From a virus: a DNA stretch of 64,000 bases. The position numbers and the translations under genes were made by a program. Shown here piece by piece: positions 1-64,000 of the stretch. Position 1 is the first letter of the stretch; every line of letters starts with the position of its first letter. The notes under the pieces were generated by a model. The model was not told where the DNA came from. It was given only the letters and a program-made list of their open reading frames with translations, and searched no databases. The DNA lies in the IMG/VR virus record IMGVR_UViG_3300030104_002421, positions 1 to 64,000 of that record. One strand, written 5' to 3'.

Positions 1-2
1 TA

Positions 3-203
3 TATGACGAATGGGAACAAGTATATATAGATGATAGAGATTTAAAAAAACTAGGCAAATTAATCGCCTATAATTCTCTTATAAATAAAAACACATATGA
101 AGGGTATATGATAAGACTTCGAGCAGTTTATAATAATGTTTATGAACAGTTTAAACCTGAATTAAAGGAAGAAGAATACAATCATATAGCATTTTGCAAA
201 TGA
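3..203 (+). CDS. 3' end of hypothetical protein (truncated by window)
   Basis: Open frame YDEWEQVYID...HIAFCK ending TGA at 201-203, ATGA overlap with next gene. Confidence 0.6.
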   Translation, partial: YDEWEQVYIDDRDLKKLGKLIAYNSLINKNTYEGYMIRLRAVYNNVYEQFKPELKEEEYNHIAFCK

Positions 204-547
204 AAGAATTAAGAGCGAAGACAATAACACACCCAGATAAACACCAAATGTTACCACTTGAAGATGTAACTTTTAAATGGGACAAAGTAACAGGCAAATG
301 GACAAACTTTGCAGATAGTCAAGGTATAAATTACAAAAAATTATTTGATAGTTTAGAAAAAGATGGCATGGAACATCCTGTTATGGTTCGTAAAATGAAC
401 GAAGGATACCGTAAGTGGCAAGCAGGTGGTCGTAGAATTATATGGGCAAAGATGAATGGTTATACACATATAAGTGCTTATGTATTATCAGAACAGCAAG
501 AGGTTGATGATATATATGAAGCGCAATATGATGAAAGTTATAAATAG
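200..547 (+). CDS. ParB/Srx-like N-terminal domain protein
   Basis: YKKLFDSLEKDGMEHPVMV...GGRRIIWAKMNG matches the ParB-N pattern; ATG at 200 coupled to upstream stop. Confidence 0.55.
   Translation: MKELRAKTITHPDKHQMLPLEDVTFKWDKVTGKWTNFADSQGINYKKLFDSLEKDGMEHPVMVRKMNEGYRKWQAGGRRIIWAKMNGYTHISAYVLSEQQEVDDIYEAQYDESYK
539..546 (+). promoter_or_regulatory. T4-type late promoter (TATAAATA) upstream of porin
   Basis: Exact TATAAATA. Confidence 0.6.
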
Positions 548-623
548 TATATGAGAGCTCTACATAAATCCTCAAACGAAATTCTTATTGAGGTTGATTA
601 ATCATATTAAAAAGGAAAAAAAT

Positions 624-1493
624 ATGTTATTAAGAACAATAGCATTTGCGGTGGCATTCTTATGTATTTTTACATATGCTAATGCAGTAGAAATAACACC
701 GTACGGTGCATTTAATTACAAATGGTCACATGATGAAAATTCTAGTGGCGTTGCATACGACAAATTAGAGAACAACGGTTCAAACATTGGTATTGATATT
801 TCAGAACCAAGTATTGAAGGTTCAACAATTGGCGCAGTTGCAAAGCTACAGGTTGGAATTGATGTTGACGATAGTGGTTCAGATACTTTTGATTCACAGC
901 TTGCTTATGTAGGCATAGTGAACAATGGTGTTACTTTATCCGTTGGTCGTCAATCACACCCATTCACAGACAACATTGGTGGTAAATCATCTTCGTTTAA
1001 TGTGTATGGTGGCAGTTCTGATTTTAATTATGCTTCAAGGTCATCAAACTCAATTGCTTTATCTAGTGATATGCTAGATGTTATGGCAGTTGTTGATGGT
1101 TCTTCTGGACAAGAAGGCATTGATGAGTACGAAGTAACTTTATCACACTCACTAATGGGTGCTGATGTATCTATTGGTTACGCTGATGATGTTGTAAATG
1201 ATATCTCTTATTGGGGTGCAGGTGCAAGTACAAGTGTAGGCGATATTACAATTGGTTCTTCATATACCGTATATGACGCTGCTACTGACAAAGTTGGTAT
1301 GGAAGCGACTATAGGTTGGAAGGCAATTACAGTTGGATACGGAGATAAAGAAGGAACTGGAACTTATATGACATACGGTTTAAGTCATAATATGACAGAA
1401 AGTCTAAGCGTCTATGCAGAAATGCAACAAGAAGATTTAGATACTGGTACTGACTTACAACACTATTCAGTAGGAACAAAGTTTAGTTTCTAA
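624..1493 (+). CDS. Gram-negative outer-membrane porin
   Basis: Signal peptide ending ANA, amphipathic beta-strands, porin-like LAYVGI/LSVGRQ/SRSSNSI motifs, C-terminal YSVGTKFSF; AAGGA SD favours ATG 624. Confidence 0.8.
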   Translation: MLLRTIAFAVAFLCIFTYANAVEITPYGAFNYKWSHDENSSGVAYDKLENNGSNIGIDISEPSIEGSTIGAVAKLQVGIDVDDSGSDTFDSQLAYVGIVNNGVTLSVGRQSHPFTDNIGGKSSSFNVYGGSSDFNYASRSSNSIALSSDMLDVMAVVDGSSGQEGIDEYEVTLSHSLMGADVSIGYADDVVNDISYWGAGASTSVGDITIGSSYTVYDAATDKVGMEATIGWKAITVGYGDKEGTGTYMTYGLSHNMTESLSVYAEMQQEDLDTGTDLQHYSVGTKFSF

Positions 1494-1526
1494 CATAAAT
1501 AATAACACAAACAAGGAGAAATTCAT

Positions 1527-1685
1527 ATGGATAAATGGATTAAAGACCATAGTGCATGGAAAGATTACGGACTAATTATATTAGCGATTGCTCTTTTCAC
1601 AGGCTTTGTGGCACCTATGTTAATCGTTAAGTGGGGTTTAATTGCTTGGATTGCAAGCAACCTATGGAAACGATATAACGGATAA
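1527..1685 (+). CDS. 52-aa two-TM membrane peptide (not in ORF track)
   Basis: AAGGAG SD; MDKWIKDHSAWKDYGLIILAIALFTGFVAPMLIVKWGLIAWIASNLWKRYNG. Confidence 0.7.
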   Translation: MDKWIKDHSAWKDYGLIILAIALFTGFVAPMLIVKWGLIAWIASNLWKRYNG

Positions 1686-1700
1686 CATAAAGGAAATTTT

Positions 1701-1880
1701 ATGATTAAGAAAATAATCTATGTACTAATAGTTATAGGTGCATTTTATCTTGGTCATCATTTTGGCGAAGACGCCGCTAAGGCAATTGATTCAGTACCTT
1801 TACCAAAAGTTACTATTGAAATGCCTGGTGACGAATTAGACAAACTTGAAGAAGCTCTTCAAGCGGAAGAAAGTGAATAA
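1701..1880 (+). CDS. 59-aa membrane-anchored peptide with acidic tail (not in ORF track)
   Basis: AAGGA SD; MIKKIIYVLIVIGAFYLGHHFGED...LEEALQAEESE. Confidence 0.7.
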   Translation: MIKKIIYVLIVIGAFYLGHHFGEDAAKAIDSVPLPKVTIEMPGDELDKLEEALQAEESE

Positions 1881-1889
1881 CTTAAAAAT

Positions 1890-1918
1890 AAAAACCCGGC
1901 TTAATGCCGGGTTTTTTT
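1890..1918. terminator. Bidirectional intrinsic terminator
   Basis: AAAAACCCGGC-TTAAT-GCCGGGTTTTTTT between convergent units. Confidence 0.85.
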
Positions 1919-2099
1919 ATGACATATAATCATAGCGTCTTATCAGGATACTTCGTAACCTTTCCCAAATCATTCTATCTAAAACTTGTTGACCTGTTCT
2001 AGGTTCTCTTAACGCTAAATCATCATACTTAAATTTTAATTTTACTAACTTGCTAAAGCAGTTGTTTCTTTTATTTGTATTTGATTGAAGTACGCCCAA
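1917..2099 (-). CDS. Hypothetical small protein, start uncertain
   Basis: ORF fills gap before terminator; no convincing start/SD. Confidence 0.3.
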   Translation of the reverse strand: MGVLQSNTNKRNNCFSKLVKLKFKYDDLALREPRTGQQVLDRMIWERLRSILIRRYDYMS

Positions 2100-2299
2100 T
2101 GCATGTTTCCTTCCGTGTTATCAAAGGTAACATCCACATATGTAATTGTACCTTCATTTATTTTTGATATATCAACCTGCATAACAGAAGCGTCATAATC
2201 ATCTGTGCATTTGATTTGTATATTCTCAATCTTAGCGTCTCTAAAAATTCCAGACATACCTCGTTTAACTTCTACAGTATCGCCTACTTTAATTATCAT
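2045..2299 (-). CDS. Small hypothetical protein, SH3/KOW-like start
   Basis: AGGAGG SD; IKVGDTVEVK. Confidence 0.7.
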   Translation of the reverse strand: MIIKVGDTVEVKRGMSGIFRDAKIENIQIKCTDDYDASVMQVDISKINEGTITYVDVTFDNTEGNMHWAYFNQIQIKETTALAS

Positions 2300-2308
2300 T
2301 ACGCCTCC

Positions 2309-2611
2309 TTAAACTGTATTGTGGGTTTCAATTAATGACATAGGCACGGCATAAGTCATACCATTGTTATGCTGTTTAACAGCACATCTAGTTTTCATAA
2401 CTTTCGTTACAGTACCTAACCAGTATTCAGTTCTGGCATTAACACCAACAGTAGAACCTACTGAAATGGAAGATTTAGCTTCTTTCGCAAGAGCAGTTCT
2501 TCTATCTTTAATGGCATACATCACCATATTCATGGTATCAGTTGTACCATGATTTTTAACCCAATCTAAAACAATAGATAGGTCGTTAAAGTTAGTTTTT
2601 GATTTATTCAT
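2309..2611 (-). CDS. Small hypothetical protein, C-terminal SH3-like barrel
   Basis: AAAGGA SD; ISVGSTVGV...GTVTKVMKTRCAV...YAVPMSLI. Confidence 0.7.
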   Translation of the reverse strand: MNKSKTNFNDLSIVLDWVKNHGTTDTMNMVMYAIKDRRTALAKEAKSSISVGSTVGVNARTEYWLGTVTKVMKTRCAVKQHNNGMTYAVPMSLIETHNTV

Positions 2612-2632
2612 AATATAGTCCTTTCGTTTAAA

Positions 2633-2809
2633 TTACGCTTCGTTCATTACAGTTTCTTCGACACTAGTCCAGTTAATGTCAAAGATATTAGGATAAAAGT
2701 TTTTCATAATGTCAATAAACTCTAATTTTTCATTAGTAGTTTCAAGTTTAGCAAATGTGCTAAATAGGTTTTGTTTAGTCATATTGTTTTCTAATTCAGT
2801 AATATTCAT
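2633..2809 (-). CDS. 58-aa hypothetical protein (not in ORF track)
   Basis: AAAGGA SD; MNITELENNMTKQNLFSTF...VMNEA; first gene after early promoter. Confidence 0.65.
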   Translation of the reverse strand: MNITELENNMTKQNLFSTFAKLETTNEKLEFIDIMKNFYPNIFDINWTSVEETVMNEA

Positions 2810-2842
2810 AATGTATCCTTTGTTTTTTTTATTATATCTATA

Positions 2843-2985
2843 TTCCTATCATAGTTTTAACCATTTGTAAAGAAAAAAGACCAATATAGTGCAAATTAAA
2901 AGTGTTGTTTTTCAATGGTTTAGCAGATATATGCAAAATAAATGTGTTGTATTTTTGCAACAACAGCAATGTTCGCTGGATGTTC
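2843..2985 (-). promoter_or_regulatory. Composite early promoter: GAAC-N7-GAAC, 18-bp inverted repeat, IHF-like box, sigma70 promoter
   Basis: GTTC-N7-GTTC 2971-2985; TGTTGCAAAAATACAACA 2945-2962; TGCTAAACCATTGAAA 2910-2925; TTTACA-17-TAGGAA; same blocks recur at 60060-60182. Confidence 0.7.
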
Positions 2986-3011
2986 GCTGGTTTTTATGTG
3001 TAAAATAGTCT

Positions 3012-3019
3012 TATAAATA
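3012..3019 (+). promoter_or_regulatory. Late promoter TATAAATA
   Basis: Exact match upstream of peptide/PAAR operon. Confidence 0.7.
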
Positions 3020-3047
3020 TAGCATAATATAATGATAGGAGAATATT

Positions 3048-3179
3048 ATGGGATTTTTAACAAGTTTATGGTCAGGTTGGGGCAAATCTGAAAGCGTATT
3101 ACCGCCAAAGAAGAAAGCAACAACTAAAAAAACTAAAAAGAAGACTACAAAGAAAAAGAAAACAAAAAAGGTAAAGTAA
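3048..3179 (+). CDS. 43-aa lysine-rich basic peptide (not in ORF track)
   Basis: AGGAG SD; MGFLTSLWSGWGKSESVLPPKKKATTKKTKKKTTKKKKTKKVK; TAATG coupling. Confidence 0.7.
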   Translation: MGFLTSLWSGWGKSESVLPPKKKATTKKTKKKTTKKKKTKKVK

Positions 3180-3280
3180 TGGGAACAGGAACATGTAAAA
3201 ATTGTGGTCACGGATGCCATTGTTCTAATGGGTCATCTTGTGGTTCATGCGGTTGTGCAAACTGTGAGCACGCTGAGTAA
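3179..3280 (+). CDS. 33-aa metallothionein-like Cys/His peptide (not in ORF track)
   Basis: MGTGTCKNCGHGCHCSNGSSCGSCGCANCEHAE, 8 Cys and 3 His; TAATG overlap at both ends. Confidence 0.7.
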   Translation: MGTGTCKNCGHGCHCSNGSSCGSCGCANCEHAE

Positions 3281-3417
3281 TGGCACAGCGAGGAATGAAT
3301 GTTGTTGCTTACAGCAGAGGACCTAAAAAGAGAACATCTATTGGCAATAGTCCTAGGTCCAGACCTAAAAACAAACATAAGAGAAGACAACATACAAGAA
3401 GTCGTGGACAAGGATAA
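3280..3417 (+). CDS. 45-aa basic peptide ending RGQG (not in ORF track)
   Basis: MAQRGMNVVAYSRGPKKRTSIG...RSRGQG; TAATG overlaps; resembles small basic genes beside PAAR/gp25 in marine T4-like phages. Confidence 0.7.
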   Translation: MAQRGMNVVAYSRGPKKRTSIGNSPRSRPKNKHKRRQHTRSRGQG

Positions 3418-3692
3418 TGCCTGCCATACAAAGAATGGGAGACGCTAATTCTGCCGGTGGTGTAATTAATTCTATACCACAAAGTACAGTAAAAGCAAAT
3501 GGGTCTCTCGTATCTGTTAATGGATCTAAAGGAACAGGTCATGGCATAGGTATTCACGCTGCTAATGCTTGGGATACTGCTAATGGTAGTTCTACTGTAA
3601 AAATAGGTGGTACGCCAATCAATCGCACAGGCGACGCTGACACTTGCGCTCATGCAAGAGTAGGCGGATCTTCTAATGTAAATGTAGGTTAA
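3417..3692 (+). CDS. PAAR spike-tip protein (gp5.4-like)
   Basis: PAIQRMGD, TVKANG, GSSTVKIGGTPINRTGD, CAH, GSSNV repeats. Confidence 0.9.
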   Translation: MPAIQRMGDANSAGGVINSIPQSTVKANGSLVSVNGSKGTGHGIGIHAANAWDTANGSSTVKIGGTPINRTGDADTCAHARVGGSSNVNVG

Positions 3693-3696
3693 CTGT

Positions 3697-3704
3697 TATA
3701 AATA
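3697..3704 (+). promoter_or_regulatory. Late promoter, ATG at predicted +1 (leaderless gp25)
   Basis: TATAAATA-gtcgt-ATG. Confidence 0.7.
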
Positions 3705-3709
3705 GTCGT

Positions 3710-4153
3710 ATGGCTATCTATCAACAAGGTTATACTGACGCTCAACGCACCAATGCTTCATCAAAGTCTGTAAGACTTTATAAAGATATTGCATTGTCTT
3801 TTGAGCGTAATAGTAATACCAAAGATGTTATTATTAAAAAAGATATAGCAGCAGTCAAACAATCAGTAAAAAATCTGATACTCACAAATCACTTTGAGAG
3901 ACCCTTTCATCCTGAAATAGGTTCAAATGTTACAGCCATCTTGTTTGAGCCAATGAGTCCAATAACTGCTAATGTATTAACAAGAACAATATCAGAATGT
4001 ATTAATAACTTTGAACCAAGAGCAAGACTAGTATCAGTAATTGCTAATCCTAATTTAGATAGAAATGCCTACGAAGTTACAATTAGTTTTTATGTGGTAA
4101 ATATACCTGGTGAATTGGTACAATTAACAACACTATTGGAGCGTAGCAGATAA
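3710..4153 (+). CDS. gp25: Baseplate wedge subunit gp25
   Basis: AVKQSVKNLILTNHFERPFHPEIGS...FEPRA. Confidence 0.93.
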   Translation: MAIYQQGYTDAQRTNASSKSVRLYKDIALSFERNSNTKDVIIKKDIAAVKQSVKNLILTNHFERPFHPEIGSNVTAILFEPMSPITANVLTRTISECINNFEPRARLVSVIANPNLDRNAYEVTISFYVVNIPGELVQLTTLLERSR

Positions 4154-6003
4154 TGGCAAAGAGACTATCAGTTAGTGAGTTAGACTTTGATGGTATCAAA
4201 GATAACTTGAAGACATTTTTAAAACAACAAGACCAATTCACAGATTACGATTTTGAAGGTTCAACTATGGCAACCTTATTAGATGTGTTAGCATATAATA
4301 CACATTACAATGCTGTATATGCAAATGTACTAGCAAATGAAATGTTTATAGATAGTGCTGACTTACGAAATAGTGTAGTCTCTCATGCCAAACATTTAGG
4401 TTACACGGCAAGAAGTGCAACAGCACCTTATGCTGACTTAACAGTAGTCGTTAATGACGCTACTGGTGCAACTTTGACTGCCGCTCAAGGTACAATTTTT
4501 CAAACAACTGTAGATGGTACAACTTATAACTATCTTGTAAAAGAAGATACAACAATTACACCTGTTTCTGGTGTTTATACTTTTTCAAATCTAAATGTTT
4601 ATGAGGGTACTTTAGTTAATAACAAATATACTGTTGATACTACAAATGCTGACCAAAGATTTTTAATTAAGAATGCTTTAGCAGATACAACAACTTTACA
4701 AGTTAAAGTTCAAAACAGTTCTACAGATTCCACAACAACAACTTATACACTTGCCTCAGATTTGGCAGATGTAACAAGTACCTCTACAGTTTATTATTTA
4801 GAGGCAACGGAAGATAGTCAATACGAAGTTATATTTGGTGATGGTGTTTTAGGTAAAGCATTATCAACTGGTAATATCGTAACATTAACATACATAGTTA
4901 CAAACGGTAACGAAAGTAATGGTGCTAGTTCGTTTAGTTTATCTGGTACACTAGGTGGGTTTAGTGATGTTTCAATCACAGTAAATTCTGCTAGTGCTAA
5001 TGGTTCAGCAGCTGAAACGGCAGATAGTATTCGTTTCAATGCACCAAAAACTTATACAACACAGAATAGGGCGGTAACGGCGAAAGATTATGAAAGCAAA
5101 GTTAAAAGTTTATATTCAAATGCTAAATCAGTTCAAGTATGGGGTGGTGAAGATAACTCAACACCAGTATATGGTCGAGTGTATATCTCTATTAATCCTG
5201 TTGCTGGTGCTACATTAACAAGTGCAAACAAAACAAACATAATAACACAATTAAAAGATTTTAATGTTGCAAGTATAACACCAATTATTGAAGACCCAGA
5301 AACTACTAGTTTACAACTTACAACAACGGTTAGATATGACGCTAAACAAACAACTAAAAATGCAGATAGTATTAAGTCTTTAGTAACAGCAGCGATTACA
5401 ACTTACAATGATACTAACTTAACAGAATTTGACCAAGTGTTTAGACACAGTAAATTTATTGAAACAATCAACAAGGTAGACCCTAGTATTCTTTCTAACA
5501 TAACAACTGTAAAAATGCATAAATCATTTACAGCAACAACAACTGCTTCAACAACATATACTTTAAATTATAACAATGCATTTTATAATCCACATAGTGG
5601 ACACAATTCAACAGCAGGTGGTGTATTAGAGACCACTTCATTTAAAGTAAATGGTGATACAACTAATGATTATTACCTAGATGATGATGGTGAAGGTAAT
5701 GTAAGATTATATTACATAGCTGCAGGTGTCCGTACATATGCAAATGAAACTCAAGGTACAATTGACTACACGGCTGGCACAATCACTATCAACAGTTTAT
5801 TTGTTACAAGTGTAGGTAATGTAGATGGTGCTACAAGCACGGCAATTAGATGTACTGTAATACCAAATTCAGTAGATGTAGTTCCTGTTCGTAACCAACT
5901 TATCTCAATAGACGAAGTAAATACAAATGTTACTGTTACTGCTGATGATTATGATACAACAACAGGTATAGGTTATACAACAGCGACAAGTTATGCGAGT
6001 TAG
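4153..6003 (+). CDS. gp6: Baseplate wedge subunit gp6
   Basis: ELDFDGIK...FTDYDFEGS...LLDVLAYNTHY; QNRAVTAKDY; VWGGED. Confidence 0.93.
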   Translation: MAKRLSVSELDFDGIKDNLKTFLKQQDQFTDYDFEGSTMATLLDVLAYNTHYNAVYANVLANEMFIDSADLRNSVVSHAKHLGYTARSATAPYADLTVVVNDATGATLTAAQGTIFQTTVDGTTYNYLVKEDTTITPVSGVYTFSNLNVYEGTLVNNKYTVDTTNADQRFLIKNALADTTTLQVKVQNSSTDSTTTTYTLASDLADVTSTSTVYYLEATEDSQYEVIFGDGVLGKALSTGNIVTLTYIVTNGNESNGASSFSLSGTLGGFSDVSITVNSASANGSAAETADSIRFNAPKTYTTQNRAVTAKDYESKVKSLYSNAKSVQVWGGEDNSTPVYGRVYISINPVAGATLTSANKTNIITQLKDFNVASITPIIEDPETTSLQLTTTVRYDAKQTTKNADSIKSLVTAAITTYNDTNLTEFDQVFRHSKFIETINKVDPSILSNITTVKMHKSFTATTTASTTYTLNYNNAFYNPHSGHNSTAGGVLETTSFKVNGDTTNDYYLDDDGEGNVRLYYIAAGVRTYANETQGTIDYTAGTITINSLFVTSVGNVDGATSTAIRCTVIPNSVDVVPVRNQLISIDEVNTNVTVTADDYDTTTGIGYTTATSYAS

Positions 6004-6006
6004 TAA

Positions 6007-9000
6007 ATGGCAAAATTTACTAAAAAAATAAATCCACTAATAAGTAGGCAATTTCCAGCACACATACAGGCTAATAATCCTTTATTGGTTGAGTTCGTAA
6101 AACAATATTATGTGTTTATGGATTCTGCTCAGATTACAATATCAAGTGTAACTGCTTCAGACCAAATCTTATTAGAAACAACTACAGAAGGATTTATTTC
6201 TTTAAACGCCACAGACGAACATGGTAATAATGAAAACGATTATATACTTAATGAACAAACAAGTGTAGGTGAGTTTAGTAAAGGTGAAACTATTACTGGT
6301 GCCACTTCAGGTCAAACGGCAACTATACTTGCTGAAGATACAGACAACTTAAAAATATGGGTTACTGCTAATTCGTTATTTGTAACAGGTGAAACTATTA
6401 CTGGTGGTACTTCTGGTGCAACTGGTGTAATAGGAAAATATCGTGCAAACCCAAATGAAACAATCAATCAACTATTAGAATATGCCAATGTCAATAATAC
6501 TATAGATGATTTTTTTACAGAATTTAGAAATACATTTTTACAAACTATACCTAACACACTTACAGATGGTTTAGATAAAAGACAACTTACAAAAAATATT
6601 ATAGACCTTTACAAAAGAAAAGGTACAAAAAAAGGACATGAGATTTTCTTCCGTGCCTTGTTTAATGAAACACCTGAAATTTATTACCCAACTGTTGATA
6701 TGCTTAGAATATCAGACGGTAATTTTAATAATCAACAAATAATAAAAGCAACATTAAACGGACCTTCTGATGGTAACATGAACAACTTGGTTGGTCAAAC
6801 AATTACACAAACAGATATTGTAGGTAATGATACAGTAGATACAGCAAGTTCAGTTATTGAAAGTGCAACTGTTTCAACTGTAAGTTTAAATGGCATAGCA
6901 CATGATGTGGCAACTTTTATTTTAAATGAAGCGTCAACTACAGGCACTTTTGCCAGTAATGCAGGCGACGCCATACTATTAGATGGTACAGATAGTTCTG
7001 AAACAGACGCTGGTGATGAAATACTACTAGATGGTACAGATACTTCATCTACAAATGCAGGTGATAGGGTAGTTCAAAATACAAAAGCAACTTTTGCAGG
7101 TGCAGATAATACAAATGCTGATGTAACTATAACATGTGATATTGAAAGTGTTGTTGATGATGTTAATGTTACAACTCCTGGTCAATATTATACTGTAGGT
7201 GAAACTTTTGCCTTTACAAAAGAAAAAGGTGGTACTGGTGCAATAGGACAAATAGAAAATGTATCATATGGTGTAATAGATAGTGTACAAGTAGAAAGTG
7301 GTGGGTCAGGTTATGCAGTAGGTGATGTCCTTTCAGTAACTAATCCTACAGACGGTACAGGTCTTGCAGGTACTGTTGCCGTAGTCAACGGTGGTTTTAC
7401 TTTAGAAGGTGATGTACATGATGATGGCGTAATTATTTTAGAAGACGGTACAGACTTTCAACTTGTTATGGAACCAGGCACAAATGGTGGTGGTAGTCCA
7501 ACAAATGATATTACAAAAATTAGATTAACAAATAAGGGTGGTGGGTATCTTTCACTACCAACTGTTAGTGTTACAAGTACAGGTGGTTCAAGTGCAACTT
7601 TATATGCTGTTTCATCAACTGTTGGTAATGCATTATCAGTTAAGATGGTTGACCATGGGTTTAGATATGAGACACCACCAGAAGTTAGTCCTAAATTACA
7701 TTTACAAATAGATACTGTTTCTGCTGGGTTTACAGATGGTGAAACTATTACTGCTTCTAGTGAGGACTTTATAGAATTAGAACCATATGAACAGGTAGAC
7801 TTTACAATTTTACTAGAAGACTTTAGACAAGCAAAAATAAGATTAGAAGATACTGAAAGAGGAGATTTAATTTTAGAAGATGAATTAGGTGGCGGACAAT
7901 TTGCATTAGAAGAATTTGTAACTGACGCTGTACCTGAAAGTCCTTTCCCTGATAGTTTATTATTAGATGGTACTGATGGTTCAAGTACAGACGCCGGCGA
8001 TAGAGTAAGATTTAACGAATATATTTTAAAAGATAATACAGATTATATTATATTAAATGGTACAGATGGTTCAAGTACAAATGCAGGTGGTAAAATACAA
8101 AGAGACGATACTGTTACTGCTTCTGCTGTATTTGAAGAATTTGATACAGATACAAATATAATAACATTAACATCACCAACTGCCTCTTATGATGACAAGG
8201 TTACTATTTTAGGAAATACCTCAGGTACAACTGCTAGAGTAAGAAACTTTAATACTGATACACCACAAGCAACTATGACTGCTACAGTAGGTACAGCAAT
8301 AGAAACAGATGGTGCATATTCTGGTGTTGATGGATTTATTTCAGAAAGTACAAAGAAGATACAAGATAGTTTATACTACCAAGATTACTCTTACATTATA
8401 AAAGTAGGTGAAAGTATTTCAGAATGGAGAGACTATCTAAAATCTGCCGTGCATCCTGCTGGGTTCTACTTTGCAGGTGAGGTGAGTATTAGAACAAGAG
8501 TAAATGCAAAAATGAAAACTGGATATACTAGACTTTCAGGTCTTACGGAATCTGATGAAGTGGTCGAAATACTATCTGTTATCTTTGCAGAAAAGATTGG
8601 AAGAAAACTTGGTACTGTGGATGATGGTTCAAGTGAAAGAACAAATCCACATCTTGGTATTGAAGCAAGTGCTTCATTTACTAGCAATAGTAGGGCAGTA
8701 ACATTAGAACATGAGACTACTCTTAAACTAAATCAACAAAGAGATAGTGGTCAACAAGTTCATTCAACTAGTGTAACAACAGGATTTGTTTATGCAGGTG
8801 CAAGACTAAATACAATTGGTGATATGCCATTTACAGCATTTGGTAATGCAGTAGAAGGTGGTGGAGGTATGAGTGGTATTACACTTGCAACTCTACACGC
8901 AATAAAACTTACTGGAACAGGTAATTCAACTATTGGTGCTGCCGCTATTCAAGTAGGTGATTTTGATTTACCACTAGGTACTAGATTTGCAATACCAACA

Positions 9001-9096
9001 GAAATTAGTTTTGAAGAAGATAGTTTTAGTTCAGCAGGTCCTGCCGCTTTAACTTTTGATGACAATAGTAAGAAATTTGATGATAATACTCGTTAG
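6007..9096 (+). CDS. gp7: Baseplate wedge initiator gp7-like protein
   Basis: FVKQYY, KNIIDLYKRKGT...FFRALF, IQDSLYYQDYSY...VHPAGF; follows gp6. Confidence 0.75.
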   Translation: MAKFTKKINPLISRQFPAHIQANNPLLVEFVKQYYVFMDSAQITISSVTASDQILLETTTEGFISLNATDEHGNNENDYILNEQTSVGEFSKGETITGATSGQTATILAEDTDNLKIWVTANSLFVTGETITGGTSGATGVIGKYRANPNETINQLLEYANVNNTIDDFFTEFRNTFLQTIPNTLTDGLDKRQLTKNIIDLYKRKGTKKGHEIFFRALFNETPEIYYPTVDMLRISDGNFNNQQIIKATLNGPSDGNMNNLVGQTITQTDIVGNDTVDTASSVIESATVSTVSLNGIAHDVATFILNEASTTGTFASNAGDAILLDGTDSSETDAGDEILLDGTDTSSTNAGDRVVQNTKATFAGADNTNADVTITCDIESVVDDVNVTTPGQYYTVGETFAFTKEKGGTGAIGQIENVSYGVIDSVQVESGGSGYAVGDVLSVTNPTDGTGLAGTVAVVNGGFTLEGDVHDDGVIILEDGTDFQLVMEPGTNGGGSPTNDITKIRLTNKGGGYLSLPTVSVTSTGGSSATLYAVSSTVGNALSVKMVDHGFRYETPPEVSPKLHLQIDTVSAGFTDGETITASSEDFIELEPYEQVDFTILLEDFRQAKIRLEDTERGDLILEDELGGGQFALEEFVTDAVPESPFPDSLLLDGTDGSSTDAGDRVRFNEYILKDNTDYIILNGTDGSSTNAGGKIQRDDTVTASAVFEEFDTDTNIITLTSPTASYDDKVTILGNTSGTTARVRNFNTDTPQATMTATVGTAIETDGAYSGVDGFISESTKKIQDSLYYQDYSYIIKVGESISEWRDYLKSAVHPAGFYFAGEVSIRTRVNAKMKTGYTRLSGLTESDEVVEILSVIFAEKIGRKLGTVDDGSSERTNPHLGIEASASFTSNSRAVTLEHETTLKLNQQRDSGQQVHSTSVTTGFVYAGARLNTIGDMPFTAFGNAVEGGGGMSGITLATLHAIKLTGTGNSTIGAAAIQVGDFDLPLGTRFAIPTEISFEEDSFSSAGPAALTFDDNSKKFDDNTR
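6973..7068 (+). repeat. Imperfect 48-bp tandem repeat encoding ILLDGTDxSxTxAGD
   Basis: Units at 6973 and 7021; more copies near 7958, 8047 and in the VrlC-like gene near 12790. Confidence 0.75.
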
Positions 9097-9118
9097 AAAG
9101 GTGTATAAATAGTAACAT

Positions 9119-9790
9119 ATGACATATCAAGCAGTAGGAATTGGAAGTTCAGCAAATGATGGAACAGGTGATACTTTAAGAGTAGGTATAGATAAAGTTA
9201 ATGATAACTTTGTTGAGATATACACGGCTCTAGGTGCAGGTTCAACTACAACATTAAAAGTACATACAGACGGCGCAAGTGCCGGTCAAGCGTTAGTATA
9301 TGACGCTGGCAATGCAAGATTTCAACCTGGTAGTGTTGCTATATCAGCAACAATATCTACATTAACATTTGAAGGTGCAACAGCAGACAGTTTTGAAACT
9401 GTATTAAATGTTACTGACCCTACAGCAGATAGAACAATAACTTTACCCAACGATAGTGGTACAGTAGTTATAGAAGGTGGTTCGCCATCTGGTACTGCTG
9501 CCGCTTCAGATGAGGCGTCAAGTTCTGGTAATGTTACCAGTAATGCAAGTAGAATAAGACATACTTTAACATTAGACGGTACAACTGCTGACAATGCTGA
9601 AATAGCAGATGTTACGGTAACCTCAAATAAGGTAACTGCTAATTCAGTTATTATAGCAACAAGTACAGCTGCTGTAGATATTATGGTTCATACTGTGGCG
9701 TCAGGTTCATTCAAGTATATAATAACAAACAAATCAGGCGGAACATTAGCGAATGATAGTACCGTGGTAACAAACTTTTTGGTGTTATAG
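9119..9790 (+). CDS. Baseplate/fibre connector with gp9/gp10-type N-terminus
   Basis: GIGSSANDGTGDTLRVGIDKVNDNFVEIY; one fibre module; TATAAATA at 9104-9111. Confidence 0.65.
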   Translation: MTYQAVGIGSSANDGTGDTLRVGIDKVNDNFVEIYTALGAGSTTTLKVHTDGASAGQALVYDAGNARFQPGSVAISATISTLTFEGATADSFETVLNVTDPTADRTITLPNDSGTVVIEGGSPSGTAAASDEASSSGNVTSNASRIRHTLTLDGTTADNAEIADVTVTSNKVTANSVIIATSTAAVDIMVHTVASGSFKYIITNKSGGTLANDSTVVTNFLVL

Positions 9791-9825
9791 GAAAATGATT
9801 ATAAATAGAAGTAAGGATTAAAAAA

Positions 9826-11214
9826 ATGCCAGCAATTATAACAAAAGATTTTAGAATACATAACGCTAGACAATTTGAAGAAAGTTTTAGTGAAAGCGCA
9901 GACACTTATTACCTGGCAATAGGTAGACCACAAGCATTCGCAAACGACCAAGCATTTAATGATGGAACAGACACTAGTCCACCAACACCGGTAGATAGTG
10001 TAGGTTCTGTAGATTATTATGTGTATGATGACTTGATGTCGGCGAAAAAAATAACAAGTTCAGATGTTTCACTAGCAATACCAAGAAAAAACTGGACAAC
10101 TGGTACAACTTACGACCATTATAGACATGATTATGGAGAAATAAACACAGCAGGTAATGCTATAACTGCTAATAGTGGTGCTTCAACATTGTTTGATAGT
10201 AACTTCTATGTAATGAATAGTACCTTTGATGTTTATAAATGTATTGACAATGATGGTAACACAGCGTCAACAACTGAGCCAACTGGTAACAAATCAACTA
10301 GTGTGTTCTCAACTGCTGATGGATACAAATGGAAATATATGTACACATTATCAAGTTCAGAACAGGCAAACTTTATGTCAACTGACTTTATACATGTATC
10401 AACTGAAAGTACAGATTACTCAACTACGGCAGGTGCAATAGAAAATGCTTTTGTTACAGCGGGTGGTTCAGGTGGAACAAACGGTACTTATACTGGTGTT
10501 GCAATTAGAGGTGATGGTTCAAGTGGTGAGTGTACTGTAGTCGTTTCTGGTAATGCAGTATCAAGTGTTACAATAACAACTGCTGGTTCTGGTTATACAT
10601 ATGCAAGTGTTTTAGCAGCAAATATAGGAAACACTTCTGGTGCAGATATAGATTTCATAATTTCACCTCCTGGTGGACACGGTTCAGACTGTATTGCTGA
10701 ATTAGGTGGATTTTTCGTAATGACAAATGTTGATTTTGCAACAAGTGAAAGTGGTGAGTTTAATACTTCAAATGATTTTAGAAGAATTGCATTGTTAAGA
10801 AACCCAACTGATAGTACAACAGGTTCAACAGCAACTGCTTCAACATTAGACGCAACAAAATCAATAACTTTTGCCTCTGGTGCAGGAACATTCCAAGCAG
10901 ATGAAAAAATTACTCAATCCACTTCTGGTGCAGTAGGTTATGTTGTTGATTATAATAGTTCAACGAGAGTGTTACGATATATACAACCACAGTTTGCTAA
11001 CCAAGGAGTAGATAGTAATAGTAATAACACGGCGTTTGCAGGAACAAATACAGTTACAGGCGCAACTTCTAGTGCAACAGGTACACCAACATCAATAGAT
11101 ACTACTCCAGAATTAACGGCAGATACAGGTGATATTCTGTATATTGAAAATAGAAAACCAATTAGCCGTGCTTCAGACCAAACGGAGAATGTAAAGTTAA
11201 TAGTAGAGTTTTAG
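9826..11214 (+). CDS. gp8: Baseplate wedge subunit gp8
   Basis: YLAIGRP, VYKCIDN, DGYKWKYMYT, NDFRRIALLRNP, GDILYIENR; TATAAATA at 9800-9807. Confidence 0.9.
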   Translation: MPAIITKDFRIHNARQFEESFSESADTYYLAIGRPQAFANDQAFNDGTDTSPPTPVDSVGSVDYYVYDDLMSAKKITSSDVSLAIPRKNWTTGTTYDHYRHDYGEINTAGNAITANSGASTLFDSNFYVMNSTFDVYKCIDNDGNTASTTEPTGNKSTSVFSTADGYKWKYMYTLSSSEQANFMSTDFIHVSTESTDYSTTAGAIENAFVTAGGSGGTNGTYTGVAIRGDGSSGECTVVVSGNAVSSVTITTAGSGYTYASVLAANIGNTSGADIDFIISPPGGHGSDCIAELGGFFVMTNVDFATSESGEFNTSNDFRRIALLRNPTDSTTGSTATASTLDATKSITFASGAGTFQADEKITQSTSGAVGYVVDYNSSTRVLRYIQPQFANQGVDSNSNNTAFAGTNTVTGATSSATGTPTSIDTTPELTADTGDILYIENRKPISRASDQTENVKLIVEF

Positions 11215-11223
11215 GAGAATTAA

Positions 11224-14200
11224 ATGGCAACAAATTTCAATGTCTCTCCTTATTATGATGACTTTGCAGAAAACAATAATTTTCATAGAGTTTTATTTAG
11301 ACCTGCTTATGCTGTTCAAGCAAGAGAGTTAACACAATTACAAACAATATTACAAAACCAAGTAGCAAGATTTGGCGAACATGTCTTCAAAGACGGTTCA
11401 ATGGTCATACCTGGTTCAGTAACTTACAATTCAAAGTATGATTATGTTAAGTTAGCAAGTCATACAACATCAACTGCTGCTAATCTAGTAGGTTTAACTG
11501 TAACAGGTTCATCTTCTGGTATTACGGCAACTGTTGTAAATTCAAGTGAAGCAAGTACAACCGCAGCTGCAACAATATATGTTACATATACTGCTTCTGG
11601 TACAGACACTACATCAAAAACATTTACAGAAGGAGAAACATTAACATTTACATATAATAGTATTTCTTCAAGTGCTGTTGTAGGTACTTCTGGTACTTCA
11701 TTACCAACAGATAGTAATGCTATGGGTTTTGGTAGTTCAGTTAATGTACAAGAAGGTGTATATTTTATTGATGGTTTCTTTGTTAAGAATACTGAACAGA
11801 CTTTAATACTTGACCCTTATTCAAACACTCCATCTTATAGAGTAGGATTTACAGTAACAGAAAGTTTTTTAACACCTGAAGATGATTCCACATTAACTGA
11901 TAATGCAACTGGTTCATCAAACATAAATGCTGCCGGTGCTCATAGATATAAAATTGTTTTAACACTTGCTAAACTTGTAACTACATCAACTAGTGATAGT
12001 AACTTTGTAGAATTAGTAAGAACAAATACAGGTAATATTGAGAACATTATTAAAAGAACAGAATATGGTGTATTAGAAGAAACACTAGCAAGAAGAACAG
12101 CAGATGAAAGTGGTGATTATGTTATTAAACCTTTTGATTTAGATGTAAGAGAACATCAAAATGACGGTAGTAATCGTGGTATATATTCTATAGATAGTGA
12201 AAGTTTATACAATGGTTTAAGTTCCGCTAATTCAGAAGCAAGATTGGCATTAGGTTTATCTCCAGGTAAGGCATATGTTAAAGGGTATGAAATAGATACA
12301 ACTGGACAAAAATTTCTTACAGTAGAAAAAGCAAGAGAGTTTGATACTATACAAAATAATACAACTAGATTAAATGTAGGTAGTTTTGTAGAGGTAACAA
12401 ATATACATGGTTCGCCAGATATTGGTACAGTATCAGGTGAAACAGAAGCATTTAAAGAATTACAATTATACAAAGATACAAATACAACTAGAGGTACAAA
12501 CCCAGCAACTGAAAATGTAGATGTAAAACAAATTGGTCGTGCAAAGGCAAGATACTTTGAATATAAATCAGGTACTGCTGGTGCGTTATCAACCAATTCA
12601 ACATCAATTTACAAATTAGGTTTATTTAACATTGATATGTTCCAACACTTGGCAGTAAGTACAAGTGTTTCATATGATACAGGCGAAACATTAACTGGTG
12701 CTACATCAGGTGCAACTGGTATCATTGAAGAAATATCTGCTAACACTTCCGCTGACCCAGACGCATTTATAACTGAGGATGGTGACGCTTTAGTTTTAGA
12801 TAGTACAGATGGTGCTTCTCAAACAGACGCTGGTGACCAAATTATATTAGAACAATCTATACTTACAACAATTGTCGTATCAAATGTTACTGGTACTTTC
12901 TCAGCAGGTGAAACTGTGGCAGATGAAAGTTCAAATAGTGGTGCTATTTTATCTGACTTATCAGATAGAAAAGGTGTTACTGAATATGAATTTGCAGAAA
13001 CAAAATCTATTGGTATGACAGGTTCGCCAAACTTTACTGCTGATACAGTTTTAACAGTTACAGCGGCAAATGAAGAAGATGAAAGTAACATAACAATTTC
13101 TGGTACAATAAACATTGTAGCAGGTGTAACAGTAGTAAATGGTAACAATACTAAATTTACAAGTGAATTAAAGATTGGTGATAACATTGTCTTTGAAGAT
13201 GATTCCGGTACACAATATAGTAGATTTGTTTCAAGTATTACAAATAACACATTAATGGAAGTAAGTGCATTTGTACCAACTACAACTACCTCTGCTTCTA
13301 CACAAAGAAGAAGAACAAAATTACAAGACATTGCTGATACTTCATTAGTTTATAAATTACCTGAAGGAGTTATTAAAACATTAAAGACAACTGACAATGC
13401 AGGTATAACAGATACAAGTCATAAAGTACGAAGACAATTCGTAGATACTTTATCTAGTTCTGGTGTTGCAACTTTCTCAGCAGGTGCAAACGAAACATTT
13501 GACGCTCATTCAGAAGCAGATTATACATTATCAATTATGACAGCAGGTACAACCTCTGGTGCTATAGGTGATATTGTTTCACTATCAGGTAACAACCATG
13601 AAGGTGACGCTATATTCACATTAACTGGTAGTCCAACAGGTAGACAAGTTCAAATTGACCTTGGTGCTAACTTTGCTACTGCTAAAGTTAAATTGATTGC
13701 AACAATAACTAGAAGTATTGCAGGTGAAAAAACTAAATCACTACAAACAGGTATAACTGTTACAGTAGATAGTCAAGCATTAGCGGAAGAAAAAACAATT
13801 AGTTTAGGTAAGGCAGATATTTATGCTTTGACAAGTGTTTATATGGCACCTGACTTTAGTACGGCTGCGACAACAAGTCATACAGAAATTACAGATAGAT
13901 TTTCACTTGATACAGGACAAAGAGATAGTTATTACGACATTGGTCGTATAGTAAGAAAAGATGGTACACAAAATCCAACTGGTAGATTGTTAATTACATT
14001 CCAACATTTCAATCACGGTACTGGTGATTATTTTAGTGTAGATAGTTATTCTGGTGTTGTAGATTATGAAGACATACCTTCTTTTGATAGTCCAACAAAA
14101 GGTAAAATACAATTAAGAGACGCTTTAGATTTTAGACCTAGAGTATCAGATAGTTCAAATGTAATTGGTTATGGTGGTGTAGATAGTATTGGTGCAAAAG

Positions 14201-17200
14201 ATTATATCAATGCAGGTGCTTCTACCGTTGATGTTCCAAAACCTAGTTCAGACGCAACAATAGATTTTGAATTTTATTTAAGTAGAATAGATGGTGTCTT
14301 TTTAACTAAAGAAGGTTTATTCAAACAAGCAAAAGGTACAGCGGCGATTGACCCTCAAAGACCTGAACCAATTGATGACGCTATGGCGTTATACTACATA
14401 AAATTACCACCTTATACTTTCAGTACAAGTGATGTAACAATTACAACTTTAGATAATAGAAGATACACAATGAGAGATATTGGTAAATTAGAACAAAGAT
14501 TAAAGAATGTAGAATACTATACTCAACTTTCATTGTTAGAACAAACAGCAATCAATACACAGGTACAAGACGCTACAACAGGATTAGATAGATTTAAAAA
14601 TGGTATTATTGTAGATAGTTTCAAAGGTCATAATATTGGTGATACTTTATCAGCTGAATATAAATGTTCAGTAGATATGAATGAAGGTGAATTAAGACCT
14701 GAATTTAGCGCTGATATTGTAAAACTTATTGAAGAAGGATCAACAGATACAGACGCTGAAAGAACAACCGCAGGATATAAACTAACTGGTGATTTGGTAA
14801 CATTACCATATGACCATGCAGAATTAGCAAAGAATCCATATGCTAGTAAATCAGTTAACTGTAATCCATTCTTGGTATTTCAATACAAAGGTGATATTGC
14901 ATTAACTCCAGATTTAGATGAGTGGTACGATACAACAAGAAAACCAGATGTATTAATTAATGATAATGCTTTATTTGATACAATGACTACCCTTGCAGGT
15001 GGTACAAATAGTTTAGGTACAGTTTGGAATAACTGGCAGACTAACTGGTCAGGTAACTGGTCACAAAGTGCTGGCTCAAGAAATGGTAATGTAGAAGCAA
15101 ATGCTACAATTTCTGGTTCTATTCAAACAAGAACAAGAACAGGTATTACAAGAGAGATTGCAGGTTCAAATGTACAAAGACAATCATTTGGTGATAGAAT
15201 TGTTGACATTGCATTTATACCTTTTATTCGTACACAGGATGTGGCATTTAGTGGTACAAGATTAAAACCAAACACAAAAGTTTACCCTTACTTTGACAAT
15301 GTATTAGTTACAAGTCATGTAACACCTACAAGTGGTGTAAAAGGTGGTAACTTGGTAACAGATAGTGTTGGTTCTGTTTCAGGTACATTTACAATACCTG
15401 CTTCATCTACAGAAAGATTTAGAACAGGTGATAGAGTATTCAGATTAACAAGTTCATCTACAAATAGTTCTACAGATAATGATGTTGATACTTTTGCTGA
15501 TGCTACATTTACTGCTCGTGGTTTACAAACAACTATGGAAGAAACAATACAATCTACAAGAGTTCCAATTATCAGAGCAAACACAGTATCAGAAACAGAT
15601 ACAAGAAGAACAGTAGATAACTTTAGTGTAAGTGCAGGTATCGTACCACCAGAAAACAATAGAGACCCATTAGCACAAACATTTAGTGTACAAGATTTAG
15701 AAGGTGTATTCATAACAAAAGTAGATGTATTCTTTGAAGAAAAAGATAGTACAATACCAATTAAAGTTTATTTAACAGAAACTATACAAAGTAGACCAGG
15801 TAGAAGAATAATTCCATTTAGTGAAGTTACGGTCGCTGCTGCTGATGTTAATACAAGTTCAACGGCTGCAACAGCAACAACGGTTACATTCCCAAGTCCT
15901 ATATATTTACAAGGTGGTAAAGAATATGCTATCGTATTAAAACCAGATAGTCAAAAATATAAAGCATGGGTAAGTAGATTAGGTGATACAGATGTTACCA
16001 CTTCAACAAGAAGAATAACTACACAACCTTTATTTGGTTCTTTATTCCGTTCACAAAATGCAAGTCTATGGACAGAAGACCAAATGGAAGATTTAAAAAT
16101 TACAATCTACAAAGCAAAATTTACAACTGGTACTACAGGTACTTTAACATTAACGAATGACGCTTTACCAGTTAAGACTTTAGATAATAATCCAATTGAA
16201 ACAAATGCTACTGCCGGTTCTGCTACAACATTTGGTGGCAACCCAGCGATAGTAAAAATTAATCACTTTGCTCACGGCATGAACAGTAGCAAACCTAGTA
16301 AGGTAACAATTGCAGGTCTTGCTGGTTCAACTGATTACAATGGTATTTTGGGAAGTGCAATAAATGGTACACATGATGTTGGTAATGTAACGGAAGATAG
16401 TTACACAATAACAATATCAGGTGACGCTGCCACTTCAACTGGTAGTGTGGGTGGTTCAAGTGTTACTGCTACGGAAGATAAAGCGTTTGAAAGTGTTATG
16501 CCTAAAATTGGTATGCAAAATTTCCCTGATACTACAAGTTTACATAGTATTAAAACAACAAGTACAAAATCTATTGATGGTTCAGAAACACCTTATTCAA
16601 CAAGTGCTTCTTATACAAATATTGTACCAAATGATAACTTCTACTTTACTACAGCAAGAGCAGTATTAAGTGGCGTTAACGAAACAAATCATTTATCAAG
16701 TGTTAAATCATTGTTCTATAAAATAACTTTAGATAGTACAAATGAAAATGTATCACCTGTTATTGATATGAAAAGAACAAATATGTATGCGATACACAAT
16801 AGAATAGATAGTCCAACTTCTAGTAATAGAACAGGATTTGTTGCAGAAACAGATAAATCTGGTGGTAGTGTTGCGTCTAAATATGTAACTAAAGAGGTAA
16901 CTTTAGAAACACCTGCTACAGCATTAGATGTTAGAATGGCAGCAAGTGTATTCCCAACTTCTTCTATAGAAGTGTTTAGAAAAGTAAAAGGTGCTGATGA
17001 TGATAGAGAAATGAAAGATATACCTTATGTACAAATAACACAAGCAAACACAGCAGTTTCAAGTGAAGGTCGTAGTCAATCACCTTACAACGAAAACTTT
17101 AAACAAGATTTCTTTGATTATGAGTTTAGTGAAACAGGAATAAAAGAATTTCAATCATTTAAAATTAAAATTGTTATGAAAGGAACTAACCCAGCATATC

Positions 17201-17244
17201 CACCAAGAATAACAGATATGAGAGGGATAGCATTGGCAATCTAA
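11224..17244 (+). CDS. Large virion structural protein, VrlC/DUF4815-like
   Basis: TNFNVSPYYDDF...VLFRPAYAVQARELTQLQTILQNQ; RRYTMRDIGKLEQR; DPLAQTF. Confidence 0.85.
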   Translation: MATNFNVSPYYDDFAENNNFHRVLFRPAYAVQARELTQLQTILQNQVARFGEHVFKDGSMVIPGSVTYNSKYDYVKLASHTTSTAANLVGLTVTGSSSGITATVVNSSEASTTAAATIYVTYTASGTDTTSKTFTEGETLTFTYNSISSSAVVGTSGTSLPTDSNAMGFGSSVNVQEGVYFIDGFFVKNTEQTLILDPYSNTPSYRVGFTVTESFLTPEDDSTLTDNATGSSNINAAGAHRYKIVLTLAKLVTTSTSDSNFVELVRTNTGNIENIIKRTEYGVLEETLARRTADESGDYVIKPFDLDVREHQNDGSNRGIYSIDSESLYNGLSSANSEARLALGLSPGKAYVKGYEIDTTGQKFLTVEKAREFDTIQNNTTRLNVGSFVEVTNIHGSPDIGTVSGETEAFKELQLYKDTNTTRGTNPATENVDVKQIGRAKARYFEYKSGTAGALSTNSTSIYKLGLFNIDMFQHLAVSTSVSYDTGETLTGATSGATGIIEEISANTSADPDAFITEDGDALVLDSTDGASQTDAGDQIILEQSILTTIVVSNVTGTFSAGETVADESSNSGAILSDLSDRKGVTEYEFAETKSIGMTGSPNFTADTVLTVTAANEEDESNITISGTINIVAGVTVVNGNNTKFTSELKIGDNIVFEDDSGTQYSRFVSSITNNTLMEVSAFVPTTTTSASTQRRRTKLQDIADTSLVYKLPEGVIKTLKTTDNAGITDTSHKVRRQFVDTLSSSGVATFSAGANETFDAHSEADYTLSIMTAGTTSGAIGDIVSLSGNNHEGDAIFTLTGSPTGRQVQIDLGANFATAKVKLIATITRSIAGEKTKSLQTGITVTVDSQALAEEKTISLGKADIYALTSVYMAPDFSTAATTSHTEITDRFSLDTGQRDSYYDIGRIVRKDGTQNPTGRLLITFQHFNHGTGDYFSVDSYSGVVDYEDIPSFDSPTKGKIQLRDALDFRPRVSDSSNVIGYGGVDSIGAKDYINAGASTVDVPKPSSDATIDFEFYLSRIDGVFLTKEGLFKQAKGTAAIDPQRPEPIDDAMALYYIKLPPYTFSTSDVTITTLDNRRYTMRDIGKLEQRLKNVEYYTQLSLLEQTAINTQVQDATTGLDRFKNGIIVDSFKGHNIGDTLSAEYKCSVDMNEGELRPEFSADIVKLIEEGSTDTDAERTTAGYKLTGDLVTLPYDHAELAKNPYASKSVNCNPFLVFQYKGDIALTPDLDEWYDTTRKPDVLINDNALFDTMTTLAGGTNSLGTVWNNWQTNWSGNWSQSAGSRNGNVEANATISGSIQTRTRTGITREIAGSNVQRQSFGDRIVDIAFIPFIRTQDVAFSGTRLKPNTKVYPYFDNVLVTSHVTPTSGVKGGNLVTDSVGSVSGTFTIPASSTERFRTGDRVFRLTSSSTNSSTDNDVDTFADATFTARGLQTTMEETIQSTRVPIIRANTVSETDTRRTVDNFSVSAGIVPPENNRDPLAQTFSVQDLEGVFITKVDVFFEEKDSTIPIKVYLTETIQSRPGRRIIPFSEVTVAAADVNTSSTAATATTVTFPSPIYLQGGKEYAIVLKPDSQKYKAWVSRLGDTDVTTSTRRITTQPLFGSLFRSQNASLWTEDQMEDLKITIYKAKFTTGTTGTLTLTNDALPVKTLDNNPIETNATAGSATTFGGNPAIVKINHFAHGMNSSKPSKVTIAGLAGSTDYNGILGSAINGTHDVGNVTEDSYTITISGDAATSTGSVGGSSVTATEDKAFESVMPKIGMQNFPDTTSLHSIKTTSTKSIDGSETPYSTSASYTNIVPNDNFYFTTARAVLSGVNETNHLSSVKSLFYKITLDSTNENVSPVIDMKRTNMYAIHNRIDSPTSSNRTGFVAETDKSGGSVASKYVTKEVTLETPATALDVRMAASVFPTSSIEVFRKVKGADDDREMKDIPYVQITQANTAVSSEGRSQSPYNENFKQDFFDYEFSETGIKEFQSFKIKIVMKGTNPAYPPRITDMRGIALAI

Positions 17245-17462
17245 TGAGTAAAATATTAGTAGAAGGACATAGAACATTAATAAGAGATACAAGTTCTTCA
17301 GCAATAGTAAATACTGATAGAAAAGCATATGATAATTTTATGAACAGAATAAAGGAAGCAAAAAAATCTAATGACGATTTAAGAAGTGCATTAAGAGACA
17401 TAAATAATATTAAGTCAGAAATGCACGAAATTAAAGACTTATTAATGAAATTGGTAAAATAA
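17244..17462 (+). CDS. Conserved small coiled-coil protein after VrlC-like gene
   Basis: VEGHRTLIRDTSSSAIVNTD...EIKDLL. Confidence 0.75.
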   Translation: MSKILVEGHRTLIRDTSSSAIVNTDRKAYDNFMNRIKEAKKSNDDLRSALRDINNIKSEMHEIKDLLMKLVK

Positions 17463-17463
17463 T

Positions 17464-19377
17464 ATGGCAGTAAGAAGCGTAGCAGCAACAGATACTTTAG
17501 AAACTTTTAGAACGACCTTTAACACCCAGGCGTCAAGTGATATTGGCGATATGGCAACATTGTCGTCCTCTATTAGTGCAACAAGTATAGTAGGTGCATT
17601 AAATGAGTTAGAAAGTGAAGTTACTGCTTTTGGTGTTAGTACAATTACAGGTGCAACTGATTTAGGTGGTGCGCCGGCAACAGGTGATAGTATAGTTATC
17701 AATGACACATCAGCAAGTGCATTGAGAGAAATGACTATTGCAAACTTATTTACAAGTCCTACAATTACTACACCAATTATTACAGAAATAGATAGTGGTT
17801 CTACAATTACACTAGACGCTACAACTGATATTACATTAGACGCAGGTGGCGGAGATGTATTCTTAAAAGATGATGGTACTACTTTTGGTAGTTTAACAGC
17901 AACTGGTTCTAATTTAATTATTAAATCTGGTACAACAACTGCTATGACTTTTAGTGGTGCAAATGTAACCATTGCAGGAAACTTAACTGTATCTGGTAGT
18001 ACAACTACGGTAGATTCCTCAACTGTTAATATAACTACTGGTTTTGTATTTGAAGGTTCTACTGCTGATAGTTTCGAAACAACTTTAGCGGCAACTGACC
18101 CAACTGCTGATAGAACAATAACTTTACCTGACTTAACTGGTACTGTTTCATTAATCACAGCAACTGAAACACTTACAAATAAAACATTAACAAGTCCAAC
18201 AATCAATAGTCCAACTATTGCAACACCAATATTTACAGGTGCAGGTGATATGCGAGGTAGTTTAGTATTTGAAGGTGCAACAGCAGACAGTTTTGAAACT
18301 ACATTAACAGTAGTAGACCCAACAGCAGATAGAACAATATCACTACCTAACGCAACAGACACATTGGTAGGTAAAGATACTACAGACACATTGACAAACA
18401 AGACTTTAACAAGTCCTGCTATCAATAGTCCTACAATTATTTACGAAGGTTCAACAGCAGATAGTTTTGAAACAACTATAGGTGTTGTAGACCCAACTGC
18501 TGATAGAACAATTAACTTTGCTAATGTAGGTGGTACTTTACAACCATTTACTACTGCTTCAACTACGGCGATTTCAACAACTGTAGATGAAATAAATTTG
18601 ATTGATGGTGGTACTGCAAGAGGTACAGACGCTGTTGCTTCAGGTGATGGTTTATTAGTTAATGATGGCGGCACAATGAAAATGACAAATGTTGATACAG
18701 TATCAACTTACTTTGCAAGTCATAGTGTTGGTGGTGGTAACATAGTTACAACTGGTGCATTAAATAGTGGTTCAATCACTTCAGGTTTTGGTAATATAGA
18801 CAACGGTTCATCTACATTAGATACTGGTGCTATAACAACAACTGGTATTACAAATACTGGTTCAATAGTATTTGAAGGTTCTACAGCAGATAGTTTTGAA
18901 ACAACTTTCTCTGGTGGTAACCCAAGTGCTGATATTACAATTACTTTACCTACACAAGCAGGTACAGTAGTCGTTTCAAATACAACTGATGGTAATGATG
19001 TACAGTTAGATAGTTTAGGACTAAATACTGCTGCTTCAGGTACTGCTGGTGAGTTAAGAGCGACAAATGATATTACTGCCTTCTATAGTTCAGATATTTC
19101 TTTGAAAGAAAACATTATAGAAATACCAAGTGCATTAGATATGGTAGATAAAATCAGAGGTGTATTCTTTGATTGGAAAGATGACTATATAGATAGTAAA
19201 GGTGGTGAAGACGGATACTTTATGAGAAAGAAAGATGTAGGTCTTATTGCTCAGGAAGTAGAAGCAGTTTTACCAGAGGTTGTAGGTACTAGAAAAGATG
19301 GTATCAAGGCAATTAAATATGATAGACTTGTTCCTTTATTGTTACAGGCTATCAAAGAATTAAAAGAAAAAATATAA
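17464..19377 (+). CDS. Tail fibre with C-terminal Peptidase S74 chaperone
   Basis: Thr/Gly-rich modules; YSSDISLKENI...GLIAQEVEAVLPEVV...YDRLVPLLLQAIKEL. Confidence 0.85.
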   Translation: MAVRSVAATDTLETFRTTFNTQASSDIGDMATLSSSISATSIVGALNELESEVTAFGVSTITGATDLGGAPATGDSIVINDTSASALREMTIANLFTSPTITTPIITEIDSGSTITLDATTDITLDAGGGDVFLKDDGTTFGSLTATGSNLIIKSGTTTAMTFSGANVTIAGNLTVSGSTTTVDSSTVNITTGFVFEGSTADSFETTLAATDPTADRTITLPDLTGTVSLITATETLTNKTLTSPTINSPTIATPIFTGAGDMRGSLVFEGATADSFETTLTVVDPTADRTISLPNATDTLVGKDTTDTLTNKTLTSPAINSPTIIYEGSTADSFETTIGVVDPTADRTINFANVGGTLQPFTTASTTAISTTVDEINLIDGGTARGTDAVASGDGLLVNDGGTMKMTNVDTVSTYFASHSVGGGNIVTTGALNSGSITSGFGNIDNGSSTLDTGAITTTGITNTGSIVFEGSTADSFETTFSGGNPSADITITLPTQAGTVVVSNTTDGNDVQLDSLGLNTAASGTAGELRATNDITAFYSSDISLKENIIEIPSALDMVDKIRGVFFDWKDDYIDSKGGEDGYFMRKKDVGLIAQEVEAVLPEVVGTRKDGIKAIKYDRLVPLLLQAIKELKEKI

Positions 19378-19394
19378 TTATTAAGGAGTAAATT

Positions 19395-19649
19395 ATGGCT
19401 GAAAAAGCAAAAGTAGAAGAAGTGAAAAACATTGATTTAGATATGGAAAAATTAACCTTAAAAGGTAAGGTCCACGCTGAACAATACAATGCTATGAAAG
19501 TGGCAAAATTAAATCATCAAGTAGAAATTGAAAAGATTGATGTATTGATGAATTATTACACAGGCACAATTCAAGCAGAAGCAAAAAAGTGGGCGGCAGA
19601 AAATCCAGAAACATCAAAAGATACTAAAGATACTAAAGAAGATAAGTAA
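19395..19649 (+). CDS. Hypothetical protein
   Basis: AAGGAG SD; 84-aa helical ORF. Confidence 0.7.
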   Translation: MAEKAKVEEVKNIDLDMEKLTLKGKVHAEQYNAMKVAKLNHQVEIEKIDVLMNYYTGTIQAEAKKWAAENPETSKDTKDTKEDK

Positions 19650-19684
19650 ACTTTCCTTATAAATAGTGTAATAGGAGAGATTAC

Positions 19685-20023
19685 ATGGCAGCGATAGCGA
19701 ATTTACTTATTGACCAAGGTGCAAGTTTTTCAAGTACAGTAACGGTTTATAATTCAGACGATACAGTTTTTGATTTAACTGATTATACAGGAGCAGCACA
19801 GGTCCGTAAATCTTATTCATCAAGTTCAGCTTCAGCGACATTTACAATTTCGTTCAGTTCAGACAGGACTCTAGGTCAGATAACACTTTCACTAACACCA
19901 ACACAAACGGCGGAGTTAGAAGAAGGTCGTTATGTATATGATATAGAGGTAACTTCGTCAGATAGCACGGTAACAAGAGTATTACAAGGTACAGTAACGG
20001 TGAGTCCAAATGCGACAAGATAA
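19685..20023 (+). CDS. Conserved virion protein, probable fibre attachment adaptor
   Basis: NLLIDQGASF...DLTDYTGAAQVRKSY...GRYVYDI...RVLQGTVTVSP; TATAAATA at 19658-19665. Confidence 0.75.
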   Translation: MAAIANLLIDQGASFSSTVTVYNSDDTVFDLTDYTGAAQVRKSYSSSSASATFTISFSSDRTLGQITLSLTPTQTAELEEGRYVYDIEVTSSDSTVTRVLQGTVTVSPNATR

Positions 20024-20050
20024 TATATTATGGTATAAACTAGGGGAATT

Positions 20051-22642
20051 ATGCCAATTAAAGCAAAAATAACATCAACTAATAGTGCAGGTCCTCAAAA
20101 AGTATCAGTAACCTTACCAGCTGCAAGTGGTTCTATAACAAGCGTATCATCTCTTAGCGCTTTAGATGATGTTACAATTAATATTACTACTGCTGGTTCA
20201 ATATTACAAAGAAATGCTGATGGTGGTAATTTTGTAGGTCAAGTACCACAAACTGACTTTACAACCGCAAGTGCAACAAGTATTCATGGTGGTAGTGCAA
20301 TAGAAACAGCAATACAATCTGGTACATATACATTAACAAATAAAACTTTATCTACAGCAACATTAACTGGTATCATAACAGCAACAAGTGCTGTCTTTGC
20401 AGGTGCTAGTCCACTTGTATTTGAAGGTTCTACATCAGATAGTTTTGAAACAACTTTAGCAATTACAGACCCTACAGCAGATAGAACAATAACAATTCCA
20501 AATGCAACTGGTACAATTATTACTCATGGAATGTTTAGTGGTGACGCTACTGTAGCAACAAGTGGTGCAGTAACATTAGCAACTGTTAATTCAGATACAT
20601 CAGCAGTAGGTAGTTCTACGGCAATACCAGTAATTACTGCCAATGCAAAAGGACTTGTTACTTCAATTTCAACGGCAAGTATTACAACCACATTAACTGT
20701 AGGTGCAGATAGTGGGTCAAACGATACAGTATCGTTAGCAAGTGATACATTAAACTTTGAAGGTGGTTCAAATATCACCACAACAGTTTCAGATAACAAT
20801 ATCTCCATAGCGATGGATGCTACACCTGTTTTAACAGGTTTAACTTTTGAAGGTAGCACAGCAGACAGTTTTGAAACTACATTAACAGTAGTAGACCCAA
20901 CAGCAGATAGAACAATAACATTTCCAAATGAAACTGGTACTGTAGCTCTTTTAACCGCAGAACAAACTTTAACAAACAAGACATTAACAACACCTACTAT
21001 TAACAAAATTTTAGGTACTAATATGACCTTGGATGCTTCTGGTGATATTTCATTAGACGCTGCTGGTAATGATATAAAATTAAAAGACGCTGGTACTGTC
21101 TTTGGACAATTTAGTAATAGTAGTGGTGAGTTAGTAATTAAATCAAGTTCAAGTGCTACATCAGCATTAACATTTAGTGGTGCAAATGTAACAGCTGAAG
21201 GTAACTTAACAGTAGATGGAAACTTAACTGTATCTGGTACAACTACTACTGTGGATTCAACCACTATCAACATTCAAAACGCCTTTGTTTTTGAAAGTGC
21301 AACTGACGATAGTTTTGAAACAACTCTTACAACTGTTGACGCTACAGCAGATAGAACAATATCATTACCAAATGCAACTGGTACAATTGTTTTAAAAGAT
21401 ACAACAGACACATTAACGAACAAGACATTAACGACACCTACTATTGAAGAAATAGATAGTGGTGGTGATATCACATTAGATAGTGCTGGTGATATTATAC
21501 TTGACGCTGGTGGCACAGATATTATTCTAAAAGATGATGGCACAGAATTTGGACGATTAAAAAACAATAGTGGTGAATTAAGACTACAATCAGGTAGTAG
21601 TTCTACAACGGCAATCTCAATGTCAGGTGCCAATGTTACTATTGCAGGTAATTTAACTGTTACAGGTAATTCAACAGGTGAGGGTAATATTACAATTGGT
21701 GACGCTGCCGGTGATACAGTAACTTTTGGTGGTACAATTCAAGGTAGTTTAGTCTTTGAAGGTTCTACAGCAGACAGTTTTGAAACAACATTAACACCAG
21801 GTAATCCTAGTGCTGATATTACTTTATCATTACCTAGTTCTGGTAGTGATACATTGGTAGGTAAAGCAACAACTGATACATTTACAAACAAGTCAATTGA
21901 TTTAGAAACTAATACAATAACAGGTAGTATTTCAGAATTTAATACTGCTTTACAAGGTGATAGTTTTGCTACATTAGCAGGAAGTGAAACACTTACAAAT
22001 AAAACATTAACAAGTCCAACTCTTAATAGTCCTACAATCAATAGTCCAACTATTGTATTTGAAGGTAGTACAGCAGACAGTTTTGAAACAACTTTAGCAG
22101 TTACGGATCCTACAGCAGATAGAACAATTACATTCCAAAATGGTTCTGGTACTGTTGCGTTCTTAACGGATGTTACAGGTTCTTCCGTTGCAGGTTCATT
22201 TTCAACTCTTACATCAACTGGTAATACTACCCTTGGAGACGCAACATCAGATACGGTAACATTTAATGCAAGAATAGCGTCTCACTTTGTACCTGCCGCT
22301 AATACAACATATGATTTAGGTACATCTTCTTTAAGATGGAATGATTTATATTTAGATGGTAGTACGATTAACCTTGGTGGTGCAAGTATATCATCAGATG
22401 GTACAGTAATTACTTTACCATCAGATAGTAAGATAGGGACTGATAAAATACCAACGGCGGACTCCGCTACTGGGATTGTTACAAGAACAGTTCCACTATT
22501 CACAAAGGCAGGTGGATTAAGTTCAGCAGCCTTACAATTAAAAATGAAAGCTTCAGGTCCAACTGATATAGTATTTACGGCATTTACCAAATCAGATGGT
22601 AATAGTATTACAACACAAGAAAGGGCATTTTTCTCATTTTAA
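20051..22642 (+). CDS. Tail fibre segment
   Basis: Five FEG modules, TLTNKTLT repeats, YDLGTSSLRWNDLYL motif. Confidence 0.8.
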   Translation: MPIKAKITSTNSAGPQKVSVTLPAASGSITSVSSLSALDDVTINITTAGSILQRNADGGNFVGQVPQTDFTTASATSIHGGSAIETAIQSGTYTLTNKTLSTATLTGIITATSAVFAGASPLVFEGSTSDSFETTLAITDPTADRTITIPNATGTIITHGMFSGDATVATSGAVTLATVNSDTSAVGSSTAIPVITANAKGLVTSISTASITTTLTVGADSGSNDTVSLASDTLNFEGGSNITTTVSDNNISIAMDATPVLTGLTFEGSTADSFETTLTVVDPTADRTITFPNETGTVALLTAEQTLTNKTLTTPTINKILGTNMTLDASGDISLDAAGNDIKLKDAGTVFGQFSNSSGELVIKSSSSATSALTFSGANVTAEGNLTVDGNLTVSGTTTTVDSTTINIQNAFVFESATDDSFETTLTTVDATADRTISLPNATGTIVLKDTTDTLTNKTLTTPTIEEIDSGGDITLDSAGDIILDAGGTDIILKDDGTEFGRLKNNSGELRLQSGSSSTTAISMSGANVTIAGNLTVTGNSTGEGNITIGDAAGDTVTFGGTIQGSLVFEGSTADSFETTLTPGNPSADITLSLPSSGSDTLVGKATTDTFTNKSIDLETNTITGSISEFNTALQGDSFATLAGSETLTNKTLTSPTLNSPTINSPTIVFEGSTADSFETTLAVTDPTADRTITFQNGSGTVAFLTDVTGSSVAGSFSTLTSTGNTTLGDATSDTVTFNARIASHFVPAANTTYDLGTSSLRWNDLYLDGSTINLGGASISSDGTVITLPSDSKIGTDKIPTADSATGIVTRTVPLFTKAGGLSSAALQLKMKASGPTDIVFTAFTKSDGNSITTQERAFFSF

Positions 22643-22666
22643 GAGTAAAAAAGGATAAATAGTCAT

Positions 22667-24661
22667 ATGGCAGATAAAGTACCAATAAGGACGGTCTTCG
22701 ACAGTAGCGGAAATGCTACTGGATTAGCAGAGTATCAATCAGGCGAAAGTGTAGGTTTTATACACGGTGGTACTGGTTTAACCGCTATAGGAACATCAGG
22801 ACAGATATTAAGAGTAAATAGTAGTGCAAACGCATTAGAATACACATCTACTATACTTACACCAGACGGAACAATAACTTTAGACAGTTCTGGTGATATT
22901 AATTTAGACGCTGGTGGTGCAGATATCATTCTTAAAGATGACGGTACAGAATTTGGTAGATTTACTAACTCATCTGGTCAACTAGTCATAAAATCATCTT
23001 CATCAAGTACAACGGCAATCACAATGAGTGGTGCCAATGTTACTGTAGCAGGTAATTTAACTGTTACTGGTAATACTGAAGGAGACGCTAACATAACTTT
23101 AGGTGACGCCGCTACTGATACTGTTTCTTTTGGTGGTACAATCACAGGCAATCTAGTATTTGAAGGAAGTTCAAGTGATAGTTTTGAAACAACTTTAGCA
23201 CCAGGCAATCCTAGTGCTGATATTACTTTAACATTACCAGCAACTGCTTCAGATACAATAGCAGGTATTGCCTCAACACAAACTTTATCTAACAAAACAT
23301 TAACAACACCAATCATAACAGAAATTGATTCCGGTTCTACAATTACATTAGACGCTACGACTGACATTGTGTTAGACGCTGGTGGTGCTGATGTTATATT
23401 GAAAGATGACGGTACTACTTACGGTAGTTTATCACAAACAGGTGGCGAATTAGTAATTAAATCAGGTTCATCACCTACAACAGCAATCACAATGGCGGGT
23501 GCAAATGTTACCATTGCAGGTAACTTAACTGTATCTGGTACAACTACAACTGTGGATTCATCTACAGTTAATATTACAACAGGTTTTATCTTCGAAGGTT
23601 CTACAGACGATAGTTTTGAAACAACATTAACGGCGTCAGACCCAAGTGCTGATAGAACATTAACTTTACCAGATGTAACTGGTACTGTAATTTCAACAGG
23701 TAATTTAACAGAAATTACTGCCTTAGGAACATTAACTGGTGCAACACCATTAGTATTTGAAGGTTCTACGGCAGACGCACACGAAACAACTATTGCAGTA
23801 GGTAATCCAGGTAGTGATATTACTTTAACATTACCTAGTTCAGCAAGTGATACAATTGTTGGTCGTGCAACAACAGACACATTAACAAATAAAACATTAA
23901 CAAGTCCAACAGTTTCAGGTTTAACTTTATCTGATAGTTCAATTGTATATGAAGGTTCAACTGCTAACTCACACGAAACAACTTTAACAGTTACAGACCC
24001 AACAGCAGATAGAACAATTACATTACCAAATGCAACAGGTACTTTAATAACTCACGGTATGTTTAGTGGTGACGCTACTGTAGCAACAAATGGTGCAGTA
24101 ACATTAGCGACAGTAAATAGTGATACATCAGCGGTTGGTAGTACAACTGTTATACCAGTAATTACTGCTAACGCAAAAGGACTTGTAACCTCTGTAGGTA
24201 CTGCCTCTATATCAACTGTATTAACAGTAGGTGCAGATAGTGGTTCTAACGATAGTGTAACAGTAGGTACAGACACATTAGATTTTTCAGGTGGTACAAA
24301 TATCACCACAACAGTTTCAAATAATGATATATCTATAGCTTTGGATGCAAGTCCAACAGTTACTAGTTTAATATTTGAAGGAAGTACAGCAGACAGTTTT
24401 GAGACCACATTAGCGGTCACAGACCCAACTGCTGATAGAACATTTACTTTTCCTAATAGGTCAGGAACAGTAGCAATAACATCAGACACATCCTTTCCAC
24501 AATCAACTCTGGTACAACACCCGGCGGCAACAGGAAACCATGACGCAGGAGCAGTAACAGCTTCAACTACAGACGCCTTTGGCGCAATAACAGGAGATTT
24601 ATTTGATTACATGGAACCTCGTGGTTCTACTGATACAGTAGATTTAGGAAGTGTTGCATAA
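22667..24661 (+). CDS. Tail fibre segment
   Basis: GGTGLT, five FEG modules, C-terminal DLGSVA; GATAAATA-5nt-ATG. Confidence 0.8.
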   Translation: MADKVPIRTVFDSSGNATGLAEYQSGESVGFIHGGTGLTAIGTSGQILRVNSSANALEYTSTILTPDGTITLDSSGDINLDAGGADIILKDDGTEFGRFTNSSGQLVIKSSSSSTTAITMSGANVTVAGNLTVTGNTEGDANITLGDAATDTVSFGGTITGNLVFEGSSSDSFETTLAPGNPSADITLTLPATASDTIAGIASTQTLSNKTLTTPIITEIDSGSTITLDATTDIVLDAGGADVILKDDGTTYGSLSQTGGELVIKSGSSPTTAITMAGANVTIAGNLTVSGTTTTVDSSTVNITTGFIFEGSTDDSFETTLTASDPSADRTLTLPDVTGTVISTGNLTEITALGTLTGATPLVFEGSTADAHETTIAVGNPGSDITLTLPSSASDTIVGRATTDTLTNKTLTSPTVSGLTLSDSSIVYEGSTANSHETTLTVTDPTADRTITLPNATGTLITHGMFSGDATVATNGAVTLATVNSDTSAVGSTTVIPVITANAKGLVTSVGTASISTVLTVGADSGSNDSVTVGTDTLDFSGGTNITTTVSNNDISIALDASPTVTSLIFEGSTADSFETTLAVTDPTADRTFTFPNRSGTVAITSDTSFPQSTLVQHPAATGNHDAGAVTASTTDAFGAITGDLFDYMEPRGSTDTVDLGSVA

Positions 24662-24717
24662 TATAATGAATAACTTTGATAAATAGTATAAATAATAGAA
24701 GATAACAGGAGATATCA

Positions 24718-27700
24718 ATGCCAACAGCTTTACAATTAAGAAGAGGAACTACTTCGCAGAATAATTCCTTTACTGGTGTCGTTGGTGAGGTAAGTGTAGA
24801 TACTGATAAAGATACCCTACGAGTGCATGACGGCTCAACTGCCGGTGGATTTGAGGTGGTAACGGCAACAGCTACTCAAACCCTTACAAACAAGACACTA
24901 ACAGCACCAACTATTTCAAGTGCCGCTTTTTCAGGCGCTTCATTTACATTTGAAGGTGCTACATCAGACAGTTTCGAAACAACTCTAACTGCTACAGACC
25001 CAACAGCAGATAGAACAGTAACTATCCCTAACGCTACTACTACACTAGTAGGAACGGATACATCTGACACTTTAACAAATAAAACATTAACAAGTCCAGT
25101 TATTACAACAATGACTGGATCATCTATAACTTTAGATAGTGCAGGCGATATTAATTTAGACGCTGATGGTGCTAACATTACAATGAAAGATGGTGGTACA
25201 ACTGTACTAGATTTCGTATTAGATGGTACAACATTAGTAACATTAGACGCAGGTGGTGATATAGCATTAGACGCTGATGGCGGAGATATATTTTTTAAAG
25301 ACGCAGGTACTACTTTTGGTAGTGCAACAAACACAGGTGGTAATTTAATAATAAAATCAGGGACAACTACAGCGGCAACATTTAGTGGTGCCAATGTAAC
25401 ATTAGCAGGTACTGTTGCTTCAGGTGCAATAACATCATCAAGTACAGTAACCGCTACACAAGCAATATTATCAAATGCAAGTCCATTAGTATTTGAAGGT
25501 TCTACAGCAGACAGTTTTGAAACAACTATTGCAGTTACAGACCCAACAGCAGATAGAACAATTACTATACCTAATGCAACAGACACATTGGTAGGTAAAG
25601 CAACTACTGATACACTTACAAATAAAACACTAACAACTCCAGTAATTGCTGAGATTGATAGTGGAGCAAATATTACATTAGACGCAGCTGCTGATATCGT
25701 ATTAGACGCTGGTGGTGCTGATGTAACTTTAAAAGATGATGGTACAACATTTGGTTCATTAACTCAAGCTTCTGGCGAATTAGTTATTAAATCAGGTTCT
25801 ACACCTACGACAGCAATCACAATGTCAGGTGCAAATGTAACTATCGCAGGTAACTTAACAGTTTCAGGTTCTACAACTACAGTAGATTCCTCTACAGTTA
25901 ACTTACAAACAGGTTTCGTTTTTGAAGGTTCAAGTGATGACAGTTTTGAAACAACATTAACTGCTACTGACCCTACAGCAGATAGAACAATTACTTTACC
26001 AAACTTAACTGGTACAGTATCATTGATAACTGCTACAGAAACATTAACAAACAAAACACTAACAACTCCTGTAATTGCAGAAATAGATAGTGGTTCAACA
26101 ATCACACTAGACGCAACAACAGACATTATACTAGACGCTGATGGTGATAATATCACAATGAAGGCTGCAGGTACTACTGCCCTTGACTTTGTACTAAATG
26201 GTGCAACTGATATTACACTAGACGCTCCAGGAGATATTAAAGTGGACGCTGGTGGCGGAGACATTTTCTTCCTAGATGACGGTACTACTTATGGTAGTGC
26301 AACCAATAACTCTGGTAATCTAATCATCAAGTCAGGTACAACTACGGCGGCAACCTTCTCTGGTGCCAATGTAACTCTGGCAGGAACAGTAGATTCCGGT
26401 GCTATCACTTCATCAAGTACAGTAACCGCTACAGGTTTTGTAAACACAGGTTCAATAGTATTTGAAGGAAGTACAGCAAACAGTTTTGAAACAACTTTAG
26501 GTGTTGTAGACCCAACAACAGACAATACAGTTAATATTGCTAATGTTGGAGGTACTTTAATACCATTTGCTGCCGCTTCAACAACGGCAATTGCGGCTAC
26601 ACCGGCAGAATTAAACATAATGGACGGTGGTGTTACAGTAGGTACAACTGCTGTCGCTGATGATGATGGTATCGTAACAAATGACGGCGGTACTATGAAA
26701 CAAACTAAAGTACAGACATTTGCTACATATTTCGCAAGTGAAATTACTAACATGGGTAATCTTGTAGAAAGTGGTGCTTTAAATGCAGGTTCAATCACAT
26801 CAGGTTTTGGTAACATCAACAATGGTTCATCAACAATAACAACTACTGGTGCAGTATCAACAGGTGCTTTAACAACAACAGGTATAACAAACACAGGTTC
26901 AATTGTCTTCGAAGGTTCAACGGCGGATTCATTTGAAACAACTTTAGGTGTTGTTGACCCAACTGCTGACAGAGCAGTTAATGTTGCAAACGCTGCTGGT
27001 ACATTACAACCATTCGCAACTGCTTCTACAACGGCGATTAGTGCAACTGTAGATGAAGTTAACTTAATGGATGGTGGCACATCACCAGGTACAACGGCAG
27101 TAGCAGACGGAGATGGTATCGTAACCAACGATGGTGGTACTATGAGACAAACTACAGTACAAACTTTCGCAACTTACTTTGCCGCTGAAATCACAGCAAT
27201 GACTAACCTAGTAGAAACTGGTGCCTTAGACGGTGGTTCAATCACTTCAGGTTTTGGTAACATAAACATAGGTTCTAGTACAATAACAACTACTGGTGCA
27301 GTAGGTACTGGTGTAATAACATTAGCCGCAGGCGGAGCAACTACCGCAGGTAGTATCTTATTCAAAGAAGGTACAGATAACGGAACAAATTCCGTAACTT
27401 TGATAGGTCCTGTTTCTACGGCAGATATAACAGTTACTTTACCTACACAAGCAGGTACGGTTGTTGTATCAAACACTACGGACGGCAATGATGTTCAACT
27501 AGATAGTTTAGGATTGAACACGGCTGCTTCAGGTACTGCTGGAGAATTAAGGGCAACAAACGATATTACTGCCTTCTATTCATCTGATATTGCTCTCAAG
27601 GAGAACATTGTTAACATTCCAAGTCCAATGGACTTAATAGGTAAGATTAACGGTGTATTCTTTGACTGGAAACAATCATTCATAGATGAAAAAGGTGGCG

Positions 27701-27888
27701 AAGACGGATACTTTGTTCGTAAGAATGATGTTGGTGTAATCGCACAAGATGTAGAAAAAGTTATGCCTGAAATCGTTGCAACAAGAAAAGACGGTGTTAA
27801 GGCAGTTAAATATGATAGACTTACTGCTCTCTTAATTGAAGCAGTTAAAGACTTACAAGACCAAATAACAGAATTGAAAAATAAATAA
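24718..27888 (+). CDS. Distal tail fibre with Mtd-N-like N-terminus and S74 chaperone
   Basis: LQLRRGT...GEVSVDTDKDTLRVHDGSTAGG; YSSDIALKENI...GVIAQDVE; tandem late promoters 24678-24694. Confidence 0.85.
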   Translation: MPTALQLRRGTTSQNNSFTGVVGEVSVDTDKDTLRVHDGSTAGGFEVVTATATQTLTNKTLTAPTISSAAFSGASFTFEGATSDSFETTLTATDPTADRTVTIPNATTTLVGTDTSDTLTNKTLTSPVITTMTGSSITLDSAGDINLDADGANITMKDGGTTVLDFVLDGTTLVTLDAGGDIALDADGGDIFFKDAGTTFGSATNTGGNLIIKSGTTTAATFSGANVTLAGTVASGAITSSSTVTATQAILSNASPLVFEGSTADSFETTIAVTDPTADRTITIPNATDTLVGKATTDTLTNKTLTTPVIAEIDSGANITLDAAADIVLDAGGADVTLKDDGTTFGSLTQASGELVIKSGSTPTTAITMSGANVTIAGNLTVSGSTTTVDSSTVNLQTGFVFEGSSDDSFETTLTATDPTADRTITLPNLTGTVSLITATETLTNKTLTTPVIAEIDSGSTITLDATTDIILDADGDNITMKAAGTTALDFVLNGATDITLDAPGDIKVDAGGGDIFFLDDGTTYGSATNNSGNLIIKSGTTTAATFSGANVTLAGTVDSGAITSSSTVTATGFVNTGSIVFEGSTANSFETTLGVVDPTTDNTVNIANVGGTLIPFAAASTTAIAATPAELNIMDGGVTVGTTAVADDDGIVTNDGGTMKQTKVQTFATYFASEITNMGNLVESGALNAGSITSGFGNINNGSSTITTTGAVSTGALTTTGITNTGSIVFEGSTADSFETTLGVVDPTADRAVNVANAAGTLQPFATASTTAISATVDEVNLMDGGTSPGTTAVADGDGIVTNDGGTMRQTTVQTFATYFAAEITAMTNLVETGALDGGSITSGFGNINIGSSTITTTGAVGTGVITLAAGGATTAGSILFKEGTDNGTNSVTLIGPVSTADITVTLPTQAGTVVVSNTTDGNDVQLDSLGLNTAASGTAGELRATNDITAFYSSDIALKENIVNIPSPMDLIGKINGVFFDWKQSFIDEKGGEDGYFVRKNDVGVIAQDVEKVMPEIVATRKDGVKAVKYDRLTALLIEAVKDLQDQITELKNK

Positions 27889-27900
27889 GGAGACATTACA

Positions 27901-28782
27901 ATGGCAACACCTAACGCTCAGATAGCATTATCCCAGGTCAATGATGAATTAGGAGTATCTCCTACTTCAACAGCGATTAATATGGGTGCTACAAATGTAA
28001 GAGCTCTTGCAGGAATACCTTCAGGTGCAATCGCAATGAGTGATTTACAACAAAAGACGAATGAATACACATATACATATCTTCTTGTTGCAGGTGGCGG
28101 TGCCGGTGGTGAAAACCAAGGTGCTGGAGGTGGTGCAGGAGGATATATTTCTGCTTCAATCACTAGTGCGCCAGGTATACCATATACTGTAACAGTAGGT
28201 GGTGGTGCCTCACCAGGAACTGGATTTGCAGGTCCAGGTAATAATGGTGGTGCAGGTGCGTTTGGAAATATTCCAGCTTCAGGTGGCGGCGGAGGCGGCT
28301 CAGAGAATGGTGCTACAGGTAAATCAGGAGGTTCTGGTGGCGGAGGTCGTCAAGGTTCTGGTGGTGGTTCAGGAATTACTGGACAAGGAAATCCAGGTGG
28401 TTCAGGTACAAGTGCAAACGGCGGAGGCGGCGGTGGTGCGAATACAAGTGGTACTGGTGGTGAAAATGGTCAAGGTGGTGCAGGTAAAACATTCCCTGGC
28501 GATACAATAGGTTATGCAGGTGGCGGCGGAGGCGGTCATTCAAACTCTAACGCAACTCAAGGTGGAGGTGCAGGTGGTGTTACATCTGCTCAATCAGGTA
28601 TAGCAAACAGAGGCGGCGGAGGCGGCGGTGAAAGACAATGGAATGGTTCTGGACAAGGTGGTTCAGGTCGTATTGTTGTAGTTTACCCAGGCACAGCACA
28701 GAAAGGTACAGGTGGTACTGAATCCATTATAGGTTCAACTAGAGCACACACATTCAATTCTTCAGGAACATGGACATCATAA
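27901..28782 (+). CDS. Glycine-rich adhesin-like protein (gp38-like position)
   Basis: IALSQVNDELG...SGAIAMSDL N-terminus; YLLVAGGGAGG; poly-Gly runs; HTFNSSGTW. Confidence 0.7.
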   Translation: MATPNAQIALSQVNDELGVSPTSTAINMGATNVRALAGIPSGAIAMSDLQQKTNEYTYTYLLVAGGGAGGENQGAGGGAGGYISASITSAPGIPYTVTVGGGASPGTGFAGPGNNGGAGAFGNIPASGGGGGGSENGATGKSGGSGGGGRQGSGGGSGITGQGNPGGSGTSANGGGGGGANTSGTGGENGQGGAGKTFPGDTIGYAGGGGGGHSNSNATQGGGAGGVTSAQSGIANRGGGGGGERQWNGSGQGGSGRIVVVYPGTAQKGTGGTESIIGSTRAHTFNSSGTWTS

Positions 28783-28783
28783 T

Positions 28784-29350
28784 ATGGCACACTTTGCAGA
28801 ATTAGACGCAACAAATAAAGTTTTAAGAATAGTAGTAGTAGATGATAGTCATGTATCTGCTAATATGGCAACTGATGGTGAAACTTGGTGTGCAAATAAT
28901 ATCGCTGATGATCCAACAATACCAGATGTTGGTGGTGTATATCCAGGTGTTGCATGGAAACAAACATCTTACAATAATAATTTTAGAAAAAGATTTGCTG
29001 CTGTTGATGGTTATTTCATTGACGATAGTGGTGAGGGATACTTTACAACTGCTAAACAATTTAGTGATTGGGTATTAAATACTGCTGATGGTGCATACTA
29101 TCAACCTCTTGCTACACCAACAACATTGACATTTGCTGCTGACAGTAAAACATACAAATATACTATAGAATGGGACCAATCAAATACTAGATGGTTAGCT
29201 TATGAAGTTCACGGTGAAGTAGGCGCATATTATAGAAGTAGAGTAAATAACAATGATGTAAATGATTTAACGGAAGAAGCAATATCTAGTCCAACATCTG
29301 CTCAACTTGCTGCTAAAGTTTGGAATACAAGCTCATCTGCTTGGGAATAA
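28784..29350 (+). CDS. Fibre/adhesin-associated protein
   Basis: MAHFAELD...WKQTSYNNNFRKRFA family that follows Gly-rich genes in marine phages. Confidence 0.65.
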   Translation: MAHFAELDATNKVLRIVVVDDSHVSANMATDGETWCANNIADDPTIPDVGGVYPGVAWKQTSYNNNFRKRFAAVDGYFIDDSGEGYFTTAKQFSDWVLNTADGAYYQPLATPTTLTFAADSKTYKYTIEWDQSNTRWLAYEVHGEVGAYYRSRVNNNDVNDLTEEAISSPTSAQLAAKVWNTSSSAWE

Positions 29351-29353
29351 ATC

Positions 29354-29989
29354 TTAAAGATATTTTAACGCTGATTTAGGTATACCTACAAAAGGTCTTC
29401 CATCATATCTATTAGTTTCTGATTGAGGTGCAGAAGCGTCATTGTAATGCAAGAATACTTGACCACATGTTTCGCCATAGAATGCTTCACGCCAATGTTC
29501 TAACTCACAACCTTTATACATTAAACAATCTCCAGGTTCTAACATAACTTTAATACCCGGTTTACCTACATCACCAGATGGTTCTACAAAAATTGGCCAC
29601 TCATCACCACCTAAATTCATAGTAGCAGAAACAGCACATGATGGTCTATCTTTATGTCTGTGTAAAATATCTCCGTGTTTATATAAACGAGTGTAAGTAT
29701 ATGTTTCAATTAATTTCATATCTATCGCTTCCTCTAACTTAGGTTTTACATGTTGTAATAATGTTGCCATTAACAAATCATCATAATTTGCCCATGTACC
29801 AGGTATCTGTGGGTCACCTAATACACCCCAATGGTCATTCCAAGGAGATATTTGCCTACTTTCAAACATCAATCTTGTAATTCTTCTTTTATTTAAAAGA
29901 TACTTGTAAGCAATCTCAGCGATTTCAGGTGTGATAGTATTTTTTATTACTTGATAATTATTTTCTTTAAACATTATATCCTCAATCAA
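29354..29989 (-). CDS. 2OG-Fe(II) oxygenase-like protein
   Basis: HKDRPSC...HWRE...QVFLHY (HxD...H). Confidence 0.8.
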   Translation of the reverse strand: MIEDIMFKENNYQVIKNTITPEIAEIAYKYLLNKRRITRLMFESRQISPWNDHWGVLGDPQIPGTWANYDDLLMATLLQHVKPKLEEAIDMKLIETYTYTRLYKHGDILHRHKDRPSCAVSATMNLGGDEWPIFVEPSGDVGKPGIKVMLEPGDCLMYKGCELEHWREAFYGETCGQVFLHYNDASAPQSETNRYDGRPFVGIPKSALKYL

Positions 29990-30458
29990 TAAAGTAAGTT
30001 AAAGTCATTCTTGCATTGTTTATATTATCACCATAAAATCCTTCTGGACTATGTGGTGTACTAGAAGAATAACTTATAAATCTATTATACTTGTTTTCAA
30101 TTATTGTTTTCTTTTCATTATTATATAGTATTGTTCCAGAATTAGGTTTAGGATTATCATGTAAATAAATTAAACCGGCAGTAGAATGGTCGTCTGTATG
30201 AATACAATTCTCATCTATTTGTAAATCACCTGTTTGATATGCAAACCACAGATATATTTTACCACTATTCATGTTTAGTGTTTCTAGTATTTGGCGTGAT
30301 ACATCCTCATATATACTATCTGGTACATCTGCTCTCATACCTCTAAAGTGTGAGGTGCCAGTATTACTTGTATAATCTTGTCCTAGTGCAATCTGACGAA
30401 TGTAATCTACATCATCAAAAAAATTATTTTTTATGAGGTCTATATTTGTGTGCTTCAT
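29982..30458 (-). CDS. 2OG-Fe(II) oxygenase-like protein
   Basis: HTDD...IYL...SGT...YNR...PHSP...RMT; start set at MKHTN. Confidence 0.7.
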   Translation of the reverse strand: MKHTNIDLIKNNFFDDVDYIRQIALGQDYTSNTGTSHFRGMRADVPDSIYEDVSRQILETLNMNSGKIYLWFAYQTGDLQIDENCIHTDDHSTAGLIYLHDNPKPNSGTILYNNEKKTIIENKYNRFISYSSSTPHSPEGFYGDNINNARMTLTYFID

Positions 30459-31098
30459 CTTGCCAATACCAAACTTTTTTGTTTTTGTTTTCAATCTCAA
30501 CTTTAGGTAATCCATCTGGGTTTGGTTCTTTACCAAACTGTTCTTCTTGCAAATGATTCCACCAACCTGTTGCAATATATTTGTCTTGCGTTAGTGATGG
30601 TATACCATGGTGTGTATGTGTCCATGCTGAAGGCCAAATTAATGTTAAACCTTTTATAGGCGTTTTTCTAATTTTTTGATACCAAAATTCTGTATATCCT
30701 TCATCTGTTACTGTATTTAAAAAGGTCATAAAGACTAAATGTCTTCTAACATTAACTTCATGCCCAGAGTTTTCATAGTGCCATTGTGGATAACCTTGAC
30801 CTGGTGCATAGTGTTGAATATTTAATTTTTCCCATATAACAAATTTTTCTTGTCCTTCATCTGCCCAACGATACATTTGACCATATTGGTCTAAACAACT
30901 TTGTAACATAGATACATATTTTTTTATTGTATCATTTTCATCAGCAGAGTAATCACTATCTGTACTTGCTTTTATGGATGGGTTAATTTTATTTTCACCT
31001 ATTCTACCTGGTGTTTTTTTAGGATTATTTTTATGTAATTCTATTAGTTCATCACACATACCAGGATCAATTGCATATTCTCCTATAAATGTTGTCAT
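30424..31098 (-). CDS. 2OG-Fe(II) oxygenase, prolyl-hydroxylase-like
   Basis: WHYE...RHLVFMTFLN...GYTEF...THTHHG...KYIATGW. Confidence 0.85.
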   Translation of the reverse strand: MTTFIGEYAIDPGMCDELIELHKNNPKKTPGRIGENKINPSIKASTDSDYSADENDTIKKYVSMLQSCLDQYGQMYRWADEGQEKFVIWEKLNIQHYAPGQGYPQWHYENSGHEVNVRRHLVFMTFLNTVTDEGYTEFWYQKIRKTPIKGLTLIWPSAWTHTHHGIPSLTQDKYIATGWWNHLQEEQFGKEPNPDGLPKVEIENKNKKVWYWQDEAHKYRPHKK

Positions 31099-31658
31099 AC
31101 TATTTTAAACTCCTTCATATCTGTTATAATATAATTGCCTGCTACACTATATCTTTCTTCATTTGTTTTCAGTATCTTATGTGGTGTGTTAGATAGAAAT
31201 ATTAATAAACTACCTTGTTCAACTGGCATACTATGACTTGTCATGTTGAATATATTATATCCTTTGACTTGTGGTCTTAATCCGTCATTTGGCCACTTTT
31301 GAAACTGACAACTTTCTCCTTTATTTATATACAGTACAAAACTGTATGTTGCGTTATTGTGTATATGTACTTCACCTTCCGTGTTAGGTTCATATTTTGT
31401 TGACCAAGACCTAGTAAGTTTTATTGGCGTATCAAACATCATTACATTATCATTAAACGCTTGTACTTCTTTTTCTACTTGATGTTTTATATATGAAAAT
31501 TTATCAAGTAATTGTTCATCAACAGATTGATAACCAAATTCTATTTTACGATATTCTGTTTTCTTAACCCAATCTATAAATTCTTCCGTTAAATGTATCT
31601 TTGTAAATCCTAAAGGTTTACTGAATAATGGTTGTATTTTCAATTCTTGCGAGTTCAC
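31095..31658 (-). CDS. Putative 2OG-Fe(II) oxygenase (TIGR02466-like)
   Basis: RSW...HIHNN...SFVLYI...PHK...RYSVAGN. Confidence 0.8.
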   Translation of the reverse strand: MNSQELKIQPLFSKPLGFTKIHLTEEFIDWVKKTEYRKIEFGYQSVDEQLLDKFSYIKHQVEKEVQAFNDNVMMFDTPIKLTRSWSTKYEPNTEGEVHIHNNATYSFVLYINKGESCQFQKWPNDGLRPQVKGYNIFNMTSHSMPVEQGSLLIFLSNTPHKILKTNEERYSVAGNYIITDMKEFKIV

Positions 31659-32175
31659 TATCTAATATACCTTTCATTTCAACATTAAAAGATATGATTG
31701 TTTTTTCTTTATCTAATAACATTTTTGGTGCTCTATGTATTGTATGACTAGGAAACATAACAATATCTCCTTCTTTTGCTTTGATAGGAAACACACCTAA
31801 TTCTCTATCATATAATTCTGTTTGTGGTGTACCTTCAGGAAGATTTACATAATAAACACCTGTAAAGTTTCTACCATGTATATGCCAACCGTGTGTAGAA
31901 TTTTCATTGTATGATTGAAACCATATCTCAAATAATTCATAATTTGCATAACCGGCAGATTGTATCATTTCTAATAAATGAGGTTTAAAGAAAGGTAGAA
32001 AAAATTTTACCCAAGGTCTTTCATAATTGTTGGCGATATCCCAATCTGTTTTTGAGATATTATCATTATAGTATTTGTCATTACTTTGTTTTGGTTCTGC
32101 CCAACCATTTTTGATATGTTGTTGTAATTGACTTTTAATTAAAATGTGTTTGTCTAAAGGTAGTTTAATAATCAT
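31618..32175 (-). CDS. Putative 2OG-Fe(II) oxygenase
   Basis: IWFQSY...HGWHIH...FTGVYY...FPSHTIHRAP...KTIISFN. Confidence 0.8.
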   Translation of the reverse strand: MIIKLPLDKHILIKSQLQQHIKNGWAEPKQSNDKYYNDNISKTDWDIANNYERPWVKFFLPFFKPHLLEMIQSAGYANYELFEIWFQSYNENSTHGWHIHGRNFTGVYYVNLPEGTPQTELYDRELGVFPIKAKEGDIVMFPSHTIHRAPKMLLDKEKTIISFNVEMKGILDSELARIENTTIIQ

Positions 32176-32771
32176 TTGTAAGGGTATCCTAGATTCCATA
32201 TTACTAAAGAGTGTCTTACACCCTTGGTAACTGGTGTAACTCTATGTTTAACAAAAGAAGGAAATATACAAATAGACCCTCTTTCTTTTATTTCATTTAC
32301 TTGAAATACACCATTTGGTGTTTCAAACTCTAAATCACCACCCTCATATTCGCCAGGGTGTGATAATTGTAATGTACAGGATAACTTTCTTATCTTACCA
32401 TGATAATTTACATTGTCATTAGTAAAAGGTTGTACATCTTGGTCAGCATGCCAATGATAGTATTGATTTAGTTTATAACGAGTAAATTGTGCAGGTTCTG
32501 AAAAGTCCCAATCAAAGTTCCATTTAGCATTTCTATTTGCTTCATCTACAAGTGGGTGTATCTCACTATAAACCCAAGGTTCTGATATCCAAGATACATT
32601 GCTGTCTCTATGTAGTTTGATTTCTTCTTGTTTTTCCTCTGCTTCCTTTGCAGATATTTGACCTGTAGTAGCAAAATCTTCTTGTAGACCTTGACCAAAC
32701 TGTACAATTTCATCACATATTCTAGGTGGAAGCGCTGCTGTAAAATAATAATAATAGTTTTCCAATATCAT
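32172..32771 (-). CDS. PKHD-type 2OG-Fe(II) hydroxylase
   Basis: WHAD...RKLSCTLQLS...YEGGDLEF...FPSFVKHRVTPVTKGVRHSLV. Confidence 0.9.
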   Translation of the reverse strand: MILENYYYYFTAALPPRICDEIVQFGQGLQEDFATTGQISAKEAEEKQEEIKLHRDSNVSWISEPWVYSEIHPLVDEANRNAKWNFDWDFSEPAQFTRYKLNQYYHWHADQDVQPFTNDNVNYHGKIRKLSCTLQLSHPGEYEGGDLEFETPNGVFQVNEIKERGSICIFPSFVKHRVTPVTKGVRHSLVIWNLGYPYK

Positions 32772-32800
32772 ATAGGTATATATAATGCATAAATAGTCAT
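32772..32800. promoter_or_regulatory. Back-to-back late promoters, both apparently leaderless
   Basis: Plus: CATAAATA 32788-32795, 5 nt, ATG. Minus: TATATATA 32784-32777, 5 nt, ATG. Confidence 0.55.
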
Positions 32801-33628
32801 ATGGCACAGAATAATCCAATTACCACAAGAGAGACTATGAAACAGTATTGCCTACGAGCATTAGGTAAACCTGTTATAGAAATCAATGTAGAAGACGACC
32901 AAGTAGAAGATAGAATTGATGAAGCGTTACAATACTTTGCTCAATACCATTATGATGGCGTTGAAAGAATGTATTTAAAACATGTTGTAACTGCCGCTGA
33001 TATTACAAGAGCAAGGTCAGACGAAACATTGTCAACAGTTACAGATACAGCAGACAGTACGGTCACATCAGTTTGGACAGAAGGTAAGAATTATATACCT
33101 TTGCCATCTAGTGTTATGTCAGTAGTAAATGTATTTCCATTTACAGATAAAGCGGCATTAAACTTGTTTGATGTAAGATATCAATTAAGATTAAATGATT
33201 TGTACGATTTTTCATCTACAAGCATTATACACTATGATATGACATTAAGACATTTAGATTTATTAGACCATATCCTTGTAGGTGAAAGACCTGTAAGATA
33301 TAATATGCATAAAAACAGATTGTATATTGATATGGATTGGGCAAATGATGTAGCAGCAGGTGATTATCTAGTCATAGAATGTCATAGAAAATTAAACCCT
33401 TCTACTTTTACAGATATTTTTGATGATATGTTTTTAAAGAAATATACTATTCAATTAATTAAAAGACAATGGGGTGCTAACTTAATCAAGTTTCAAGGCG
33501 TTGCAATGTTAGGTGGTGTCGCATTAAATGGCGAACAACTATATACACAGGCGCAAGAAGAAATAAATAAACTAGAAGAACAAATACAATTATCATACGA
33601 ATTACCACCACAATATATGGTAGGATAA
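32801..33628 (+). CDS. gp13: Neck protein gp13
   Basis: YCLRALGKPVIEINV...QVEDRIDEALQ...HYDG; KRQWGANLIKF.G. Confidence 0.93.
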   Translation: MAQNNPITTRETMKQYCLRALGKPVIEINVEDDQVEDRIDEALQYFAQYHYDGVERMYLKHVVTAADITRARSDETLSTVTDTADSTVTSVWTEGKNYIPLPSSVMSVVNVFPFTDKAALNLFDVRYQLRLNDLYDFSSTSIIHYDMTLRHLDLLDHILVGERPVRYNMHKNRLYIDMDWANDVAAGDYLVIECHRKLNPSTFTDIFDDMFLKKYTIQLIKRQWGANLIKFQGVAMLGGVALNGEQLYTQAQEEINKLEEQIQLSYELPPQYMVG

Positions 33629-33632
33629 AATC

Positions 33633-34514
33633 ATGCGAAATACTTACTTTTCACATGGCACACGCTCAGAGAAAACCTTATATGAGGATTTAATCATAGA
33701 GCAGTTAAAGATATATGGACATGAAGTTCATTATTTGCCAAGAAAAACTGTTACTGAGGATAAGATATTAGGTGAAACACCTGATAGTACATTTACAGAA
33801 AATTACATGATTGAAATGTATGTTGAAGATGTAAATGGTTTTGCAGGTCAAGGTGATTTAATTGGTAAGTTTGGTTTAGAAGTAAGAGACGAATTGACTT
33901 TCGTTGTTAGCAGGCGTAGTTTTGAAATGCTTGTTGACCAACCATCAAATACAATAGCAATTGATAGACCTGTTGAAGGTGATGTTATCTATATGCCAAC
34001 TTTTAAAAAGTTTTGGCAAGTAGATTTTGTTGAAGATGAGGATCCAATGTATCAAATCAATGATTTACCTATCTTCAAATTAAAATGCTCTGTTTGGGAA
34101 TACTCACACGAATTAGTGGATACAGGCATTACTGAAATTGATGAGAAACTAGAAAATGTATCCCAAGATTTATTACTAAATCAAATTACTTTAGAGGCGG
34201 GTACAACTTCAGCAGGTTCATTATTAGCAGAGGTTACAGATGGTAATGTTGAGGCATTACTTACAGAAACAGGTACAGGCGACTTCTACCTTGTTGATGA
34301 AACAGATAGCGACAATTTAATTCTGGAAGATGACCCTAATTATGTTGACTATATAATACAAGAAGACGCATTAACAGGCAACTTAGCAACGGACACAAGC
34401 GGTGCAAGCAATATAAGTTTTGATGATGAAGCGGGATTAAATGATACTGATACATCAAATGATATATTTGACTTTAGCGAAAAAAATCCATTTGGTGACC
34501 CAAGCGATATATAA
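33633..34514 (+). CDS. gp14: Neck protein gp14 with acidic C-terminal insertion
   Basis: IIEQLKIYGHEVHYLPR; GDLIGKFGLEVRDE; RPVEGDVIY; DFSEKNPFG. Confidence 0.9.
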   Translation: MRNTYFSHGTRSEKTLYEDLIIEQLKIYGHEVHYLPRKTVTEDKILGETPDSTFTENYMIEMYVEDVNGFAGQGDLIGKFGLEVRDELTFVVSRRSFEMLVDQPSNTIAIDRPVEGDVIYMPTFKKFWQVDFVEDEDPMYQINDLPIFKLKCSVWEYSHELVDTGITEIDEKLENVSQDLLLNQITLEAGTTSAGSLLAEVTDGNVEALLTETGTGDFYLVDETDSDNLILEDDPNYVDYIIQEDALTGNLATDTSGASNISFDDEAGLNDTDTSNDIFDFSEKNPFGDPSDI

Positions 34515-34525
34515 AGGAATAAATT

Positions 34526-35341
34526 ATGTTTAAAGACGCACAATACCATGAATTGATTAGAAAAACAATTGTGGCGTTTGGCACATTGTTTAACGATATG
34601 TACATATATCGAAAATCAAGCACAGGTAAAGTTACTCAAAAAATGAAAGTACCTTTAGCATATGGACCCAAACAAAAATTTTTAACAAGAATAGACCAGG
34701 ACTCTGCTCGTTCAGCATCTGACCCGGTTACAACGGCATTAACTTTACCAAGAATAGGTTTTGAATTAACAAGTTTAAGTTATGACCCGGCAAGAAAATT
34801 AAATAGAGTACAGAAATTTAAAAAAGTAAAAGGCGCAGATAGTAAGTCATTACAAAATTCTTACATGCCTGTTCCTTACAATGTAGGTTTTACTTTGTTT
34901 ACTATGGCAAAAAATAGTGAAGACGCTTTACAAATCGTTGAGCAAATACTACCTATGTTTCAACCTGACTATACAGTAGCATTAAATGTTATGCCTAATC
35001 TAGGCATTGTCCGTGATGTTCCTATTGTATTAAATGATGTATCATACGAAGATAGTTATGATGGTGCATTTACTGAAAGACGAGTGTTAATGTACACTAT
35101 GTCCTTTACAGCAAAAATGTATTTATATGGACCTGTAACAAGTACAGGTGTTATTAAACAAGTTCAGGTTGACCAATACACAGACACAAATACAACTACA
35201 GCAAAAAGAGAACAAAGATATGTTGTTAAACCAAACCCAACTACAGCAACCGCTGATGATGATTTTGGATTTACAGAAACAACTTCTTTTTTCCAAGACG
35301 CTGACGACTACGATCCGGATACTGGTACTGATAAACAATGA
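34526..35341 (+). CDS. gp15: Tail sheath stabiliser/terminator gp15
   Basis: IRKTIVAFGTLFND; KVPLAYGPKQKFL; LPRIGFE; QIVEQILPMFQP. Confidence 0.93.
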   Translation: MFKDAQYHELIRKTIVAFGTLFNDMYIYRKSSTGKVTQKMKVPLAYGPKQKFLTRIDQDSARSASDPVTTALTLPRIGFELTSLSYDPARKLNRVQKFKKVKGADSKSLQNSYMPVPYNVGFTLFTMAKNSEDALQIVEQILPMFQPDYTVALNVMPNLGIVRDVPIVLNDVSYEDSYDGAFTERRVLMYTMSFTAKMYLYGPVTSTGVIKQVQVDQYTDTNTTTAKREQRYVVKPNPTTATADDDFGFTETTSFFQDADDYDPDTGTDKQ

Positions 35342-35347
35342 TAGATT

Positions 35348-35749
35348 ATGAAAAAAGTAGAAGACAAGTTAAACGAGATACTTGATATATCTGAAAAGGT
35401 AGAAAAGGTTGAAAGTAAACCAATCATACCCAGACCAAAAGAGGATGAAGATGTATCTGCTGATTACAAGTACAGTAGGGAAAACCTATATAATCTAGTA
35501 GAAAGAGGACAGGACGCCATTGATGGCGCCCTTAATCTTGCAAAAGAAACAGACCACCCACGAGCATATGAGGTTGCAGGCAATCTAATTAAAAATGTGG
35601 GTGATGTAACAGATAAACTTATACAACTACAAGAGAAAAAGAAAAAACTAAATGATGATACTGTGAAAGGTCCTAATAAGGTTGAAAATAACTTATTCGT
35701 AGGTTCTACGGCTGAGTTACAAAAACTTATAAAAAAGAAAGATGGGTAG
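35348..35749 (+). CDS. gp16: Terminase small subunit gp16
   Basis: DYKYSRENLY; HPRAYEVAG; FVGSTAELQK. Confidence 0.92.
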   Translation: MKKVEDKLNEILDISEKVEKVESKPIIPRPKEDEDVSADYKYSRENLYNLVERGQDAIDGALNLAKETDHPRAYEVAGNLIKNVGDVTDKLIQLQEKKKKLNDDTVKGPNKVENNLFVGSTAELQKLIKKKDG

Positions 35750-36356
35750 TATAACTATTAATACTTGGATTAATGATACAAATTTATGGACAACGCCTTT
35801 ATTTAATTGCAATGTACCAATTAAACCTGACTGGTTAAAGTATATCAAAGATAATACAGATAAGTTATGGGACGATACACAAAACCCTAACGGTTCATAT
35901 ACAACAAAAACTGATTTACATACACATAAAATATTTGAACCTTTAAATCAAATATTAAAACAAGTTAGTATTACTACCTTTGGTAAAAATGTAGAAAGTG
36001 TAAAAGTGGCAAACATGTGGGCAAATATACTGAAGCGTGGCGAATATCATTTATTACATACACACAATGAACACACCATGAGTGGTGCATATTACTTAAA
36101 AGTACCAGAAAATTCAGGTCAATTATATTTTAGAGACCCAAGACCAAATAGTAATTCTTGGACACAAAAATTTTTAGATAAAGGTAACATGAGGTTTTTT
36201 GATGTAAAAGAAGGCGACTTATATTTTTGGCCGTCTTTTTTAGACCATGGTACAACACCACACGGTTCTGACGAAGAAAGAATTACAATTAGTTTTGATT
36301 TAGATTATTCAGGACCTAACTATAAATTTGGAGATAACGGATACAATGGACAGTAA
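35742..36356 (+). CDS. Putative 2OG-Fe(II) oxygenase (TIGR02466-like)
   Basis: MWANI...HTH...SGAYYLKVP...FRDPRP...PSFLDHG...RITISF. Confidence 0.85.
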   Translation: MGSITINTWINDTNLWTTPLFNCNVPIKPDWLKYIKDNTDKLWDDTQNPNGSYTTKTDLHTHKIFEPLNQILKQVSITTFGKNVESVKVANMWANILKRGEYHLLHTHNEHTMSGAYYLKVPENSGQLYFRDPRPNSNSWTQKFLDKGNMRFFDVKEGDLYFWPSFLDHGTTPHGSDEERITISFDLDYSGPNYKFGDNGYNGQ

Positions 36357-37986
36357 ATCTTATCTAGGTAATCCTAACTTAAAAGCGGCAAATCAAAAGA
36401 TACGCTTTACAAAAAAACAAGTTAGAGAGTTTTTACAATGTCAGGATAATCCCATATATTTTATTACAAACTATTTAAAGATAGTTACACTAGACCACGG
36501 TCTACAACCATTTAAGTTATATAACTTTCAAAAAGAAATGGTTGATACTTTTCATAATAATCGTTTTAGTATATGTAAACTACCAAGACAAACAGGTAAG
36601 TCAACAACAATTATTGCTTATCTATTACACTATGCAATATTTAATCCTAATGTTAACATTGCAATACTTGCCAATAAGGCGGCGGTTGCTAGAGATTTAT
36701 TAGGTAGATTGCAACTTGCATATGAAAATTTACCAAAGTGGTTACAACAAGGTGTTATAAACTGGAACAAAGGTAGTTTAGAATTAGAAAATGGTAGTAA
36801 GATACTTGCCGCTGCTACATCATCAAGTGCTGTGCGTGGTGGTTCTTATAACATTATATTCTTGGACGAGTTTGCATATGTACCAAACAATATCGCTGAA
36901 CAATTTTTTAGTTCAGTTTATCCTACAATATCTTCTGGTAAAAGTTCTAAAGTAATGATTGTATCTACACCACATGGTATGAATATGTTTTATAAAATGT
37001 GGAATGACGCTGTGCATGAAAGAAATAGTTACAAACCAATTGAGGTTCATTGGTCAGAGGTACCAGGTAGAGATGAGAAATGGAAACAAGAAACAATAAA
37101 GAATACAAGTGAACAACAATTTAGAACAGAATTTGATTGTGAGTTTTTAGGTAGTGTTGATACACTTATTAATAGTGCAAAGTTAAGAACATTATCACAT
37201 AATACACCAGAACAATCTAGTGCCGGTTTAGATATACATGAAATGCCACGAAAAGGTGCAAGATATGTAATGACTGTTGATGTTGCCAGAGGTACTGTAA
37301 ATGATTATTCTGCTTTTGTCGTTATTGACGCAACAAGTATACCATACAAGGTTGTTGCAAAATATAAAAACAATGAAATTAAACCTTTAGTATTTCCACA
37401 AATTATTCATAAGATTGCAACACAATATAATAAGGCAGAGGTCTTAATTGAGGTAAATGATATAGGTGGACAGGTGGCAGATACTATGCAATTTGACCTA
37501 GAGTATGATAATTTGATTATGGTAAATCAAAGAGGGCGTTCAGGTCAGGTTGCAGGTACAGGATTTAGTGGTAAACAAAGTCAACTAGGTGTAAGAACAA
37601 CAAAAGCAACAAAGAAAATAGGGTGTTCAAATCTTAAAGCAATGATAGAACATGATAAACTAATCATACAAGACTTTCATATTATACAAGAATTATCTAC
37701 CTATATATTAAAAGGTAAAGAAAAATACGAAGCGGAAGAAGGGTCAAGTGATGATTTAGTTACTTGTTTAGTTATGTTCGCATGGTTATCAAATCAGACA
37801 TATTTTAAAGAATTGACAGACCAAGATATACGAGCAAGACTTGTAGATGAACAACAAGACGCAATGGACCAAGACATGGCACCCTTTGGATTTATAGATG
37901 ATGGCATAGAAAGTGAAGAAGATAGTAGTTATAAAGACCCTTATGGTACTACATGGTCACCTGTAAAATACAAGAAGGGACTGTAA
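36346..37986 (+). CDS. gp17: Terminase large subunit gp17
   Basis: YLGNPNLK; PRQTGKST; IIFLDEFAY; DVARG; DDLV. Confidence 0.95.
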   Translation: MDSKSYLGNPNLKAANQKIRFTKKQVREFLQCQDNPIYFITNYLKIVTLDHGLQPFKLYNFQKEMVDTFHNNRFSICKLPRQTGKSTTIIAYLLHYAIFNPNVNIAILANKAAVARDLLGRLQLAYENLPKWLQQGVINWNKGSLELENGSKILAAATSSSAVRGGSYNIIFLDEFAYVPNNIAEQFFSSVYPTISSGKSSKVMIVSTPHGMNMFYKMWNDAVHERNSYKPIEVHWSEVPGRDEKWKQETIKNTSEQQFRTEFDCEFLGSVDTLINSAKLRTLSHNTPEQSSAGLDIHEMPRKGARYVMTVDVARGTVNDYSAFVVIDATSIPYKVVAKYKNNEIKPLVFPQIIHKIATQYNKAEVLIEVNDIGGQVADTMQFDLEYDNLIMVNQRGRSGQVAGTGFSGKQSQLGVRTTKATKKIGCSNLKAMIEHDKLIIQDFHIIQELSTYILKGKEKYEAEEGSSDDLVTCLVMFAWLSNQTYFKELTDQDIRARLVDEQQDAMDQDMAPFGFIDDGIESEEDSSYKDPYGTTWSPVKYKKGL

Positions 37987-38052
37987 GATTTTGATAATTA
38001 TAAATAGATGTAAGAACAAATTAACAATTCTTAAATTTAAGGAGAAAACAAG

Positions 38053-40035
38053 ATGGCTTTTTTAGTTTCACCTGGTGTTCTCGTTACGGAAAAGGATCTT
38101 ACTAATGTAGTTCCTGCTGTCTCTACCTCAATTGGTGGTGCAGTAGTAGTTAGTGAGAGAGGGCCAATGGAAGAGGTTACTTTAATCTCTAGTGAGGACG
38201 AATATGTTAGTGTTTTTGGGAAACCAGACACAAGCACATTTGAATATTTTTTTAGTGCAACCAACTTTTTACAATACGGAAATGCCTTAAAAGTGGTTAG
38301 AGCGGCAACAGGTTGCGTAAATGCAGCTGTATCAGGTACACCTGTGCTAATCAAAAACACTACAGACTATCTAAATAATTACTCCACAGGACAAGGAAGT
38401 GTAGGTGCATGGGCGGCTAGAGAAGCAGGCACATGGGGAAATAACTTACAAGTTTCTACTTGTACCAACTCAACGGCATATTCACAAACATTGCCTTCAG
38501 ATAACCTAGTCAATGACGCTGACGCAGCTATTGGCGATACAACCATTACGGTTGATGACGGTGCTGAAATCAATACTGGTGACTTGTTAGAGTTTGGTGA
38601 CATATCAAGCAACTTTACTGCCGCTCCTAGTGGATATTATTATAAAGTTACAGGAAAATCAACACACTTATTAACTATCGCAAGATTTGACCCAGCAACT
38701 GGTGCAACTCAAACAGGTGGTTTAAGACATGCTGTAGCTAACAACGCATATGTTAAGAGATATTGGGAACATTATTTTCAATTCTCAGCGGCACCAACTA
38801 CAACTGATGATGTAAGTAATGCTGGTGGTTCTAATGATGAATTACACATTGCTATCGTTGACCAAGATGGTGGTATCTCAGGTACTGCTGGAACAATTTT
38901 AGAAAAATTTGAAGGACTTTCACAAGCTTCAGACGCTAAAACTGCTCAAGGCGATACAAACTATTATGCTGATGTTATATATCAACAATCACAATATATT
39001 TACTGGATGGATCATCAAACAGTATTATCAACTGCTGGTACTACAAAGGTTGGTACTACTTTTGATAACGCTTCCACTTCAGCTTTTATTGTGTTTAGAG
39101 ACGCATTGACAGGCGGAACTGACGATTTAGTTCCAACTGCTGCTGAATTATCTCTTGCATGGGATAAATTTGGCGACGCTGAAACAGTAGATGTAAATTT
39201 ACTAATAGGCGGTCCATCACAAACTAATGCTGACGCTACGGGTGATACCATGGCAACAAAAGTAATTGATACTGCTGAAGGCAGAAAAGATTGTGTAGCA
39301 TTTATTTCACCTGCGAGAGCAGATGTTGTTAATGTAACTAATCCAATCTCACAGACAGCTAATGTTAAAGCTTTTGCTGATGGTTTATCATCTTCAAGTT
39401 ATGCAGTAATAGATAGTGGTTACAAATATATGTACGACAAATATAATGCCGTATATCGTTTTGTTCCATTAAACGGCGATATCGCTGGTCTATGTGCAAG
39501 AACAGATACAGTAGCAGACAGCTGGTTCTCACCTGCAGGATTTAGTAGAGGTCAAATTAGAGGCGCTATTAAACTTGCATTTGACCCAACAAACGCACAA
39601 AGAGATGAATTGTATAAAGCTAGAGTAAACCCAGTAGTTACATTCCCTGGACAAGGCACAGTCTTGTTTGGTGATAAAACTGCTCAGTCTAAACCTAGTG
39701 CTTTTGACAGAATTAATGTTAGAAGACTATTCATAACTTTAGAGAAGGCGATAGCAACTGCTGCTAAATTCCAACTCTTTGAGTTCAATGATGAATTTAC
39801 AAGAGCGAATTTCAGAAACTTGATTGAACCTTTCTTGCGTGATGTACAAGGTCGAAGAGGTATAACAGACTTTTCTGTTGTATGTGATGAGACCAACAAC
39901 ACTTCAGCGTTAATTGACAGAAACGAATTTGTGGCTGATATCTTTATCAAACCAAATCGTTCAATTAACTTTATTCAACTTAACTTTGTCGCAACACGAA
40001 CAGGCGTAGCCTTTAGTGAAGTGGCAGGCGCATAG
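38053..40035 (+). CDS. gp18: Tail sheath protein gp18
   Basis: FLVSPGVLVTEKDLT; WFSPAG; FDRINVRRLF; TATAAATA at 37999-38006. Confidence 0.96.
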   Translation: MAFLVSPGVLVTEKDLTNVVPAVSTSIGGAVVVSERGPMEEVTLISSEDEYVSVFGKPDTSTFEYFFSATNFLQYGNALKVVRAATGCVNAAVSGTPVLIKNTTDYLNNYSTGQGSVGAWAAREAGTWGNNLQVSTCTNSTAYSQTLPSDNLVNDADAAIGDTTITVDDGAEINTGDLLEFGDISSNFTAAPSGYYYKVTGKSTHLLTIARFDPATGATQTGGLRHAVANNAYVKRYWEHYFQFSAAPTTTDDVSNAGGSNDELHIAIVDQDGGISGTAGTILEKFEGLSQASDAKTAQGDTNYYADVIYQQSQYIYWMDHQTVLSTAGTTKVGTTFDNASTSAFIVFRDALTGGTDDLVPTAAELSLAWDKFGDAETVDVNLLIGGPSQTNADATGDTMATKVIDTAEGRKDCVAFISPARADVVNVTNPISQTANVKAFADGLSSSSYAVIDSGYKYMYDKYNAVYRFVPLNGDIAGLCARTDTVADSWFSPAGFSRGQIRGAIKLAFDPTNAQRDELYKARVNPVVTFPGQGTVLFGDKTAQSKPSAFDRINVRRLFITLEKAIATAAKFQLFEFNDEFTRANFRNLIEPFLRDVQGRRGITDFSVVCDETNNTSALIDRNEFVADIFIKPNRSINFIQLNFVATRTGVAFSEVAGA

Positions 40036-40049
40036 AGAGGAGATAGAAA

Positions 40050-40577
40050 ATGGCTAATGTATCAGACTTTATCTCTAAACTAAAAGGTGGCGGAGCAAGA
40101 CAGAACCAGTTTAAGGTAACTTTACCTTTTCCAGGTTATGCTGCTGTAGGTGGTGAAACAGAAAACATGGCGTTTTTATGTAGTGCTACTCAACTACCAA
40201 GCTCAGAGATAGGTGAATTAACAGTAAACTTCCGTGGTAGACCAATCTACATGGCAGGTGATAGAACATTCCAAACTTGGACTACAACTATCATCAATGA
40301 TACCTCTTTTGATATCAGAAATGCTATAGAAAGATGGTCAAACGGTATCAACAATCATTCAGACAATGAAGGATTATCAAACCCAACTGACTATCAAGTG
40401 GACGCTTTTGTTGACCATTTAGATAGAAGTGGTAACGCTTTGAAATCTTATACATTTAGAGGTCTTTGGCCGCTAACTGTAGGTACTGTTGACCTGAATA
40501 TGGACCAAGTAACGGCACTTGAAACTTTTGAGTGTACTTGGAGATACCAATACTGGGAATCTAACACTACAACTTAA
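40050..40577 (+). CDS. gp19: Tail tube protein gp19
   Basis: GGARQNQFKV; FRGR...AGDRTFQTWTTTIIND. Confidence 0.93.
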   Translation: MANVSDFISKLKGGGARQNQFKVTLPFPGYAAVGGETENMAFLCSATQLPSSEIGELTVNFRGRPIYMAGDRTFQTWTTTIINDTSFDIRNAIERWSNGINNHSDNEGLSNPTDYQVDAFVDHLDRSGNALKSYTFRGLWPLTVGTVDLNMDQVTALETFECTWRYQYWESNTTT

Positions 40578-40585
40578 TCGTTGTG

Positions 40586-40611
40586 AAAAAGGGCGTCCTC
40601 CGGGACGCCCT
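40586..40611. terminator. GC-rich hairpin after gp19
   Basis: GGGCGTCC-TCCG-GGACGCCC; U-tract only on minus strand; abuts CTAAATA late-promoter variant. Confidence 0.55.
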
Positions 40612-40636
40612 AAATATATAAAAAGGAGTAAAAGTA

Positions 40637-42196
40637 GTGGCAGAAATCTTTGGATTTGAAATAAAAAGAAAACCTACTGGGGCAAGTTCCCAGCAGTTTA
40701 CAGCACCTACAGCTGATGATGGTGTACAAACCATTATGGGTGGTGGTCATTTTGGCACCTACCTAGACATTGAAGGTAAAGTAAATAACGAGGCAGATTT
40801 AATTCGCAGGTATAGAGAGGTTGCAATACAACCTGAATGTGACCAAGCGATAGAAGATATTATCAACGAAGCAATTGTTGTTGATGATAATAAGGAAACG
40901 GTAAGACTTAACATGAATAAAGTACCGTTCTCACCTAAAATTAAAAAAAGTATTAATGACGAGTTTAACAATATACTTTCACTTATAGAGTTTGAAGGAA
41001 AAGGACATGATATCTTTCGTAGATGGTATGTTGACGGAAGAATAGTATATCACAAAGTAATAAACCCTAAAAATTTAAAAGAAGGTATAACAGAATTAAG
41101 ATATATTGATCCTCGAAAAATTAAAAAGGTAAGAAAACCTAAAGAGGATCCTACAAAAAGTTTTAAACCAAAAGACCCAAATAAACCTGAGGTTGTAGAA
41201 TTTGAAGAATTTTTTATCTACAATGAAAAAGGTATTGCGTCTGGCGGTAGTGTTGCTGCTACACAAGGTATGCAGATAACAAAAGACGCTATAGCGTTTT
41301 GCCCTAGTGGTCTTATAGACCAACAAAGAAATATGATATTGTCTCATTTACATAAGGCAATTAAACCTGTCAATCAATTAAGAATGATTGAGGATAGTGT
41401 TGTTATATATCGTATTAGTAGGGCACCAGAAAGAAGAATTTTTTATATTGATGTTGGTAATCTACCAAAAGTAAAGGCAGAGCAATATCTAAAAGATGTA
41501 ATGAACAGGTATAGAAATAAACTTGTTTATGACGCTTCAACAGGAGAGATTAGAGACGATAGACAATATATGTCTATGTTGGAGGACTTTTGGCTACCTA
41601 GACGAGAGGGTGGGAGAGGAACAGAAATAACAACTTTACCAGGTGGTTCAAACCTAGGTGAAATTGATGATATAAAATATTTCCAAAAGAAATTATATCA
41701 ATCGTTGAATGTTCCGTCTTCTCGTTTAGAAGCTGAGGGTAGTTTCAATATGGGTAGAGCAACTGAAATCAATAGAGACGAATTAAAATTTAGTAAATTT
41801 GTTCAAAGATTAAGAAACAGATTTAATAATTTATTCCATGATTTATTGAAAACACAATTAATCTTAAAAGGTATTGTAACAATAGAAGATTGGGAAAATA
41901 GTCTTGCAAGAACAATCAGATACGATTATGTAAATGATGGTTACTATGCAGAAATTAAAGAAAGCGAAATGTTTAAAGACCGTATGCAAGTTATGAGTGA
42001 TATGAAGAACAACGAAATGGTTGGTACATATTATTCACAGGACTTTGTAATGCGTAATATTCTTAAAATGTCAGACGCTGAAATATTAGAACAACAAGAA
42101 AAGATTGCTGCTGAAGCAAAAGCTGCTGAACAGCAACAACAACAAGAACCAGAGAATGGTGAAGAAGGAGATAATGATGACGGACAACAATTCTAA
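40637..42196 (+). CDS. gp20: Portal vertex protein gp20
   Basis: GTG start; YRISRAPERRIFYIDVGNLPK; EDFWLPRREGGRGTEITTLPGG. Confidence 0.96.
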   Translation: MAEIFGFEIKRKPTGASSQQFTAPTADDGVQTIMGGGHFGTYLDIEGKVNNEADLIRRYREVAIQPECDQAIEDIINEAIVVDDNKETVRLNMNKVPFSPKIKKSINDEFNNILSLIEFEGKGHDIFRRWYVDGRIVYHKVINPKNLKEGITELRYIDPRKIKKVRKPKEDPTKSFKPKDPNKPEVVEFEEFFIYNEKGIASGGSVAATQGMQITKDAIAFCPSGLIDQQRNMILSHLHKAIKPVNQLRMIEDSVVIYRISRAPERRIFYIDVGNLPKVKAEQYLKDVMNRYRNKLVYDASTGEIRDDRQYMSMLEDFWLPRREGGRGTEITTLPGGSNLGEIDDIKYFQKKLYQSLNVPSSRLEAEGSFNMGRATEINRDELKFSKFVQRLRNRFNNLFHDLLKTQLILKGIVTIEDWENSLARTIRYDYVNDGYYAEIKESEMFKDRMQVMSDMKNNEMVGTYYSQDFVMRNILKMSDAEILEQQEKIAAEAKAAEQQQQQEPENGEEGDNDDGQQF

Positions 42197-42395
42197 TCCT
42201 ACAAGGGATATGATTGACGCTTTGGATAAAGATAACAATGTGGATGCAGAGGTGCATTTTAAAAATGCTTTAAGTGCTAAAGTAGGGCAAGAACTTGACG
42301 ATAAGAGAAAAGATATTGCCAGCACTATTATGGCTAAAGAACCGGAAAAAACAAATGACAATAACGCTGAGCAATCTACGGAAATTGACGATTGA
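42174..42395 (+). CDS. Small prohead-core-region protein
   Basis: AGGAG SD; FKNALSAKV...KRKDIA; position after gp20. Confidence 0.65.
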   Translation: MMTDNNSNPTRDMIDALDKDNNVDAEVHFKNALSAKVGQELDDKRKDIASTIMAKEPEKTNDNNAEQSTEIDD

Positions 42396-42606
42396 GAGGG
42401 ACGAACACAAGCGTTCCCCAGTCTATAAAAAACAAGCACCAAAAGCCAAGAAGGCGATTGATGATGTAATGGTTATGCTGGCAAAGCAACCATCAAAAGT
42501 TTTAACTACATTCCCTAAAATAATTAAGGATGTAAGTAAAAAATATGGCGTAAAGCCAAAAGATATTGAAACCTATTTCGCAAAAGAAACAGGTCTAACC
42601 ATATAA
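42355..42606 (+). CDS. Hypothetical basic protein in head cluster
   Basis: MTITLSNLRK...IKDVSKKYGV. Confidence 0.6.
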   Translation: MTITLSNLRKLTIERDEHKRSPVYKKQAPKAKKAIDDVMVMLAKQPSKVLTTFPKIIKDVSKKYGVKPKDIETYFAKETGLTI

Positions 42607-42618
42607 AGGAGAGTAAAA

Positions 42619-43023
42619 ATGGCAGTAGTAAATAAAAGAACACTTGTTGATAGTGGTACAAGACATGTAGTTATGTTCGAAATCAACAACGCAACAAATG
42701 ACGCTGTGCAAGTGGTAGACGCTTCAGCATTAAAAGGACATGATAGTAACCCAACACTAGACATAAGAAGTATTAAGTGGAATACAACGGCAGCAACTAG
42801 TGATGTGGCATTTGAATTTGACGCAACAACAGATAGTCATGGTATATCAGTACACGGTAGTGGTGAGTATGGATTTCATGGTAAACAACCTATGATAACA
42901 AATCCAGAAGCAAGTGGCGTAACTGGTGATATAGTTATCACTAATGCGTCAGCAGTAACTGGTACTTTTATTTTAGAAGTACAAAAATCTAAAGGTTATG
43001 ATAACTCAGGACAAACAAGATAA
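42619..43023 (+). CDS. Putative virion protein, paralog of next gene
   Basis: AAGGAG SD; VDASAL...TGDIVIT. Confidence 0.7.
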   Translation: MAVVNKRTLVDSGTRHVVMFEINNATNDAVQVVDASALKGHDSNPTLDIRSIKWNTTAATSDVAFEFDATTDSHGISVHGSGEYGFHGKQPMITNPEASGVTGDIVITNASAVTGTFILEVQKSKGYDNSGQTR

Positions 43024-43409
43024 TGGCTGATACAGTAACAAGTCAAACTATAACGGATGTAGCCGGCACTAAAACGGTAATGAAATTTACCAATAAAAGT
43101 GATGGTACAGGAGAAACACTAGTAAATAAAGTGGATGCAAGTGAATTAAATCATGCGTCTTCAACGACTAAAATTGCTAGAGTAATTTATAGTGTCAATA
43201 CCACGGACCCTAAAGGGTCCGTTGAGATTGTATTTGATGGTTCAACTAATGCTACGGCATTGTTTCTATCAGGTCAAGGCACAATAGATTTACAAACATC
43301 TGCTATACAGATACCCAATAATGCGAGCTCCGCTACGGGCGACATTTTGTTTTCCACACACAATTTTGTCAACGGAGACAGTTATTCCGTCATTTTAGAA
43401 GTGAGATAA
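43023..43409 (+). CDS. Putative virion protein, paralog of previous gene
   Basis: DTVTSQTI...SDGTGE...VDASEL...TGDILFST. Confidence 0.7.
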   Translation: MADTVTSQTITDVAGTKTVMKFTNKSDGTGETLVNKVDASELNHASSTTKIARVIYSVNTTDPKGSVEIVFDGSTNATALFLSGQGTIDLQTSAIQIPNNASSATGDILFSTHNFVNGDSYSVILEVR

Positions 43410-43441
43410 TATAAATAGAACAAAAGGGGAAAATACGCAAC

Positions 43442-44095
43442 ATGAAACTTATAACAGAAGAACTTACAAATGTTGAATTGATGGTCGAAGAAAAAAACGG
43501 CTCAAAACAACATTTCATTAAAGGTACCTTCATGCAGGCAAACATAAAGAACAGAAATGGTCGTGTTTACCCAATGGAAGTATTAGAAAAAGAAGTAGGA
43601 AGATACAGAAAAGAATTTATTGACCGTAAAAGAGCATTTGGAGAACTTGGACATCCAGAAGGACCTACTGTTAACCTAGAAAGAGTATCACATATGATAA
43701 CTAAACTAGAGAATGACGGTAAAGGTAATTACTACGGTGAAGCAAAGATTACAGATACGCCATATGGTAAGATTGTAAAAGAACTTATCAACGAAGGCGC
43801 ACAATTAGGAGTTTCGTCAAGGGGCATGGGTTCCTTGGAGAATAAAGGTGGTACTAACTATGTAAAAAATGACTTTTACTTAGCAACTGCTGCCGACATT
43901 GTTGCAGATCCGTCTGCTCCATCAGCATTTGTACAAGGTGTTATGGAAGGTAAAGAGTGGGTATGGGATAATGGTATTGTCAAGGAACAAGATGTTTCTG
44001 AAATACAAGAAGAAATAAACCGTGCTAAGCGTGATGAATTAGTAAAAGCGCAGACTGCTGCTTTTGATAAATTTATGCGAAAGTTACAGTTTTAA
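43442..44095 (+). CDS. gp21: Prohead protease gp21
   Basis: NRNGRVYP; GELGHP; GVSSRGMGSL; DIVADPSAP; TATAAATA at 43410-43417. Confidence 0.96.
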   Translation: MKLITEELTNVELMVEEKNGSKQHFIKGTFMQANIKNRNGRVYPMEVLEKEVGRYRKEFIDRKRAFGELGHPEGPTVNLERVSHMITKLENDGKGNYYGEAKITDTPYGKIVKELINEGAQLGVSSRGMGSLENKGGTNYVKNDFYLATAADIVADPSAPSAFVQGVMEGKEWVWDNGIVKEQDVSEIQEEINRAKRDELVKAQTAAFDKFMRKLQF

Positions 44096-44147
44096 TAAAT
44101 AGTAGTACGCAAATTTAATATTTCGAAATATTGGAGAGATAAAAAAA

Positions 44148-45440
44148 ATGACGGAAGAAATTAAAAACGAACAAGAAATCGTTTCTGAAGCTCCTAAGGG
44201 ACAAGATGCTCCTAAAGCTGGTGCAGCTAAAGCTGAACCAATGCAAAAAGTAGGCGACTTTGAAGATTTAGGTCCAGCGGTTGTAAAACCAACTGACAAA
44301 AATCCAGACGCTGCTAAAAAAACTAAAAAAGATGCATCCGCTCCTACGAAAGGTGCCGGCGCACCGGAATCTGCTGAGAAAATGAAAAAAGAAGAAGCAG
44401 AACCAGAAGACGCTGAAGATAAAGAAAACGATAAAAAAGATGACGAAGAAGAAAAAGCTGAAGATTATGGTAAAATGGAAACACCAAAAACCAAATCTGG
44501 CATGATTCAGGCAATGTACGACAACATGAACAAAATGAAAAAAGCTGATTTACAAGCCAACTATGGCAAAATGATGAAAGCAATGAACATGAAAATGGAC
44601 ATGGATCCTGAAGATAAAGAAGACGAAGATAAAGAAAAAGAAATGGCAGCTGCTTCTGAAGCAGTAGAAAAAAGAGTTAAAGAAATTAATGTTGAAGAAG
44701 ATGTTAATGCTTTAGTTTCTGGCGATGAAACTTTATCTGAGGACTTTAAAGCTAAAGCCGCAACAATCTTTGAAGCTGCAGTTAAATCAAAAGTAAGAAA
44801 TGAAATCGAAAGATTAGAAGGTGAATACTCAACTGAAATAACTGAAGCAACAAACAACATTAAAGAAGAATTAACTAATAAGGTTGATAACTACTTAAAC
44901 TATGTTGTTGAAGAATGGATGAAAGAAAACGAACTTGCTATTGAAAAAGGTATCAAAGGCGAGATTGCTGAAGATTTCATCGGCGGATTAAAACAATTAT
45001 TTGAAGACCATTACATTGATGTTCCAGATGAAAAGTATGATGTGCTTGGCGCAAAAGAAACTGAACTGGAAGAAGCGAAAGCTAAAATCAATGAAATGAC
45101 TGAAAAAATGATTGAAAAATCTAAAGTCATTAACGAGTTTACTAAAGAAGAAATTTTAGAAGACATTACATCTGGTCTTGCTGACACAGAGGTAGAGAAA
45201 CTAAAATCTTTAGTAGAAGATATAAGTTACGAAGGTGCTGATGAGTACAGAACAAAATTAGAAACTATTAAGGAATCTTATTTTGGACAAGGTGCTTCAA
45301 AGGCGGCTCCGGCGTCAACTGAAAATGTTGACACACTTAACACCGACAATGGTAACACAGTAACAGATATGTCTGATAGCATGTCTCGTTATACGGCTGC
45401 AATTAGTAGGGTAAAAGGTAGAGATATCTACAATAACTAA
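44148..45440 (+). CDS. gp22: Prohead core scaffold gp22
   Basis: LSEDFKAKAATIFEAAV; YLNYVVEEWMKENELAI; LFEDHYIDVP. Confidence 0.93.
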   Translation: MTEEIKNEQEIVSEAPKGQDAPKAGAAKAEPMQKVGDFEDLGPAVVKPTDKNPDAAKKTKKDASAPTKGAGAPESAEKMKKEEAEPEDAEDKENDKKDDEEEKAEDYGKMETPKTKSGMIQAMYDNMNKMKKADLQANYGKMMKAMNMKMDMDPEDKEDEDKEKEMAAASEAVEKRVKEINVEEDVNALVSGDETLSEDFKAKAATIFEAAVKSKVRNEIERLEGEYSTEITEATNNIKEELTNKVDNYLNYVVEEWMKENELAIEKGIKGEIAEDFIGGLKQLFEDHYIDVPDEKYDVLGAKETELEEAKAKINEMTEKMIEKSKVINEFTKEEILEDITSGLADTEVEKLKSLVEDISYEGADEYRTKLETIKESYFGQGASKAAPASTENVDTLNTDNGNTVTDMSDSMSRYTAAISRVKGRDIYNN

Positions 45441-45465
45441 TAAACAAGAAAAGGATAGAATTAAA

Positions 45466-46731
45466 ATGTATAATTCAGAAAACTTACAGGAAAAGTGGTC
45501 ACCGGTTCTTGAGCATGCGGATCTACCAAAAATAGATAACCCATACAAAAGAGCGGTAACTGCTGTTATCCTAGAAAACCAAGAAAAAGCGGCGAAAGAA
45601 GACAAAGCATTCTTGGGAGAAATTGCCAATGTAACAGGTGACGCTGCCGTGGCAAATTGGGATCCAATCCTAATTTCTCTCGTAAGAAGAGCAATGCCTA
45701 ACTTAATCGCTTACGATATCTGTGGCGTTCAACCAATGACTGGTCCAACTGGACTAATCTTTGCAATGAAGTCCAGATTTACTTCAAACTCAGGCACAGA
45801 AGCATTATTCAACGAAGCTGATTCAGATTTCTCTGGAACAGGTACTCATTCTGCTTCTCTAAATCCAGGGTTGATGAACGATACTACAACTTCCGTTACT
45901 GCTGGTACTGGTATTGCAACTGCTACGGCAGAAGCTTCATCATCTTTCGCAGAAATGGCGTTCAGTATTGAAAAATCAACTGTAACTGCTAAAACTAGAC
46001 AGTTAAAAGCAGAATACACAATGGAACTTGCACAAGACTTAAAAGCAATCCATGGTTTAGACGCTGAAACAGAATTAGCAAACATCTTGTCTGCTGAAAT
46101 TCTTGCTGAGATTAACCGTGAAGTAGTGAGAACTATTTACGAAAAAGCTAAAAAAGGTGCAGGTGTTAATACAACTACTGCTGGAACTTTCGACCTTGAT
46201 ACTGATTCAAATGGTAGATGGTCTGTTGAGAAATTCAAAGGACTAATGTTCCAAGTAGAAAGAGACGCTAATGTAATCGCACAAGAAACAAGAAGAGGAA
46301 AAGGTAATATTATCATTTGCTCATCTGATGTTGCTTCTGCTTTACAAATGGCTGGTGTATTAGATTACGCTCCTGCTTTAAACAACAGTCTAAATGTTGA
46401 CGATACTGGTAATACTTTTGCTGGTACTCTAAACGGTAGATACAAAGTATATATTGATCCATATGCAAGTAACAATACTGCTGCTCAATACTATACTGTT
46501 GGTTATAAAGGAACTTCACCTTATGACGCTGGTATGTTCTATTGCCCATATGTACCACTACAAATGGTAAGAGCAGTAGGCGAAAACAGTTTCCAACCAA
46601 AAATTGGTTTCAAAACTAGATACGGTCTAATTAGAAACCCATTCGCTGAAGCAAGTGCTCAAGCTTCTGGAACAGGAACTGACCAAGCTAACATTTATTA
46701 CAGAATGGTTAAGGTTACTAACCTTATGTAG
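45466..46731 (+). CDS. gp23: Major capsid protein gp23
   Basis: LISLVRRAMPNLIAYDICGVQPMTGPTGLIFAM; FQPKIGFKTRYG. Confidence 0.97.
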   Translation: MYNSENLQEKWSPVLEHADLPKIDNPYKRAVTAVILENQEKAAKEDKAFLGEIANVTGDAAVANWDPILISLVRRAMPNLIAYDICGVQPMTGPTGLIFAMKSRFTSNSGTEALFNEADSDFSGTGTHSASLNPGLMNDTTTSVTAGTGIATATAEASSSFAEMAFSIEKSTVTAKTRQLKAEYTMELAQDLKAIHGLDAETELANILSAEILAEINREVVRTIYEKAKKGAGVNTTTAGTFDLDTDSNGRWSVEKFKGLMFQVERDANVIAQETRRGKGNIIICSSDVASALQMAGVLDYAPALNNSLNVDDTGNTFAGTLNGRYKVYIDPYASNNTAAQYYTVGYKGTSPYDAGMFYCPYVPLQMVRAVGENSFQPKIGFKTRYGLIRNPFAEASAQASGTGTDQANIYYRMVKVTNLM

Positions 46732-46756
46732 GATTCATTTCCTCCATGAAATTAAG

Positions 46757-46781
46757 AGGGCGCTACGGCGCCCTTTTTTTT
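46757..46781 (+). terminator. Intrinsic terminator after gp23
   Basis: AGGGCGC-TACG-GCGCCCT then T run. Confidence 0.9.
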
Positions 46782-46807
46782 GCTTTCCAGTCCTTATAAA
46801 TAGTAGT

Positions 46808-47404
46808 ATGACAGATAGTACATTAGCAACAAAACAACCAACTAATTTAGATTATGCTGACCCTACTAAATTTAAGTTTCAGATAATCAAACTACCTACT
46901 GTAGAATATAATACTGTACAGGCAACTTTGCCAGGTATATCATTAGCAGAGTTAAATCAACCTACTAGATTACAACAATTAAAACTTGCAGGTAATGATT
47001 TAACATTTGAAGATTTATCTATTACATTTATTGTAGATGAAGAATTAATAAACTACAGAAAAGTACATGATTGGATGTCAGGTTTAGCTCAAGTAGATGG
47101 TGATACATCATTTCAAAATGTATTAAGTGATGGACAAGATAGAATGCCATTGTCTCAAAGCAGAGGTATTCAAACAGAAGCAGGTAAGATTATGCCGGCA
47201 ACACCAGATGGTGCCATATATTCTGACGCTAAACTTATTGTATTGTCAAGTAGAAATTTACCTAAACTAGAGGTAACTTTCGTAGATTGTTATCCTAAAT
47301 CATTAAGTGCTTTAGAATACAATCAACAAGCAACAGATACGGAGTATCTACAAGCGACGGTGACTTTTGGTTATAAATACCATGAGTATAGTACACCATT
47401 TTAA
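46808..47404 (+). CDS. gp3: Tail completion protein gp3
   Basis: PTKFKF...LPGISL...ITFIVDEELINY...WM; TATAAATA (46795-46802)-5nt-ATG sets start. Confidence 0.85.
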   Translation: MTDSTLATKQPTNLDYADPTKFKFQIIKLPTVEYNTVQATLPGISLAELNQPTRLQQLKLAGNDLTFEDLSITFIVDEELINYRKVHDWMSGLAQVDGDTSFQNVLSDGQDRMPLSQSRGIQTEAGKIMPATPDGAIYSDAKLIVLSSRNLPKLEVTFVDCYPKSLSALEYNQQATDTEYLQATVTFGYKYHEYSTPF

Positions 47405-47412
47405 TTAAAAAC

Positions 47413-47441
47413 TTGCCTTTTTGGCAGGAATGTGATATAAT
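47413..47441 (+). promoter_or_regulatory. sigma70-type promoter of uvsY
   Basis: TTGCCT-17-TATAAT, ATG at about +1. Confidence 0.7.
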
Positions 47442-47447
47442 ATAATT

Positions 47448-47876
47448 ATGAATTTAGATGAACTACAAGCGCAAGCTGAAAAAGATTTGAAGATTGATGA
47501 TACTGAACTTGATATTGAAAGTTTAAATACACCAATCATACACGCCAAATACCTCAAACATTATTCCACTTATAGTCTAATGCTTACAAAAGCACAAAGC
47601 GAATACAATCAATTGTATAAAAAGAAATGGGTCTTTTATACAGGTAAAGCAGACCCAGAGGAATATAAAGAAACTAACTTTGAATTAAAAGTATTAAGAC
47701 AAGATGTTGGTACATTTATTGAGGCAGACGAAGAAATAATAAAACAAACACAAAAGGTTTCTTATCTTAAAACTGTATGTAATTATTTAGAGAACACACT
47801 TAAACAAGTTAACAATAGAGGTTTTCAAATAAAGAACGCAATAGATTGGAAACGATTTACGGAAGGAAGTATGTAA
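47448..47876 (+). CDS. uvsY: Recombination mediator UvsY
   Basis: DLKIDD...LDIESL.TP..HAKYL; YTGKA; RGFQIKNAIDW. Confidence 0.92.
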   Translation: MNLDELQAQAEKDLKIDDTELDIESLNTPIIHAKYLKHYSTYSLMLTKAQSEYNQLYKKKWVFYTGKADPEEYKETNFELKVLRQDVGTFIEADEEIIKQTQKVSYLKTVCNYLENTLKQVNNRGFQIKNAIDWKRFTEGSM

Positions 47877-48700
47877 TGATATTTTGCATTGGTAATGGAG
47901 AAAGTAGAAAAGATTTTGATTTAGATAGATTACGACCATTTGGTAAGATATATGGTTGTAACGGACTGTATAGAGATTTTGCACCTGATTTATTACTTGC
48001 AATGGATTATAACATATGCCACGAAATATATCGTAGTGGTTATGCCTTTGACCATAATGTTATGTTAAAAACATGGGAGAAAAATCCTGCTTCCATGTAT
48101 GATAAACTATTTTTACCAGAAACTGTGGCTAAGTTTATAGGACAAGATATAGATGATATACACGAACTTACAGATGAGTGGGCATGGAAAGGTGAAAAGA
48201 AAAGATTTTTTGTATGTTGGGCAAACAATAGAGACTTAATGAAAAAGATGAGAGAATCCAGACCAGAGTGGAATGAGGATGATATGAAACTTTATCTTAG
48301 CGAAGACCAAGAAGGTTATCTTATTACATGGACAAAGAAGAAAGATAAAGTAGTAGGACTAGGTAAGTATAAAGATGAAAAGACTAATGCAGGTATATTG
48401 ATTGCACATATGGCAGCAGAAAAAGAAAAACTTATATATCTACTAGGATATGATTACTACTCTAAAACAGAAACAGTTAATAATATATACAAAGATACAA
48501 AAGGTTATGTTGGTAAAAATGCACATGCAATAAAACCAGATAACTGGATAATGCATACAAAACGATTACTTAATCACTATGACAAAGACCACAAATTTGT
48601 ACATGTTGGTGAACCTATAGAAGAATTATCAGACCGTGATAATTGGGAAAATATCTCATATGAAGAACTAGATGAGCGAATTAGCCGTAACGAAATTTAA
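47876..48700 (+). CDS. Nucleotide-sugar transferase-like protein (Maf/MptE/sialyltransferase-like fold)
   Basis: CIGNGESR...YGCNGLYRD..PD...D; IYLLGYD...NNIYKDT. Confidence 0.5.
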   Translation: MIFCIGNGESRKDFDLDRLRPFGKIYGCNGLYRDFAPDLLLAMDYNICHEIYRSGYAFDHNVMLKTWEKNPASMYDKLFLPETVAKFIGQDIDDIHELTDEWAWKGEKKRFFVCWANNRDLMKKMRESRPEWNEDDMKLYLSEDQEGYLITWTKKKDKVVGLGKYKDEKTNAGILIAHMAAEKEKLIYLLGYDYYSKTETVNNIYKDTKGYVGKNAHAIKPDNWIMHTKRLLNHYDKDHKFVHVGEPIEELSDRDNWENISYEELDERISRNEI

Positions 48701-50141
48701 CGAAGCATATATTAAGTGTACTAGTGAAGATTTAGGACTGCTACAGTCTCTATCTGACTTTTTTACCTTTCCAGTACCTGGTGCCTCATTCATGCCATCT
48801 GTCCGTGCTAAACGGTGGGATGGTAAGATAAGATTATTTAGCAAAGCAACAGGAAAAATTTATGCTGGTGTGTTACCTTATATCATTGAGTTTTGTCGCC
48901 GGAACAGCCATACAATCATACTAGACGAAGCGTTAACCATTGGTGGGGGTGTTCCTACCAATGATGTTTCCAAGTTTATTGACAAATTATCAGTAAAAGA
49001 CATAGAAATTAGAGATTATCAATTAGGAGCGATTACACATGCATTGAATAGTAAAAAGACAATACTATTATCACCTACTGCTTCAGGTAAATCATTAATC
49101 ATCTATTGTATTATAAGAATGATGAAAGTTTTAGGTAATAAGTGTTTACTAATTGTACCTACCACTTCTTTGGTAGAACAAATGTATAAAGACTTTATTG
49201 AATACGGTTGGGACGCTGAGAAGTATGTACAAAGAAAATACTATGGTTATGAAATAGATGAAAGTAAACCTGTTGTTGTATCTACATGGCAATCTTTGGC
49301 AACTTTTGATAAAGAATACTTTAAAGATTTTGGTTGTGTTATAGGTGATGAAGCACACTTATTCAAATCTAAAGAATTGCAGAAAATTTTAGGTGCTTTA
49401 ATAAACGCTAAATATAGAATAGGTACAACTGGTACTTTAGATGATAGTAAAACACACAAACTTGTATTAGAAGGTTTATTTGGTACAGTACATCAAGTTA
49501 CAACAACACGAAGTCTCATAGACAAGAAACAATTAGCAGACTTAAAAATACAATGTATTGTTTTAAAATATCCTAAAGAGGATTGTATTCAAGTAAAGAA
49601 CTTGAAGTACCAAGAAGAAATGGATTACATTGTTTCACATGAAAAGAGAAACAAGTTTATTCGTAATCTAGTAAAGAAACAAACTGGTAATACTTTGGTA
49701 TTATTTCAGTATGTAGAAAAACATGGTAAGATATTACATCAACTTATTGGTGACACTATTGACCCAGAAACAAGAAAACTGTTTTTTGTATATGGTGGTA
49801 CAGATACGAAAGATAGAGAGACAGTTAGGAGTATAACAGAAAATGAAAGCAATGCTATTATCGTGGCGTCATATGGTACTTTCAGTACCGGTATTAACAT
49901 ACGGAATCTACATAACATTGTTTTTGCTAGTCCTAGCAAATCTAAAATTCGCAATCTCCAGTCTATTGGTCGTGGTCTTCGCCTTGGTGGTAATAAAGAT
50001 GTTGCTACGCTTTACGATATATCTGATGACTTTACCTATAAGACTTATAAGAACTTTACTATGAACCACTTTTTGGAAAGGATAAATATCTATAGTGAGC
50101 AAGAATTTGATTATGAAATATTTAATGTGGACCTTATATGA
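48672..50141 (+). CDS. uvsW: UvsW SF2 helicase
   Basis: WDGKIRLF; SPTASGKS; DEAH; LQSIGRGLR. Confidence 0.95.
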   Translation: MSELAVTKFNEAYIKCTSEDLGLLQSLSDFFTFPVPGASFMPSVRAKRWDGKIRLFSKATGKIYAGVLPYIIEFCRRNSHTIILDEALTIGGGVPTNDVSKFIDKLSVKDIEIRDYQLGAITHALNSKKTILLSPTASGKSLIIYCIIRMMKVLGNKCLLIVPTTSLVEQMYKDFIEYGWDAEKYVQRKYYGYEIDESKPVVVSTWQSLATFDKEYFKDFGCVIGDEAHLFKSKELQKILGALINAKYRIGTTGTLDDSKTHKLVLEGLFGTVHQVTTTRSLIDKKQLADLKIQCIVLKYPKEDCIQVKNLKYQEEMDYIVSHEKRNKFIRNLVKKQTGNTLVLFQYVEKHGKILHQLIGDTIDPETRKLFFVYGGTDTKDRETVRSITENESNAIIVASYGTFSTGINIRNLHNIVFASPSKSKIRNLQSIGRGLRLGGNKDVATLYDISDDFTYKTYKNFTMNHFLERINIYSEQEFDYEIFNVDLI

Positions 50142-50602
50142 CAGATAAAAAAGAAAAAGTAAATATAAAGAAAGTAGTAATACCTACACCTAGAATGCTA
50201 AAATTAGCAACAGGTGAACAGGTTATAGCGATTATCTATGTACAAGAAGGTTCAGATTTTATTCGCCTTTCTGACCCATATAAAATAGAATTACATAATT
50301 TTGACGCTGACCCTACGGCATACTATATGGAAGAAAGAATGTCAATGAAACCTTGGGTTTGGCAGGCGCAAGATAAGATATTTTCAGTACATAAAAACAA
50401 TATATTAACGATAGGTATGCCAAACGAAACTATCAAAGATTATTATAATAATATAAGATTAGGAAAAATAGAGGTTCCACAAGAGAAACCTTTAAAACCA
50501 ATGCCTTCCGTGGACGAGTTTAATCAAATGTTAGATAAACTAGGAGATGAAGATTATTTTGATGTTATAGAACATCTAAAGGGTAAGAAGACAGTACATT
50601 AA
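50138..50602 (+). CDS. Conserved hypothetical protein between uvsW and gp55 (Sm-like)
   Basis: LKLATGEQVIA...KPW. Confidence 0.7.
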   Translation: MTDKKEKVNIKKVVIPTPRMLKLATGEQVIAIIYVQEGSDFIRLSDPYKIELHNFDADPTAYYMEERMSMKPWVWQAQDKIFSVHKNNILTIGMPNETIKDYYNNIRLGKIEVPQEKPLKPMPSVDEFNQMLDKLGDEDYFDVIEHLKGKKTVH

Positions 50603-50634
50603 GCTAATATGTATCTGAAGGAGGGACACCGCCC

Positions 50635-50663
50635 ATTATACACTAACCCACCAAAAAAGTCAA
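50635..50663 (-). promoter_or_regulatory. Near-consensus sigma70 promoter firing antisense, no ORF downstream
   Basis: Minus strand TTGACT-17-TATAAT. Confidence 0.65.
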
Positions 50664-50688
50664 GCCTTTTTTTAAATTAATTTAATGC

Positions 50689-50717
50689 TTTACTTTTTGA
50701 GTAAAATGTGATATAAT
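50689..50717 (+). promoter_or_regulatory. sigma70-type promoter of gp55
   Basis: TTTACT-17-TATAAT with extended -10 TG. Confidence 0.7.
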
Positions 50718-50744
50718 ACACTATATTAATAAGGAAAATTTATT

Positions 50745-51302
50745 ATGACAACAACAGTAAAACTAAAAACTCCTAAGAAAAAGGAACACTATGTTTCTAA
50801 CAAAGATTTTTTAGAAGCAATGAAAGACTTTAAGAAGAAGTGTTTAGCTGCAGAGAAAAGAGGAAGAAAGCAACCACCTATAAGTGATTACATAGGTGAA
50901 TGTTTTTTAAAGATTGCTAATCATCTATCCTACAGACCAAACTTCATAAACTACACATACAAAGAAGACATGATTTCAGACGGTATAGAAAACTGTTTGC
51001 AATATGTAACGAATTTTGACCCAGAGAAAAGTAACAATCCTTTTGCTTACTTTACACAGATTATATACTACGCTTTTATTCGTAGAATACAAAAAGAAAA
51101 GAAACAAACAACAATCAAACAAAAACTAATATTAAAAAGTGGCCTAGATGAATTAGTTTTACAGGCAGGTGATGATGGTGATTATCAAAACCAGTATGCT
51201 GATTTTCTTAAAAAGAATATGGTAGAAACTGAACCTGAAAAACCTAAAGAGAAAAAGGTTAGAAAGAAAGAGCCTAAAAAACTAGAATACTTTATGCAAT
51301 GA
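50745..51302 (+). CDS. gp55: Late-transcription sigma factor gp55
   Basis: HYVSNKDFL; YIGECFLKIA; DMISDGIENC; NPFAYFTQIIYYAF. Confidence 0.95.
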   Translation: MTTTVKLKTPKKKEHYVSNKDFLEAMKDFKKKCLAAEKRGRKQPPISDYIGECFLKIANHLSYRPNFINYTYKEDMISDGIENCLQYVTNFDPEKSNNPFAYFTQIIYYAFIRRIQKEKKQTTIKQKLILKSGLDELVLQAGDDGDYQNQYADFLKKNMVETEPEKPKEKKVRKKEPKKLEYFMQ

Positions 51303-52786
51303 TATTGAGAGATAAAATTATAATTGTAGGAGGTGGTAGTGCAGGCTGGATGTCAGCGGCAACACTTATCAAAGCATTTCCTGAAAAAGATATAACTGTT
51401 ATAGAAAGTCCAAATACACCAACAGTAGGTGTAGGTGAAAGTACCATTGGTAGTATTAATGATTGGTTATCTTTTTTAGAACTAGAAGATAAAGATTGGA
51501 TGCCTCATGTAGGTGCTTCATATAAATTAAGTATTAAGTTTACAGACTTCTACAAAAAAGGTGAGGAATTTCATTACCCATTTGGTTTACCTTATGAACC
51601 TTATATTAATAATGATACACGAAACAAATGGTATATAAAGAAACATTTACAAAATTGTAAAACATCTGATTATGCTGAATGTATTGCACCACAAATTGCT
51701 CTTTCCAATACAAACAAAATGGCAAAATCTTTTGATACATTTGATTATCACAAAGACGCTGCTTATCATTTTGACGCTTTACTCTTTGCAAAATATCTAA
51801 AGAATAATTATTGTTTACCAAGAGGTGTGAAACATATAGAAGAACATATAAACACGATAGAAACAAATGAACATGGTATTACATCACTTAACAATAAACA
51901 TACTGCTAACCTATACTTGGATTGTACAGGTTTTAAATCTATGTTAATGAAAGAAGTAGATGGTGAGTTTATAAACATGAACCATATCTTACCAAATGAT
52001 AGTGCATGGTCAACAAAATTAGATTATACAGATAAAGAAAAACAATTAGAACCATATACAAATTGTACAGCAATAGATAATGGTTGGGTATGGAATATAC
52101 CTCAATGGCAAAAGATTGGTACTGGTTATGTTTATTCAAGTAAGTATATTGATGATGTTCAAGCGTTACAAGACTTTCAAAACTATTTGGGAAAACCAAA
52201 AGATGTGAATTATAAACATACACGAATGAGAATAGGTAGACATAAACAAATGTGGAAAAAGAATGTATGTTCTATAGGACTGGCTGCAGGTTTTATTGAA
52301 CCTTTAGAAAGTACAGGTCTCCTTCAAACACATGGATTTTTATTAACACTTGTAAAAAATTTAGAACGAGGTAAGGTATCACAGTTTGATAAAGATACAC
52401 ACAATTTAGAATGTAATGATATATTTGATAACTTTGTGGCATTTGTCGCCATGCATTATTCTTTATCACATAGAAACGATACACAATATTGGCGTGATGT
52501 AACAAATAAAAGTATTGCTGAATTAGAACTAGTGCAAAAGGTAATGAAAGTAAAACACATTGACCATTATTTTACAATAGATGGTGGTATGCATTATATA
52601 GCAACAGGTATGAATTATGATCCTATTTCTATGACAGATATACTTACAAGACAATATGAAGTAGAGACAGATACAATAGATGAAAACTATGTGGCAGAGT
52701 TTGATATAAACAAAAATAGATGGAAAGAAAATGCATTGTTAGCACCTACACTATATAAATTTTTAAAGGAAAACATATATGAGTAA
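51299..52786 (+). CDS. Flavin-dependent halogenase (tryptophan halogenase/PrnA-like)
   Basis: GGGSAG, VGEST, YKLSIKF, WVWNIP, FIEPLESTG. Confidence 0.88.
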   Translation: MILRDKIIIVGGGSAGWMSAATLIKAFPEKDITVIESPNTPTVGVGESTIGSINDWLSFLELEDKDWMPHVGASYKLSIKFTDFYKKGEEFHYPFGLPYEPYINNDTRNKWYIKKHLQNCKTSDYAECIAPQIALSNTNKMAKSFDTFDYHKDAAYHFDALLFAKYLKNNYCLPRGVKHIEEHINTIETNEHGITSLNNKHTANLYLDCTGFKSMLMKEVDGEFINMNHILPNDSAWSTKLDYTDKEKQLEPYTNCTAIDNGWVWNIPQWQKIGTGYVYSSKYIDDVQALQDFQNYLGKPKDVNYKHTRMRIGRHKQMWKKNVCSIGLAAGFIEPLESTGLLQTHGFLLTLVKNLERGKVSQFDKDTHNLECNDIFDNFVAFVAMHYSLSHRNDTQYWRDVTNKSIAELELVQKVMKVKHIDHYFTIDGGMHYIATGMNYDPISMTDILTRQYEVETDTIDENYVAEFDINKNRWKENALLAPTLYKFLKENIYE

Positions 52787-53825
52787 AATTGCCTTAATTA
52801 ATGATACACACTTTGGTTGTAGAAATGATAACCCTAATTACCACGATTACATTTATCGTTTTTGGGACGAACAGTTTTTTCCTTATATAGAACAAAACAA
52901 CATAGATACAGTTATACATTTAGGTGATGTATTAGATAGGCGTAAGTATGTTAATTTTAAAACACTACAAGACTTTAATAACAAAATTGTATATAACTTA
53001 AAAGATATAAATGTTGATATTATAGTAGGTAACCATGACACATATTATAAGAATACAAACGAAGTAAATGCACCACAAGAACTTATGAACTGGGGTAATG
53101 TATATTCAGAACCAACAGTAGTAGAACGAGGTGGTATGAAAATGTTATATGTGCCTTGGGTAACACCTGAAAATTATGATAAAACTAAAATGATGTTAGA
53201 ACAAGAAAGTGTTGATATGGTATTAGGACATTTAGAAATAAAAGGTTTTGAAATGCATAACGGACATGTATCAGATACAGGTTTAGAAAGTAATCTGTTT
53301 AGTAGATATGAAAAAGTATTATCTGGTCACTTTCATAAAAAGAGTGATAACGGACATATCTATTATTTGGGTAGTCAATATGAAATGACTTGGTCAGATT
53401 ATAATTGTCCTAAACACTTTCACATATTAGATACAGAAACAAGAGAAATAGAGGCAATAAGAAACCCTTTAACAATACATCATAAGATATATTACAATGA
53501 TGAAACTACAGACTATTCTAATTTTGATTATAATGAATGTAACAATAAGTATATTAAACTCATTGTAGAAAAGAAAACAGATTACTTTATGTTTGATAAG
53601 TTTGTTGATAACATCTATCAAAAAGCAAAACCTTATGATTTAAAGATAATAGAGGACTATAGTGATTTAGACGCTACTACTGTAGCAGACGATATAGTGG
53701 AACAAAGTGAAGATACACCTACTTTACTGGACACCTATATAGAACAAACAGATACTACACTTGATAAAGGTAGATTAAAAACTTTGATGAAAAGTTTGTA
53801 CACGGAGGCATTTGACTATGAGTGA
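52779..53825 (+). CDS. gp47: Recombination endonuclease gp47 (Mre11/SbcD-like)
   Basis: DTHFG, HLGD, GNHD, GHFH. Confidence 0.93.
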   Translation: MSKIALINDTHFGCRNDNPNYHDYIYRFWDEQFFPYIEQNNIDTVIHLGDVLDRRKYVNFKTLQDFNNKIVYNLKDINVDIIVGNHDTYYKNTNEVNAPQELMNWGNVYSEPTVVERGGMKMLYVPWVTPENYDKTKMMLEQESVDMVLGHLEIKGFEMHNGHVSDTGLESNLFSRYEKVLSGHFHKKSDNGHIYYLGSQYEMTWSDYNCPKHFHILDTETREIEAIRNPLTIHHKIYYNDETTDYSNFDYNECNNKYIKLIVEKKTDYFMFDKFVDNIYQKAKPYDLKIIEDYSDLDATTVADDIVEQSEDTPTLLDTYIEQTDTTLDKGRLKTLMKSLYTEAFDYE

Positions 53826-54507
53826 AGAATACCCGGATCATTTATATTATAATAATGTATATTATTTTGGTCCATACATACACCACGGTAGGGTTGACCC
53901 TAACTTTGTAAGAGACCTATTAGCAGTAGGTGAACAATCACAAGGTAAACAAGATATGAAACAGAACCTAGCAGGTTCTTTAAAACAAGAATGGAAACTT
54001 AACGAAGAACAACAAAGATGGTTTGATAAATCTATGAGAATAAACTTTGAACACTACATAGATAGAAGAGCACATTGGCATAATGACCAAAATCTAAAAA
54101 ATAAAGGTTACATTATAGACAATGTATGGATTAATTATCAATATGCTACTGATTATCAACCAGAGCATATTCATTCTGGTGATTTTAGTTGGGTTATTTA
54201 CTTACAAAATCCACCAAAGATAGAAGAAGAAAGAGAAAAACACGAAACAAGAGGACCTGCACCAGGCACAATTACCTTTTCTTATGGCGAAGGTGTTGGT
54301 ATGAATACGGAATCACCTTGGGTTAGTGTACAGTCATTTGTTAATGATGTAGCAGATTTCTTTATCTTTCCGGCACAGTTAAAACATTTCGTACCACCTT
54401 TTAAGAGTGAAGGTTGTAGAATATCAGTAAGTGGTAATGGTAGTTTCCAAGAAGACCATAGTCCATATAATGATTATTCTTACGGAGCAAAACGAATTAA
54501 TTATTAA
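53812..54507 (+). CDS. Putative 2OG-Fe(II) oxygenase
   Basis: VWINYQ...PEHIHSGDFSWVIYL...FPAQLKHFVPPF...RISVSGN. Confidence 0.8.
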   Translation: MTMSEEYPDHLYYNNVYYFGPYIHHGRVDPNFVRDLLAVGEQSQGKQDMKQNLAGSLKQEWKLNEEQQRWFDKSMRINFEHYIDRRAHWHNDQNLKNKGYIIDNVWINYQYATDYQPEHIHSGDFSWVIYLQNPPKIEEEREKHETRGPAPGTITFSYGEGVGMNTESPWVSVQSFVNDVADFFIFPAQLKHFVPPFKSEGCRISVSGNGSFQEDHSPYNDYSYGAKRINY

Positions 54508-54510
54508 TAT

Positions 54511-56223
54511 ATGATTTTATTTGAGACGATTAGGTGGAAGAACTTTCTTTCCACCGGCAATACAGGTATAGAAGTTAAACTAAATGAACACCAAGATACA
54601 TTAATTGTAGGACACAATGGTGCAGGTAAATCAACAATACTTGACGCCTTGTGTTTTGGTCTTTTTAATAAACCTTTTAGAGATATTAAAAAAGAACAAA
54701 TGATTAATAGTGTTAATCTAGGTGGCACAGAAATAGAAATAGAATTTAGTATATCAAAAAATAGATATAAAATTAAACGAGGTATTAAACCTAATTTATT
54801 TGAGATATACTTAAATGATGAACTTGTTAACCAAGACGCTTCTATTGCTGACCAACAAAAATATTTAGAACAACAAATACTTAAATTTAATTATCGTAGT
54901 TTTACACAGGTCGTAATACTAGGCAGTAGTGCATTTGTACCTTTTATGGAATTAAAATCACCACATAGACGAGAAGTTGTGGAAGATATACTTGATATAA
55001 AGATATTTTCTGTAATGAATATGTTAGTGAAGATACAAATAAAAGAAATACAAGACCAGTTAAGAGATATTGATAGAGAGATTGAGATTACTAAAAATAA
55101 AGTAGAGACACAGGAAAAATATATTGAACAAACAGGTAAACAAACACAATCTACAATAGATGATTATAATACAAAGATAACAGAAAACAAAGAAGCATTA
55201 GAAAAATACAATGACCATAAAAAAGAGTTAGAGAAAGCATTAGTAAAAGAAAAAGAAAAAATACTAGATGAAGAAAAGGTAAGACAACAAGTTAAAAAAT
55301 TAAATAGTTTTGAAACACAATTTGAAAGTAAGGTAAAGGAGTGTACTAAACATAAAAGATTTTATGAAAGTAATGATAACTGTCCTACATGTCAACAAGA
55401 TATTAATCCAGAGTTTAAGTCAAAAAAGATATCTAACGAGAACAATGAGATAATTAAATTTAATCAGGCATTAGAAGATGTGGCAAAAGAGATATCATCT
55501 AAACAAAGACGATTACAAGCAATTGCTTCTGTATATGAAGATATGAAAGTTACAGAAATTGATATTGCTAAGTTTGAACAATCATCAAATGAATTACAAA
55601 ACATTAATCGTAAACTAGAAAGTCAAGTTAATACTCTTATGCAACAAAGTGAAGATACAGGTAGTGCTAAAGGTAAATTAGAAACATATCAATCAATGTT
55701 AGAAAAGTATGAAGAAGAACAGTTACGAAAAAAAGAAGAACTAGATTATTTACAGGCAGCAAGAGTAATGTTAGCAGATACAGGTATCAAAACAAAAGTA
55801 ATAAAACAATATTTACCTATTATGAACCAGTTAATTAACAAGTATCTTGCAAGTATGGATTTCTTTGTTAACTTTAAACTAGATGATGAGTTTAGAGAAA
55901 TAATACGAAGTAGATTCCGTGATGACTTTAGTTATAGTAGTTTTAGTGAAGGTGAGAAGATGAGAATAAATCTGGCATTATTGTTTACATGGCGTGCTAT
56001 TGCAAAGATGAAAAACAGTATATCTACCAATCTATTAATGTTAGATGAAATATTTGATAGTAGTTTAGATGGTCAAGGTACAGACGATTTCTTAAAGATA
56101 CTGAATACACTAGAAGGTGAGAATGTGTTTATCATATCACATAAGACAGATTTGATGGCAGATAAGTTTAAAAACATAATGAGATTTGAGAAATATAAAA
56201 ACTTTACAAGGATAGTAGAATGA
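54511..56223 (+). CDS. gp46: Recombination ATPase gp46 (Rad50/SbcC-like)
   Basis: GHNGAGKST; CPTC hook; FSEGE; LDEIFDSSLD. Confidence 0.95.
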   Translation: MILFETIRWKNFLSTGNTGIEVKLNEHQDTLIVGHNGAGKSTILDALCFGLFNKPFRDIKKEQMINSVNLGGTEIEIEFSISKNRYKIKRGIKPNLFEIYLNDELVNQDASIADQQKYLEQQILKFNYRSFTQVVILGSSAFVPFMELKSPHRREVVEDILDIKIFSVMNMLVKIQIKEIQDQLRDIDREIEITKNKVETQEKYIEQTGKQTQSTIDDYNTKITENKEALEKYNDHKKELEKALVKEKEKILDEEKVRQQVKKLNSFETQFESKVKECTKHKRFYESNDNCPTCQQDINPEFKSKKISNENNEIIKFNQALEDVAKEISSKQRRLQAIASVYEDMKVTEIDIAKFEQSSNELQNINRKLESQVNTLMQQSEDTGSAKGKLETYQSMLEKYEEEQLRKKEELDYLQAARVMLADTGIKTKVIKQYLPIMNQLINKYLASMDFFVNFKLDDEFREIIRSRFRDDFSYSSFSEGEKMRINLALLFTWRAIAKMKNSISTNLLMLDEIFDSSLDGQGTDDFLKILNTLEGENVFIISHKTDLMADKFKNIMRFEKYKNFTRIVE

Positions 56224-56831
56224 TAAACTACGAGTTATATCCTTTATTTGCTATGCCTGTATTAAAGGTTACTGAAAAATACAATATGTCAGATAGTGAA
56301 AGAAAGACTATTGAAAGTTTAGAATGGTCACCTAATCCTAATAATTTAATATCTAAAAATAATAATGTATTAACAACAATGAATGAGTTATCTGGTTTAA
56401 GAGATTATGTTTCAAAGTGGGTAAATTTTTATACAAAAGATATTATGAAAATAAAAGATGTTGAATTTTATATAACACAATCTTGGTTTAATGTAACAAG
56501 AAAAACAGAAAGTCATCATACACATACACACCCTAATAGTATTGTTAGTGGAGTTTTCCACCTTGATGATGATTTATCACATATTACTTTTGAAAGAGAA
56601 CGAACAAATGCTACTTTTGATTTAAAACTAAAATATAGTGAATACAATATACAAAATTGTAATGCTTATGATTTTAACACAGACAAAAATACTTTGATAA
56701 TATTTCCATCAAAACTACCTCATAAGGTAAAAGTGAACAATGATAATAGAGATAGATATAGCATGTCTTTTAATACATTTGTTAAGGGGTCAATGGGTGA
56801 TGAAAACGAATTAGACTTATTAGAATTATGA
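56220..56831 (+). CDS. Putative 2OG-Fe(II) oxygenase (TIGR02466-like)
   Basis: TQSWFN...HTHPNSIVSGVF...FPSKLPHKV...RYSMSFN. Confidence 0.85.
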   Translation: MINYELYPLFAMPVLKVTEKYNMSDSERKTIESLEWSPNPNNLISKNNNVLTTMNELSGLRDYVSKWVNFYTKDIMKIKDVEFYITQSWFNVTRKTESHHTHTHPNSIVSGVFHLDDDLSHITFERERTNATFDLKLKYSEYNIQNCNAYDFNTDKNTLIIFPSKLPHKVKVNNDNRDRYSMSFNTFVKGSMGDENELDLLEL

Positions 56832-57550
56832 AATATTTTCCTGCCGTTATAGATAATTTTTTTGACAAACCAGATTTGGTTAGAGAGTTTGCTTTATCTT
56901 TAGATTATGCACCTGATGATAAAGGTAGGTGGCCTGGGCAAAGAAGTGAATCCTTGCACATGATAGATTATGAATTGTATATGAGTGTAATGTTAAAAAT
57001 TATGTCCATATATACAGACTTTGCTTATACAAATGTTACTTGGGAAAATGCTTCTCTTTATTTTCATAAGATAAAAGATACAGGCGATAAAGAATTAAAT
57101 AAAGGTTGGATTCATATTGACCAAGATTTTCAATTAGCAGGTCTTTGTTATCTAAATCCTGGTGTAAATGATATGAATTTAGGAACCTCAATTTATTCAA
57201 AAAAAGGATTTCACCAGAAGTTTGAAAGACACCATTATAAACATATGTATTATAAAGGTGAACAAATTAATTTGAATGACTATAAAAAGAAATTAAGTGA
57301 ACACAATAATGAATATGATGAAACAATTAAAATTGGTAATGTATATAATAGAATGATTACTTATGATACATTAGAACATCATACTTTAAATGGGATACCA
57401 AAAGATGAAGAAAGATTAACTATGTTATTGTTTATGGATGGTATTAAACCAGAAGATAATAGATTTCCTAATAACAGAATTAAAGATGTAAAACAATATG
57501 ATAGTTTTATTGAAGAAAGGATTAGGTTTTTAAATGAACATAAAAAATGA
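56828..57550 (+). CDS. 2OG-Fe(II) oxygenase-like protein
   Basis: IDNFFDKPD..R; WPGQRS; GWIHID; YLNP; GTSIY; NVYNR; RLT. Confidence 0.75.
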   Translation: MKYFPAVIDNFFDKPDLVREFALSLDYAPDDKGRWPGQRSESLHMIDYELYMSVMLKIMSIYTDFAYTNVTWENASLYFHKIKDTGDKELNKGWIHIDQDFQLAGLCYLNPGVNDMNLGTSIYSKKGFHQKFERHHYKHMYYKGEQINLNDYKKKLSEHNNEYDETIKIGNVYNRMITYDTLEHHTLNGIPKDEERLTMLLFMDGIKPEDNRFPNNRIKDVKQYDSFIEERIRFLNEHKK

Positions 57551-57776
57551 AATACTAACAATACTTATGGAAGAATGTGCTGAAACAAGTATTGAATGTA
57601 GTAAGGTTATCCGTTTTAATATAGATAATACTGAACGATTAGAAAAAGAATTAGGTGATGTATTAATGATGATAAAATTATTATCTGAAAATAATATAGT
57701 AACAATGGAAAACATTGAAGCTGCTGCCAGACAAAAAAGAGAGAAACTTAAAACTTGGAGTAAAATACCATTATGA
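57534..57776 (+). CDS. MazG-like NTP pyrophosphohydrolase
   Basis: LMEECAE...SKVIRF...LEKELGDVL (EExxE...ExxD). Confidence 0.75.
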   Translation: MNIKNEILTILMEECAETSIECSKVIRFNIDNTERLEKELGDVLMMIKLLSENNIVTMENIEAAARQKREKLKTWSKIPL

Positions 57777-58783
57777 AAATAACTATTGCAAGATTACGAA
57801 GTGGTACTAATTATAAAGAACCACTACATGATATTATGGATAGTTTCTATGAACTATACAAAAGATACATGGAAGAAAATCAACAACACACTTATGGTGT
57901 ATATAACTTTGGTTGGGGACATGCAAACAGAAAAAAGTTAGATGATATACCAGATAGTGATGTTATTATTATACCAAGTGAAAACGAGTTTACTCAACAT
58001 ATAAAAAACTTTGTTGACCCAAGACATAAAGCAAGAAGTGATGAAATGGTCAAACAAATAGGTGAACACTTGGCAAATAAGCATGTAATGATATGGCGTA
58101 GTGATAGAGCAGACAATGAAGAACTGTATAGAAACAAAACATTTAAAGACCAACCCATTGGTAAGTTTAGTACATTAGACGAAATGGATATACCTGGTGG
58201 TCTACATGGTATGAAATATCACTTTATTACAGATAACTATCCTGCTAAACTAGATGAGACAAGAGATATAGATTTTATATATTGGGGTACAGATAAAAGA
58301 AAGACAACAGAAAATGTTGATAGTGGTGATCCTAGGCACAAAGTATTTAAACAGATATACAAAGAAAAGAAGTTATCATCTTATTGGATTGGCAAGTTTA
58401 GTAATATAGAAAGAAACATGAAGATAAACCGTATGGTACATATATTACCATATCTTACAAGTGGTAAAGGTACATTGTGTTTTAACTGGATGAGTGAGAC
58501 AGCCACAACAAGTAGATACCACGAGGCATTGGCATGTGGTCTTATACCATTTGTGTGGCATAACTATGATATCAAAAATACAATTGTTGGTGACCCATGG
58601 CAAAGAGTATCAAGTGTGGAAGAACTATATGAAAAGTACGAAGAACTGAATAGTGCCAAAGGAGACTTATGGGGTCAAAAATTCTTTGAAATAGAACTAG
58701 AATATCAAAAGAATGTCCTGAAGTCAAAAGATGAGTATTATCAATTGTTTAAATCAAGGCTTGACAAATTGTTAGAAATATGA
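57773..58783 (+). CDS. GT-B glycosyltransferase resembling T4 DNA beta-glucosyltransferase
   Basis: DFIYWG...SGDPR and TSRYHEALAC...YDIKNTIV...VSSVEELYEK parallel T4 BGT DVIYGG..RSGQR and TLRVWETMAS...FDTKHRII...VNNRAELIDR (recalled from memory). Confidence 0.65.
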   Translation: MKITIARLRSGTNYKEPLHDIMDSFYELYKRYMEENQQHTYGVYNFGWGHANRKKLDDIPDSDVIIIPSENEFTQHIKNFVDPRHKARSDEMVKQIGEHLANKHVMIWRSDRADNEELYRNKTFKDQPIGKFSTLDEMDIPGGLHGMKYHFITDNYPAKLDETRDIDFIYWGTDKRKTTENVDSGDPRHKVFKQIYKEKKLSSYWIGKFSNIERNMKINRMVHILPYLTSGKGTLCFNWMSETATTSRYHEALACGLIPFVWHNYDIKNTIVGDPWQRVSSVEELYEKYEELNSAKGDLWGQKFFEIELEYQKNVLKSKDEYYQLFKSRLDKLLEI

Positions 58784-58789
58784 TAGCCT
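58761..58789 (+). promoter_or_regulatory. sigma70-type promoter of DUF4338 gene
   Basis: TTGACA-17-TAGCCT with extended -10 TG. Confidence 0.55.
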
Positions 58790-58802
58790 AATAGTTTATA
58801 TT

Positions 58803-60059
58803 ATGGAAAAGAAAATTGACCCGCTATTAGAAGAGCAATGGGAGGTATTTCAAAAAGAAAACCCAAGTGCGACATTTCGACACATAGATGAGACAAAACT
58901 AAAAGATAACTTAACAAAAGAATTATCTTATGCTGCCAATATGTCAGTAGAAGAATATACACTATATCAAAAATGGTGTGAAGTTAAAAACAAATATCCT
59001 GCTCAAGTAGTAAACACATTGTTTGGCGAAGAAAGTCAATTAGTAGATTTATCAAAAGACAAATTATTAGTACATGTTAAAAACAATATATGGGCACCTA
59101 AAGACCCTATGGATTTTGAGAAGTTAGAACCAGAACTAATCTATACAAAAGATGACCCTAGTTACCCACAATTGTGGAATGCAATAAGAACATTTGCCTC
59201 TACAATGAAGAACAATAACAATATAGGTCGTAATTTAAACTTTATAGTAAGAGACAAACCAACAAAGAAATATCTAGGTGTCATTTGTATATCAAGTGAT
59301 TTTTTAGATTTAACACCTAGAGATAATTACATAGGTTGGGATAGAGAAAGAAAAACTAAAAAGATGATTAATCATACTGCTATTGGTAGTACGATTGTTC
59401 CATTACAACCACTAGGTTTTAATTATACTGGTGGTAAGTTACTGGCATTATTATGTCTATCTGATAAAGTACAAGAAACATGGAAAAAAGAATATGGTGA
59501 TACAATGGTTGGTGTTACAACAACAAGTCTCTATGGTAGTTTTAGTCAGTATCAAAATCTAAAATACTGGAAGAAAAGAGGTCATAGTGCAGGTAGTGTA
59601 TCATATGAAGCAACGAAACCTACAATACAAATGTTAAGAGATTGGTTAAAAGAAAATCATACTAGAAAATTCTTTGAATGGTATAGTGCTACAAAACCTA
59701 CAGGACAACCTTATAAGAGAGACCATAGAAATAGAAGTCATACATTTGCTTATGGTAAACTAGGTATACCTAAAGAAATTACAAAGTCAGCACATAGTAG
59801 AGGTATCTATTTCAGTACACTATACGACAATACATGTGAGTTTTTAAGAGAAGAAATAGAAGAAGATAAACTAAAGAAATCATTTGATAGTAGTATTGAA
59901 GGACTTGTAAATGTATGGAAGAACAAGTATGCTAGTAAGCGTATAAAATCGCTGATTAACCAATCTAGGACAAACATGGAATCACTTTATTATGATGACT
60001 TGATACATCTATCATGGGAAGAAACAAAAAATAAGTATCTAAAACAAGTAGGAAGATGA
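58803..60059 (+). CDS. DUF4338/DruA-like protein (predicted GNAT-type fold)
   Basis: GRNLNFIVRD...LGVICISSD...RDNYIGW...PLQP...GGKLLALL...TTSLYG..SQY. Confidence 0.75.
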   Translation: MEKKIDPLLEEQWEVFQKENPSATFRHIDETKLKDNLTKELSYAANMSVEEYTLYQKWCEVKNKYPAQVVNTLFGEESQLVDLSKDKLLVHVKNNIWAPKDPMDFEKLEPELIYTKDDPSYPQLWNAIRTFASTMKNNNNIGRNLNFIVRDKPTKKYLGVICISSDFLDLTPRDNYIGWDRERKTKKMINHTAIGSTIVPLQPLGFNYTGGKLLALLCLSDKVQETWKKEYGDTMVGVTTTSLYGSFSQYQNLKYWKKRGHSAGSVSYEATKPTIQMLRDWLKENHTRKFFEWYSATKPTGQPYKRDHRNRSHTFAYGKLGIPKEITKSAHSRGIYFSTLYDNTCEFLREEIEEDKLKKSFDSSIEGLVNVWKNKYASKRIKSLINQSRTNMESLYYDDLIHLSWEETKNKYLKQVGR

Positions 60060-60182
60060 GAACATATAGAGAACACCAAGAGTGTTGCAAAAATACAACA
60101 CTAATAAAATGCTAAACCATTGAAATATAACGATTTTAATTTATATTATTTTGTTGACAAATGAACCAAAATGGTATAGGAT
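60060..60182 (+). promoter_or_regulatory. Composite early promoter, second copy
   Basis: GAAC-N7-GAAC 60060-60074; 18-mer 60083-60100; TGCTAAACCATTGAAA 60110-60125; TTGACA-17-TAGGAT. Confidence 0.75.
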
Positions 60183-60205
60183 ATAAGAATAATTAACGAG
60201 GTATT

Positions 60206-62536
60206 ATGAAACAAATTAGTAAAGAGCAAAAATCAAATTTAGCAAGATTACTTGCAACAGAAAATCTTAACATTGAACACAGAAAAGTTAAGACTGCTTA
60301 TTTTATTCCTAAAACTAGAACATTATGTCTTCCAATATGGGAGAATATGTCTAACGATTTATATGACCTTTTATGCGGACACGAAGTTGGTCATGCATTA
60401 TACACTCCACAAGATGAAAATGTTTTAAAAGAAAAAATGAAAGATATTCCTCATTCATATTTTAATGTTATTGAAGACATTAGAATTGATATGAATATGA
60501 AGAAGAAATATCCTGGTTTAAGAAAATCTTATTTTAATGGTTACAAAGAATTAGTTGAAAGAAAATTTTTTGGTAATATAAAAGAAGACGCCAACAAAAT
60601 GAGATTTATTGATAGACTTAATATCTATACTAAATCTGGTAATTTAGAAAATCTTATTGAGTTTAATGATATAGAAAAAGATTTTTTTGAACAATCACAA
60701 AAACTAGTTACCTTTGATGATGTTATAGACCTTGCTAAAAAAATATTTGCTTATAGTAAAGAAGAAAATTATGATCCAGAACAAGACCCTTTAGGTTTAC
60801 AAAATCAAAACGGTCAATTAGAAGAAGGTGAAGACCCAGAAGCAGAACAAACTGAATCCTCAGATAGAGAAGGTGACGAAGAAGGTGACCAACAAACAGA
60901 AGGTGGTAATGGTGAAGAAGAAAACAAACAAGATAATGATGAAGGCGATACTGCCTCATCTAACAATGATAAACCTGAAAGCAACGAAGAAACAAAAGAA
61001 ACAAAAGAAGCAAGTACAGGTAACGAAGCAGGACACAACCCAGAATTAAATGCTGGTGTTACTAAAAATACAAACGAAGCAAAAACTGATGTAGCATTTG
61101 AAGAAAATAAAGGTGCTCTTTCAAAAACTGATGAAAAAACTAGAGACAATTTTTATGTTACTTTACCAGATACAAAGTCTGGTGTTGTAATTGATTATAA
61201 AGTTGTAACTGCTAAGTTTAGAGAATATCTTAATAAAAATTATACTAAAGATAGTTATACTTATAAATTAGAAGACATTACAAAAAGAAATCAAAGATTT
61301 GCTGAGTTTAAAAGAAAACAAATGAAAACTGTACATTATATGGCAAAAGAATTTGAAATGAAAAAAGCGGCAGATAACTATAACAAAACACAAACAGCGT
61401 TATCTGGTTCTTTAAATATGAACAAATTACATTCTTACAAATATAATGATGATATCTTTAAAAAATTACAAATAGAACCAGGTGCTAAAAATCATGGCAT
61501 GATGATGTTTATTGATTGGTCTGGTAGTATGGGTGATAATTTAGAAGATACTATTAATCAAACATTGAATTTAGTTATGTTTTGTAAAGCAGTTCAAATC
61601 CCTTTTGAAGTTTATGCTTTTTCAGATATTAATTCAGTATATTTTCAACCTAATAAAGAAACAGACGATTACTGGAGAAGTGATAGAAAATCAATTGATG
61701 TTGCTCCTTTTAATCACAAACCTGGTCATTTATTTGTAGAAAATGTTACCTTGATAAACTTTTTATCTAGTAGAATGAAACCAAGAGAATATAACGAAGG
61801 TATGCAAAACCTTTTTGGTATTGGTGAGAGTTATCAAAAATACTCATTGAGTTATAGAAATAGATACCGTTTTGAACCGGATGAAAATCAAATTAATCCA
61901 GTACAATCTCCACAATGTATGAGACTTGGTGGTACGCCACTTGATCCTTGTATCATTGCTGCTACGACTATTGTTAAAGACTTTATTTCTAAAAACAGAA
62001 TACAGAAAATGAATACAATCTTTTTAACTGATGGTTGTGGTCATACATTAACTGGTGTAGTTATGGATGACAATACAGTATCTAGTGATCCATCTTATAA
62101 ATCAAATCTAGTAATTAAAGATAATGAAACAAAAACAAATATTAAATATGATGGTTATGGATTTAATCAATCACATAAACCTATGTTAGATTTATTTAAG
62201 AAAAAAACTGGTAGTAAAGTAATTGGTTTTTATATTTCTGCTAGAAACAATGTATCTTATTATGATATTAATACTTTTCTACCTGTAACAGCAGGGCACG
62301 AAGGTGTTGAAAAGGTAAGAAAACAAATAAGAAAAGACAAAGTTGGTATCATTACTGACAATGGTTATGATGAATTGTTTATCTTACCTAAAAAGAATTT
62401 GAAAATCGTTGATGAAGAAGCGAATATAGAACCTTCTATGACACCAGCGAAAATGAAGCAACAGTTTCTTAAAACTCTAAAAACAAAGAAAACTAGTAGG
62501 GTTTTATTGAATAAATTTGTAGAAAGAGTAGCATAA
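60206..62536 (+). CDS. CobT-like metallopeptidase-vWA protein
   Basis: HEVGH, NVIEDIRI, acidic linker, DWSGSM MIDAS, GGTPL, LTDG. Confidence 0.85.
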   Translation: MKQISKEQKSNLARLLATENLNIEHRKVKTAYFIPKTRTLCLPIWENMSNDLYDLLCGHEVGHALYTPQDENVLKEKMKDIPHSYFNVIEDIRIDMNMKKKYPGLRKSYFNGYKELVERKFFGNIKEDANKMRFIDRLNIYTKSGNLENLIEFNDIEKDFFEQSQKLVTFDDVIDLAKKIFAYSKEENYDPEQDPLGLQNQNGQLEEGEDPEAEQTESSDREGDEEGDQQTEGGNGEEENKQDNDEGDTASSNNDKPESNEETKETKEASTGNEAGHNPELNAGVTKNTNEAKTDVAFEENKGALSKTDEKTRDNFYVTLPDTKSGVVIDYKVVTAKFREYLNKNYTKDSYTYKLEDITKRNQRFAEFKRKQMKTVHYMAKEFEMKKAADNYNKTQTALSGSLNMNKLHSYKYNDDIFKKLQIEPGAKNHGMMMFIDWSGSMGDNLEDTINQTLNLVMFCKAVQIPFEVYAFSDINSVYFQPNKETDDYWRSDRKSIDVAPFNHKPGHLFVENVTLINFLSSRMKPREYNEGMQNLFGIGESYQKYSLSYRNRYRFEPDENQINPVQSPQCMRLGGTPLDPCIIAATTIVKDFISKNRIQKMNTIFLTDGCGHTLTGVVMDDNTVSSDPSYKSNLVIKDNETKTNIKYDGYGFNQSHKPMLDLFKKKTGSKVIGFYISARNNVSYYDINTFLPVTAGHEGVEKVRKQIRKDKVGIITDNGYDELFILPKKNLKIVDEEANIEPSMTPAKMKQQFLKTLKTKKTSRVLLNKFVERVA

Positions 62537-62544
62537 TGAACAGC

Positions 62545-62643
62545 TGCGACAAATTGTCAAGTAAAATAATTGCTAAACCATTGAAATATAAAGGTTTTAA
62601 TTGTACGAATATGCTTGACTTTTCTGCAAAACTATGATAGGAT
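62545..62643 (+). promoter_or_regulatory. Early promoter of cobS with IHF-like box and different upstream palindrome
   Basis: GACAAATTGTC; TGCTAAACCATTGAAA 62571-62586; TTGACT-17-TAGGAT. Confidence 0.7.
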
Positions 62644-62672
62644 ATAGAGATAATTAAAAAAAGGACTACATT

Positions 62673-63866
62673 ATGAAACTAAATGATAAACAAAAAACAT
62701 TTGTTGAGACTGCTTTCAAGGAGTTTGGTACAGATACCATTACTAGAAAACAAGTCCAAGAAATTGAGACTAAATTTAACTTAACTGGTAACAGTTGGTT
62801 AGTAAATTCAGGAGACTACAAAGTGGGTCGTGGCGTATATAAATTACCTGTTAACGGTATGGTTAACCCCTCTAAAAATGTTAAACAGAATTTAAAACCT
62901 AAACCAGTTATTGAACAACCACAAGAAAAGGTTACTCTACAATCTACTGAAAGTACCGCTGATAACTTGGTACCTTCTAAAGAGGCGACCTTTGTATCTT
63001 TTGGTAACTACAAAGATATTAAGAATATTGTTAAATCAAAAATCTTTTATCCTACTTTTATTACTGGTTTATCTGGTAACGGTAAAACTTTAAATATAAT
63101 ACAAAGTTGTGCTGAGTTAAAAAGAGAATTAATTAGAGTTAATATAACAGTTGAAACAGACGAAGACGATTTACTTGGTGGTTTCAGACTTGTAAATGGT
63201 GCAACAGTATGGCATGATGGTCCTGTTGTTGACGCTATGAAAAGAGGCGCTGTTCTATTATTAGACGAAATTGATTTAGCGTCTAATAAGATTATGTGTT
63301 TACAACCAATACTTGAAGGCAACGGTGTCTTCCTTAAAAAGATTGGTAAATTTATAGAACCACAACCTGGTTTTAATATCATTGCTACTGCCAATACTAA
63401 AGGTAAAGGTAGTGATGACGGAAGATTTATTGGTACTAATATACTCAATGAAGCATTCCTTGAAAGATTTCCTGTTACTTTTGAGCAACAGTATCCTCCA
63501 ATTAAAGTAGAGCAAAAAATACTTGAAAATGTTATGGATGCTTATAACTTAAAAGATAGTAAATTTACAGAAAACCTAGTTAAATGGGCAGATGTAATTA
63601 GAAAAACTTTTTATGATGGCGGTGTTGATGAAATAATCGCTACTAGAAGACTAGTACATATCATTAATGCTTATGCAATCTTTAAGAACAAATTAAAATC
63701 TGTTCAAGTATGTGTAAACAGATTTGATGATGATACTAAAAACAGTTTCCTAGATTTGTATTCTAAAGTGGACTCAGGAGTTGACCTAGAAGACTTATCA
63801 GGAAATATCAATGATGATGAGATAATAATGGAGAAGGAAGTTGATCCAATCAACCAACCAATCTAG
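62673..63866 (+). CDS. cobS: CobS-like MoxR AAA+ ATPase
   Basis: GLSGNGKT; ETDEDDLLGGFRL; LLDEID; ATANTKG; NEAFLERF. Confidence 0.9.
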   Translation: MKLNDKQKTFVETAFKEFGTDTITRKQVQEIETKFNLTGNSWLVNSGDYKVGRGVYKLPVNGMVNPSKNVKQNLKPKPVIEQPQEKVTLQSTESTADNLVPSKEATFVSFGNYKDIKNIVKSKIFYPTFITGLSGNGKTLNIIQSCAELKRELIRVNITVETDEDDLLGGFRLVNGATVWHDGPVVDAMKRGAVLLLDEIDLASNKIMCLQPILEGNGVFLKKIGKFIEPQPGFNIIATANTKGKGSDDGRFIGTNILNEAFLERFPVTFEQQYPPIKVEQKILENVMDAYNLKDSKFTENLVKWADVIRKTFYDGGVDEIIATRRLVHIINAYAIFKNKLKSVQVCVNRFDDDTKNSFLDLYSKVDSGVDLEDLSGNINDDEIIMEKEVDPINQPI

Positions 63867-63897
63867 TATGAAATTCATTCATAATGTAGACCTCGTA

Positions 63898-63930
63898 GGT
63901 GGCGGATTTCATAAACCCGCCACCGTTTGT
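63898..63930 (+). terminator. GC-rich hairpin after cobS (terminator or processing signal)
   Basis: GGTGGCGG...CCGCCACC followed by GTTTGTT. Confidence 0.55.
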
Positions 63931-63940
63931 TCTACTTTGA

Positions 63941-64000
63941 GCGGGTTAAGTATAAAAGTAATACGCTTTGCTACCAGTAAAGAGAACTTTGGGCAGTACA
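63941..64000 (+). tRNA. Non-canonical tRNA-Gly(ACC)-like gene, 3' end cut by window
   Basis: GCGGGTT acceptor 5' strand; D stem GTAT/ATAC; anticodon stem CTTTG/TAAAG with loop CT-ACC-AG; T stem CTTTG, 7-nt loop, then CA. Confidence 0.7.

What the first reader, a model, noticed from the sequence alone, without database searches (positions are those of the whole stretch)
56220..60059. Candidate DNA-hypermodification cluster: oxygenases, MazG-like, BGT-like and DUF4338
Seen: contiguous genes, with overlaps from gp46 to the glycosyltransferase. Known: T4 BGT glucosylates hydroxymethyl-C in DNA, MazG-fold enzymes edit dNTP pools in modified-base phages, and DUF4338 is DruA of the Druantia defence system. 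Inference: hydroxylation and glycosylation of a base plus a second, Mom-like GNAT modification; a stand-alone phage DruA may reveal the chemistry of that family. No hydroxymethylase, TET or methyltransferase is visible in this window.
Basis: partly seen in the sequence, partly recalled or inferred. Interest (0 to 1): 0.75.

Follow-up and report, generated by a model that had tools for sequence, protein, structure and literature searches.

The report
Phage BGT-like and DruA-like gene pair
A relative of the SAR11 phage HTVC008M carries a conserved, tightly linked pair of genes, a true homologue of the T4 DNA beta-glucosyltransferase and a Mom-shaped acyltransferase of the Druantia DruA family, which probably modify phage DNA; the neighbouring oxygenase and MazG-like genes are exchangeable cargo.

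Summary
All five genes are real and overlap as described. The window is a T4-like pelagimyophage close to HTVC008M.

- **Glycosyltransferase (336 aa):** a homologue of T4 BGT. Fold Z is 20.9, against 14.7 or less for generic GT-B enzymes. The UDP-binding Arg and Glu are conserved.
- **DruA-like protein (418 aa):** it passes the Pfam and PADLOC DruA models. Its GNAT core has Mu Mom as the nominal best structural match, tied with ordinary GNATs.
- **Core versus cargo:** in 57 informative related loci, the BGT-like gene is followed by DruA-like in 44. In 9 it is followed by an SPPY-type amino-methyltransferase-like gene. One metagenomic protein fuses BGT-like, ParB and a DNA methylase. The slot upstream usually holds peptide deformylase. 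The genome has about 13 oxygenases of this family, so the oxygenases and mini-MazG are not an obligate part.
- **Missing hmC route:** the genome has no ThyA-type hydroxymethylase, ThyX or TET/JBP, so a T4-type hmC route is absent.
- **tRNA-Gly look-alike:** an unannotated, covariation-supported copy travels with DruA-like. This fits a Mom-like, glycyl-tRNA-dependent reaction. This scan had already noted that link, here and on other DNA.

No chemistry is shown.

The parts
56220..56831 (+). 2OG-Fe(II) oxygenase (PF13759 family, 203 aa). Cargo of the variable slot between gp46 and the BGT-like gene.
   Evidence: Pfam E 2e-18 and PHROG 81 E 3e-34. It is one of about 13 paralogues in the genome. 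A gene at this position occurs in only 2 related loci.
56828..57550 (+). DUF6445 protein (240 aa) with an HxD...H...R pattern typical of 2OG/Fe(II) oxygenases. Cargo of the variable slot.
   Evidence: Pfam E 6e-8 and PHROG 1644 E 1e-33. The same slot is filled this way in L006, L007, L064 and L065. In HTVC008M the homologue (gp037) sits next to another 2OG gene at 25 kb.
57534..57776 (+). Mini MazG/HisE-type all-alpha NTP pyrophosphohydrolase (80 aa). It is the only MazG-family gene in the genome. Its stop overlaps the BGT-like start.
   Evidence: Pfam E 2.5e-4 and PHROG 4856 E 2e-15. EECAE is at residue 13 and ELGD at 39. It aligns weakly to HisE 1yvw. There is a single genome hit. The same 80-aa gene lies directly before BGT-like in L058 and L080-L082.
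57773..58783 (+). GT-B glycosyltransferase homologous to T4 DNA beta-glucosyltransferase (336 aa). Conserved core gene.
   Evidence: The AF2 model has pLDDT 95. VIA-align gives T4 BGT Z 20.9 over 297 aa, T4 AGT Z 16.6, and others 14.7 or less. The family profile hits 1bgt at E 2e-4, aligning BGT R269/E272 to the invariant R248/E251.
58803..60059 (+). DruA/DUF4338-family protein (418 aa) with a GNAT core at about residues 105-362. Conserved core gene.
   Evidence: PF14236 scores 72.5 bits against a cut-off of 27. The PADLOC DruA model gives E 1.5e-20 over positions 79-371 of 407. The model has pLDDT 84. Mu Mom 8bv8 is the top match at Z 10.1-10.4, tied with generic GNATs.
63940..64000 (+). 5' part of a 76-nt tRNA-Gly look-alike (anticodon ACC, encoded CCA). 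It runs to base 64015 of the genome, past the window end. Proposed glycine carrier for the DruA-like enzyme.
   Evidence: The MFE fold is a cloverleaf with z -3.1. 98.8% of cells are paired and 11 of 21 pairs show compensatory change. There is a single genome copy at E 1e-22. ARAGORN and Rfam miss it.

Best explanation
The functional unit is the conserved pair BGT-like followed by DruA-like, not the five-gene row.

The BGT-like enzyme is a nucleotide-sugar-dependent GT-B transferase of the T4 BGT lineage. It most likely glycosylates a base in phage DNA.

The DruA-like enzyme is a GNAT that most likely works like Mu Mom. It would take glycine from a phage-encoded tRNA-Gly look-alike, charged by host GlyRS, and put it on an exocyclic amine of a DNA base.

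The two oxygenases and the mini-MazG sit in an exchangeable slot. At most they are optional helpers, for example by making a hydroxyl acceptor or trimming the dNTP pool.

Shown here: homology, folds, synteny, the partner swap, the fusion protein and the structured RNA. Inferred: DNA as the target, glycine as the donor, and any order of steps.
For: 1. The BGT-like protein is closest to T4 BGT, with a gap of about 6 Z units to generic GT-B enzymes. It keeps the UDP-binding Arg/Glu motif.
2. Gene order gp47-gp46-[slot]-BGT-like-DruA-like-peptidase-CobS holds in HTVC008M and in 44 of 57 informative IMG/VR loci. The two genes often overlap.
3. In 9 loci DruA-like is replaced, again with an 8-base overlap, by an amino-methyltransferase-like protein with DPxxG and SPPYF motifs.
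4. Protein P0316 fuses BGT-like, ParB_N and N6_N4_Mtase (41.8 bits, over the cut-off). This ties the family to DNA.
5. The DruA-like core is a GNAT. Mu Mom is the top hit among 48,161 PDB representatives and has the longest alignment (169-181 aa).
6. Mom transfers glycine from Gly-tRNAGly to N6 of adenine in dsDNA (PMC13219725).
7. A covarying tRNA-Gly look-alike occurs once in this genome.
8. The look-alike follows CobS in the HTVC008M-like loci.
9. In the other DruA-bearing clade a 63-nt mini version lies directly after the DruA-like stop. It has the same GCGG...CCGC-U-CCA ends, and 9 of 18 pairs are compensatory.
10. Loci with the methylase-like partner show no hit to the cloverleaf model. 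The CobS-S21 junction of L082 lacks the RNA.
Against: - There is no biochemical or DNA-composition data.
- No hydroxymethylase, ThyX, TET/JBP or T4 gp42/gp56 homologue is in the genome, so the sugar acceptor is unknown.
- Mom's lead over ordinary acetyl-CoA GNATs is under 1 Z unit. The profile comparison with Mom is not significant.
- DruA-like keeps a QxxGxxxxGG loop like the CoA-binding motif of GNATs.
- In this genome the tRNA look-alike lies 3.9 kb from DruA-like.
- The RNA/DruA co-occurrence rests on few independent lineages, and only flanks of about 10 kb were searched.
- L046 and L047 have DruA-like but no RNA detected nearby.
- SAR11 hosts rarely carry restriction systems (PMC7029224), so the selective reason is unclear.
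Confidence: 0.45

Rival explanations
1. The genes are unrelated auxiliary cargo in a variable island. The BGT-like enzyme glycosylates a non-DNA acceptor such as a host envelope precursor, a protein or a metabolite. The DruA-like enzyme is an acyl-CoA-dependent acetyltransferase of a protein or small molecule.
For: - The region holds metabolic cargo: tryptophan halogenase, peptide deformylase, CobS and a peptidase.
- Pelagimyophage glycosyltransferases have been argued to act on the host surface, because SAR11 rarely has restriction systems (PMC7029224).
- No hydroxymethyl-base pathway is present.
- DruA-like matches generic GNATs as well as it matches Mom, and it keeps a CoA-loop-like motif.
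Against: - The closest folds by a clear margin are the two T4 DNA glucosyltransferases.
- The partner gene swaps to a DNA amino-methyltransferase-like protein. A natural fusion joins BGT-like to ParB_N and a DNA methylase.
- The pair sits inside the recombination and replication operon and overlaps translationally.
- A private tRNA-Gly look-alike tracks DruA-like.
Confidence: 0.25
2. The adjacent oxygenases hydroxylate a base in DNA, as in base J. BGT-like glycosylates it, mini-MazG clears the competing dNTP, and DruA-like adds a second, independent Mom-like mark. All five genes form one obligate cluster.
For: - Oxygenases of five different families turn up beside BGT-like in different lineages. 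These are 2OG-FeII_Oxy_5, DUF6445, the JmjC-type gp105 of HTVC008M, a 2OGa-like gene in L074-L076, and Asp_Arg_Hydrox in L092.
- Mini-MazG abuts BGT-like in three separate lineages.
Against: - Most relatives (28 loci) have only peptide deformylase in the slot. Several have nothing there.
- HTVC008M keeps its 2OG plus DUF6445 pair 60 kb away.
- About 13 paralogues of this oxygenase family are scattered through the genome, so adjacency is expected fairly often.
- None of them is TET/JBP-like by Pfam.
Confidence: 0.15
3. The DruA-like protein is a counter-defence decoy or inhibitor that mimics the DruA subunit of a host Druantia system. It is not an enzyme acting on phage DNA.
For: It is homologous to DruA over nearly the full DruA model. 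It stands alone, without DruB-E.
Against: - Two divergent paralogues share strictly conserved catalytic-looking motifs (QPxGxNYxGGK, TTSLYG). They occur in thousands of marine phage proteins, which points to enzymatic constraint.
- Linkage to a structured tRNA-Gly look-alike is not expected for a decoy.
Confidence: 0.05

Closest known systems
T4 DNA beta-glucosyltransferase (BGT; PDB 1bgt, 1nzd, 1qkj), with T4 alpha-glucosyltransferase second
   Same: - Two-domain GT-B fold over the whole length (Z 20.9, 297 aa, rmsd 3.5).
- The C-terminal domain is detectable by profile (E 2e-4).
- BGT R269/E272 and the YGGSFR loop align to RYHE (R248/E251) and YWGTDKR.
- Encoded by a T4-like phage.
   Different: - Only about 14% identity, and no Pfam hit.
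- The genome lacks dCMP hydroxymethylase and dCTPase, so 5-hmC is unlikely to be the acceptor.
- It is always coupled to a DruA-like or amino-methyltransferase-like partner.
- The catalytic Asp100 equivalent is only inferred (DRADNEE motif at residue 111).
Phage Mu Mom (PDB 8bv8), a Gly-tRNAGly-dependent N6-adenine modifier
   Same: - GNAT core with extra inserted helices.
- Top structural hit in both PDB searches (Z 10.1-10.4, 169-181 aa).
- Phage-encoded.
- A glycine-tRNA-like RNA is genetically linked (PMC13219725).
   Different: - No significant sequence or profile similarity.
- Twice the size, with N- and C-terminal helical extensions.
- It brings a private non-canonical tRNA look-alike, whereas Mom uses host tRNAGly.
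- The activity is untested.
DruA of type I Druantia (Pfam PF14236, PADLOC PDLC00002)
   Same: Homologous over positions 79-371 of the 407-position DruA model. It scores well above the Pfam cut-off.
   Different: - It lies in a lytic phage replication and recombination operon, with no DruB-E.
- Two paralogues per genome.
- Linked to a BGT homologue and a tRNA look-alike.
- The function of DruA itself is not described in the papers searched.
Phage TET/methylase/glycosyltransferase and trypanosome base J pathways (modify, then hydroxylate, then glycosylate)
   Same: A DNA-base modifier, 2OG oxygenases and a glycosyltransferase co-occur. This is clearest in L074-L076 and L092.
   Different: - The oxygenases here are not TET/JBP family.
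- The methylase-like partner is an amino (SPPY) type, not a C5 type.
- The oxygenases are facultative in the DruA-type module.

Membership tests
T4 BGT-type DNA glucosyltransferase (GT-B) | Two Rossmann-like domains of the GT-B fold, superposable on BGT over the full length | tested here: met
   Z 20.9, 297 of 336 residues aligned, rmsd 3.5. Next is AGT at 16.6, and unrelated GT-B enzymes score 14.7 or less.
T4 BGT-type DNA glucosyltransferase (GT-B) | UDP-sugar binding residues of the C-terminal domain (BGT R191 loop, R269, E272) | tested here: met
   hmmsearch and hhalign alignments place BGT R269/E272 on the invariant R248/E251. They place YGGSFR on YWGTDKR.
T4 BGT-type DNA glucosyltransferase (GT-B) | Catalytic base equivalent to BGT Asp100 in the N-terminal domain | tested here: inconclusive
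   A nearly invariant acidic motif (D111, D114) follows the fourth strand. No residue-level superposition was available.
T4 BGT-type DNA glucosyltransferase (GT-B) | 5-hydroxymethylcytosine supplied by a dCMP hydroxymethylase in the same genome | tested here: not met
   No PF00303 hit, no tblastn hit to T4 gp42 or gp56, no ThyX and no Tet_JBP in the 146-kb genome.
T4 BGT-type DNA glucosyltransferase (GT-B) | Glycosylation of DNA | not testable with these tools
   Only indirect support: fusion with ParB_N and a DNA methylase, and coupling to DNA-modifier-like partners.
DruA (Pfam PF14236, DUF4338) | Sequence match above the curated cut-off | tested here: met
   72.5 bits against a cut-off of 27. 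PADLOC DruA gives E 1.5e-20 over most of the model.
Druantia type I defence system | Operon with DruB-D and the DruE helicase (DUF1998/MZB) | tested here: not met
   The neighbours are BGT-like and a peptidase. There is no PF09369 hit in the genome.
Mom family (Mu Mom) | GNAT fold with an inserted helical element, superposable on 8bv8 | tested here: inconclusive
   Mom is the top hit (Z 10.1-10.4, longest alignment) but is tied within 1 Z unit with generic GNATs.
Mom family (Mu Mom) | Sequence or profile similarity to Mom | tested here: not met
   hhalign probability 0.3%. No Mom family appears in the Pfam scan at E 0.01 or better.
Mom family (Mu Mom) | Use of Gly-tRNAGly as donor and dsDNA adenine as acceptor | not testable with these tools
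   Only genetic linkage to tRNA-Gly look-alikes in two clades.
MazG / all-alpha NTP pyrophosphohydrolase | EExxE ... ExxD metal-binding motifs in a helical bundle | tested here: met
   EECAE at residue 13 and ELGD at 39. Pfam MazG scores 21.7 bits, just under the cut-off of 22. PHROG 4856 gives E 2e-15. The protein is only 80 aa.

The most novel reading that the evidence does not exclude
One three-step pathway builds a glycosylated amino-acid adduct on a DNA base.

1. DruA-like loads glycine from a private, non-decoding tRNA-Gly look-alike onto an exocyclic amine.
2. A 2OG oxygenase (JmjC, DUF6445 or AspH type, whichever the lineage carries) hydroxylates the adduct.
3. The BGT homologue glycosylates that hydroxyl, or the amide.

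The alternative set of PALP-like, amino-methyltransferase-like and BGT-like genes would be a second route to a similar product. If so, this would also give the first chemistry for the DruA family of Druantia.
Probability: 0.12. Interest if true: 0.9.

Novelty: new variant of a known kind. Interest (0 to 1): 0.66.

Why it matters
Pelagimyophages infect SAR11, among the most abundant bacteria in the sea. No DNA modification has been described for them.

- A BGT homologue without an hmC pathway implies an unknown sugar acceptor in DNA, or a new use of the BGT scaffold.
- DruA is a defence-system component with no known activity. A phage enzyme of the same family, available in the cultured phage HTVC008M and linked to a glycine-tRNA mimic, makes that question directly testable.
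- The swap between DruA-like and amino-methyltransferase-like partners, together with a natural fusion, gives a comparative handle on the pathway.

Tried and rejected
- **Pfam, NCBIfam and PHROG** gave nothing for the 336-aa protein.
- **Single-sequence PDB search** gave nothing for the 336-aa or the DruA-like protein.
- **Short contigs** for the distant BGT homologues P0283 and P0309 were too small for context. One did show a PALP-like neighbour.
- **The search for related loci** with the wide alignment A1 failed for lack of conserved stretches. The narrower alignment A4 worked.
- **DruA-like profile against Mu Mom** (hhalign) was not significant.
- **Foldseek against the PDB** for DruA-like gave only weak GNAT rows (E about 0.01).
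- **ARAGORN and Rfam** found no tRNA in the window or in bases 60-76 kb. The look-alike was found only by folding, covariation and a custom model.
- **No tRNA-like RNA follows the second DruA paralogue.** The gap there holds a promoter and a 70-aa ORF.
- **Cloverleaf model R1** found no hit in the peptide-deformylase-type loci. The mini RNA was found there by eye and checked with alifold.
- **tblastn of T4 gp42, gp56, Dam and BGT** against the genome found nothing at useful E-values.
- **PF01555** gave only a 14-bit sub-threshold hit in the genome.
- **Literature searches** on DruA and DUF4338 gave no mechanism for DruA.


Full report
**Where the window comes from.** The region matches Pelagibacter phage HTVC008M (Kyanoviridae) at 82% nucleotide identity over about half of 6.4 kb. 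The window is the first 64 kb of a 146,188-base virus record rated 99% complete. The local gene order on the + strand is:

- tryptophan halogenase
- gp47/SbcD
- a 2OG oxygenase
- gp46/SbcC
- the five genes of the finding
- a peptidase (PHROG 459)
- CobS

**The observation.** The five ORFs lie at the stated coordinates. The overlaps are 4, 4, 17 and 4 bases, then a 19-base gap before the last gene.

- Pfam confirms 2OG-FeII_Oxy_5 (E 2e-18), DUF6445 (E 6e-8) and DruA (E 4e-20).
- The MazG match is borderline in Pfam (21.7 bits against a cut-off of 22) but clear in PHROGs (E 2e-15).
- DUF6445 carries an HxD...H...R pattern.
- The 80-aa MazG-like protein carries EExxE and ExxD. It aligns weakly to HisE from about residue 34 onward. 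It is the only MazG-family gene in the genome.

**The glycosyltransferase.**

- The 336-aa protein has no Pfam, NCBIfam or PHROG hit.
- It belongs to a large metagenomic family: 746 proteins in the word-indexed search and 135 representatives at 50% clustering.
- A profile of 42 members hits T4 BGT as its only significant PDB match (E 2e-4). BGT R269 and E272 fall on the family's invariant R248 and E251. The BGT YGGSFR loop falls on YWGTDKR.
- The AlphaFold model has pLDDT 95.
- Foldseek ranks T4 AGT and BGT first.
- VIA-align gives T4 BGT Z 20.9 (297 aa, rmsd 3.5) and T4 AGT Z 16.6. The best unrelated GT-B scores 14.7.

That test fails, so the protein is a BGT homologue.

A T4-type acceptor pathway is missing. 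The genome has no ThyA-family hydroxymethylase, no ThyX and no Tet_JBP. tblastn finds no match to T4 gp42, gp56 or Dam.

**The DruA-like protein.**

- It passes the Pfam cut-off. It also matches the PADLOC DruA model over positions 79-371 of 407 (E 1.5e-20).
- More than 4,000 close metagenomic relatives exist. Weaker homologues occur in marine Synechococcus myophages.
- A second, 25%-identical paralogue lies between DNA polymerase gp43 and UvsX at genome bases 71595-72725.
- No DruE-type MZB domain is present in the genome.
- Others have called DUF4338 a GNAT (PMC10853773).
- The model (pLDDT 84) has a GNAT core at residues 105-362.
- Mu Mom (8bv8) is the top match both among Foldseek's candidates and in an independent scan of 48,161 PDB representatives. 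It scores Z 10.4 and 10.1 and has the longest alignments, 181 and 169 aa. Generic GNATs follow within 0.3 Z.
- A profile comparison with Mom is not significant.

So the fold is GNAT, and a specific kinship with Mom is plausible but unproven. Mom was recently shown to move glycine from Gly-tRNAGly to N6 of adenine in dsDNA (PMC13219725).

**What is conserved.** I fetched 80 IMG/VR loci encoding BGT-like relatives and labelled their genes. The common order is gp47-(2OG)-gp46-[slot]-BGT-like-(gp105)-DruA-like-peptidase-CobS.

Of 57 loci with enough downstream sequence:

- 44 have DruA-like next, often overlapping BGT-like
- 9 have a 355-398-aa protein instead
- 1 goes straight to the peptidase
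- 3 have another context

The replacement protein in the 9 loci also overlaps BGT-like, by 8 bases. It matches DNA amino-methyltransferases weakly: PF01555 E 7e-5 and several PADLOC type II MTase models. It carries DPxxG and SPPYF motifs.

All 9 of those loci also carry a PALP-like 250-aa gene just upstream. None of the 44 DruA-type loci do.

A metagenomic protein, P0316 (808 aa), fuses a BGT-like domain to ParB_N and N6_N4_Mtase (41.8 bits). In its contig it is followed by an Asp/Arg-hydroxylase-type oxygenase and a homologous PALP-like gene (34% identity, E 6e-36).

These swaps and the fusion are the best evidence here that the BGT-like family acts on DNA together with a base-modifying partner.

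**The slot.** The position between gp46 and BGT-like holds different things in different relatives:

- peptide deformylase in most relatives (51 slot ORFs cluster with it)
- nothing in HTVC008M and its nearest kin
- DUF6445 alone in four loci
- a 2OG gene plus deformylase in two loci
- mini-MazG alone in one locus
- a Methyltransf_24 gene in one locus

In HTVC008M the 2OG plus DUF6445 pair sits at 25 kb, far from this locus. The genome holds about 13 PF13759 paralogues.

Against a pure-chance reading, oxygenases of five families recur near BGT-like in different lineages. One of them is a JmjC-type gene (gp105) lying between BGT-like and DruA-like in HTVC008M. Mini-MazG also abuts BGT-like in three lineages.

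I read these genes as optional helpers at most.

**The tRNA look-alike.** Notes from this scan pointed to an odd tRNA-Gly at the window's end, so I tested it.

- ARAGORN and Rfam find no tRNA there.
- Bases 63940-64015 fold into a cloverleaf (z -3.1). The anticodon is ACC and the CCA end is encoded.
- Four distinct homologues, including an unannotated one in HTVC008M, keep 98.8% of cells paired. 11 of 21 pairs show compensatory change, and no shuffle or slid register comes close.
- The acceptor G1-C72, C2-G71, G3-C70, U73 and C35/C36 are invariant. One relative has anticodon UCC. From memory, these match the bacterial GlyRS identity set.
- A covariance model finds one copy in this genome and one after CobS in the HTVC008M-like loci.
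- In the deformylase-type clade a 63-nt mini version lies directly after the DruA-like stop. It has the same GCGG...CCGC-U-CCA ends and a 4-nt CCCA/CCCC loop. 9 of 18 pairs are compensatory and there are no mismatches.
- Loci with the methylase-like partner show no hit. The CobS-S21 junction of L082 lacks the RNA.

The association is suggestive, but it rests on few independent lineages and on flanks of about 10 kb.

**Verdict.** The idea of a five-gene hypermodification cluster does not hold.

- The conserved unit is BGT-like plus DruA-like, probably together with the tRNA-Gly look-alike.
- The sugar acceptor, the acyl donor and the target remain inferred.
- The main counter-arguments are the missing hmC route, the tie between Mom and generic GNATs, a CoA-loop-like motif in DruA-like, and the rarity of restriction systems in SAR11 (PMC7029224).
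- This scan had already reported the link between DruA-like genes and tRNA-Gly mimics, on this genome and on other DNA.
- New here are the homology proof for the BGT partner, the partner swap, the fusion protein and the PALP-like correlation.

Noticed in passing
window 63940-64000, running on to genome base 64015: A 76-nt tRNA-Gly look-alike lies between CobS and the S21 gene. It has anticodon ACC and an encoded CCA, with no GG in the D loop and a GGCAGUA T loop. ARAGORN and Rfam miss it. It is unannotated in HTVC008M, which is listed with 0 tRNAs.
   Followed up: yes
G000:C1:71595-72725 (L003:1240-2370), outside the window: A second DruA/DUF4338 paralogue (376 aa, about 25% identical) lies between DNA polymerase gp43 and UvsX. 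It has thousands of metagenomic relatives. In T4 the same interval holds gene 42 and beta-gt.
   Followed up: partly
L069:4538-7366, L074, L080, L092:5651-9932: There is an alternative module in more distant phage contigs. It consists of a PALP-like 250-aa gene, BGT-like and an SPPY-type amino-methyltransferase-like gene. In L092 these are fused as BGT-like, ParB_N and N6_N4_Mtase, followed by an Asp/Arg-hydroxylase-type oxygenase.
   Followed up: partly
L018:12302-12367, L038, L053 and ten further loci: A 63-nt mini tRNA-like RNA lies directly after the DruA-like stop codon in the peptide-deformylase-type clade. It has an acceptor arm, a T arm and a 4-nt CCCA loop, but no D arm. Short ORFs of 66-70 aa called there are probably spurious.
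   Followed up: partly
L001:9125-9652 (HTVC008M gp105): A JmjC/cupin-type protein (PF08007, E 2e-7) is inserted between the BGT-like and DruA-like genes in HTVC008M, L012 and L013. It is absent from this window.
   Followed up: no
whole genome G000, e.g. window 31137-32288, 36012-36299, 54124-54438: About 13 genes of the 2OG-FeII_Oxy_5 family are scattered through one 146-kb phage genome. This is an unusually large paralogue set of unknown function.
   Followed up: no
window 51299-52786: A tryptophan-halogenase-family gene (Pfam E 2e-103) lies directly upstream of, and overlapping, gp47/SbcD in the recombination operon.
   Followed up: no
G000:C1:64672-64735 (L090:4673-4736), just past the window: A weak ROSE_3 thermometer-like match (22.7 bits, E 0.6, below the gathering score) spans the ribosome-binding site and start of a 141-aa ORF. 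That ORF lies at the position of the HTVC008M Hsp20 gene.
   Followed up: no
model of window 58803-60059 against BFVD: The closest viral structural relatives of the DruA-like protein include uncharacterised proteins of giant viruses: Faunusvirus (E 9e-18), Yasminevirus and Dasosvirus. Some are embedded in proteins of more than 1,100 aa.
   Followed up: no
window 60081-60102 and 60154-60182: A 9-bp palindromic hairpin lies right after the DruA-like stop. It is followed by a TTGACA-17-TAGGAT promoter-like site ahead of the peptidase gene. The block from gp47 to DruA-like has no comparable break.
   Followed up: no

What the first reader, a model, noticed from the sequence alone, without database searches (positions are those of the whole stretch)
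63941..64000. Non-canonical tRNA-Gly(ACC): possible dedicated glycyl donor for DNA modification
Seen: cloverleaf with Gly-type GCGGG start and ACC anticodon (63973-63975), but A at position 8, no GG in the D loop, and T loop GGCAGTA instead of TTCRA. Known: A34 Gly anticodons are essentially absent from bacteria; staphylococcal non-proteinogenic tRNA-Gly species lose these same D/T-loop signatures; Mu Mom has been reported to use Gly-tRNA-Gly to modify adenine. Inference: an EF-Tu-evading tRNA supplying the DUF4338 enzyme 4 kb upstream. Alternatives: a GGT decoder for Gly-rich fibres, or an anticodon-nuclease decoy. The 3' end is outside the window.
Basis: partly seen in the sequence, partly recalled or inferred. 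Interest (0 to 1): 0.8.

Follow-up and report, generated by a model that had tools for sequence, protein, structure and literature searches.

The report
Divergent phage glycine tRNA, anticodon ACC
The window ends inside a real but unusual glycine tRNA gene of a virus that infects the ocean's most abundant bacteria (SAR11); its ACC anticodon is almost unknown in nature, and it most likely helps the virus read GGU, its strongly preferred glycine codon, rather than feeding a DNA-modifying enzyme.

Summary
Reading past the window edge closes the T stem exactly. It also closes a 7-bp acceptor stem (two G·U pairs), followed by discriminator U and an encoded CCA: a 74-nt cloverleaf at genome 63941-64014.

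It is not chance. Twenty-five distinct relatives from marine phage contigs keep 92.7% of pairs, with double compensatory changes in all four helices.

It belongs to a phage-borne tRNA-Gly family. All bacterial GlyRS identity elements are invariant, but the elbow is altered: one G in the D loop and an N-G-C-R-N-U-A T loop. That T loop matches alphaproteobacterial tmRNA and this phage's own tmRNA.

The anticodon is ACC in pelagimyophages (including isolates HTVC008M and Mosig) and UCC or GCC elsewhere. It tracks codon usage: GGT is 70% of this phage's glycine codons.

Best reading (~0.65): an elongator tRNA that reads GGU.

The DUF4338/DruA link is not supported by co-occurrence. Two points keep a glycyl-donor role alive at about 10%:
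- The DruA-like protein has a GNAT fold, and Mu Mom is nominally its closest solved structure.
- The T stems predict weak EF-Tu binding.

Standard annotation misses this gene.

The parts
63941..64000 (+). First 60 nt of a 74-nt non-canonical tRNA-Gly(ACC) gene. The full gene is genome 63941-64014; the last 14 nt lie beyond the window edge. Layout: acceptor 5' strand 63941-47, D arm 63950-64, anticodon arm 63966-82 with ACC at 63973-75, 4-nt variable loop, T stem 5' strand 63987-91, T loop 63992-98.
   Evidence: Sequence; cloverleaf MFE; covariation in 9 and in 25 distinct homologues; orthologue called tRNA-Gly(acc) by ARAGORN and Rfam.
63898..63924 (+). G+C-rich hairpin followed by a short U-rich tract, 16 nt before the tRNA 5' end. 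It is either the terminator of the CobS-like gene or a structured pre-tRNA leader.
   Evidence: Sequence. The stem sequence differs between relatives but always pairs (alignment A9).
63880..63897 (+). Invariant 18-nt block (CATAATGTAGACCTCGTA) directly before the hairpin. It is unique in the genome and found only in the clade where the tRNA precedes the S21 gene. It may be a -10-like promoter element or leader; its function is unexplained.
   Evidence: Identical in 9 of 9 aligned loci although the flanks differ. One copy in 146 kb. Absent upstream of family members in other contexts, which instead have TTGACA...TATATT promoters.
62673..63866 (+). CobS-like AAA+ ATPase gene immediately upstream (397 aa).
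   Evidence: Pfam AAA_5, E 2.3e-17. Orthologue annotated CobS / porphyrin biosynthesis in HTVC008M.
58803..60059 (+). Residues ~103-362 form a GNAT fold.
   Evidence: Pfam DruA, E 4.4e-20. AlphaFold model pLDDT 88.6. Foldseek top hit Mu Mom 8bv8, E 4e-3. VIA-align Z 9.8, rmsd 4.2 Å, 173 residues aligned, tied with generic GNATs at Z 9.6. No sequence-level PDB match.

Best explanation
This is a functional, phage-encoded glycine tRNA of the T4-phage type: 74 nt, a 7-nt D loop and a 4-nt variable loop.

Inferred steps:
- It is transcribed with, or just ahead of, the phage ribosomal-protein S21 gene.
- It is trimmed at its ends and charged with glycine by the host GlyRS.
- It is used on the ribosome to read glycine codons.

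In pelagimyophages the wobble base has become A, giving ACC. This forms a Watson-Crick pair with GGU, which is by far the phage's commonest glycine codon. Unmodified A34, or I34 if the host TadA accepts it, could also read further GGN codons.

The elbow uses an alternative solution. G19-C56 appears to be kept, while G18/Ψ55 is replaced by A/G. The same solution occurs in alphaproteobacterial tmRNA and in other phage tRNAs.

Shown here: the structure, its conservation, the identity elements, the anticodon/codon-usage match and the distribution. Inferred only: charging, EF-Tu delivery and decoding.
For: 1. Structure under selection. All four helices show compensatory changes in 25 distinct sequences. 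The anticodon and T stems are completely rewritten between the window and HTVC008M, yet still pair.

2. Glycine identity. G1-C72, C2-G71, G3-C70, U73, C35 and C36 are invariant in all 25. These are the determinants of bacterial GlyRS, which barely reads position 34 (PMC9908026).

3. Only Gly anticodons occur: ACC, UCC and GCC. The wobble base stays fixed within groups that have diverged to 55-58% identity, with about 40 of 74 columns variable.

4. The anticodon tracks codon usage.
- In this phage GGT is 69.8% of Gly codons, while Thr and Ala prefer A-ending codons.
- ACC-bearing contigs average 72% GGT.
- UCC-bearing contigs average 49% GGT and 30% GGA.
- The GCC-bearing contig has 50% G+C.

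5. It behaves like an ordinary tRNA gene elsewhere.
- It sits in tRNA clusters of large phages.
- In L094, L123, L138 and Mosig it has its own sigma70-like promoter ending about 8 nt before the 5' end.
- The 3' CCA is encoded in most copies but not all.
- One phage carries two such tRNAs, with GCC and UCC.

6. The T loop GGCAGUA equals that of the phage's own tmRNA and the Rfam alpha_tmRNA consensus GGCgGUA. The variant is therefore compatible with EF-Tu and the ribosome.

7. According to PMC4928997, an engineered E. coli tRNAGly(ACC) is active in elongation.

8. ACC copies occur in both cultured Pelagibacter myophages, HTVC008M and Mosig.
Against: - The canonical elbow nucleotides are missing (G18, T54, Ψ55, and U8 in this copy).
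- The Schrader-Uhlenbeck T-stem model predicts EF-Tu binding of -9.1 kcal/mol for this copy and a family mean of -9.2. Canonical tRNA-Gly in the same contigs score -10.2 to -10.8 and bacterial means are -10.8 to -11.0. The family is thus as weak as, or weaker than, the staphylococcal cell-wall tRNAGly at -9.5.
- In this copy C32-G38 and U33-A37 can pair, and the MFE fold closes the anticodon loop to three bases.
- The link between codon usage and anticodon is confounded by phylogeny. The UCC clade closest to the window still uses 67% GGT.
- There is no expression, charging or decoding data. Metatranscriptome contigs did not cover the tRNA.
Confidence: 0.65

Rival explanations
1. Specialised glycyl donor. 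The tRNA is charged by GlyRS and largely escapes EF-Tu. Its glycine is used by a tRNA-dependent GNAT, the DruA/DUF4338-like protein 3.9 kb upstream, to modify DNA or another target, as Mu Mom does. This could be its sole role or a second role beside decoding.
For: - Predicted EF-Tu affinity is at or below the staphylococcal non-proteinogenic level. In 23 of 25 members the 51-63 pair is A-U or U-A, never the strong G-C of typical tRNAGly (model from PMC3239215).
- The DruA-like protein is a GNAT, and Mu Mom ranks first in Foldseek and in VIA-align (Z 9.8, 173 of 202 residues).
- Mom uses Gly-tRNAGly (PMC13219725).
- The two genes are syntenic throughout the HTVC008M-like clade.
- In two distant phage contigs a canonical tRNA-Gly lies 27 nt after the DruA-like gene.
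Against: - A complete phage genome (G003, 176 kb, terminal repeats) has an intact family member but no DruA-like gene, by Pfam model or by a family-specific profile.
- Only the HTVC008M-like loci among 54 DruA-like loci have the non-canonical tRNA within 8 kb. Other DruA-bearing phages carry canonical tRNA-Gly.
- The Mom match is statistically tied with generic acetyltransferases (Z 9.6), and there is no sequence-level match.
- Mom accepts every host isoacceptor, so a dedicated tRNA is not required.
- A pure donor would not need a conserved wobble base that follows codon usage, nor two isoacceptors in one phage.
- No FemAB or Acetyltransf_6-type transferase is found in the genome.
Confidence: 0.1
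2. Defence-hardened replacement tRNA. It still works in translation, but the unusual wobble base, 32-38 pair and elbow were selected because they escape host or competitor tRNA-cleaving nucleases, or tRNA-sensing defences that deplete host tRNAGly during infection.
For: - The same D-loop/T-loop module recurs in unrelated phage tRNAs of other identities. Examples are Streptomyces phage Jay2Jay tRNA-His beside a canonical tRNA-His, and a Gln-anticodon copy in a Firmicute MAG.
- It was found in essentially no cellular genome: one look-alike among 185,579 species.
- Phage tRNAs that evade anticodon nucleases are an established concept (own knowledge, not checked here).
- An unverified first-reader note reports a Pnk/ligase-like tRNA-repair set in this genome (e1-5903726).
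Against: - No nuclease that targets tRNAGly or the elbow is known for SAR11.
- Nothing here tests cleavage.
- The ACC/GGU match is explained more simply by decoding demand.
Confidence: 0.12
3. Cis-acting tRNA-like element. The cloverleaf mainly serves as an RNase P/RNase Z processing or stability signal, or as a translational operator, that shapes the 5' end and expression of the S21 mRNA starting 13 nt downstream. It is not itself used as an adaptor.
For: - It lies 8-17 nt before the S21 start codon in all HTVC008M-like loci.
- An invariant 18-nt block plus a hairpin precede it only in this context.
- Family members in other phages also sit 5-23 nt before an ORF.
Against: - The same tRNA occurs away from S21: L094, L123, Mosig and tRNA clusters.
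- 66 other S21-bearing phage loci have no tRNA nearby.
- A processing signal would not need invariant GlyRS determinants or a Gly-only anticodon.
- Tight spacing is normal in compact T4-like genomes.
Confidence: 0.05
4. A decaying tRNA pseudogene or a chance cloverleaf.
For: ARAGORN and the Rfam tRNA model fail on the window's copy. That copy has A-U-rich stems and A8.
Against: All 21 pairs are intact in the window's copy. There is strong compensatory covariation and invariant identity elements across phages down to 55-58% identity.
Confidence: 0.02

Closest known systems
Phage T4-type tRNA-Gly(UCC) and its canonical relatives in marine and freshwater T4-like phages (e.g. L217, L173/L198 here)
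   Same: Same architecture: 74 nt, 7-nt D loop, 4-nt variable loop, a GCGG(G/A) start, a CCGC-U-CCA end and a UU(N)CCAA anticodon loop. Canonical copies of this architecture were seen directly. The likeness to T4 itself is from memory and was not tested.
   Different: The D loop has A-A-A-A-G-U-A instead of A-A-U-G-G-U-A. The T loop has N-G-C-R-N-U-A instead of U-U-C-G-A-U-U. T-stem pairs are weak. In pelagimyophages the anticodon is ACC instead of UCC.
Staphylococcal non-proteinogenic tRNAGly (glycine donors for FemXAB cell-wall bridges)
   Same: Glycine identity is kept, the D-loop GG and the TΨC signature are lost, and the 49-65/50-64/51-63 pairs are weak. Predicted EF-Tu binding is -9.5 kcal/mol for those tRNAs, against -9.1 for this copy and -9.2 for the family mean.
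   Different: - No Fem-type transferase in the phage.
- Gly bridges are not, to my knowledge, a feature of alphaproteobacterial cell walls.
- The anticodon varies with codon usage instead of being fixed at UCC.
- The phage encodes no second, 'proteinogenic' tRNAGly of its own.
- Not homologous beyond being tRNAGly.
tRNA-like domain of alphaproteobacterial (two-piece) tmRNA
   Same: The same T-loop variant, GGC(A/G)GUA on a 5-bp stem, is present in the Rfam alpha_tmRNA consensus and in this phage's own tmRNA. That domain is charged, bound by EF-Tu and accepted by the ribosome (established knowledge).
   Different: tmRNA has alanine identity, no anticodon arm, and needs SmpB. Here the T loop sits in a complete cloverleaf with a Gly anticodon.
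Mu Mom with host Gly-tRNAGly (tRNA-dependent N6-carbamoylmethyl-adenine formation)
   Same: It is a phage system that consumes Gly-tRNAGly through a GNAT enzyme (PMC13219725). The DruA-like protein 3.9 kb upstream is a GNAT whose nominal best structural match is Mom.
   Different: - Mom uses any host isoacceptor, and the Mom paper describes no phage tRNA in that role.
- There is no sequence similarity to Mom.
- The structural match is tied with generic GNATs.
- The tRNA family and DruA-like genes do not co-occur outside one clade.
Engineered or mutant tRNAGly(ACC), and natural unmodified-A34 tRNAs (Mycoplasma tRNAThr(AGU), yeast mitochondrial tRNAArg(ACG))
   Same: They have A at the wobble position of a four-codon box. 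PMC4928997 reports that a mutated E. coli tRNAGly(ACC) is active in elongation and that GlyRS charging is insensitive to N34. That unmodified A34 reads several third bases is from memory.
   Different: Here ACC is natural, conserved and lineage-wide. Natural tRNAGly(ACC) is described as absent from eukaryotes, and in bacteria A34 is enriched only in tRNAArg.

Membership tests
Bacterial-type tRNA-Gly (substrate of bacterial GlyRS) | Cloverleaf with 7-bp acceptor, 4-bp D, 5-bp anticodon and 5-bp T stems | tested here: met
   MFE fold. 92.7% of cells paired and compensatory changes in all helices across 25 sequences.
Bacterial-type tRNA-Gly (substrate of bacterial GlyRS) | Identity set: U73, G1-C72, C2-G71, G3-C70, C35, C36 | tested here: met
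   All are present in the window copy and invariant in 25 of 25. Determinants taken from PMC9908026.
Bacterial-type tRNA-Gly (substrate of bacterial GlyRS) | Canonical elbow nucleotides (U8, G18-G19, T54-Ψ55-C56, A58) | tested here: not met
   The window copy has A8, a D loop AAAAGUA and a T loop GGCAGUA. One D-loop G and the G-C at T-loop positions 2-3 (nt 55-56) are invariant in the family.
Bacterial-type tRNA-Gly (substrate of bacterial GlyRS) | Recognised by general tRNA models | tested here: inconclusive
   The window copy is not called by ARAGORN or by Rfam RF00005 at E<=10. The HTVC008M orthologue is called by both.
Bacterial-type tRNA-Gly (substrate of bacterial GlyRS) | Is glycylated and decodes GGN on the ribosome | not testable with these tools
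   Indirect only: the anticodon matches 70% GGT usage.
Non-proteinogenic (EF-Tu-evading) tRNAGly of the staphylococcal kind | Weak 49-65/50-64/51-63 pairs predicting poor EF-Tu binding | tested here: met
   -9.1 kcal/mol for the window copy and a family mean of -9.2, against -10.2 to -10.8 for canonical tRNA-Gly in the same contigs. This is a model prediction only.
Non-proteinogenic (EF-Tu-evading) tRNAGly of the staphylococcal kind | A partner aminoacyl-tRNA-dependent transferase (Fem-type) | tested here: not met
   No FemAB or Acetyltransf_6 match in the 99%-complete genome, with positive controls ringing.
Non-proteinogenic (EF-Tu-evading) tRNAGly of the staphylococcal kind | Measured exclusion from EF-Tu and from translation | not testable with these tools
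   Needs binding and polysome assays.
Mom-type tRNA-dependent DNA modification module (tRNA plus GNAT) | A Mom-like GNAT aminoacyltransferase | tested here: inconclusive
   The GNAT fold is clear. Mom ranks first (Z 9.8) but is tied with SpeG-type GNATs (Z 9.6). There is no sequence match.
Mom-type tRNA-dependent DNA modification module (tRNA plus GNAT) | Co-occurrence of the tRNA with the enzyme across phages | tested here: not met
   Only 1 of 5 large tRNA-bearing records has a DruA-like gene, and the complete genome G003 lacks it. DruA-like loci outside the HTVC008M clade lack the non-canonical tRNA.
Mom-type tRNA-dependent DNA modification module (tRNA plus GNAT) | A glycine-derived base in the phage DNA | not testable with these tools
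   Needs nucleoside LC-MS of virion DNA.

The most novel reading that the evidence does not exclude
The pelagimyophage tRNA-Gly(ACC) has two uses. It binds EF-Tu weakly, so a sizeable pool of Gly-tRNA stays free. A Mom-like GNAT (the DruA/DUF4338-like protein) draws on that pool to put a glycine-derived group on phage DNA or another target. This would be the first phage that brings its own tRNA for a non-ribosomal aminoacyl transfer, and it would give the Druantia DruA family a biochemical function.
Probability: 0.1. Interest if true: 0.85.

Novelty: new variant of a known kind. Interest (0 to 1): 0.55.

Why it matters
A natural, conserved tRNA-Gly with A at the wobble position is something tRNA biology treats as essentially non-existent. 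Here it is a lineage-wide feature of myophages that infect SAR11, and it occurs in two cultured, tractable phage-host pairs (HTVC008M and Mosig on HTCC1062). That makes several open questions directly testable:
- How an A34 Gly tRNA decodes.
- Whether bacterial TadA can act outside tRNAArg.
- How far the tRNA elbow can be rewritten while still serving RNase P, the CCA-adding enzyme, EF-Tu and the ribosome.

It also exposes an annotation blind spot. HTVC008M is published as having 0 tRNAs (PMC7029224). The Mosig copy is annotated as a 31-aa hypothetical protein. Many family members are missed by ARAGORN. Phage tRNA counts and tRNA-based host prediction in marine viromes are therefore biased.

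If the minority reading were right, it would link DruA-family proteins to tRNA-dependent chemistry.

Tried and rejected
- **blastn against GenBank phages.** The 86-nt window copy gave only chance-level hits; the query is too short and divergent. Two other family members used as queries were informative.
- **Public RNA runs.** Only Logan contigs were available. A few low-depth, 100%-identical metatranscriptome contigs cover the S21 ORF and the next ORF, and none covers the tRNA. This says nothing about expression or ends of the tRNA, and DNA carry-over cannot be excluded.
- **Host (SAR11) tRNA-Gly T stems and codon usage.** These could not be fetched. The single genome-contig scan went to the family pattern, which returned no alphaproteobacterial locus to use as a handle. 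The EF-Tu baseline is therefore the published bacterial mean, not the host's own.
- **The 18-nt upstream block as a repeated promoter.** Rejected: it occurs once in the genome.
- **The block as an anti-SD mimic sequestering the S21 ribosome-binding site.** Rejected: several loci with the invariant block have no SD at all.
- **Literature.** I found no description of this T/D-loop variant in phage tRNAs, nor of tRNA-Gly(ACC) in phages. The library is partial, so prior description cannot be excluded. The supplement of PMC9004378, which ran ARAGORN on pelagiphages, had no retrievable tRNA-Gly entry.
- **Profile search of the DruA-like family against PDB sequences.** No match.

Full report
**What is there.** The window is the first 64 kb of a 146,188-bp, 99%-complete viral contig. 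The contig is 76% identical over this region to Pelagibacter phage HTVC008M, a T4-like myophage of SAR11.

The finding's coordinates hold the 5' 60 nt of a cloverleaf.
- GCGGG start
- A8
- D loop AAAAGUA
- anticodon loop CUACCAG, with ACC at 63973-63975
- T loop GGCAGUA

Reading on in the genome, AAG completes the T stem. GAUCCGC then closes a 7-bp acceptor stem with two wobble pairs. U is the discriminator and CCA is encoded. The gene is 74 nt (genome 63941-64014), and its minimum-free-energy fold is exactly the cloverleaf.

It lies between a CobS-like ATPase gene and a ribosomal-protein S21 gene. A hairpin separates it from the CobS-like gene, and the S21 ATG is 13 nt after the CCA.

**Is it real?** ARAGORN and Rfam do not call this copy, so comparison was needed.

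HTVC008M has an orthologue in the same place. Its anticodon stem and T stem are rewritten base for base yet still pair. A covariance model built from the two sequences found ten more copies upstream of S21 in IMG/VR contigs. A pattern scan for the D arm found 66 viral loci, all confirmed by the model.

For 25 distinct sequences, 92.7% of cells pair and 14 pairs show double changes. No shuffle out of 500 reaches the observed paired fraction or covariation score, and slid registers drop to 34-49%. This is a structured RNA under selection, not a chance fold or a dead gene.

**What kind of RNA?**
- G1-C72, C2-G71, G3-C70, U73, C35 and C36 are invariant. These are the determinants read by bacterial GlyRS, which hardly contacts position 34 (PMC9908026).
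- The anticodon is always a glycine one: ACC, UCC or GCC.
- The 3' CCA is encoded in most copies but replaced by other bases in some, as in ordinary tRNA genes.
- In large phage contigs the gene sits in tRNA clusters.
- In L094, L123, L138 and phage Mosig it has its own TTGACA/TATATT promoter ending about 8 nt before the mature 5' end.
- Its architecture (7-nt D loop, 4-nt variable loop) matches canonical tRNA-Gly genes in related phages.

It is therefore a tRNA-Gly gene family with a changed elbow. The D loop keeps one G, and the T loop is N-G-C-R-N-U-A.

The commonest T-loop version, GGCAGUA, is not exotic for this host lineage. It is the T loop of the phage's own two-piece tmRNA and of the Rfam alphaproteobacterial tmRNA consensus.

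The same D/T-loop module also occurs with other identities:
- a tRNA-His in Streptomyces phage Jay2Jay, beside a canonical tRNA-His
- a Gln-anticodon copy in a Firmicute MAG, the only true look-alike among 185,579 bacterial and archaeal species genomes

The elbow variant is thus a phage tRNA design and not a glycine-specific device.

**Why ACC?** ACC is found in every HTVC008M-like copy and in the separately isolated Pelagibacter phage Mosig. Together these are twelve distinct sequences, down to 58% identity with 39 of 74 columns variable, yet position 34 never changes. The UCC group behaves likewise.

Codon usage points the same way:
- The phage uses GGT for 69.8% of glycine codons, although it prefers A-ending codons for Thr and Ala.
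- Contigs with ACC average 72% GGT.
- Contigs with UCC average 49% GGT and 30% GGA.
- The contig with GCC has 50% G+C.

The trend is confounded by phylogeny, since the UCC clade nearest the window still uses 67% GGT. Even so, it is what a decoder predicts.

One phage carries two of these tRNAs, with GCC and UCC. That makes sense for reading codons but not for donating glycine.

PMC4928997 reports that natural tRNAGly(ACC) is absent from eukaryotes, that A34 in bacteria is enriched only in tRNAArg, and that an engineered E. coli tRNAGly(ACC) works in elongation.

The cited background is sound. Mom uses Gly-tRNAGly (PMC13219725). Staphylococcal cell-wall tRNAGly have weak T stems (PMC7826273 and PMC3239215).

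Two of my tests favour the idea:
- Applying the published T-stem model gives -9.1 kcal/mol for this copy and -9.2 on average for the family. Canonical tRNA-Gly in the same contigs score -10.2 to -10.8.
- The DruA/DUF4338-like protein (58803-60059) folds with high confidence (pLDDT 88.6) into a GNAT domain. Mu Mom is the nominal top match in Foldseek and VIA-align (Z 9.8, rmsd 4.2 Å, 173 residues), though it is tied with ordinary acetyltransferases at Z 9.6.

- Only one of five large tRNA-bearing phage records has a DruA-like gene.
- A complete 176-kb genome with an intact family member has none, by Pfam model or by a family profile.
- Among 54 DruA-like loci, only the HTVC008M-like ones have this tRNA within 8 kb. 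Other DruA-bearing phages carry canonical tRNA-Gly.
- Mom accepts all host isoacceptors, so no dedicated tRNA is needed.
- No Fem-type transferase is present.

I keep a dual-use or donor role at about 0.1.

**S21 linkage.** The tRNA precedes S21 only in the HTVC008M-like clade.
- ACC copies occur before a peroxiredoxin-like ORF (by eye, not tested) in L094 and before a helicase-like ORF (by eye, not tested) in L123.
- In Mosig the ACC copy lies between the Hsp20 and sliding-clamp genes.
- 66 other S21-bearing phage loci have no tRNA nearby.

Adjacency is therefore synteny, and probably co-transcription, not an obligatory cis-element.

**Novelty.** The published pelagimyophage survey lists HTVC008M with 0 tRNAs and says S21 is not part of a cluster (PMC7029224). 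RefSeq annotates no tRNA there. The Mosig copy is annotated as a hypothetical protein. I found no paper describing this tRNA or its elbow variant, within a partial library.

I class it as a new variant of a known kind: a phage-encoded tRNA with a natural ACC glycine anticodon and an alternative elbow.

**Verdict.**

| Question | Result |
|---|---|
| Observation | confirmed |
| GGU-decoding elongator tRNA-Gly | 0.65 |
| Defence-hardened replacement tRNA | 0.12 |
| Glycyl donor | 0.10 |
| Cis-acting element for S21 | 0.05 |
| Pseudogene or chance | 0.02 |
| Unassigned | remainder |

Noticed in passing
window 63880-63924: An 18-nt block (CATAATGTAGACCTCGTA) is identical in 9 of 9 loci of the S21-context clade and is followed by a hairpin whose stem covaries. 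The block occurs once in the genome and is absent upstream of family members in other contexts. It could be a promoter, a leader or a protein-binding site; its role is unexplained.
   Followed up: partly
window 58803-60059: The DruA/DUF4338-like protein has a confident GNAT fold over residues ~103-362. Phage Mu Mom (8bv8) is the nominal best structural neighbour, tied with generic GNATs. This may be a lead to the biochemical function of Druantia DruA.
   Followed up: partly
genome 117739-118041 (outside the window; L211 232-496): The phage encodes a two-piece (permuted) alphaproteobacterial-type tmRNA with tag ANFNEYALAA. Its T loop, GGCAGUA, is identical to that of the tRNA-Gly.
   Followed up: partly
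genome 141839-141932 (outside the window; L212): ARAGORN calls a 94-nt 'tRNA-Arg(acg)' with a long extra arm and mismatched D stem. Rfam gives no tRNA match at E<=0.01. It is either doubtful or another non-canonical tRNA.
   Followed up: partly
L220 601-674 (Pelagibacter phage Mosig EXVC030M, MT647606.1 about 7779-7852, minus strand): A family member with an ACC anticodon and its own TTGACA/TATATT promoter lies between the Hsp20 and gp45 clamp genes. GenBank annotates the stretch as a 31-aa hypothetical protein (Mosig_000011), and ARAGORN misses it.
   Followed up: yes
L082 2952-3025 and L126 8601-8674 (10 contigs in all): A sub-lineage of the family has an extra base in the anticodon loop (8-nt loop CAUUCCAG, or a 6-bp stem) together with a one-base deletion in the 5' T-stem strand. 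It is conserved across 10 contigs. It could be a frameshift-prone or otherwise specialised tRNA, or a decaying one.
   Followed up: no
L221 294-367 (Streptomyces phage Jay2Jay gene 175) and L152 3501-3574 (Acutalibacteraceae MAG): The same D-loop/T-loop module (AAAAGUA / GGCAGUA) occurs in a tRNA-His(GUG) next to a canonical tRNA-His(GUG), and in a UUG-anticodon tRNA in a gut Firmicute MAG. The altered elbow is a recurrent phage tRNA design across very different hosts.
   Followed up: partly
L216 and L219 (record G007, 150 kb): One DruA-bearing phage encodes two non-canonical tRNA-Gly genes, GCC and UCC, and the covariance-model search found no canonical one in that record.
   Followed up: partly
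L173 and L198, 9299-9372: In two distant T4-like phage contigs a canonical tRNA-Gly(UCC) starts 27 nt after the stop of the DruA-like gene.
   Followed up: no
L103 6926-6999 and L080 582-657: Other tRNAs in large marine phage tRNA clusters also carry G at T-loop position 55: Asp(GUC) with T loop GGCAGCA and Phe(GAA) with AGCGUAA. ARAGORN misses the Asp one.
   Followed up: no
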